In this document: one piece after another, positions 1-32,000 of the stretch
Layout: each line of letters starts with the position of its first letter
Numbering within the stretch: position 1 is the first letter of the stretch
DNA from: Synechococcus sp. A15-28
Lineage (GTDB): Bacteria; Cyanobacteriota; Cyanobacteriia; PCC-6307; Cyanobiaceae
Length of the DNA: 32,000 nt
Assembly: GCF_014280175.1 (NCBI RefSeq)
Contig: NZ_CP047931.1
Coordinates: 2,100,001 to 2,132,000 of the forward strand
Reading direction: 5' to 3'
The notes under the pieces: generated by a model
What the model was told of the DNA's origin: nothing
The model's input: the letters and a program-made list of their open reading frames with translations, nothing else
Databases searched by the model: none
Translations under genes and position numbers: made by a program

Positions 1-45
1 TCCGAGGAAAAGTTGAATCGCCACAGTCCTGTGGGATGAATCCAG

Positions 46-73
46 AAGCCGACCTGAAAAGGCCGGCTTTTTT
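46..73 (+). terminator. Rho-independent terminator of an upstream + strand gene
   Basis: The hairpin arms are aagccgacc and ggccggctt (9-bp stem with one A-C mismatch, loop tgaaaa). The stem runs into a T6 tract at 68-73. An in-frame TGA at 37-39 could be the end of the upstream CDS. Confidence 0.6.
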
Positions 74-94
74 GTGGGTTGCTCTACAAATCAA

Positions 95-122
95 TTGCCA
101 GGAGCTCAGAAATATTTAGAGT
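95..122 (+). promoter_or_regulatory. Possible sigma70-type promoter for the aldo/keto reductase gene
   Basis: TTGCCA (95-100), a 16-nt spacer and TAGAGT (117-122) lie 24 nt upstream of the ATG at 146. This is a motif match only. Confidence 0.25.
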
Positions 123-145
123 ATATATGTACGAATACGACTCAA

Positions 146-1321
146 ATGAAGTATCGCCTTCTCGGTAGGTCAGGACTACGCGTTTCCGAAATGTGCCTCG
201 GGTGTGGCACGCTCGGGACCAATTGGGGAGATTTAGGGGCCAATCAAGAAGAGTCCAATAAGATCCTCGAAGGCTTCGCCAATGCAGGTGGAAACTATCT
301 GGACACCTCAAACCGATATCAAGAATCGCAGTCAGAGCAGTGGGTCGGTGACTTCATTCAAAGAGAAAGAGATTTCTTTGTTGTCGGAACGAAATATTCC
401 CTGGGTGATGGCGCAGCAGATTTCAATGGTGTTGGCAAGCCAACCAATCAAAAAGACCCGAACAACCGCGGTAATCACCGCAAAAACCTGAGGCGATCGG
501 TGGAGGGCAGCTTGAAGCGCCTGAAAACTGATTACATCGACGTCCTTTGGCTTCACATCTGGGATTACACAACCCCATTTGATGAAATCGTCCTGAGTGT
601 CAATGATCTCATCAAAGAAGGCAAAGTCCTCTATGCAGGCTTGTCCAGTGTGCCTGCGTGGCAGGTCTCACGCATGAACACCTATGCCGATTATCACGGT
701 CTGCACCCGTTCATTGCACTACAAAATGAGTGGAGCCTGGTCGAGCGGTCGCACGAACCAGAATACCTGCCCATGTGCAAAGAACTCGACATTGGAATGA
801 CCTGCTGGTCCCCACTTCACGGTGGACTTTTATCGGGTAAATACACCACCGATTCCGTGGATCCCTCAATTCCGAATCGAGTACTACCGCACGTCAAGGA
901 CAGCAGTCAATTCTGGTACGAAGCAACCCAGAGGAACCTGGCCATCCTGAAAGAACTTCAACCCATCGTGGACGAAATTGGAGAGCCATGGACTGCATTT
1001 GCGCTGCGCTGGCTGATGCAACAAAAGGAGACCGTCACGATTCCGATTTTCTCAGTACGCACCGCTAAGCAACTCACTGATGCATTGCGAGCTACAGAAT
1101 TTGAACTCAGTGACGAACAAATGGCAAAAATCAATGCCATCTCATCACCTGCGATCACATCGCCGTACCCGGCCTTTGGCGCTTACCCATACACGATGCT
1201 TGAGTACGGAAGCCCAGCACTCCCCAACTTCTTCTCAAGGGCACTGCTTTATGGAGAGACCGAGGCAATGATTGAAAACCACCGTGTTCCTCATCCCTAT
1301 CAGTTTCAGATGGAGGGCTGA
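146..1321 (+). CDS. Aldo/keto reductase (Tas/YajO-like subfamily), 391 aa
   Basis: The N-terminus MKYRLLGRSGLRVSEMCLGCGTLG is typical of the family. Catalytic tetrad contexts are present: LDTSNRY (Asp, Tyr), VVGTKYS (Lys) and DVLWLHIWD (His). I chose the ATG at 146 because the track ORF starts at a GTG at 74 and adds 24 unconserved residues. Confidence 0.85.
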   Translation: MKYRLLGRSGLRVSEMCLGCGTLGTNWGDLGANQEESNKILEGFANAGGNYLDTSNRYQESQSEQWVGDFIQRERDFFVVGTKYSLGDGAADFNGVGKPTNQKDPNNRGNHRKNLRRSVEGSLKRLKTDYIDVLWLHIWDYTTPFDEIVLSVNDLIKEGKVLYAGLSSVPAWQVSRMNTYADYHGLHPFIALQNEWSLVERSHEPEYLPMCKELDIGMTCWSPLHGGLLSGKYTTDSVDPSIPNRVLPHVKDSSQFWYEATQRNLAILKELQPIVDEIGEPWTAFALRWLMQQKETVTIPIFSVRTAKQLTDALRATEFELSDEQMAKINAISSPAITSPYPAFGAYPYTMLEYGSPALPNFFSRALLYGETEAMIENHRVPHPYQFQMEG

Positions 1322-1415
1322 CCCGCCCAGCTGAATCCAGGACGTTTGTGGCGTTTTTCAGACTTTTTATCCTGCAGAGAAAAAAGCAGTAGAATTCCTC
1401 AAATGCTTATTTTAG

Positions 1416-2303
1416 ATGAAGCGGACTTCAGCAATCATTGCATGTCTTGCGACGTTTGCTTCACCTGCTCTTGCAGGAGAAGAGTCGGAATCCACAAATT
1501 GGCTGCCTGGCTCTCAACCCGCTGAGGCAGTCATTGAGGACTCCGAGTCTGAAATCACACCAGAACAGATTGCTGATCGAATTAAAGAGCTCGAAATTGA
1601 GCTGATCAAATTAAAGAAAGCCGCAGGCGTTTACGGAAAAGGCAAAAAGATTGCTTTGCCCAAAAACGGAATTTACGTACAGGCCGATATCGGGATACAA
1701 CAGCGTGAATGGTCAGGGGAAAATGGCAATACTCAGTTGTTCTTCAACGAGGGCCTCTACGGTGGTCTAGCTGTTGGCTATCGCTACGACCGCAATTTCC
1801 GTTTCGCGTTTGAATACTCTGAAATGAATAATGATGTCAGCGATATGCGAGCAGGTAATGGTGGCCAACTCTTCCGAGATCCTAAAAATAAAGATGTCAT
1901 TCTTCAGGATGGATCGTCTAAAGTTTCCGGTAATGGTGATGTAAAACTGCAAAGCTACACACTAAATGCATATTATGATCTGAATGGGTTTGGTCATGAA
2001 AGAAGGTTTAGGCCTTATCTAGGAGCAGGGATTGGTTTACAAACATCAACTTTGAAGGGTGTTACCCCCTCATTTTTCCCATTTGCCGGGTTAGGTGCCG
2101 AGGCTAATGGAGCCTCCACCGATCCTGTTATGACACTCGAAGCAGGTATCAGCTATCTCGCAACAGATCAAGCTGAGTTCTTTCTAGGTGGTAAATACTC
2201 ATTTGTAGACGGTTTTCTGCTAGAAAACACAGATTTTGGTAATTTGCAGCCTCAAGGAAGCCGTAACTGGATCCTGAAAACCGGTGTTCGCTATACCTTC
2301 TAA
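1416..2303 (+). CDS. Outer-membrane beta-barrel protein (OMP_b-brl / porin-family-like), 295 aa
   Basis: The signal peptide is MKRTSAIIACLATFASPALA|GEE. An acidic stretch and a heptad-like helix (ITPEQIADRIKELEIELIKLKKAAG) follow. Then come alternating amphipathic strands (YVQADIGIQQ, GGLAVGYRYD, FRFAFEYSE, LNAYYDL, RPYLGAGIGLQ). The C-terminus is GVRYTF with a terminal Phe, as in OM barrel proteins. Confidence 0.75.
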   Translation: MKRTSAIIACLATFASPALAGEESESTNWLPGSQPAEAVIEDSESEITPEQIADRIKELEIELIKLKKAAGVYGKGKKIALPKNGIYVQADIGIQQREWSGENGNTQLFFNEGLYGGLAVGYRYDRNFRFAFEYSEMNNDVSDMRAGNGGQLFRDPKNKDVILQDGSSKVSGNGDVKLQSYTLNAYYDLNGFGHERRFRPYLGAGIGLQTSTLKGVTPSFFPFAGLGAEANGASTDPVMTLEAGISYLATDQAEFFLGGKYSFVDGFLLENTDFGNLQPQGSRNWILKTGVRYTF

Positions 2304-2309
2304 TTCATA

Positions 2310-3350
2310 ATGAAATTACTTTCGTCTTTGTCAGATCGGGCCTGGAAACGGTCCCTAATGCTCAGCCTGCTTCTTGCCAGTCCTCTCGCCATTCAACCTG
2401 CTCATGCAGATGAATACTACATGTACGAGGATGAAATTGAATATGCTCTAGCGGAAAGGATCGAAAAAGAACGTCAAGATTTAGCATCTACTCGCGTGAG
2501 TGCCAATCCTGGATCCGATGATCCGACTCCTGCAGGCCAAAAAACAACATTTACAGATCCGCGTTTCTCGGGTGTTTTCAAGCTTGACTTCAAGTCTCAA
2601 TACATCTCATTCGGTGTTGTTTTACAAGATGAAGGTGTGACGATCCAGCCAATGCTGGCATTGCGATACACCTTCTTTGACAAGGTTCTTGACAATTCTG
2701 AAGACAGTTTCATTAATAATGTTACTGGCTTTATCTCATCCTGGAACGATATCAGCACCAATAAAGATCTCTCAAGCCCTACATCACCCTATCGTTACTA
2801 CACGGAAGCTGATTTGGTTACGGGTTTATCAGTCACCTTCCAAGATCGATTCAATCTGACGACCTCTCTCACTGAGCTTCAATCTCCGGCTGGTGCGTTC
2901 GGGCCTGGAGCATTCTTGAAAGCTGTTCTTTCAATGGATGACACGGGAATGGTTGTCGACAACTTTGCCTTGAAACCGCAATTCTTGTTGATCTACGAAA
3001 TTCCATGGGAGTCGCAGATTGGACTGCAGCCTGACGCCTTTCTTTTTGAGCCTGGCATTACACCCACTTATATTTTTGGGTCCGACACGAACTTCCCTGT
3101 CACTTTGGCAGTGCCAATGCGTGTTGGCCTCGGCAACAAGTTTTATGATGGCAATGATTATGGATTTTTCTCAGTGGGTCCAGAGTTTACGGTGCCAATT
3201 TCTGGTCTATCCAGTAAAACCATCAAAACGTATGCAAGCATTGGCTACACATATATCAATTTAGGCCCTACGACCACAGACTTTATTTTGAATGGTGATG
3301 GAAGCTCCAATAAGCATGTTTACAATTTTGGCCTAACGACCACCTTCTGA
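2310..3350 (+). CDS. Secreted putative outer-membrane beta-barrel protein of uncertain family (weak TorF/Gcw_chp-like N-terminal pattern), 346 aa
   Basis: It starts 6 nt after the previous stop, so it is probably co-transcribed. The long signal peptide ends in AIQPAHA|DEYY and is followed by an acidic helical segment (EDEIEYALAERIEKERQDL). SGVFKLDFKSQYISFGVVLQDEGVTIQPMLALRY resembles the SxYxFRGxxQxDxxPAxQ start of TorF-family porins; this comparison is from memory and not searched. The C-terminus is FGLTTTF. Confidence 0.6.
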   Translation: MKLLSSLSDRAWKRSLMLSLLLASPLAIQPAHADEYYMYEDEIEYALAERIEKERQDLASTRVSANPGSDDPTPAGQKTTFTDPRFSGVFKLDFKSQYISFGVVLQDEGVTIQPMLALRYTFFDKVLDNSEDSFINNVTGFISSWNDISTNKDLSSPTSPYRYYTEADLVTGLSVTFQDRFNLTTSLTELQSPAGAFGPGAFLKAVLSMDDTGMVVDNFALKPQFLLIYEIPWESQIGLQPDAFLFEPGITPTYIFGSDTNFPVTLAVPMRVGLGNKFYDGNDYGFFSVGPEFTVPISGLSSKTIKTYASIGYTYINLGPTTTDFILNGDGSSNKHVYNFGLTTTF

Positions 3351-3379
3351 GCTATTTGTTTTAAATAGCCAATAAATAT

Positions 3380-3420
3380 AAGGGAGTGTTTATTAGCAAA
3401 CACACCCTTATTTTGTCTTT
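3380..3420. terminator. Bidirectional intrinsic terminator between convergent genes
   Basis: The hairpin arms are aagggagtgttt and aaacacaccctt (12-bp stem, one mismatch, loop attagc). It is followed by attttgtcttt on the + strand and preceded by aataaatat, which is T-rich on the - strand. A second perfect 7-bp hairpin (gctattt gtttt aaatagc) lies at 3351-3369. Confidence 0.6.
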
Positions 3421-4939
3421 ATAGACTGAACTGTTTCACAGCCGTGCTGGCAGCAGCGAAGATCGCCCCTTGTGGATTACCACTCGTCAGCGAAGGTAAA
3501 ACGGATCCATCTACAACGCTCAATTGCTCTACACCGCGAACACTGAAGTCTGGACGACACACCGCATCCTCCGATGCACCCACAGCACAGGTCCCAACTG
3601 GATGCCAGATGGTTGTTGCGTACTTTTTCAAATAGTCAGCATCAGCAAAATGATCAGCCGGACAGAGTTCCTCGGCGCAATAGGGCTTCATGGCATCTGA
3701 CGATGCAATCTGACGAACAATCTCAAGGCCCTTCTGATAAACCTGTAGATCCGTTGGATCCTCCAGATAAGCAGGATTGATATCGAAGGTCACACCCTCG
3801 TCAGAGCGTACAGGCCGGATGGAGCCACGGCTGCGAGGACGCCCAAGAACGGGGACGAAAATCACCGAATGCTCAAGACCACCCTCGGGCAGAAACTCCT
3901 CGGCCACAAACCCATCGACTCCAGCCGAGAAGTTGATTTGCAAATCAGTTTCTAGACCGGCATTCAAGCCAGAGCGTGTAAACAACGCAGCTTCACAAAG
4001 AAAATCGGTTGCACCCGGATCAGCCTCTGAGCGATAGGCCACCATCACTCGCATATGGTCTGAAAGGTTGCGTCCGACCATTGGACGATCAACTTTGACA
4101 GGAATGCCCGCCGATTCAAGTGAATCCTTGGGACCAACACCTGACTTCATCAACAAGCCTGGGCTTTGCAAGGCCCCGGCGCTGAGGATGACATGTTTTG
4201 TCTCCAGCGTTTCACCGGAGGAAAGTTGAACGCCGAGGCAGCGACCGTTCTCAATCAGTAACGACTGAACATTGCTATTGCAGCGCACAGTTAAATTGGC
4301 TGGAAGAACACCTCTTAAATATGCATTCGCAGTGCTTGAACGTTTGGCTTCAGCATCAATGATCAGCTGCATGTAGTCGCAACGGTCATTCTGCTGAGAA
4401 CCATTGAAGTCGGCACGCTGATAACCCAGTGCCTGACAGGCCTCAAGGAATGAACCCGACGCAGCACTTGGGCGAGGAGGATGATTAATGGACATCCGGC
4501 CATTTTTCCCACGGAGCACATCCTCCCCGTAGTCTCCTAGGCAATGTTCCAGCTCCTTGAACATTGCTTGAAATTGATCAGGAGACCAATTCGAATCACC
4601 ACCAGTTGTTTGATACCACTCCTCGAAATTAAAACGACTCCCACGCACATACATCATGGCATTGATTGCCGTTCCACCTCCAAGGACCTTGCCTTGATTA
4701 ATCAAAACTTCCCGGCCACCCAGGCCGACTTGTGGGGTGGTTTTTAACTGCCAGTCGGCTTCTGTGAACCATGATTGGAACAGATTTGAGATTCCGGACT
4801 CAACAAAGCGAGGCTCCTGACCGTCAGTTCCGGACTCCAAGAGCAAAACCTCACCTTGGCCTGCATCTGCAAGACCACGGGCCAAGATGCAACCAGCTGC
4901 TCCGGCTCCTACAATAATTGTGTCGAATCGCTGACTCAT
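3419..4939 (-). CDS. GMC-family FAD-dependent oxidoreductase (choline/alcohol dehydrogenase-like), 506 aa
   Basis: The N-terminal FAD fingerprint is DTIIVGAGAAGCILARGLA...LLLESG. GMC signatures are present: GKVLGGGTAINAMMY, the active-site region WHPVGTCAVG and SVVDGSVLPSLTSGNPQGAIF. I preferred the ATG at 4939 (MSQRFD) over the track's TTG at 4972. Confidence 0.85.
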   Translation of the reverse strand: MSQRFDTIIVGAGAAGCILARGLADAGQGEVLLLESGTDGQEPRFVESGISNLFQSWFTEADWQLKTTPQVGLGGREVLINQGKVLGGGTAINAMMYVRGSRFNFEEWYQTTGGDSNWSPDQFQAMFKELEHCLGDYGEDVLRGKNGRMSINHPPRPSAASGSFLEACQALGYQRADFNGSQQNDRCDYMQLIIDAEAKRSSTANAYLRGVLPANLTVRCNSNVQSLLIENGRCLGVQLSSGETLETKHVILSAGALQSPGLLMKSGVGPKDSLESAGIPVKVDRPMVGRNLSDHMRVMVAYRSEADPGATDFLCEAALFTRSGLNAGLETDLQINFSAGVDGFVAEEFLPEGGLEHSVIFVPVLGRPRSRGSIRPVRSDEGVTFDINPAYLEDPTDLQVYQKGLEIVRQIASSDAMKPYCAEELCPADHFADADYLKKYATTIWHPVGTCAVGASEDAVCRPDFSVRGVEQLSVVDGSVLPSLTSGNPQGAIFAAASTAVKQFSL

Positions 4940-5039
4940 CGGGAGATAGTTGTATTTCCCTTCAGGTAGCAATGACCCCGGTCTGAGAGAAGTCTTATGT
5001 GAAAAATCGAAAAATTCATTTCGCGCTAGCTGTGCGGAT

Positions 5040-5963
5040 TTAAAGCAGCTGTCGCAACCGTTCGATCGTTTGATCCGCCAATGGCTGGTTCATTAACCGT
5101 TCCACTTCGCGCACGCCGGTGGGGCTGGTGACGTTGATTTCGCTGAGCATGCCGCCGATGACATCGATGCCGACAAAGAACAATCCCTCCGCCCGCAGCG
5201 CCGGGGCCAGGGCGGAACAGATCTGACGTTCCCGCTCGCTCAGTTCCGTCGCCTCGGCCTGGCCACCCACCGCCAGATTGCTGCGGAATTCCCCTGCCGA
5301 CGGGCGACGGTTCACAGCACCGAGAGGTTCACCATCCACCAGCAGGATCCGCTTGTCCCCCTCGGTCACATCGGGCAAAAAGCGCTGGGCCATCACCGGC
5401 AACCGCTCCTGTTCCGTCACCAACTCCAGCAACGCCTTCAGGCCTGGGGCCTCAGCCTGCACGCGAATCACACCGAGCCCGGCCCGACCACCCAGGGGCT
5501 TGAGCACCACGTCACCCTGATCCCGGGCGAAGGCCATCAGCTCGCTGACCCGACCGGCCACCAGGGTGGGGGCCATCCAACGGCTGAAGCGCAGGGCACC
5601 CAGCTTTTCGTTCCAGGCCCGAAGCGCACTGGGACGGTTCAATACACGAACGCCGGCCCGCTCAGCCACTTCCAACAGGTGTGTGGCGTAAAGGTAAGCC
5701 TCATCCACCGGCGGATCCTTCCGCATCCAGATCACGTCGAACCCAGCCAGGGACTGACGTTCCGGTGCTCCTACGGTGATCCAGGGGTCCGGCGTGACCG
5801 GCACCGCCATCGCCAGGGGCTCATCACCTCGGGCAATTAGATCCGACGGCGTACAGGCCCAGATGTCATCCCCGGCGCGCTGGGACGCTTGCATCAAGGC
5901 GGCGGTGGAATCCTTCTCCGGCCGGATCTGCGGCAGCGGATCCAGCACGAACAGCTGGCGCAT
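5040..5963 (-). CDS. gshB: Glutathione synthetase (ATP-grasp)
   Basis: It is collinear with E. coli GshB by eye: [46 protein letters not shown] and EINVTSPTG. Confidence 0.9.
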
Positions 5964-5966
5964 GGC

Positions 5967-6224
5967 TCAGGCGTTCAGCAGGGGATCGAGCTCTCCGGCA
6001 CGCTCAAGGGCGTGAAGGTCATCGCAGCCGCCGATGTGGCGGTCGTCGATAAAGATCTGAGGGACGCTGCGACGTCCGTCACCCCGGGCAGCCATCGCAT
6101 CGCGGCCGGGTTCATCACCGTCAACGGCGTGCTCGTTATAACCCACACCCTTGCGGTCCAGCAGACCCTTGGCGCGCACACAGAAGGGACAGGTGCGCCA
6201 GGTGTAGATCTCGACCTTGGCCAT
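5967..6224 (-). CDS. grxC: Glutaredoxin (Grx3-type)
   Basis: It is 85 aa with the CPFC active site in [19 protein letters not shown], plus TVPQIF-like SVPQIFI and GGCDDL. It ends 3 nt upstream of the gshB start. Confidence 0.9.
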
Positions 6225-6299
6225 GGAGCTGCTCCGTCTGTGCGGATCCTATGCAGCGGCGGCACTGATAGCGTCAACAACTGATCAGAACCGCAGTCC

Positions 6300-7428
6300 T
6301 TGCTGGATCTCACCGACTTCAAGCGCGATCTCTCCGAGCTCACTGACCGCCTGGGCCATGCCCAGGACTGTCTTTGACGTCCCCGCACTGAAGGCCAGAC
6401 AACAGGATCTCGAACAACTCGCTGCCCAGCCTGACTTCTGGGATGACCAGCAGGCTGCCCAGAAGCAGATGCGCCGCCTCGATGAAGTGAAGGCCCAGCT
6501 GCAGCAGCTGGCGGACTGGGGCAGCGCCGTGGACGACGCCAAGGCAACGCTGGAGCTTTACGAGCTCGAGCCGGACGAGGAGATGCTCACGGAAGCCCAG
6601 GAGGGCCTCACACAGCTGCGCCAGGGCCTGGACCGCTGGGAGCTGGAGCGTCTGCTCAGTGGTGACTACGACAAGGAAGGCGCCGTTCTCACCATCAATG
6701 CCGGCGCCGGTGGCACCGATGCCCAGGACTGGGCGCAGATGCTGCTGCGCATGTACACCCGCTGGGCGGAAGACCACGGCATGAAGGTGACCGTGAACGA
6801 ACTCTCGGAAGGAGAGGAAGCCGGAATCAAGAGCGCTTCCATCGAGGTGGAGGGGCGTTATGCCTACGGCTATCTGCGCAACGAAAAGGGCACCCATCGC
6901 CTGGTGCGCATCTCACCCTTCAACGCCAACGACAAACGCCAGACCAGCTTTGCCGGCATCGAGGTGATGCCCAAAATTGATGAGGAGGTCGACATCGAGA
7001 TTCCTGAAAAGGATCTGGAGGTCACCACCAGCCGCTCCGGCGGTGCTGGTGGTCAGAACGTGAACAAGGTGGAGACCGCGGTTCGCATCCTGCACATCCC
7101 CACTGGACTGGCGGTGCGCTGCACCCAGGAACGCTCCCAGCTCCAGAACAAGGAGAAGGCGATGGCGCTGCTCAAGGCCAAGCTGCTGGTGATCGCCCAG
7201 GAGCAGAGAGCCGCCGAAATCGCCGACATCCGAGGCGACATCGTCGAGGCGGCCTGGGGCAACCAGATCCGCAACTACGTCTTCCATCCGTACCAGATGG
7301 TCAAAGACCTGCGCACCAGTGAGGAAACCAATGATGTGCAGGCGGTGATGGATGGGGCCCTCGACCCCTTCATCGACGCCTCGTTGCGCCAGGGTGTCGA
7401 CAGCCCCGGCTCTGACGCCGATTCCTGA
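6300..7428 (+). CDS. prfB: Peptide chain release factor 2, requiring a programmed +1 frameshift (6300..6374 joined to 6376..7428)
   Basis: Frame 0 runs from the TTG at 6300 and reads [25 protein letters not shown], then TGA at 6375-6377. The +1 frame continues [13 protein letters not shown]... and contains the SPF motif (RISPFN) and GGQ ([11 protein letters not shown]). The track's 6217 start is a frame artefact. Confidence 0.9.
6364..6378 (+). promoter_or_regulatory. RF2 autoregulatory +1 recoding site (CUU UGA C) with a weak upstream SD-like AGGA
   Basis: The sequence is aggactgt CTT TGA C. This is the same slippery Leu codon, in-frame UGA and following C as the classical prfB shift site. 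AGGA lies at 6364-6367, 4 nt before the CTT. Confidence 0.85.
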
Positions 7429-7432
7429 CCCC

Positions 7433-7597
7433 ATGGCCACCGAGAGCACCCCACCACCGAGCTTCGTCAAACAGGCGATGCGCAACATGGTGCGCAAGGG
7501 CAGCAAGAGCCTGTTTCACTTCGGCCTGACCGCCATGGGATTCCTCGGCTTCATCACCCTGGTGGCATGGCTGGGGCGGCCGACGCTGCCGGGATAG
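7433..7597 (+). CDS. Small membrane protein, DUF3285-like (54 aa)
   Basis: The sequence is MATESTPPPSFVKQAMRNMVRKGSKSLFHFGLTAMGFLGFITLVAWLGRPTLPG, with one C-terminal TM helix. Its position between prfB and ybeY matches my recollection of picocyanobacterial synteny. The family name is from memory. Confidence 0.6.
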   Translation: MATESTPPPSFVKQAMRNMVRKGSKSLFHFGLTAMGFLGFITLVAWLGRPTLPG

Positions 7598-7599
7598 CC

Positions 7600-8157
7600 A
7601 TGGAGCTTGATCTGGCCCTTGATGCTGACGGCCCCTGGGCCCCTGAAGACCCGACGTCACTGGCGGAGCTTCAGACCTGGCAGACAACCTTGATGGATTG
7701 GATCCAGACGATCGGTGCCGACCCTGCGCTGCCCTGTCCGGCGGTGGTGCGCCAGGCAGATGAACTGTGCCTGGGGCTGCGCTTCACCGACGATGCCACC
7801 ATCACCGCGCTCAACAGCACCTGGCGGCACCGGAACCAAGCCACGGATGTGCTGTCGTTTGCGGCACTGGAGGATGCCCCTGCGTTGCCGGACGTGTCGT
7901 CGGTGGAACTGGGCGACATCGTGATCTCGCTTGATACGGCCCGACGTCAGGCGTCAGAGCAGCAGCACAGCCTCAACCGGGAGCTGCGTTGGCTGGTGAG
8001 CCATGGCCTGTTGCATCTGCTGGGCTGGGATCATCCCGACGAGACCAGCCTCACCGCGATGCTGCAACTGCAGGAGCAGCTTCTCGACGGTGGAGGTAAC
8101 GTTCAGGCCTCGGAGCTGCATCCGGTGGACACCACAGTTGACGGCAATGCCCGCTGA
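7600..8157 (+). CDS. ybeY: rRNA maturation endoribonuclease YbeY
   Basis: The zinc motif HGLLHLLGWDH is present, together with DVLSFA. I chose the ATG at 7600 (MELDLAL). Confidence 0.85.
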   Translation: MELDLALDADGPWAPEDPTSLAELQTWQTTLMDWIQTIGADPALPCPAVVRQADELCLGLRFTDDATITALNSTWRHRNQATDVLSFAALEDAPALPDVSSVELGDIVISLDTARRQASEQQHSLNRELRWLVSHGLLHLLGWDHPDETSLTAMLQLQEQLLDGGGNVQASELHPVDTTVDGNAR

Positions 8158-8593
8158 GATCCCAGTGCCGGTGGAGAACGAACTCAAGGCCGTCAGGTTG
8201 GCGGTACGACGCCGCAGCTGGCAGATCGCTGGAGACTTGCCCGCCAGCTTCCGTTATGCCGCTCAGGGGCTGGGCTACGCCTTCAGCAGCCAGCGCAATT
8301 TCCGCATCCATGTGGTGATCGGCGCGGTTGTCTTCGGACTGGCGGTTGTGCTGCAGCTGGACCTGATCCGCATGGCGGTGCTGGCGCTGACGGTGACGGC
8401 CGTGCTGGTGCTGGAACTGCTCAACACCGCCATCGAGGCGGTGGTGGATCTGGCCATCGGTCGTCGCTATCACCCCCTGGCCCGCATTGCCAAGGACTGT
8501 GCCGCCGCTGCCGTGCTGGTGGCCGCCATCAGCTCTCTGCTGATCGCCCTGTTTCTGCTGCTGCCACCCTTGCTGCTCCGCCTGAATTTCTGA
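8147..8593 (+). CDS. dgkA: Diacylglycerol kinase family protein
   Basis: RNFRIHVV and [12 protein letters not shown] match the DgkA signatures, and three hydrophobic helices are present. The ATG at 8147 overlaps the ybeY 3' end by 11 nt. Confidence 0.8.
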
Positions 8594-8603
8594 GGTCGCG
8601 CCG

Positions 8604-9206
8604 ATGCTGCTGGTCATCGATAACTACGACAGCTTCACCTTCAACCTGGTGCAGTACCTCGGTGAGCTGGCACCTCATCACCCCATCGCAGCGGACCTCC
8701 AGGTGCACCGCAATGACGCCCTCACCATCACCGAGATTCGAGACCTGAAGCCCGACGCCATTCTGCTGTCACCGGGCCCTGGTGATCCGGACCAGTCCGG
8801 CGTCTGCCTGGAGGTGCTGCGGGATCTGTCCCCCACCATTCCCACCCTTGGGGTTTGCCTCGGGCACCAGGCCATCGCCCAGGTGCATGGCGGCCGCGTC
8901 ATTCGTGCCAGCCAACAGATGCACGGCAAAACATCTCCGGTCCTGCACAACGGTGAAGGGGTGTTCGCCGGACTGCCTCAGCCCCTGACGGCCACCCGCT
9001 ACCACTCCCTGATCGCTGAACGCAGCTCACTGCCGGACTGCCTGGAGGTCACGGCCTGGTTGGAGGACGGCACGATCATGGGGCTGCGTCACCGTGAGCA
9101 TCGCCATCTGCAGGGGGTGCAGTTCCATCCCGAGAGCGTGCTGACGGACTCCGGCCACCAACTGCTGGCCAACTTTCTGCAGGAAGCCAGCGGAGAACGC
9201 TGTTAG
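8604..9206 (+). CDS. trpG: Glutamine amidotransferase component II of anthranilate/aminodeoxychorismate synthase
   Basis: [19 protein letters not shown], the catalytic GVCLGHQ and QFHPES are present. TrpG and PabA cannot be distinguished from sequence alone. Confidence 0.85.
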
Positions 9207-9232
9207 CGTCCGAACTCACATCAACGCCAACC

Positions 9233-9955
9233 ATGTCCGTCCTGCGCTCTGCTGCGTTTGCTGCCACTGGACTGGCACTGAGCCTGCAGGCAGCGGCCGA
9301 TGCCGGCGGTGGCGTCAGCATCAGCAGCTACGGCCAGCGGGCTCTGTTTATTCAGGGAGGCGGTCAGTCGGTGCTGCTCAATCCCTACAAGGCAGTGGGT
9401 TGTGCGGCGGGCTTGCCCGAACCCCGCGTCAAAGCCGGGGTCGTTCTGGCCAGTTCCGAACTGGCCGACGAAGGGGCCCGCGGCATTGCCACGGGGCGGT
9501 TCCTGGTGGCGCCGGGTTCCTACAAAGTGGGAGGCCTGAATCTGGAGGGTTTCGCCAGCCCCCACGACCGGATGGAAGGCCGTCGATTCGGCAACGCCAC
9601 AATCTGGCGCTGGCAGCAGGGAGGCCTGGACTTCGCCCATGTGGGTGCAACCGCAGGGCCGATCAGCGGTGCTGACCGGGTGCTGCTGGGGCGCCCCGAT
9701 GTGCTGATCATCGGCGTGGGCGGCGGAAGCAAGATCTATGACGGCAAGGAAGCTGCTGCCGTGGTGAAGCAGCTCAACCCCAAACGGGTGATTCCGGTGC
9801 AATACGTCAATGGCGATGCCCCCGCCAACTGCGACCAGGAGGGAGTTCAGCCATTCCTTGAGGCCATGGGCGGATCCACCGTGGTGAATCCAGGCCGCAG
9901 CATCGATCTTCCGGCCAACCTGCCCGACACCACCGTGATCACGGTGTTGCGCTGA
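9233..9955 (+). CDS. Secreted conserved hypothetical protein (possible degenerate MBL-fold / Lactamase_B_3-like)
   Basis: The signal peptide is MSVLRSAAFAATGLALSLQAAADA. The layout (RALFIQGGGQSVLLNP ... VVLASSELADE ... FAHVGAT ... VIPVQY) parallels small metal-dependent hydrolases. The HxHxDH position reads ASSELAD. The fold assignment is from memory. Confidence 0.55.
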   Translation: MSVLRSAAFAATGLALSLQAAADAGGGVSISSYGQRALFIQGGGQSVLLNPYKAVGCAAGLPEPRVKAGVVLASSELADEGARGIATGRFLVAPGSYKVGGLNLEGFASPHDRMEGRRFGNATIWRWQQGGLDFAHVGATAGPISGADRVLLGRPDVLIIGVGGGSKIYDGKEAAAVVKQLNPKRVIPVQYVNGDAPANCDQEGVQPFLEAMGGSTVVNPGRSIDLPANLPDTTVITVLR

Positions 9956-10937
9956 GCGGTGTTGCGCTGAGCAACGCCGCCAGACCCTCCCGGTCCAGTC
10001 CGGCGATCAGGGCCAGCGACAGCAGCACCCTGGCCTTCTGAGGATTGAGGCTGCCGGCGGGCAGCACCCCCAACCGTTCATCTTCGGCACATCGATGCAC
10101 CGGGCCTGAACCGCAACGGTTCGACCGCAGCATCAACGGCCGCTTCCCCGGCCATGCCAGAAGCACCGAGCGCTCCCCAGCCGACAGCTGGCCCGCCCCT
10201 GTTCCTGTGAACACCACCCCGGCAACACCAGCATGGAGACAAGCGGTCAGCATGAGCGCTTCGGGCTCCACGCAGCCGTAAAGAATCGGCACCTGGGGCC
10301 ATTGCTCCGGCAAATCGAGCCCAGCGAAGGGCACCTGACGGGATCCGCCCGCCATTGGGAAATGAACGCCAACGTCATCCACCCAGCCCAAGGGCCCGCT
10401 GCCGGGGCTGGCGAACGCCCCCACCCCCTGGGTGGCCAGCTTGGTGACACGCTGGGCGCCATGGATCTGGCCATCCATCACCACCAAAACGCCATGGCCG
10501 CGTGCTTCGCTGGTCAAGGCCACCTGCACCGCCTGGAACAAATTGAGGGGCCCGTCAGCACTGAGGGCCGTTGCTGGCCGCATCGCCCCCACCAGCACCA
10601 CCGGCCGGGGATCGTCGATCAGCAATTGCAGCAACCAGGCGGTTTCCTCCAGGGTGTTGGTGCCATGGGTGATCACCACCCCTGCGAGATCCGGATCCAT
10701 TCGGAACGCCTCTCGGATACGCGAGACCAAGTCGCGCCAATGCGCAAACAGCAGGTCGGCGCTGTCGACGTTGGCGATCTGCTCGACATTGATCGTCGTC
10801 AGATCCTGCAGCTGCGGCACCGCCGCCAGCAGGTCCTCACCCCTCAGTACACCTGCGCTGTAGTCGTTCAACGTCGCACTGTCGGCCCCACGGCCGGCGA
10901 TGGTGCCGCCGGTGGCCAGCAGCAGCAGCCGACTCAT
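9939..10937 (-). CDS. ansA: L-asparaginase family protein, 332 aa
   Basis: [15 protein letters not shown] (Thr-12 motif), DYSAG (Tyr), HGTNTLEETA (the HGTDT position) and RVTKLAT (Lys) are present. The ATG at 10937 overlaps the hisC stop (ATGA). Confidence 0.8.
   Translation of the reverse strand: MSRLLLLATGGTIAGRGADSATLNDYSAGVLRGEDLLAAVPQLQDLTTINVEQIANVDSADLLFAHWRDLVSRIREAFRMDPDLAGVVITHGTNTLEETAWLLQLLIDDPRPVVLVGAMRPATALSADGPLNLFQAVQVALTSEARGHGVLVVMDGQIHGAQRVTKLATQGVGAFASPGSGPLGWVDDVGVHFPMAGGSRQVPFAGLDLPEQWPQVPILYGCVEPEALMLTACLHAGVAGVVFTGTGAGQLSAGERSVLLAWPGKRPLMLRSNRCGSGPVHRCAEDERLGVLPAGSLNPQKARVLLSLALIAGLDREGLAALLSATPLSATP
9942..9971. repeat. Perfect 15-bp tandem duplication (cggtgttgcgctgag x2)
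   Basis: Copy 1 is 9942-9956 and copy 2 is 9957-9971. Copy 1 contains the TGA of the + strand gene (9953-9955). On the - strand the two copies encode LSATP-LSATP, the last 10 residues of the asparaginase. Confidence 0.95.
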
Positions 10938-12052
10938 GGATCGAGACGAAGGTAGGCCTCCATGAAACGCTGCATCTGGCTGGTGGTGCCGATGCTGACG
11001 CGGAAGCAACCATCGATCAGCGGCTTGCCCGCCATCGAGCGGATCAGGATGCCCTCACCGCGCAGGGCTGCATCCACCTCCGCCACCGGTTTCCGGGGCC
11101 AGATCAGCAGATAGTTGCCCCCATCGCAGTGATGGCGCACTCCCGCCTGCTGCAAAGCCTCCACGGTCCAGTCTCTCGCCCGCAACACCTCTGCGACGTA
11201 GGCATCGACGTAGGACTGATCCGCCAGGGCGGCAAAGGCGGCGGCCACCGCAACGCTGTTGACGTCATAGGGACCGGTGACGCGACCGACGCGGTCGATC
11301 ACAGCGGCGTGGCCGACAGCGAACCCGATCCGCAACGCGGCTAAGCCGGCGGTTTTGGACAGGGACTGCAGCACCAGCAGATTCGGCGTCTCTGCGAAAT
11401 CGACCAGCGGCAGCACGCTGTCGCCGGTGAACGCGGCATAGAGCTCATCCACCACCAACAGGGTGTCCGGCGCTGAGGCGGCCATCGCAATGATCTGCTC
11501 CGGAGCCAGACGGGTTCCGGTGGGATTGTTGGGGTTGCAGATCAACAGCAGCCGAGGTGAAAGGCGCGTCAACGCTTCCTGAATGGCCGCAAGGGGGAAT
11601 GCAAACGTCTCACCTTCGTAGGGAATGGCTTCGATCGTCATGCCCTGCGTGCGGGCACAGGGGGTGTAGTAGCCAAAGGTGGGGGCCGTCGTCAGAACGC
11701 AGTCGCCGGCATCGCCATAGGCCTGGAAGACGGCGTGAATGGCGGCATCCGCGCCGTTGAACAGACCCACCTGGTCGGGATTGAGTCGCTCCCGACAACC
11801 ACCCTCCATGAGGTTGCGCACGACGGCCTCCCGCAGGCCGTCGTACTCTGGATAAACCGCAATCTCCTCAGTGCTGAACCCCCGCAAGGCTTGGGCCACC
11901 AGCGGGCTGGGGCCAATCGTGTTTTCGTTGAAATCAAGGCGCAGCATGTTGCGCCGACCCTCCAGGGGGGCGCTGTAGGCCTTGAGCTGCTCGACGTCGG
12001 CGCGGGCCGCCGGAGCACCACCGGGTGTGAACGGTTGAATGTTGTCGTTCAC
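10934..12052 (-). CDS. hisC: Histidinol-phosphate aminotransferase-like class I/II aminotransferase
   Basis: [19 protein letters not shown] and the PLP-lysine context [15 protein letters not shown] are present. The GTG start overlaps the argS stop (GTGA). Confidence 0.75.
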
Positions 12053-13821
12053 ATGCGGTCCAGGGTGGCGATGCCCAGCAGTCCGAGCCCCAGTCTGAGG
12101 GTGTCGGCCGTTAAACGGCAGAGGGCAAGGCGGGATGCCAGTGCTTCAGGATCGGCCTTGAGCACCGGCACCTGATCGTAGAAGCGGTTGAACACCTGGC
12201 TGAGCTCGAACAGATAGCTGCACAAGCGGTTGGGCAACAGCTCCTCCTCCACCTCTGCGATCACAGCGTCGAACTTGAGCAACTCCCGCACCAGAGCCCA
12301 CTCCTGGGGCTCACTGAAGGTCAGCTGGGCTGTCTCCACATCCAGGTCACCCCCCTTGCGGGCGATGCCGGCGATGCGCACCACGGCATAGAGGAGATAG
12401 GGCGCCGTGTTGCCCTGCAGCGCCAGCATCCGATCGAAGGAGAACTGGTAGTTGGTGATGCGGTTCTGGCTGAGGTCGGCGTATTTCACCGCCGCCAACC
12501 CCACGGTGCCCGCCACATGCTGAATGAACTCCTCCGACTCGCTGCGCTCCTCTTCCTTCAGGCGTGAGCGCAGATCGGTCTCGGCGCGCTCGACGGCTTC
12601 ATCGAGCAGATCCCGCAGGCGCACGGTGTCACCGGCGCGGGTCTTGAGCTTCTTGCCGTCTTCCCCCTGCACCAGGCCAAAGGGCACGTGCTCGAGGCGC
12701 GCACCGTCCGGGATCCAGCCGGCCCGTCCCGCCACCTGGAACACCCCGGCGAAATGGTTCGCCTGGCCGGCATCGGTGACATACACAACGCGGCGGGCAC
12801 CATCCCCTTCCGGCGCTGCACCGAAGCGGTAGCGGATCGCCGCCAGATCAGTGGTGGCGTAGTTGAAACCACCATCACTCTTCTGCACGATCACGGGCAG
12901 GGGATTGCCGTCCTTGCCCTGCACACCCTCGAGGAAAACGCACTGGGCGCCGTCGTCGGTGACCAGCAGTTCGGTGGCCTTCAAGCCATCAAGCACCGCC
13001 GGCAGGAAGGGGTTGTAGAACGACTCGCCGCGTTCGCTGAGGCGGATGTCGAGCCGGTCGTAGATCTTCTGGAACTCGCGCCGCGACTGGTCGCAGAGCA
13101 GGCCCCAGGCCTTGAGCGACACCGGATCGCCCCCCTGCAGCTTCACCACCTCATCGCGGGAGGTGGACTGGAAGGCTTCATCCTCATCGAAGCGCTTCTT
13201 GGCCTCGCGGTAGAAAGCCACCAGGTCTCCCAGATCCACCGCATCGGCGGTGTCCAGGGCTTCCGGCGCCACCTGCTTGAGATGCGTGATGAGCATGCCG
13301 AACTGGGTGCCCCAGTCGCCCACGTGATTGAGGCGCAGCACCGGATGGCCGCGGAACTCGAGCACCCGCGCCAGCGAGTCGCCAATGATCGTTGAGCGCA
13401 GGTGCCCCACATGCATCTCCTTGGCGATGTTGGGGCTGGAAAAATCCACCACCACCGGCGCCGCGTTGCTGACCGCCGGCACGCCGAGACGCTCGTCCCC
13501 CAGCCGGGCCGACACCTCCGCCGCCAGCCGCTCCGGGCGGATCGTGAGGTTGATGAAGCCCGGCCCGGCGATCTGGGGCTCCAGGCAGAGGTCGGTGAAG
13601 GCGGGATCACCCTGCAGCTGCTCCACGATCGCCGTGGCGATCTGGCGGGGGGCCTGCTTCAGGGGCTTGGCCAGGGGCAACGCACCATTGGCCTGGAAGT
13701 CACCGAATTCCGGCTTGCTGGCCGGGGCCAGCTGGGGGTCCAGCCCCGCATCGGCCTCCGGGAAGGCCCGTTGCATCGCCGCCCGCAGCTGGGCATCCAG
13801 GGACTGGGACAGGCTGAGCAT
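12049..13821 (-). CDS. argS: Arginine--tRNA ligase
   Basis: It is 590 aa with [21 protein letters not shown] (the HIGH region) and an anticodon-binding C-terminus ending in ...ATLDRM. Confidence 0.92.
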
Positions 13822-13864
13822 GGGCAGTGCGTGGCCGGGGGAATCCGGCTCTGATCATCCCTCT

Positions 13865-14704
13865 TCAGGTGAAACGCATGCTCAGGTCGAGCCAATGGCT
13901 ACGGGTGACCGGCGCGCTGGTGGAGATCAGATCGATGCCGGTGGCGGCGTAGGCCTGCAACTGCTCGGGCTGAATGCCCGAAGCCTCCAGCATCACTCCG
14001 CGATCGCTGCAGTCCCGCAGGCGCGGCACGAGCTGCGTGAGCCGCTCAGGGCTGAATTCATCCAGCAGCACCCCATTGGCGCCCGCCTGCACCGCCTCCA
14101 GCGCCTGAGCCTCCGTCTCCGCTTCCACAATCACGGCCGTGGGCCAGGGGGCCTGCTCACGCACAGAAGCGATGGCCGCCGTGATGCCCCCCGCCCAGGC
14201 GATGTGGTTCTCCTTGAGCATGGCCGCGTCATCCAGCCCCATGCGGTGGTTGATGCCGCCGCCGCAGCGCACCGCATATTTCTCCAGCAGACGAAGCCCA
14301 GGGGTCGTCTTGCGGGTGTCGGCCAGACGCACACCGGTGCCCGCAAGCTGGGCCACCAATGCAGCAGTAGCGGTGGCAATGCCCGAGAGCCGCATGGCCA
14401 GGTTCAAGGCGGTGCGTTCCCCGGCCACCAAAGCCGTGGCCGGCCCCTGCAGCTCCAGCAGGCAGTCCCCGGCCTCGATGGCCTCACCGTCCTGCCGCAG
14501 CAACCGAACGTTCACCGCGGGATCCAGCCGCTGGAACAAGCGCTGCACCAAAGGGCCACCGCAGAACCGGCCCGGCTGTTTGGCGACCCAATGGGCCTGA
14601 CCCTGCTGACCCTGCAACGCCACCGCAGTCAGATCTCCGCGGCCGATGTCTTCCGCCAACCAGCGATCCAGTGCACTGGTGAGAGCTTGGGACTGCCAAT
14701 CCAT
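13865..14704 (-). CDS. nadC: Nicotinate-nucleotide pyrophosphorylase (quinolinate phosphoribosyltransferase)
   Basis: LAEDIGRGDLT, ERTALN, DTRKTTPGLR, KYAVRCGGGINHR and MLKENH are present. I chose the ATG at 14704 (MDWQSQ) over the longer track ORF. Confidence 0.88.
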   Translation of the reverse strand: MDWQSQALTSALDRWLAEDIGRGDLTAVALQGQQGQAHWVAKQPGRFCGGPLVQRLFQRLDPAVNVRLLRQDGEAIEAGDCLLELQGPATALVAGERTALNLAMRLSGIATATAALVAQLAGTGVRLADTRKTTPGLRLLEKYAVRCGGGINHRMGLDDAAMLKENHIAWAGGITAAIASVREQAPWPTAVIVEAETEAQALEAVQAGANGVLLDEFSPERLTQLVPRLRDCSDRGVMLEASGIQPEQLQAYAATGIDLISTSAPVTRSHWLDLSMRFT

Positions 14705-14769
14705 TCCGCAGATTGCGGTTGAGCGGACTGTATGGGAAAGGCCAGGCTGATTTCGATGCAGCGAACCGC

Positions 14770-16353
14770 TTGGCGACACACCATTTCAAGAACCTCAGAA
14801 TCCAGACCGGTGATCTCGACGGTCTGCTTGGACTGGGCCTGAACAACCTGATTCAAATCCTGCTGATCATCAGCCTCTGCCGCGGAGTGCTTGGCTTCCC
14901 CGACAGCCTGTTGTTCGGGACGATCCTGCCGGCGACGGGCATCAGCCTGCTGCTGGGGAATCTGATCTATGCCCAGCAGGCCAGGGCCCTGGCCCGACGA
15001 GAACAGAGGAACGACTGCACAGCACTGCCCTACGGCGTCAACACGGTCAGCCTGTTCGCCTTCGTGTTTCTGGTGATGCTGCCGGCAAAGCTTGCGGCTC
15101 TCAGTGCAGGGCTGAGCGAAGCCGATGCCGTGCAGCGCTCCTGGCAGGTGGGACTGATGGCTTGCCTCGGGTCCGGCCTGATCGAAACCCTCGGGGCTTT
15201 CGTTGCCCACAGCCTGCGGCGCTGGCTGCCGCGGGCAGCGCTGCTATCCACCCTGGCGGGCATTGCCCTGGGCTACATCGCCCTGGGATTCCTGCTGCGC
15301 AGCTTCGCCCACCCTCTGGTCTGCCTCAGCAGCCTCAGTGTGATCCTGCTTGGCTATTTCGGTCGCGTGCGCTGGCCGATCCCCACCGGCCTGATGGCCC
15401 TGCTGCTGGGGATGGCTCTGGCCTGGGGCAGCGGCTTGAACACGCTGGATCCCGAAGGCTGGCAGCGAGGACTCAGCGTGATCAGCCTGCATTGGCCGAC
15501 GTTGCAGCTGAATGCCCTCTGGCAGGCCCGTTTCGAGCTGCTTCCCTGGATCGCCGTCATTGCACCCATGGGGCTGTTCAATCTGATCGGATCGCTGCAG
15601 AACCTGGAAAGCGCCGAGGCTGCGGGGGATCGCTATGCAACCCGCAGCAGCCTGCTGATCGATGGCCTTGGAACCCTGAGTGCCGCGGCCCTGGGCTCCT
15701 GTTTCCCGACCACGCTCTACATCGGCCATCCGGGCTTCAAAGCCCTGGGAGCGCGGTCGGCTTACTCCTGGCTGAACGGAGTGGTCATGGCCTCCGGCTG
15801 CTTCCTGGGGCTGTTCGGAGCCGCCAGCGAGCTGATCCCGGTGGAGGCGGGTCTCGCAATCCTGCTGTACATCGGATTGACCATGGCCGCCCAGGCATTC
15901 GCCAGCACACCCGAGCGCCACGGGCCGGCCGTGGTGCTGGGCCTGCTGCCAGGACTGGCGGGATGGGGCGCCCTGATGCTCAAGGCCGGACTGCGGGCTG
16001 GAGCAGCCGGCTCGGGCGAATCAGCATTCACTCCCGATCTGCTGAGCGAACTTGCGTCAGCGGACGTCTGGGCCCAGGGCCTCTTCGCCCTGGAACAGGG
16101 GCAGATCATCACCGCGATGCTCCTCTCAGCCTGGTTGGTGTACGCCATCGAAGGCCGCTTTCTGGCCTCGGCGCTGTGCACCGCGTTAGCAGCCGGCCTG
16201 GCCTGGATCGGTCTGATTCATGCCTGGCAGTTCAGTCCCGCCGACACCGTGATGCAACTGGGATGGGGCAGTGGACAGGCTTGGGCGGAGGGGTATGCCG
16301 CCATGACGGTGATTGTGATGCTCGCCCACTGGCGACAACGCGGCGCCAACTGA
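14770..16353 (+). CDS. NCS2/AzgA-like nucleobase-type permease (putative); start uncertain
   Basis: It is a polytopic membrane protein. FNLIGSLQNLESAEAAGD...LLIDGLGTLSAAALGSCFPTTLYIGHPGFKALGARS parallels the AdeP/PurP core by eye. There is no in-frame ATG near the 5' end. The candidate starts are TTG at 14770 (MATHHFKNL) and TTG at 14713, which is only 8 nt from the divergent nadC start. Confidence 0.6.
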   Translation: MATHHFKNLRIQTGDLDGLLGLGLNNLIQILLIISLCRGVLGFPDSLLFGTILPATGISLLLGNLIYAQQARALARREQRNDCTALPYGVNTVSLFAFVFLVMLPAKLAALSAGLSEADAVQRSWQVGLMACLGSGLIETLGAFVAHSLRRWLPRAALLSTLAGIALGYIALGFLLRSFAHPLVCLSSLSVILLGYFGRVRWPIPTGLMALLLGMALAWGSGLNTLDPEGWQRGLSVISLHWPTLQLNALWQARFELLPWIAVIAPMGLFNLIGSLQNLESAEAAGDRYATRSSLLIDGLGTLSAAALGSCFPTTLYIGHPGFKALGARSAYSWLNGVVMASGCFLGLFGAASELIPVEAGLAILLYIGLTMAAQAFASTPERHGPAVVLGLLPGLAGWGALMLKAGLRAGAAGSGESAFTPDLLSELASADVWAQGLFALEQGQIITAMLLSAWLVYAIEGRFLASALCTALAAGLAWIGLIHAWQFSPADTVMQLGWGSGQAWAEGYAAMTVIVMLAHWRQRGAN

Positions 16354-16356
16354 CGC

Positions 16357-17685
16357 TTATTTACCGATGCAGAAGCGCGAAAACACCCGATCCAGCACCG
16401 CTTCGGTGAGCTCCTCACCGGTGATCTCCCCCAGCGCGCGGATCGCCTCGCGCAGATCGATGGTCCAGAAGTCCCAGGGCAATTGCTGGGCCGCCACCTC
16501 CTGGCTGCGGGCCAGCGCCTCGGCCGCGCGGGCCGCCAGATCCCGCTGCCGTTCGTTCAGCGCCAGCAGCACAGCCGAGGCATCGCCGGCGCCACAGCAG
16601 GTCAGCACCGCCTCCACCAGTTGGTCCTCCCCCTCACCACTGATGGCCGACAGCAGCACATCGGCTTCCGCGGGTGCCTCGGTCCTCAACAAATCCTGCT
16701 TATTGGCCACCACCAGGCGCGGAACCGCCGGGGGAATGCGCTCCAGCAAAGCGCGATCCGCCGGGGTCCAGCCCTGCTGGGCATCGATCACCAGCAACAC
16801 CAGATCGGCTGAGGCCAGGGCCTGCTCGCTGCGGGCAATCCCCATCTGCTCCACCACGTCCTGAGTCGCACGGATGCCAGCGGTGTCGAGCAGGGTGATC
16901 GGCACCCCCTCCAGCACAATCTCGCTCTCCAGCAGGTCGCGGGTGGTGCCGGGCAGCTCGGTCACAATCGCCCGCTCCCGCCGACTGAGCCGGTTCAACA
17001 GCGAGCTCTTGCCCACATTGGGGCGGCCCACCAACGCCACCCGAAGGCCGCTGCGCAGGGCATCCCCCCGCTCGCCATCCCGCACCAACTGCTGGAGCTC
17101 CAGGCGTATGGCTTGCAGCTCCAGCAGCAGGGCCTCGCCATCCAGCGCCGGCAGGTCCTCCTCGAAGTCCACCCGGGCCTCCAGCTCGGTGAGCTGATCC
17201 AGCAACCGCTCGCGCAACGCGGTGATTTGAGCGTGAATCCCGCCATCGAGGCCAGCGATAGCCAGATCCGCCGCCCGCCGGCTGCGAGCCGCCACCAACT
17301 CACTCACCGCCTCCGCGCGGGTGAGGTCCAGACGGCCGTTGAGCACGGCCCGCTGGCTGAATTCCCCCGGCAGGGCCCGCCGAACCCCCGGTTGCTCCAG
17401 CACCCGCTCCAGCACCCGCTGCACCGCCATCACCCCGCCATGGCAGTGGATCTCCACAACGTCCTCACCGGTGAAACTGCGGGGTCTGCGCATCAGCAGC
17501 AGCAGCACCTCATCCAGGCGTCGCTGACCAGTGGCATCCAGCACGTGGCCATAGACAACACGGTGAGACTCCCAGTCCTGCCGTCCTGGGACTTGCACGA
17601 TCGAACGGCCGACGTCTTCCGCCACAGGGCCTGAAACGCGGATCACAGCGATTCCGCCCTGGCCTGGGGCGACCGCCGTGGCCAC
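16357..17685 (-). CDS. mnmE: tRNA uridine-5-carboxymethylaminomethyl modification GTPase MnmE; true start probably upstream of the listed GTG
   Basis: The G-domain motif GRPNVGKSSLLN, DTAGIR and the C-terminal FCIGK are present. The conserved N-terminal SDTIAA is encoded immediately upstream of the GTG at 17685 (see finding). Confidence 0.88.
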   Translation of the reverse strand: MATAVAPGQGGIAVIRVSGPVAEDVGRSIVQVPGRQDWESHRVVYGHVLDATGQRRLDEVLLLLMRRPRSFTGEDVVEIHCHGGVMAVQRVLERVLEQPGVRRALPGEFSQRAVLNGRLDLTRAEAVSELVAARSRRAADLAIAGLDGGIHAQITALRERLLDQLTELEARVDFEEDLPALDGEALLLELQAIRLELQQLVRDGERGDALRSGLRVALVGRPNVGKSSLLNRLSRRERAIVTELPGTTRDLLESEIVLEGVPITLLDTAGIRATQDVVEQMGIARSEQALASADLVLLVIDAQQGWTPADRALLERIPPAVPRLVVANKQDLLRTEAPAEADVLLSAISGEGEDQLVEAVLTCCGAGDASAVLLALNERQRDLAARAAEALARSQEVAAQQLPWDFWTIDLREAIRALGEITGEELTEAVLDRVFSRFCIGK

Positions 17686-17775
17686 AGCAGCGATGGTGTC
17701 GGAAGCGGTCAGGGAAAGGACGCCTTTCAGTACCTCATTCCTAGGATCCGCCCGTTCATCTGCCCGTCACGGTTC

Positions 17776-18228
17776 ATGCAACGGTTGCTGCAGACCAACC
17801 GTGAACGCCTGCGCCGGGGCCTTCAGTGGCTGTGGGCGCAAGAGGGCACAGCGGGGCAACGGGCCAGGGGTGTGGCCGCCGGTGTGTTCTGCGGCTGTTA
17901 CCCCTTCTTCGGGCTGCAGATGCTGCTGAGCGTTGGGCTGGCCACCCTGGTGCGTGGCAACCACCTGCTCGCCGCCGCGGGCACCCTGGTGAGCAACCCC
18001 CTCACCTACGTGCCGCTGTACTGGTTCAACTTCGTGGTGGGCAGCCGGCTGCTGGGACCGCTGGCCGGGGCCGACCTCGACGGTGTGAACCGCAGCAACC
18101 TCTGGAATCAAGGCTGGGACGTTCTGCAGCGACTTCTGCTCGGTTCGACGCTTGTGGGAGCTCTAATGGCGTTGCTGCTGGGATTGCTGGCCTACCGACT
18201 CTTTCAGCAACGCACCTTCGTCAACTGA
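17776..18228 (+). CDS. DUF2062-family membrane protein
   Basis: ARGVAAGVFCGCYPFFGLQMLLSVGLATLVRGNHLLAAAGTLVSNPLTYVPLYWF matches my memory of the DUF2062 pattern. Its 3' end overlaps the convergent spoT by 8 nt. Confidence 0.65.
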   Translation: MQRLLQTNRERLRRGLQWLWAQEGTAGQRARGVAAGVFCGCYPFFGLQMLLSVGLATLVRGNHLLAAAGTLVSNPLTYVPLYWFNFVVGSRLLGPLAGADLDGVNRSNLWNQGWDVLQRLLLGSTLVGALMALLLGLLAYRLFQQRTFVN

Positions 18229-20551
18229 CCCCGGTTCGGGCGATGTCGATCACATCGGCCATGGAACGGATCTGATCCATCGTGCGGCTGAGCTGGTCGG
18301 AACCGCGCAGTTCCACCCGCAGATCGATCCTCGCCGGACGCCCCGCGGCGGTTTTCACCTGGGCATCGCTGACGTTGATGGCCCCATCGGACAGCCGCAT
18401 CAGGATGTCCTTGAGAATGCCGACGCGGTCGATCACCTCGATCCGCAGCTGCACCGGGAAGCGTTGCAGAGGCTGGGCACCGTGGGTGTTCCAGCGCACC
18501 GGTAACCGACGTTCCTTGGGAATCGTCTCGACGTTGGCGCACTCCTGCCGGTGAATGGTGATGCCGTGGTTGCCAAGGGCCACCGTGCCGACGATCGGTT
18601 CACCGGGAAGAGGGCTGCAGCAGCCCCCCAGGCGATAGTCCAGCCCTTCGAGGCCAAGGATCGTGTCCACGCTGTGGCGATGATCCGACGTGGTCTCCCT
18701 GGGGGGGACGAGGGCCCTGGCCACCTCCTCGTTGCTGGGGGGAGCCGTGTCCTGCTCGGCGATCAGGCGGATCTCCTCGCGGAAGCGATTGAGCACCTGT
18801 TGCAACGTCACCGCACCGAAGCCGAGGGAGGCCAGCAGGTCATCTGTGGAACCAACGTTGCAGCGCTGAGCCACACGGGCCATGGCCGCACCGTTCAGGA
18901 GAGCTTCGAAGCCATCCCGTCCCAGTTCGCGCTCCAGCAACTCCTTACCCCGTTCGATCGTCTCGTCCCGGTGACTGCGCTTGTACCACTGGCGAATGCG
19001 ATTGCGGGCCGTGGGGGTGGCGACGAAATTGAGCCAGTCCAGGCTCGGATGGGCCGTGTTGCTGGTGAGGATCTGAACAAAGTCACCGTTCTGCAACGCC
19101 GTGGCCAGGGGGCAGAGCCGGTCGTTGATACGCGCACCATGGCAGTGGTTGCCCACCTCAGAGTGAATCCGGTAGGCGAAGTCCACCGGCGTTGCCCCCT
19201 TGCGCAGCCCGACCACATCGCCCTTCGGCGTGAACACGAACACCTCTTCATCGAAGAGGTCCTCCTTGATCGATGAGAGGTAGTCGTTGTGGTCGTCGTT
19301 GCCACCCTCCTGCTGCCAGTCCACCAGTTGCCGCAGCCAGTTGAAGCGTTCCGCCGCGCTGCTGCTGCTGGCCGGTGAGCCGCCCTCCTTGTATTTCCAG
19401 TGCGCGGCGATGCCGAATTCCGCCACCCGGTGCATCTCGATGGTGCGGATCTGCACCTCAATCGGCCGATGGCGTCCGATGACGGCGGTGTGCAGGGATT
19501 GATAGCCGTTCGGTTTGGGCAGACCGATGTAGTCTTTGAAGCGACCGGGAATGGGTCGGAAGGTGTCGTGCACTACCGCCAAAGCACGGTAGCAGCTCTC
19601 GACACTCGGCGTGATGATCCGCAGCGCGGCCACGTCGTAGATCTCGTGGAACGCCTTCTGCTGACGCTGCATCTTGCTCCAGATGCCGTAGAGGTGCTTG
19701 GGACGACCACTCACCTCACAACCCTCGAGTCCGGCCTGAGCCAAGCGGTCGTTCAGCAGGGCGACAGTGACGCCGAGACGCTCCTCCCGCTCACTGCGCT
19801 TGCTGGCCACCTCCTGCTGGATCTCTCGGAACGCCTCCGGCTCCAGCAACTTGAAGGCCAGGTCCTCCAGTTCCCATTTGAACCGCCCGATGCCCAAGCG
19901 GTTAGCAAGGGGGGCGTAGATCTCGCGGGTCTCCCGGGCGATGCGCTGGCGCTTCTCCTCCTTGAGCGCCCCCAGCGTCCGCATGTTGTGGAGCCGGTCG
20001 GCCAGTTTCACCAGCACCACCCGGATATCACTGGCCATCGCCAGAAACATCCGCCGCAGGTTCTCGGCCTGGGCCTCGGTGCGGTTGTTGAAGTGAATGC
20101 CGCCCAGTTTCGTCACCCCCTCCACCAGCTCGCGCACCTCAGAACCGAAATGCAGCTCGATCTGGTCGGGGGTGACGTCGGTGTCCTCCACCACGTCGTG
20201 CAGGAACCCGGCCGCGATCACGCTGGCGCTGGCACCGATGTCCCTCAGCAGATCGGCAACGGCAACGGGGTGAACGATGTAGGGATCACCACTGGCCCGG
20301 AATTGGCCCTCGTGCAGCTGAAACCCGAAATCAAAGGCCGCCACCAATAGGGCTTCTGGATCCGTCGGGCAGCTCGTCCCCAGGCCCGGTGGAACGTTGA
20401 GGATGCACTGCCGCAACCACTCCGGCAGGGCGATCTCGTACTCGTCCGGATGGCGGACCGGATGACGCCTCAGCTCCGGGCCACCGCACTGCACAGGCGC
20501 CGGAGCACTCTCGGTCCGGGAAGAGTCCTGTGGTGAGGAAGCGTCGAGCAT
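18221..20551 (-). CDS. spoT: Bifunctional (p)ppGpp synthetase/hydrolase (RelA/SpoT homologue)
   Basis: It is 776 aa. It has an HD hydrolase region (HPVAVADLL...HDVVEDT), a synthetase region (YRALAVVHD, GYQSLHT, EVQIRT) and a TGS region (VFTPKGDVV). It also has a C-terminal ACT-like region. Confidence 0.92.
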   Translation of the reverse strand: MLDASSPQDSSRTESAPAPVQCGGPELRRHPVRHPDEYEIALPEWLRQCILNVPPGLGTSCPTDPEALLVAAFDFGFQLHEGQFRASGDPYIVHPVAVADLLRDIGASASVIAAGFLHDVVEDTDVTPDQIELHFGSEVRELVEGVTKLGGIHFNNRTEAQAENLRRMFLAMASDIRVVLVKLADRLHNMRTLGALKEEKRQRIARETREIYAPLANRLGIGRFKWELEDLAFKLLEPEAFREIQQEVASKRSEREERLGVTVALLNDRLAQAGLEGCEVSGRPKHLYGIWSKMQRQQKAFHEIYDVAALRIITPSVESCYRALAVVHDTFRPIPGRFKDYIGLPKPNGYQSLHTAVIGRHRPIEVQIRTIEMHRVAEFGIAAHWKYKEGGSPASSSSAAERFNWLRQLVDWQQEGGNDDHNDYLSSIKEDLFDEEVFVFTPKGDVVGLRKGATPVDFAYRIHSEVGNHCHGARINDRLCPLATALQNGDFVQILTSNTAHPSLDWLNFVATPTARNRIRQWYKRSHRDETIERGKELLERELGRDGFEALLNGAAMARVAQRCNVGSTDDLLASLGFGAVTLQQVLNRFREEIRLIAEQDTAPPSNEEVARALVPPRETTSDHRHSVDTILGLEGLDYRLGGCCSPLPGEPIVGTVALGNHGITIHRQECANVETIPKERRLPVRWNTHGAQPLQRFPVQLRIEVIDRVGILKDILMRLSDGAINVSDAQVKTAAGRPARIDLRVELRGSDQLSRTMDQIRSMADVIDIARTGVS

Positions 20552-20604
20552 CCGACCCAGCGGGTCAATCCATGGTATGCAGTGCTCGACCCCCCGTCCT
20601 CTCC

Positions 20605-22197
20605 ATGTCGCGCCCTGTCCTGGAGCTCGAACAGCTGCGGCTGCGCTACCCGGGCAGTGATCGCTGGACCCTCAATGGCCTTGACCTGAGCCTGATGTCC
20701 GGAGAGACCATGGCCCTGGTGGGCTCCTCGGGCTGTGGCAAGAGCACCGTGGCCCGCGCCGTGATGCAGTTGCTGCCCCCGGGCACCCAGTGCGAGGGAA
20801 GCTTGCGGTTGACCGGCATCGACCCACGGACGTTGGATCGCCCCGCTCTGCGACGGCTGCGGGGTCAGGCCGCCGGGCTGGTGTTTCAGGACCCGATGAC
20901 CCGGCTGAATCCGTTGATGACGGTCGGCGCTCATCTGCTGGATACCCTGAAGGCCCATCGACCGGACAGCAGCGACCGCTGGCGGCGCCAGCGCTGTGAT
21001 GAGCTGCTGGAGCGGGTGGGCATTGGCGCCCGGCGTCGGCGCGCGTTCCCCCATGAACTGAGCGGTGGCATGCGTCAGCGCCTGGCCATCGCCCTCGCCA
21101 TTGCGCTCGAACCGCCTCTGCTCATCGCCGATGAGCCCACCACCAGCCTGGATGTCGCCGTGGCCGGGCAGGTCATGGCCGAGCTGAGCGGTCTTTGCGC
21201 GGAAATGGGCAGTGCCCTGCTGTTGATCAGCCACGATCTGGCCATGGCAGCGCGCTGGTGTGAGCGCATGGCGATGCTCGATGGTGGCCTCAAGGTGGAG
21301 GACGGCCCGAGCCGACAGCTGCTGACGCAGCCCCGTTCCGAGGTCGGGCAGCGATTGGTGGCCTCGGCCCGGGCCCGGGAAGGGGGGCAGACGCCGTCGA
21401 GGCCCAAAGCTCAACCGGTGCTGACCGTGGACGCGATGCGCTGCTGGCACAGCGTCGGCGGCACCCCCTGGTCCCCCGTCTGGCTCAAGGCGGTGGATGG
21501 CATCAGCCTGGAGTTACGCGCCGGAGAAAGCCTCGGAGTCGTGGGAGCCTCCGGCTGCGGCAAGAGCACCCTCTGCCGGGCCTTGATGGGTCTCAACACC
21601 ATTCGCGGCGGCCGCGTTGACCTGTTGGGCCAGAACCTGCTCAACCTCAAGGGTGAACCGTTGCGCCAGGCACGCCGAGTCCTGCAGATGGTGTTTCAGG
21701 ACCCACTGGCCTGTCTCAATCCGGCCCTGAGCGTGGCGGAGGCCATTGCCGACCCCTTACTCATTCATGGCCTGTGCAGTAAGGCTGCCGCCCGCCAGCG
21801 GGCACGGGAGCTGATGGAGCGGGTTGGCCTCAACCCAGCTGAACAGTTCCAGGATCGTCTTCCCCGCCAACTCTCCGGCGGACAGCAACAGCGGGTGGCC
21901 ATTGCCCGGGCCCTGGCGCTGCAGCCGAAGGTGCTGATCTGCGACGAAAGCGTCAGCATGCTGGATGCTGAGGTGCAGGCCGAGGTGCTGGCGCTGCTGC
22001 GGGAGCTGCAGCAGGAGCTGGGGCTGGCGATGATTTTCGTGACGCACGACCTCTCAGTGGCCAGCGGGTTCTGTCATCGCGTGATCGTGTTGGACAAGGG
22101 GGAGATCGTGGAGGAAGGACCGGGTGAGCGGATCTTCCAGGCCCCTCAGGCCGCCATCAGCCGCACGCTGGTGGATGCATGTCCGCGCTTGCCTTGA
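20605..22197 (+). CDS. ABC transporter ATP-binding protein with two fused NBDs (Dpp/Opp/Nik-type)
   Basis: Walker A is GSSGCGKST and GASGCGKST. The signatures are [12 protein letters not shown] and [12 protein letters not shown]. Walker B is LLIADEPT and VLICDES. I chose the ATG at 20605 ([11 protein letters not shown]). Confidence 0.85.
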
Positions 22198-22226
22198 CAC
22201 CCTTGGTGGGTTGCTGCCATCGGCCC

Positions 22227-22934
22227 ATGGGATCCCGTGTCCGCACTGCTATCGCTGTGGCAGGTCTTCTGCTGATCTGGAGAGGATCACCGGCTCTCGC
22301 CACACCACCCCAGGTGGTGGAGGTGCCCGCCGGGCCGGCCTTTGTCCAGCGACCGGGGGAAGCTCAGATCCCCGCTCGTCAGGGGCAGTCGCTGATCCCA
22401 TCCACCCTGCTGCGCACCAGCAAACCCGGACGAATGCAGGTGAAGCTCAGCAACGGCCGCCAGTTCCGCATGGGGGGCGATGCCAAGCTGAAGCTGGCGG
22501 GTGCGGGCGTCGAACTGCTGAAGGGATCGATCATCGGCTGGATCAGTCCATCCATCACCAACCGACGTCCGTTTCAGATCCGCACGCGACTGGCCACCGC
22601 ATCAATCCAGGGAACCACGGTGTTTCTGGAACTCAATGATGACACCTTCCGCGTGTTCAGCTGGGAAGGGGCCGTGCAGGTGCGCACCAAGGACGGCGAG
22701 GAATTCACGCTGCAGAGCGGCCAGCAACTGCTGCTGGATCTCAAACGCCAGCTCGATGACACCCGGGGACGGGTCACGGATGCCATCGAATGGGAGCCCC
22801 CAGCCCCCATGGCCAACACCGACATTGATCGGAGGATGAAGGGCAGTGCCTTGATCAATGGCTTTTCGACACCGCTGGACACCCTTCCCATCATCGAGCG
22901 GGAACTGGGGACCAGCGCCGCGCCACGAGATTGA
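22227..22934 (+). CDS. Secreted FecR-domain protein
   Basis: The signal peptide is MGSRVRTAIAVAGLLLIWRGSPALA|TPP. The FecR-like beta-rich core reads GQSLIPSTLLRTSKPGRMQVKLSNGRQFRMGGDAKLKL ... IRTRLATASIQGTTVFLE ... VFSWEGAVQV. An alternative ATG lies at 22179. Confidence 0.7.
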   Translation: MGSRVRTAIAVAGLLLIWRGSPALATPPQVVEVPAGPAFVQRPGEAQIPARQGQSLIPSTLLRTSKPGRMQVKLSNGRQFRMGGDAKLKLAGAGVELLKGSIIGWISPSITNRRPFQIRTRLATASIQGTTVFLELNDDTFRVFSWEGAVQVRTKDGEEFTLQSGQQLLLDLKRQLDDTRGRVTDAIEWEPPAPMANTDIDRRMKGSALINGFSTPLDTLPIIERELGTSAAPRD

Positions 22935-24727
22935 TGAAGCGATGGGCCATGCCGGTGCTCTGGCGGCTGGGGGTGGTGATTCCGCTCCTGCTGGCACCGG
23001 CCTTGGCGACAGCCGATGCCCTCACCCACCAACTGCTGATGCAATGGCGCGGTGCCAGGCCGCTTCCGGATGACCTGGTTCTCATCGGCGTGGATGAAGC
23101 CTCCCTCGATCCGGCCTTGGCGGACTTCGGGCCTTGGCCATGGCCGCGCAGTGTTCAGGCCACCCTGGCCGCCCTCCCCCTTAAGCATGGGGCGTCGCAG
23201 GTGGTGTTCAACATCGTCCATTCCGGCGCCAGCGGTTTCGGGCCGGAGGACGACGCGGGCTTTGTGCAGCAGCTTCTGCCTTGGCGAGAGCGCGTTGTGC
23301 TCAGTGCGAGCTACATCCGCCAGCAGGCCAGTGACCTGGAACAGGTCCAACTGCGACGCCCTCAGGCCGAGCAATTCCCGAGGGTGGGCCTGTCGAGTTT
23401 CGTGCTGAACAGTTTCGGCGTGGTGGAGGCAACACCCGGCCAGGAGGAACTGGAGCGAATGCTCTCCGGATTTCCCCAACCCTGGCCCAAACCGCTGGCC
23501 AATGTGACTGCAGCCACTTCGGTGCCGCGGCATGACACCGGCCTGGAGGTGCTGGGTCCGGCCGGTCATATCCCGATCATCCCGGCCTGGGGGGTGACCG
23601 ACCTGCCGGCGGACAGCTGGAGGGGCAAGACGGTGATCATCGGCGCCACGGCCCCGTCTCTTGGAGATCAACTGGAAACACCCTTTGGTCAACTGAGCGG
23701 ATCGGAGGTGCTGTACGCCGCCATTGCAGGAGAACTCCAGGGCAAGGGGTTCCGCAGACCCCACCCGGCCCTCTGGAGTTGCCTTGCCCTGGTCTGGGGA
23801 CTGCTGCTGCTCTGGCGCATCAATGTGGGCCGGACCGCAGCCGCCACCACCACCGCAGGCCTCCTGCTCGCGGGGCTGGGGGGCGGAGTCACCGTGCTGG
23901 GCTGGGTCTCCGGTTTCTGGCTGCCAGCCACGGCGCTCTGTCTGTCGCCACTGCTCGGGGGTGGCCTGCGGGCGACGGCTCAGTTTCAGCACGAAAGTCG
24001 TCAGCGACGGTTTTTGCACACCGTGCTTTCTCGCCGCGTCTCCCCCACCCTGATGGCCGACATGGTCCGCTCTGGAGAAGCGGTGTGGACCCAGCTTGGG
24101 GGGCAACGAAGCCGCTGCGTGGTGCTGTTCACCGATCTGGTGGGGTTCACCACCCGCAGCAGCGTGATGGAACCCGACACGCTGTTCGCACTGATGAATC
24201 GCTACTTCGAGGCGATTTCTGCTCCTGTTCTGCAGGAGCAAGGACTGCTCGACAAGTTCATCGGTGATGCGCTGATGGCGGAATTCGGAATCCCCCACAA
24301 CCGCGGCGACCGGGAGGAAGCCCTGGCGGCAGTCCGTGCTGCTCTAGCGATGCAGAGCAATCTCGACAGCTTGAACACAACCCTGGAGGCTGAGGGGGTG
24401 GAACCCCTCGCCCAAGGCATTGGAATGCATTTCGGTGAGGTAATGGCTGGCAATCTCGGCTCAAGCCATCGCCTGGAGTACACGGTGATCGGTTCGGCGG
24501 TGAATGTGGCCAGCCGCCTGGAAGGGTTGACCCGACGCTTCAAGGAGCATCCGATCCTGATCAGTGGGGAACTGCGGGAGTTGCTCGGGGATGCCGTGGA
24601 GGTGGTCGACCTCGGGCCACAGATGGTGAAGGGATGGCCCACTCCCGTGCAGGTCTTCGGGCTGAAGGGGCTCAACACCCCAAAGACCGACCGATCTGAT
24701 CGGATTAACCTGAGACGGGCGGTTTGA
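22934..24727 (+). CDS. CHASE2 sensor-domain class III adenylate/guanylate cyclase (Lys/Thr, IIIb-type)
   Basis: An N-terminal TM/signal segment is followed by an extracytoplasmic region of about 250 aa (LIGVDEASL..., PWPRS, IIGATAPSLGDQ) and three TM helices (about residues 281-345). The catalytic domain carries VVLFTDLVGFT, DKFIGDALMAEFG, GIGMHFGEVMAGNLG and EYTVIGSAVNVASRLE. The ATG at 22934 shares 1 nt with the FecR stop (TGATG). Confidence 0.88.
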   Translation: MKRWAMPVLWRLGVVIPLLLAPALATADALTHQLLMQWRGARPLPDDLVLIGVDEASLDPALADFGPWPWPRSVQATLAALPLKHGASQVVFNIVHSGASGFGPEDDAGFVQQLLPWRERVVLSASYIRQQASDLEQVQLRRPQAEQFPRVGLSSFVLNSFGVVEATPGQEELERMLSGFPQPWPKPLANVTAATSVPRHDTGLEVLGPAGHIPIIPAWGVTDLPADSWRGKTVIIGATAPSLGDQLETPFGQLSGSEVLYAAIAGELQGKGFRRPHPALWSCLALVWGLLLLWRINVGRTAAATTTAGLLLAGLGGGVTVLGWVSGFWLPATALCLSPLLGGGLRATAQFQHESRQRRFLHTVLSRRVSPTLMADMVRSGEAVWTQLGGQRSRCVVLFTDLVGFTTRSSVMEPDTLFALMNRYFEAISAPVLQEQGLLDKFIGDALMAEFGIPHNRGDREEALAAVRAALAMQSNLDSLNTTLEAEGVEPLAQGIGMHFGEVMAGNLGSSHRLEYTVIGSAVNVASRLEGLTRRFKEHPILISGELRELLGDAVEVVDLGPQMVKGWPTPVQVFGLKGLNTPKTDRSDRINLRRAV

Positions 24728-24731
24728 GGCC

Positions 24732-25403
24732 ATGTCCTTCCCCTCTTTCCTGCGCGAACTGGGCCAGTTGATTCAGGAGCGTGCGGTGATCAGCTGCACT
24801 CATCCGCGCCTGGTGGCGATGGATACTGTCAATGAGCTGGCAGGACTCACCTGCGCCCATCCAGGTCTGATCACAGCATCCGGTTCAGACGTGCTCTCCC
24901 ACCTTGAGCGACATCCTGCCAAGGCAATTCTGTTCATCACAGAACATGTTCAAGACGGCCACGGCCTCGAGTTGATCCGAGAGGTGCATCGACGCGATTC
25001 GAGTCACCGCAGCGTGTTGATCCTCACGGACAATCACGGTCACAGCGTTCAAACACTGCAGGATCCAGCTTTAGCAGCTGTTGTGCTGGATCAGAACATC
25101 GGCGGGCCGACCTGCGTTCTCACCAAGGCCCTGGCCGCGGTGAACCACGGCGAACGCTTCGTGGACCCTGCCATCAGCACCGGCGCCAAGACAGACGTAA
25201 CGATGGAAAGCCTCAGCGACAGGGAACGGGAAGTACTGAGCCTGGTGGCCGACGGACTGAGCAATAAGGAAGTTGCAGAGCGCCTCCACCTCGCCTCCAC
25301 CACCGTGCGCGACCACATGCAATCCGTGATGCGCAAACTCCAGGTGAAAAGCCGCACCGGAGCGGCGGTGGCTGGGTTTCGGCAGGGACTGCTAACAGCC
25401 TGA
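24732..25403 (+). CDS. LuxR/NarL-type HTH transcriptional regulator with a degenerate (pseudo-)receiver domain
   Basis: The C-terminal HTH is LSDREREVLSLVADGLSNKEVAERLHLASTTVRDHMQSVMRKLQV. The N-terminal 135 aa align by eye with a REC fold but carry SCTHP, FITEH and VVLDQ at the DD, phospho-Asp and Lys positions. It starts 4 nt after the cyclase stop. Confidence 0.85.
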   Translation: MSFPSFLRELGQLIQERAVISCTHPRLVAMDTVNELAGLTCAHPGLITASGSDVLSHLERHPAKAILFITEHVQDGHGLELIREVHRRDSSHRSVLILTDNHGHSVQTLQDPALAAVVLDQNIGGPTCVLTKALAAVNHGERFVDPAISTGAKTDVTMESLSDREREVLSLVADGLSNKEVAERLHLASTTVRDHMQSVMRKLQVKSRTGAAVAGFRQGLLTA

Positions 25404-25615
25404 ATCAGGCTGCCCTGGACACGTCGCTGGACGCTGGCACGATCCTGTCCCGCGGCTGATCGACGACAATCAGATGCCGTCTGATGTGGGTCGGCATCAC
25501 CTGATTGCGCAGCGAGCGCAGCAGGGCAGACACCCAGATGCGGCGGCAACGCAAACGGATGGCCACGATCAATCGTTCCAAGAATTGGTCTATGGAAAAG
25601 AGTTCCTGCGATTTG

Positions 25616-26611
25616 TCAAGCGATTCGCCTGCGCAGGACCTCCAGCAACCGCTCGATCACGGGCGGCAGGGGCGCTTGAAACAGCATGCGTTCGCCGCTG
25701 ATCGGATGATCCAGACCCAGTTCAAAGGCATGCAGCGCCTGGCCCGGCAACTCCATCGGCAATTTGCGGCAGCGGCTGTAGGTGGGATCCCCCACCACCG
25801 GATGGTTCATATGGGCGCAGTGCACCCGGATCTGATGGGTACGGCCGGTGTCCAGCTTGAAGCGCAGCAGTGAGTAATCCCCCAGCCGTTCCTGCAAGGT
25901 CCAGTGGGTGCAGGCATAACGACCGGAGTCATCGCTGACCACGGCGTACTTTTTGCGATCGGCAGGATGGCGGCCGATGGCGCCCACGATCCTGCCGCTG
26001 TCGCCACCTGGCACACCGTGCACCACGGCCAGATACTCCCGTGAAGCGATCCGCTTCTGGATCTGCCCCTGCAACCGCACCAGCGCCTCCTGGGATTTGG
26101 CGATGACGATGCAACCGGTGGTGTCCTTGTCCAGACGGTGCACGATGCCCGGCCGCAGCTTGCCGCTGATGCCAGGGAGATCAGGGCAGTGATGCAGCAG
26201 GCCGTTCACCAGCGTGCCGTCCTTGTTGCCAGGAGCCGGATGCACCGTGAGGCCCGCTGGCTTGTTGACCACGATCAGGTGGTCGTCCTCGAACAAGACG
26301 TCCAACTCCATCGCTTCCGGCTTCAGGTAGGGGAGCGGTTCCGGTGGTGGCATCCACAGCTGGACTTCATCGCCTTGACGCAGAGGTGTTTTGGCCTTGC
26401 CGGTTTTTCCGTTCACCCGCACGTAACCGGCATCAATGAATTTCTGGATCCGGGCGCGGCTTTGCTCCGTGCGCTGACTCACCAACCAGCGGTCCAGCCG
26501 CATGGGAAGCGGTTTGGGGTAAACAAGCGTCAGCAATTCACCCTCACCTTCTCCGAAGGACGCACTGAAGGTCTCCTCCGGTAGGGGAGGTCGCTTCCAG
26601 GTGGGGCTCAT
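25616..26611 (-). CDS. rluD: RluA-family 23S rRNA pseudouridine synthase (RluD-like) with an S4 domain
   Basis: RLDRWL (S4), the catalytic HRLDKDTTG, YLAVV and HQIRVH are present. The ATG overlaps the rbgA stop (ATGA). Confidence 0.88.
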   Translation of the reverse strand: MSPTWKRPPLPEETFSASFGEGEGELLTLVYPKPLPMRLDRWLVSQRTEQSRARIQKFIDAGYVRVNGKTGKAKTPLRQGDEVQLWMPPPEPLPYLKPEAMELDVLFEDDHLIVVNKPAGLTVHPAPGNKDGTLVNGLLHHCPDLPGISGKLRPGIVHRLDKDTTGCIVIAKSQEALVRLQGQIQKRIASREYLAVVHGVPGGDSGRIVGAIGRHPADRKKYAVVSDDSGRYACTHWTLQERLGDYSLLRFKLDTGRTHQIRVHCAHMNHPVVGDPTYSRCRKLPMELPGQALHAFELGLDHPISGERMLFQAPLPPVIERLLEVLRRRIA

Positions 26612-27474
26612 GCCGGCAGCTCCAAGGCAATGCTGCCCAGGGCGGATTTACGGAAGTCATCCAACAAGCGCTGGGCCATCCGAGCCGTATCACCGGAGGT
26701 GTGGCGCTGGGCTGCAGCCTCCAACCAATAGGCGGGATCCGCTGTCTCGTCCTGGACGGGAATGCCGTAGCGCTTCTCCAGAACGGCCATGGCAACGCCA
26801 GAGGCCTGCTGCGGCTGCAGCTCCATCAGCAACTGCAGAAAGGCCTGAGCCACCAGCTCGCCGTCGTAGGCGGCCTGACCGATGTCGTCGCAGAGGGCCA
26901 GGTGAAGCGCCGCCTGCTGATCATCCAGCCGCGGCGGCAACACCCCGGGGGCATCGAGCAGATCGAGGTCCTGCCCCAGCCGCACCCAACGCAAGGTGCG
27001 GGTGACGCCAGCCCGCCGGGCACTGGCCACCACCTTCTGCTTCACCAGACGGTTGATCAGCGCTGACTTGCCCACGTTTGGGAAGCCCAGCGTCAGAGCC
27101 CGCACCGGGCGGGGCCGCATGCCGCGGTTGCGACGTCGTTCATTCAGCTGATCACCGGCTCGGATTGCTGCCTGCTGCACCTGCTTCACACCGGTGCCCG
27201 CCTTGGCATCGCACCAGACCGTGCGCTGGCCGCGGCCCTTGAACCAGGCCTCCCAGGCCTCCCGAGCCGCCGGCGTCACCATGTCGCGCCGGTTGATCAC
27301 CAGCAGGTGCTGCTTTCCCTTGAGCCAACGGTCCAGATGGGGATGCCCCGTCGCCAGGGGGATCCGGGCATCTCGGACTTCAATCACCAAATCCACCTTG
27401 TCGAGGTGTCGGCTGAGCTGCTGCTCCGCCTTGGCGATGTGGCCGGGGTACCACTGGATGGCCGGGGTACTCAC
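26608..27474 (-). CDS. rbgA: Ribosome biogenesis GTPase A (YlqF/RbgA, circularly permuted GTPase)
   Basis: [28 protein letters not shown] and [14 protein letters not shown] then DAPGV are present. The start is a GTG at 27474. Confidence 0.88.
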
Positions 27475-27593
27475 AGCACCACCGAGGTGTTGAAGCTCAC
27501 GCCGCCGGGTCCCATCACGTTCACAGCACCATTCAACTTGTCCGCCACGTCGGGGAATCCAGCGGCCATGGACAGGAGAACGGTCTCCAACAT
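27471..27593 (-). CDS. Candidate unannotated small ORF (40 aa) translationally coupled to rbgA
   Basis: It runs from the ATG at 27593 to a TGA at 27473-27471 and encodes [40 protein letters not shown]. Its stop overlaps the rbgA GTG (GTGA). G/C occupies 33 of 40 third positions. I recognise no homology. Confidence 0.35.
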
Positions 27594-27659
27594 GGGTGCT
27601 CGGTGATGCGAAAACACGGGTTAATCTCCTCCCGATTTCCTACCGCACGACACAACCCC

Positions 27660-28868
27660 ATGGCGAAGCGTTCCCTGGCCAGCCTTAACGCCGGCGACCT
27701 GAGCGGCAAACGCGTTCTCGTGCGGGTTGATTTCAACGTGCCCCTCAACGACGCCGGTGCCATCACCGATGACACCCGCATCCGCGCCGCCCTCCCCACC
27801 ATCAACGACCTGATCGGCAAGGGCGCCAAGGTCATCCTGTCGGCCCACTTCGGCCGCCCCAAGGGCCAGGTGAACGACGCCATGCGCCTGACTCCCGTGG
27901 CTGCTCGCCTCAGTGAGCTGCTGGGCAAGCCCGTGGCCAAGACCGACAGCTGCATTGGCCCCGATGCCGAAGCCAAGGTGGGCGCCATGGCCAACGGCGA
28001 TGTGGTGCTGCTGGAGAACGTGCGCTTCTTCGCTGAGGAAGAGAAGAACGAAGCCGGTTTCGCTGAGAAGCTCGCGGGTTTGGCTGAGGTGTACGTCAAC
28101 GATGCCTTCGGCGCCGCCCACCGCGCCCACGCCTCCACCGAGGGTGTGACCAAGTTCCTCAAGCCCGCCGTCGCCGGCTTCCTGATGGAGAAGGAGCTTC
28201 AGTACCTGCAGGGTGCTGTGGATGAGCCCAAGCGTCCCCTGGCCTCCATCGTCGGCGGTTCCAAGGTGAGCTCCAAGATCGGCGTGCTCGAAGCCCTGAT
28301 CGACAAGTGCGACAAGGTGCTGATCGGCGGCGGCATGATCTTCACCTTCTACAAGGCCCGCGGCCTCTCGGTGGGCAAGAGCCTGGTGGAAGAGGACAAG
28401 CTGGAGCTGGCCAAGGAGCTGGAAGCCAAGGCCAAGGCCAAGGGCGTTGAGCTGCTGCTGCCCACCGACGTGGTGCTGGCGGACAACTTCGCCCCCGATG
28501 CCAACAGCCAGGTGGCTGATGTCACCGCCATCCCCGACGGCTGGATGGGTCTGGACATCGGTCCCGATGCGGTGAAGGTGTTCCAGGCCGCCCTGGCCGA
28601 CTGTCAGACCGTGATCTGGAACGGTCCCATGGGTGTGTTCGAATTCGAGAAGTTCGCCACCGGCACCAACGCCATCGCCACCACCCTGGCGGAGCTAAGC
28701 GGCAAGGGCTGCTGCACGATCATCGGCGGCGGCGACTCCGTGGCTGCTGTGGAGAAGGCCGGTCTGGCCGAGAAGATGTCCCACATCTCCACAGGCGGCG
28801 GCGCCAGCCTCGAACTGCTGGAAGGCAAGGTGCTGCCCGGTGTGGCCGCCCTCAACGACGCCGCCTGA
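27660..28868 (+). CDS. pgk: Phosphoglycerate kinase
   Basis: [40 protein letters not shown] and GGGDSVAAV are present. I chose the ATG at 27660 (MAKRSLASL). Confidence 0.93.
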
Positions 28869-28906
28869 TCAACAGGCCAACGTCTTCTTTAACTTGATTC
28901 ATTAAC

Positions 28907-28947
28907 GCCCGGCGGTCCTGTTTTAGGGACTTCCGGGCTTGTTTTTT
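28907..28947 (+). terminator. Rho-independent terminator downstream of pgk
   Basis: The outer stem is gcccgg/ccgggc (28907-12 with 28933-38). The inner stem is ggtcc with gggact (including one G-U pair). The hairpin is followed by ttgtttttt (28939-28947). Confidence 0.75.
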
Positions 28948-29157
28948 GCGTTGACGGCAGTCCTTCAAATCGCTTATGGACTGTGCAGCATCCATACAGA
29001 GCTGCGTGCTCTGCAACAGCTTGAGGCGCTGGTTGATTGTCTGCCGGGACCAGTTTTGAATGACGCCTGGGCTGACCGCTTCATGGGCTCAGGGTTCGGC
29101 ATGCCTTCACTCTGATGGGAGCGTTCAAGCAAGATCTGCATGCTTCGGGCCCAAGCC

Positions 29158-30039
29158 ATGACCAGATGTGACCTGAACCTTGGCTTCATCGGCCTAGGTG
29201 CCATCGGCCTGCCGATGGCTACCAATCTCTGCCAAGCCGGCGTCCCGCTCGCCGTGCACAGCCGGAGCCGGCACGCGGAAACAGCACCCGGCCTCCAGGG
29301 AGCACGCCCATGCGCCAGTCCGGCCGAAGCCGCCGAAGCCGCCGACGTGTTGTTGATCTGCGTCAGCGATGACGCCGCCGTGGAGACCGTGCTGTTCGGA
29401 GCTGATGGAGCAGCCTCGGCCCTCCGCCCCGGATCGGTGGTGGTGGATTGCTCAACGATCGCGCCAGCGACAGCCATTGCTTGCGCTGAGCGCCTGGCCC
29501 GGAAGGGCATCAGCTATCTCGATGCACCGGTGACCGGTGGCACCGAGGGAGCCAAGGCAGGAACGCTGACGCTGTTGGTGGGCGGGGAACCGGAGGCCCT
29601 GGAACGGACGCGCCCGATCCTCGAGGTCATCGGCGGCACGATCCACCATTTCGGGCCTGTGGGTCGCGGCCAGCAGGTGAAGGCGGTGAACCAGGTGCTG
29701 GTGGCCGGCAGCTATGCCGCAGTAGCCGAAGCGATGGCCCTGGGAGAACGGCTCGACCTGCCGATGGATCAAGTGGTGGAGGCGTTAAAGCACGGGGCCG
29801 CTGGCTCCTGGGCCCTCGAACACCGAGCCCCGGGCATGCTGGCAGGGCGGTACCCCCTGGGCTTCAAGCTTGCTCTGCACCACAAGGATCTTGGGATCGC
29901 GCTGGATGCAGCAAAAAACATGCAGTTGGAACTGCCCATCAGCCACCTAGTGCAACAGCTGGAAGAGGGCCTGATGCAACAAGGGCATGGCGATGAGGAC
30001 GTCTCTGCCCTGCATCGCCAATTCAGAGCGAAATCGTGA
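29158..30039 (+). CDS. NAD(P)-dependent beta-hydroxyacid dehydrogenase (3-hydroxyisobutyrate / 2-hydroxy-3-oxopropionate reductase family)
   Basis: The Rossmann N-terminus LGFIGLGAIGLPMATNL is present, with SPAEAAEAADVLLICV, DAPVTGG and KAVNQ. I chose the ATG at 29158. Confidence 0.82.
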   Translation: MTRCDLNLGFIGLGAIGLPMATNLCQAGVPLAVHSRSRHAETAPGLQGARPCASPAEAAEAADVLLICVSDDAAVETVLFGADGAASALRPGSVVVDCSTIAPATAIACAERLARKGISYLDAPVTGGTEGAKAGTLTLLVGGEPEALERTRPILEVIGGTIHHFGPVGRGQQVKAVNQVLVAGSYAAVAEAMALGERLDLPMDQVVEALKHGAAGSWALEHRAPGMLAGRYPLGFKLALHHKDLGIALDAAKNMQLELPISHLVQQLEEGLMQQGHGDEDVSALHRQFRAKS

Positions 30040-30060
30040 GGTTATAGATGATATATTGGA

Positions 30061-30816
30061 TCAATACCGTGCCAACTCGGCGGTTGTGCTCACCACCCGA
30101 ACCTGCTGAGTCGCGGTGACCACGCCATCGGGGTGCACCAGCATCAGGGCCCATGCCTGAATCCCCGGGCGTTGCGGTGCCTGCACCTGCTTGAACAAGC
30201 CTCCGCCGCCGAGGGGAGCCAGCTGGATGGTGGGACGTTGCTGGTCGAGGCGCTGATCCGGCGTGAGTTCGATCAACCCTCCTGCCGCTACCGCCTGACC
30301 CAAAGGCTCATCAAAGATGACATCGATGTCGTAGCGGCTGCCGGTGAGCACCGCGTCTGGGACCTGCACGGTGATAGGCAACGAAGCCGTGCCGCTGCGC
30401 AACAGCGAGTGCTCATCGATCACCTCCTCCTCCAGCAACACACCGGCCTCGATCCGTCCGGCGAGGACCTGCGACGCCTCAAGCCGATAGTTCAGGCCAT
30501 CAGCCTGCCTAGTACCACGCACGTTGACCCTCAGGCGGGAGCGGCCATCGGCCAGGGGATCCATCGCCTCGACACTCCAGCTGGCCTCCGGGAACGCAGC
30601 GGATAAATCGTCATAACGACGCCGAATCGTGCTCTGGAGATCAGGCCCCGTGAGATGGAGCAGTCCTTCGGCATCGCGACTGTTGAGGGCCATCTCCAGG
30701 CGACTCCCATACCCTGCCGCCGGGGATGGGGCCGCGACACTCGACGCCACCACCGGCAACGGCAGCGCCAACGCACACACCAGGCTCAGAAGGGCTGCTC
30801 GCACTGAAGACCGCAC
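30061..30816 (-). CDS. Secreted hypothetical protein
   Basis: The GTG start gives MRSSVRAALLSLVCALALPLPVVASS, a signal peptide. The third-position G/C bias is typical of the core genome. I recognise no motif. Confidence 0.6.
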   Translation of the reverse strand: MRSSVRAALLSLVCALALPLPVVASSVAAPSPAAGYGSRLEMALNSRDAEGLLHLTGPDLQSTIRRRYDDLSAAFPEASWSVEAMDPLADGRSRLRVNVRGTRQADGLNYRLEASQVLAGRIEAGVLLEEEVIDEHSLLRSGTASLPITVQVPDAVLTGSRYDIDVIFDEPLGQAVAAGGLIELTPDQRLDQQRPTIQLAPLGGGGLFKQVQAPQRPGIQAWALMLVHPDGVVTATQQVRVVSTTAELARY

Positions 30817-30874
30817 CAGACCAACCCCGTCAATCGACCTAAGTTAGGCGCCACCAACGGGGACGTCCGCCGCC

Positions 30875-31951
30875 ATGACCCGGCTTCTGATCGCCGCCAG
30901 CGGCACCGGCGGCCACCTGTTCCCGGCCCTGGCGGTGGCGGACTGTCTCGATGAGGGCTGGCAGGTGCGCTGGCTCGGTGTGCCGGACCGCCTCGAAACA
31001 CAGCTGGTGCCGGAACGTTTCCGGCTGATCACCGTTCAAGCCGGGGGCCTGCAGGGCAGCGGCTTGCGCAAGCTCTGGCAGCTACTGAGGCTGGTGGCGG
31101 CTGGCTTTCGGGTGCGGCGCCTGTTGAAACGTGAACGCACCCAGGTGGTGTTCACCACCGGCGGCTACATCGCAGCGCCGGCGATCCTCGCGGCTCGACT
31201 CTGCGGCATCCCCGCCGTTCTGCATGAAGCCAACGCCGTCCCCGGCCGCGTCACGCGACTGCTCGCCCGCTTCTGCACTGCCGTGGCCATCGGTCTGCCG
31301 GCGGCCTCAGAACGCATCCCCGGCTGCAGACCATTGCTCACAGGGATGCCGGTCCGCAGCAGCTTCCTCAACCCCCAACCGTTGCCGGACTGGGTGCCCA
31401 CTGGGGAGGGGCCGCTGCTGGTGGTGATCGGCGGCAGCCAGGGAGCGGTTGGCCTCAACCGCATGGTGCGAGCGGTCCTGCCGGAGCTGCTGGAGCAGGG
31501 CTGCCGGGTGGTGCACCTCACCGGCCGCAACGACCCCGAGGTGGGCCAGATGCAGCATCCGCTGCTGGCGGAGCGTTCCTTCAGCGATGAGATTCCAGGC
31601 CTGCTGCAACATGCCGACCTCGCCGTCAGCCGAGCTGGCGCCGGCAGCCTCAGCGAACTGGCGGTGTGCGGGACTCCCACCATCCTGGTGCCCTTCCCCC
31701 AGGCTGCGGATCAACACCAGGAGGCCAATGCCGCCTGCGCCGCTGAAGTTGGCGGGGCGGTGATCGTCCATCAGCACGCACCGGAGGAGCCGGTGCTGAT
31801 GCAAACGATTGAACGGCTGCTCGGGGCACGGCTCGGCCGCCCCCAGGCGGATCCCACCTTGCTTCCGACCATGCGCCGGGGCATGCAACACCTTGCGGTG
31901 CAGGACGCCGATCAACGGCTGATGGATCTGCTGCAAAGCCTTGTGGCCTGA
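30875..31951 (+). CDS. murG: UDP-N-acetylglucosamine--N-acetylmuramyl-(pentapeptide) pyrophosphoryl-undecaprenol GlcNAc transferase
   Basis: [36 protein letters not shown] and [11 protein letters not shown] are present. Confidence 0.9.
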
Positions 31952-31953
31952 AC

Positions 31954-32000
31954 TCAGTGCTGGGGAGCACGCTGCAGCTCCCGCCGCAGGGCGCGAACGA
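31954..32000 (-). CDS. Possible 3' end of a convergent CDS running off the window
   Basis: The minus-strand frame reads ...VRALRRELQRAPQH then TGA (31956-31954), with G/C-rich third positions. Only 15 codons are visible. Confidence 0.25.
   Translation of the reverse strand, partial: VRALRRELQRAPQH

Follow-up and report, generated by a model that had tools for sequence, protein, structure and literature searches.

A FecR-domain protein and CHASE2 adenylate cyclase pair lying beside a probably resident orphan LuxR-type regulator in Synechococcus sp. A15-28

The window considered here is a 32-kb stretch of the genome of Synechococcus sp. A15-28. It contains three genes in a row on the + strand, which encode a secreted FecR-like protein, a CHASE2 receptor adenylate cyclase and a LuxR-type regulator, and which follow a gene for a double ABC ATPase. 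The features of the locus, with the evidence on which each assignment is based, are as follows.

20530-22197, + strand: fused double ABC ATPase, YejF/Dpp/Opp/Nik-like (Pfam)
22227-22934, + strand: secreted FecR-domain protein, 235 aa (Pfam, family alignment)
22932-22936, + strand: TGATG stop/start overlap of the FecR-like and cyclase genes (translational coupling)
22934-24727, + strand: CHASE2 receptor adenylate cyclase, 597 aa (Pfam, hydropathy, nearest solved domain)
22973-23809, + strand: CHASE2 domain, aa 14-292 of the cyclase (Pfam, alignments)
24113-24658, + strand: class III cyclase catalytic domain, aa 394-575 (alignment to CyaB versus Cya2, 2w01)
24700-24731, + strand: leader of the LuxR gene (short alignment, weak evidence)
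24732-25403, + strand: LuxR/NarL-type regulator, 223 aa (Pfam, alignment, fold match, synteny)

The initial annotation had described three nearly fused genes, and its open reading frames, coordinates and junctions agree with the sequence. The stop codon of the FecR-like gene (TGA, 22932-22934) and the start codon of the cyclase (ATG, 22934-22936) have one base in common, while the cyclase stop (24725-24727) is separated by a 4-nt gap from the LuxR ATG at 24732. No terminator-like site was found between the genes of the triplet. Upstream, 29 nt lie between the end of the ABC ATPase gene and the FecR-like gene.

The product of the first gene is 100% identical to the database entry 'FecR family protein [Synechococcus sp. 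A15-28]'. It consists of a Sec signal peptide (aa 1-25, with cleavage predicted between MGSRVRTAIAVAGLLLIWRGSPALA and TPP), a FecR domain (aa 62-151; PF04773, E 8.9e-10, 39.3 bits, cut-off 24) and a short C-terminal motif conserved in the family alignment as LINGFSTPL(D/E)TLPxIERELG. Hydropathy reveals no further hydrophobic segment besides the signal peptide. The monomer model is poor (pLDDT 56), and the PupR CCSSD (6ovk), its second-ranked fold match, is non-significant. PF04773 is a periplasmic protein-protein interaction module that this protein has in common with the FecR/PupR anti-sigma factors of cell-surface signalling; the A15-28 protein, however, has neither the cytoplasmic anti-sigma domain nor the transmembrane anchor of those factors, and no ECF sigma factor or TonB-dependent transducer is encoded nearby, as neither sigma-70 r2/r4 nor a TonB-dependent receptor was matched among the window ORFs scanned. 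The simple layout of signal peptide, FecR domain and short C-terminal motif is not that of a FecR-type anti-sigma factor.

The second gene encodes a receptor cyclase with a predicted order of a first transmembrane helix, a periplasmic CHASE2 domain, further membrane segments and a cytoplasmic class IIIb catalytic domain. The CHASE2 match is strong (PF05226, E 3.6e-23, 82.9 bits, cut-off 26.3), with the invariant motifs WPWPR and GxTA..L.D...TP. Hydropathy places hydrophobic segments on both sides of it, at about aa 8-30, 278-298 and 307-328 with a weaker one at about 329-345, and the catalytic domain lies C-terminal to these. The predicted protein therefore has the architecture of a CHASE2 receptor, with PF05226 between an N-terminal helix and a C-terminal membrane block and with the output domain in the cytoplasm. 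The topology proposed earlier put the FecR-domain protein in the periplasm together with the CHASE2 domain and left the cyclase domain in the cytoplasm; signal peptide and hydropathy predict the same, and Pfam upholds the domain identities assigned to all three proteins (FecR, CHASE2 plus cyclase, and GerE).

The catalytic domain matches Guanylate_cyc (PF00211, E 1.2e-17, 64.5 bits, cut-off 21.9), and its nearest solved domain is that of Pseudomonas aeruginosa CyaB (3r5g, E 1.9e-32). The metal-binding residues D401 (in FTD) and D445 (in IGD) and the transition-state residues N524 and R528 (in AVNVASRLE) align with CyaB residues. Of the two residues that specify adenine, K441 aligns with the Lys of CyaB, at a position occupied by Glu in the guanylate cyclase Cya2 (2w01), and T517 lies within EYT, seven residues before N524. 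The roles of these residues in class III cyclases are well established. Judged by alignment, no catalytic residue of a class IIIb enzyme specific for ATP is missing from the cyclase, which is predicted to make cAMP.

The association of the first two genes extends far beyond A15-28. Upstream DNA is available for 56 of 59 picocyanobacterial genome loci, and 55 of these 56 have a FecR-like ORF immediately before the CHASE2 cyclase gene and in the same orientation; L001-L007 show the same arrangement. Paralogous CHASE2 cyclases of Cyanobium have one or two FecR-like genes beside them. In distant bacteria, a Pfam-verified FecR gene directly precedes a CHASE2 kinase or cyclase at 8 of 21 loci, which belong to Sphingomonas, Caulobacter, Alsobacter, Novosphingobium, Rhodobacteraceae and Terriglobia. 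The pairing has also been published for Burkholderia (PMC5192318), Campylobacterota (PMC9239204) and Sinorhizobium (PMC5498481). The recurrence of FecR partners beside CHASE2 receptors, which the initial annotation had suggested, is thereby confirmed. The FecR-like gene and the CHASE2 cyclase gene are a conserved two-gene module, co-conserved and abutting, and the FecR-like family is extremely conserved alongside the CHASE2 domain.

The third gene encodes a regulator with a REC-like pseudo-receiver (about aa 17-140) and a GerE helix-turn-helix (aa 159-213; PF00196, E 5.2e-20, 71.3 bits). Response_reg (PF00072) gave no Pfam match, and the REC fold is indicated by profile matches to DevR, VraR and NarL that take in the receiver part and by full-length Foldseek matches to LiaR, VraR and RcsB (E 6e-11 to 1e-8; model pLDDT 76). 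Relative to true NarL/FixJ regulators, all 14 family members aligned have C-T/V/I in place of the acidic DD pair, Thr or Ser followed by an invariant E-H in place of the phospho-acceptor Asp, and Asp in place of the beta-5 Lys, so that the pseudo-receiver assignment is sound for the whole family. It had also been noted that no histidine kinase lies nearby, which holds for the ORFs scanned in the window but is beside the point, since the receiver is not phosphorylatable at the canonical site. VpsT, an atypical REC-LuxR protein, likewise combines a GerE helix-turn-helix with a REC-like domain in which the normal phosphorylation chemistry is missing, and is a full-length fold match; its c-di-GMP-binding W[FLM][TS]R motif is, however, absent from the A15-28 protein, which contains no Trp in its whole sequence, has no cNMP-binding domain and is not predicted to bind nucleotides. 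The 25-30 nt or so before the LuxR ATG are alike (gACTAaCyTGA...) whether the gene follows a cyclase or an ABC ATPase, although the alignment is short and the evidence weak; in A15-28 the cyclase reading frame extends into this stretch.

The distribution of this regulator separates it from the pair. No member of this LuxR family occurs within 8 kb of the pair at any of the 59 picocyanobacterial loci, and the pair likewise lacks it in L001 and L002. In the other direction, LuxR orthologues without the pair are found in L175, L176 and L011-L014, each directly after the same ABC ATPase gene, and in another context in L008-L010. In the relatives whose flanking genes are most similar (ABC 93% and 90% identical), LuxR comes straight after the ABC gene, and FecR and cyclase genes are lacking; in the pair-less L175, the ABC and LuxR proteins are 92.6% and 82.5% identical to those of the window. 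The gaps between ABC and LuxR genes are 23-49 nt (L012, L176, L175), and the LuxR gene is housed in a core block of SpoT, ABC ATPase, LuxR and RluD genes. Presence of the pair is polyphyletic on both the ABC tree and the LuxR tree, and only one LuxR alignment column has a residue that all pair-linked copies share and the pair-less ones lack. The triplet with the same synteny is present in the window, L003, L004, L006 and L097, with cyclases 69-98% and LuxR proteins 59-100% identical and with short gaps of 4-39 nt. The proposal that the three genes constitute one co-conserved cassette accordingly fails, for the relatives do not conserve the three genes together, and the view of the regulator as the dedicated output of that cassette is not supported. 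Because the adjacency is lineage-specific and patchy, LuxR is probably not a dedicated cyclase output.

We consider it probable that the locus is a composite of a relocatable FecR/CHASE2-cyclase sensory pair and a resident orphan LuxR regulator. The FecR-like protein would meet the CHASE2 domain in the periplasm and set or relay its input, and the cyclase would then make cAMP in the cytoplasm. This cAMP may act through cNMP-binding proteins such as Crp-type regulators, MscS-cNMP channels and cNMP-MGS proteins, candidate effectors that are encoded beside the pair in roughly half of the picocyanobacterial genomes and would in A15-28 lie outside the window. The half rests on a raw count, obtained with a home-made HMM built from Pfam-annotated seeds, of cNMP-binding ORFs within 8 kb of the pair at 31 of the 59 picocyanobacterial loci. 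In PROS-U-1 (L001), Crp, MscS-cNMP and cNMP-MGS genes flank the pair. The LuxR/NarL-type protein, having lost the phosphorylation residues of its receiver, would be a resident orphan of the SpoT/ABC ATPase/LuxR/RluD block. A15-28 is one of a few lineages in which the pair lies exactly between the ABC gene and LuxR, and for this reason cyclase and LuxR are probably co-transcribed there. Co-expression and a lineage-specific functional link of the triplet are possible, since it is kept over substantial divergence with short gaps and no terminator was found.

Known systems place the pair in a wider setting. In the Burkholderia 'BiofilmReg' operon, the order is a response regulator, a LysM/FecR protein (COG4254), a CHASE2 histidine kinase and a DUF4136 protein (PMC5192318). 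As in A15-28, a periplasmic FecR-domain gene lies immediately upstream of a CHASE2 sensor gene, overlapping or abutting it, and the same order of LysM+FecR and CHASE2-kinase genes is found in Sphingomonas, Caulobacter, Alsobacter and Novosphingobium. The BiofilmReg output, however, is a histidine kinase, whose cognate CreB-type regulator is phosphorylatable and encoded in the same operon, whereas in A15-28 the output is a cyclase, the neighbouring regulator is NarL-type, non-phosphorylatable and not co-conserved, and there is no LysM domain. In Campylobacterota, a CHASE2 cyclase is similarly clustered with an envelope protein bearing a FecR domain, in this case an outer-membrane protein, together with a cAMP phosphodiesterase and a TPR protein (PMC9239204), and the distribution is patchy and shaped by horizontal transfer, as in picocyanobacteria. 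The picocyanobacterial partner differs in being small (235-300 aa), soluble and secreted, with no TPR or barrel part, and no phosphodiesterase adjoins the pair. A fused giant FecR+TPR protein is encoded upstream of the CHASE2 cyclase in the Rhodobacteraceae loci L077 and L078.

The part of Doré et al. 2020 (PMC7522525) that concerns Syn_GI122 describes marine Synechococcus adenylate cyclase/Crp islands of the same type as the PROS-U-1 locus, in which CRP, CHAT proteins and an MscS channel regulated by cAMP are found near the cyclases. The orthologous pair of L001 has exactly these surroundings. The A15-28 pair, in contrast, lies outside that island and is embedded in a core housekeeping block, and the passage describing the island makes no mention of the FecR partner.

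The cascade of Sinorhizobium meliloti comprises CyaD1/CyaD2/CyaK and Clr, with clr (SMc02175), cyaD1 (SMc02176), the FecR-domain gene smc02177 and smc02178 clustered on the genome (PMC5498481). It resembles the A15-28 pair in that the gene for a non-cytoplasmic FecR-domain protein lies beside a CHASE2 receptor adenylate cyclase, and in its use of cAMP, which the A15-28 cyclase is predicted to make; the Crp-family regulator beside the pair in PROS-U-1 parallels clr. It differs in lacking translational coupling of an upstream FecR gene to the cyclase (PMC5498481, PMC13001267), and A15-28 has no cNMP-binding Crp-family regulator among the ORFs of the window. This system also inspires an alternative that we regard as unlikely, namely that the FecR-like protein, as has been suggested for smc02177, is an envelope effector or accessory, co-expressed with the cyclase and acting downstream of or parallel to cAMP and not as input. 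The smc02177 mutant has the same phenotype as cyclase and Clr mutants, and the gene is unneeded for signal perception and is itself a Clr target (PMC5498481). S. meliloti, however, has three redundant CHASE2 cyclases of which only one is FecR-linked, and elsewhere the FecR gene is upstream of and translationally coupled to CHASE2 genes with cyclase, kinase or hybrid kinase output. That coupling irrespective of output ties FecR to the periplasmic sensor half and not to a particular output, and the extreme conservation of the family alongside CHASE2 argues in the same direction. As a separate matter, the dispensability of smc02177, beside cyaD1, for perception of the plant signal speaks against an obligate co-sensor role (PMC5498481).

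A recent foreign insertion, in which the pair would be a mobile cassette without integration into host regulation, is a rather improbable account. The pair is patchily present at the site, cyclase islands belong to the flexible genome in the part of PMC7522525 on these islands, and the L003 cyclase is 89% identical to that of the window against 83% for the flanking ABC protein and 70% for LuxR, which suggests cassette exchange by recombination. Yet neither a GC or skew anomaly nor flanking repeats, an integrase or a tRNA was found at the site, the closest homologues are all picocyanobacterial, and the pattern is accounted for just as well by repeated loss from an ancestral site.

The pathway first proposed, in which a periplasmic FecR co-sensor acts on the CHASE2 cyclase and the signal passes by cAMP or direct contact to LuxR, at least in A15-28-type lineages, is very unlikely. 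Tight same-strand packing, persistence of the triplet in five independent contigs whose proteins have diverged by 30-40%, a receiver that needs some input other than phosphorylation and the resemblance to VpsT, which is under cyclic-dinucleotide control, all speak for it. Against these stand the failure of co-conservation in both directions, the ABC ATPase and not the cyclase as the constant neighbour of LuxR, a leader that is similar with or without the pair, the lack of a cNMP-binding domain, of the VpsT motif and of any Trp, the lack of a pair-specific residue signature and the canonical cNMP-binding effectors that adjoin the pair elsewhere. Recruitment of the LuxR REC-like domain as cyclase output in the A15-28, L003/L006 and L004/L097 lineages, where it would bind cAMP or the cyclase by analogy with VpsT and c-di-GMP, is highly doubtful, a weaker version making the secreted FecR-like protein the long-sought ligand-binding co-receptor of CHASE2 domains generally.

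To our knowledge no ligand has been established that binds CHASE2 directly; S. meliloti comes closest, where a plant protein signal acts indirectly through NsrA. The earlier statement that no CHASE2 ligand has been established is thus roughly right, with the qualification that the S. meliloti cyclases respond to the plant protein uL2, relayed by the outer-membrane barrel NsrA, as summarised in PMC13001267. We read the A15-28 pair as an additional case of an already reported but mechanistically unsolved sensor pair, beside an unrelated orphan regulator, and the analysis distinguishes this pair, which is real, widespread and as yet unexplained, from a neighbour that lies there by coincidence. 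The joint occurrence of a FecR-domain protein and a CHASE2 receptor across phyla, whatever the output, suggests that the periplasmic FecR partner belongs to the CHASE2 input. The picocyanobacterial version, being small, soluble and extremely conserved, lends itself to tests of a FecR/CHASE2 interaction and to the question of what the abundant marine Synechococcus perceive by way of cAMP. The comparison also flags an uncharacterised family of orphan pseudo-receiver LuxR regulators in marine Synechococcus, whose constant partner is an ABC ATPase gene and not a kinase or cyclase gene.

As to the gene starts, homologues agree with 22227 for the FecR-like gene. For the cyclase, 22934 is favoured by the basic N-terminus conserved in relatives (MKRW, MMKRW or MRAR) and by the 4-nt ATGA overlaps at the corresponding junction in L002, L003, L004 and L006. 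The second Met (22949) is taken as the cyclase start in some database gene calls (P0001, 592 aa).

The locus examined lies among housekeeping genes (MnmE, DUF2062, SpoT, a fused ABC ATPase, RluD, a GTPase, and PGK) of Synechococcus sp. A15-28, which PMC7522525 places in clade III of marine Synechococcus. Three genes stand between the ABC ATPase gene (ABC) and RluD:

22227-22934, + strand: FecR-like protein gene, 235 aa; Sec-type signal peptide; Pfam FecR, E 8.9e-10
22934-24727, + strand: CHASE2 cyclase gene, 597 aa; CHASE2, E 3.6e-23; class III cyclase domain, E 1.2e-17
24732-25403, + strand: LuxR gene, 223 aa; GerE/LuxR helix-turn-helix, E 5.2e-20; no Response_reg match

The positions of these open reading frames agree with the three same-strand genes of the initial annotation, and the two junctions described there, a TGATG stop/start overlap between the FecR-like gene and the cyclase gene and a 4-nt gap between the cyclase gene and LuxR, are both real in the sequence. 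A later cyclase start, by 15 nt, is used in some database calls, including the 592-aa P0001, but is disfavored by a conserved basic N-terminus and by the 4-nt ATGA overlaps of relatives, which point to 22934. A longer FecR frame from 22179 with a lipobox-like LVGC was ruled out: homologs begin at an MGSR-type signal peptide, and the extension is not conserved and overlaps the ABC gene. Exact-sequence look-ups with the cyclase and FecR proteins of the window returned no record, probably owing to start-codon differences; the FecR-like protein is 100% identical to an A15-28 'FecR family protein'. A promoter and terminator scan of the locus gave a single weak promoter-like match, inside the FecR-like gene, and no terminator-like site, so LuxR is probably co-transcribed with the cyclase in A15-28. 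On the opposite strand, a 58-aa basic open reading frame (25405-25581; …IRLRCRRIWVSALLRSLRNQVMPTHIRRHLIVVDQPR…SRAA) without a Pfam family is convergent with LuxR and ends 1 nt from its stop; it is kept in the related loci L004 (8458-8637) and L176 (6214-6402), and L006 and L011 have called genes of about its length.

In class III cyclases, the roles of the metal-binding Asp, the Lys/Thr, and the Asn/Arg residues are established. The closest match to the catalytic domain is Pseudomonas aeruginosa CyaB (3r5g, E 1.9e-32), and comparison with it locates the two metal-binding Asp residues at D401 and D445, the adenine-specifying Lys/Thr pair at K441 and T517, and the Asn/Arg pair at N524 and R528; the Lys position is Glu in the guanylate cyclase Cya2 (2w01). 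Because the catalytic and adenine-specifying residues are all kept, the protein is predicted to be a competent, homodimeric, ATP-specific class IIIb adenylate cyclase. By hydropathy, the CHASE2 domain is periplasmic and lies between a single N-terminal helix and a C-terminal membrane block. The FecR-like family is very strongly conserved and carries the C-terminal motif LINGFSTPL(D/E)TLPxIERELG. Between this motif and the FecR domain, relatives have a variable linker, GRLDGLEAALG… followed by an acidic, low-complexity stretch, which is mostly deleted in A15-28 (~15-35 residues fewer; window 22740-22800, ~aa 172-190). No PDB entry is related to the protein in sequence, and a PDB fold search with its poor AlphaFold model (mean pLDDT 56) gave no match at E <= 0.001, the PupR CCSSD ranking second at E 0.07.

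Conservation of the pair formed by these two genes was assessed by a locus scan of one genome per species together with context look-ups, which yielded 59 picocyanobacterial loci (marine Synechococcus, Cyanobium, Vulcanococcus, and Aphanothece) and 21 loci from other phyla. The query was a four-sequence CHASE2 alignment, two broad CHASE2 alignments being too diverse, and HMMs made from sequences of the window and related loci served to detect FecR-like genes. Of the 56 picocyanobacterial loci with upstream DNA, 55 have a FecR-like open reading frame immediately 5' of the cyclase and in its orientation, and paralogous CHASE2 cyclases in freshwater Cyanobium have their own FecR-like genes, one or two each. 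Farther afield, a Pfam-confirmed FecR gene abuts the CHASE2 gene in 8 of 21 loci: a LysM+FecR gene precedes a CHASE2 histidine kinase in Sphingomonas, Caulobacter, Alsobacter, and Novosphingobium, FecR precedes a hybrid kinase in a Terriglobia genome, and in Rhodobacteraceae a ~1,100-aa FecR+TPR protein is encoded 5' of CHASE2 cyclases (L077 3310-6753, L078 1453-4737). The other 13 distant loci have no FecR gene at the CHASE2 gene, and their neighbors are ordinary. FecR pairing does not depend on the output domain but tracks the CHASE2 sensor. Nor is the pairing new, having been described in a Burkholderia RR–LysM/FecR–CHASE2 kinase operon (PMC5192318), in a Campylobacterota cluster of a CHASE2 cyclase, a phosphodiesterase, a FecR protein of the outer membrane, and a TPR protein (PMC9239204), and in the clr–cyaD1–smc02177(FecR)–smc02178 gene order of S. 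meliloti (PMC5498481). Together, the counts and the published cases confirm the recurrence of the pairing put forward in the initial annotation.

Several variants of the arrangement were seen. Freshwater Cyanobium/Synechococcus loci (L026-L073) carry a second CHASE2 cyclase paralog that lies no more than a few kb from the first and is preceded by one or two tandem FecR-like genes, up to three in L034 (examples: L033 637-1428, 1373-2518, and 2629-4368; L034 9825-14884). Two tandem FecR-like genes also lie 5' of the cyclase in a marine Synechococcus MAG (L020 6248-7989). The ~1,100-aa Rhodobacteraceae protein combines a FecR domain at its N-terminus with TPR repeats and with a long C-terminal part, whose last residue is aromatic and which has the look of an outer-membrane barrel; the whole resembles the FecR-domain outer membrane protein and TPR protein of Campylobacterota.

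The conserved functional unit is the two-gene FecR-like/CHASE2-cyclase module, which adds a picocyanobacterial member to a type of sensor module already described. In the mechanism we propose, the secreted FecR-like protein would act on the periplasmic CHASE2 domain, and the cyclase, which its residues indicate to be competent and ATP-specific, would make cAMP to be read by cNMP-binding proteins encoded elsewhere. Of the 59 loci, 31 have open reading frames for cNMP-binding proteins no more than 8 kb from the pair; no such frame is present among those scanned in the window. The PROS-U-1 pair is accompanied by an MscS-cNMP channel, a cNMP-MGS protein, a Crp regulator, and a CHAT protein, a context that corresponds to island type Syn_GI122 of Doré et al. 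(PMC7522525). We consider the main caveat on the putative co-sensor step to come from S. meliloti, where a mutant of the FecR-domain gene has the same phenotype as cyclase mutants, yet the gene is dispensable for signal perception (PMC5498481); the known input route there is via the outer-membrane protein NsrA (PMC13001267).

As a conserved system, the FecR/cyclase/LuxR cassette proposed in the initial annotation fails in both directions, so that of its interpretation the recurring FecR/CHASE2 pairing stands, as do the underlying observations, and the three-gene system does not. Members of this LuxR family are absent, up to 8 kb from the pair, in all 59 picocyanobacterial genome loci, and LuxR occurs without the pair directly after ABC in six loci: with a 23-49 nt gap in L175, L176, and L012-L014, and with a longer gap in L011. 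The closest relative by flanking genes, L175 (ABC 92.6% and LuxR 82.5% identical), has the order DUF2062–SpoT–ABC–LuxR–RluD–GTPase–PGK, which is that of the window minus the pair, plus an extra Usp before PGK. All three genes together are found only in the window, L003, L004, L006, and L097, and in part in L005 and L007; when metagenomes were scanned with the alignment of the LuxR family, generic GerE matches dominated the output, and only L095-L098 were of use. LuxR is a member of the core SpoT–ABC–LuxR–RluD block. Neighbor-joining trees of ABC and LuxR each split the loci that bear the pair into three groups, with pair-less loci between them, and the L003 cyclase is 89% identical to that of the window at 83% for ABC and 70% for LuxR. 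The presence of the pair at the ABC/LuxR junction in some lineages reflects either repeated loss or recombinational exchange. The absence of a GC or skew anomaly and of meaningful flanking repeats around the pair means that it bears no mobile-element signature. The ~25 nt 5' of the LuxR start codon are similar whichever gene precedes, a short alignment that hints that the 4-nt gap arises because the window cyclase frame runs into the LuxR leader.

Two further differences were noted in this block. A universal stress protein (Usp) gene lies between GTPase and PGK in L004 (10706-11092), L006 (7955-8338), and L175 (8173-8532), and the window, at 27474-27603, has no room for it, a second presence/absence difference. 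A HisKA/HATPase histidine kinase gene stands between DUF2062 and SpoT in the pair-less L012 (498-1976), ~4 kb 5' of LuxR; the window has none at this position.

The LuxR protein aligns over its full length with genuine NarL/FixJ regulators, and this alignment shows substitutions throughout the family at the acidic pair, at the phospho-acceptor Asp, and at the conserved Lys. The family profile matches DevR, VraR, and NarL, receivers included, and the AlphaFold model (pLDDT 76) has full-length matches to LiaR, VraR, RcsB, and VpsT; the pseudo-receiver originally assigned to LuxR is well founded on these residues and matches. Only one residue column, in a small sample, is fixed in the pair-linked copies and absent from others, the remaining candidate columns falling in a variable linker; LuxR copies at the pair are without a distinguishing residue signature. 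LuxR is not a dedicated output of the cyclase, the three genes do not form a conserved cassette, and a lineage-specific functional link between cyclase and LuxR is unlikely. The five titles and abstracts retrieved for the WH8102 ortholog hold nothing apparently relevant. The family is narrow, with ~110 clusters at 52-99% identity before a drop to ~30% against ordinary regulators, and the clusters include members from the cultured strains A15-28 (QNI43584.1) and BOUM118. Members 64% identical to that of the window, adjoining a Peptidase_S8 gene and outside the SpoT-ABC block, were found on three marine contigs of 43-45% GC (L008-L010), which means that a picocyanobacterial lineage of lower GC also has the family, with other genes around it.
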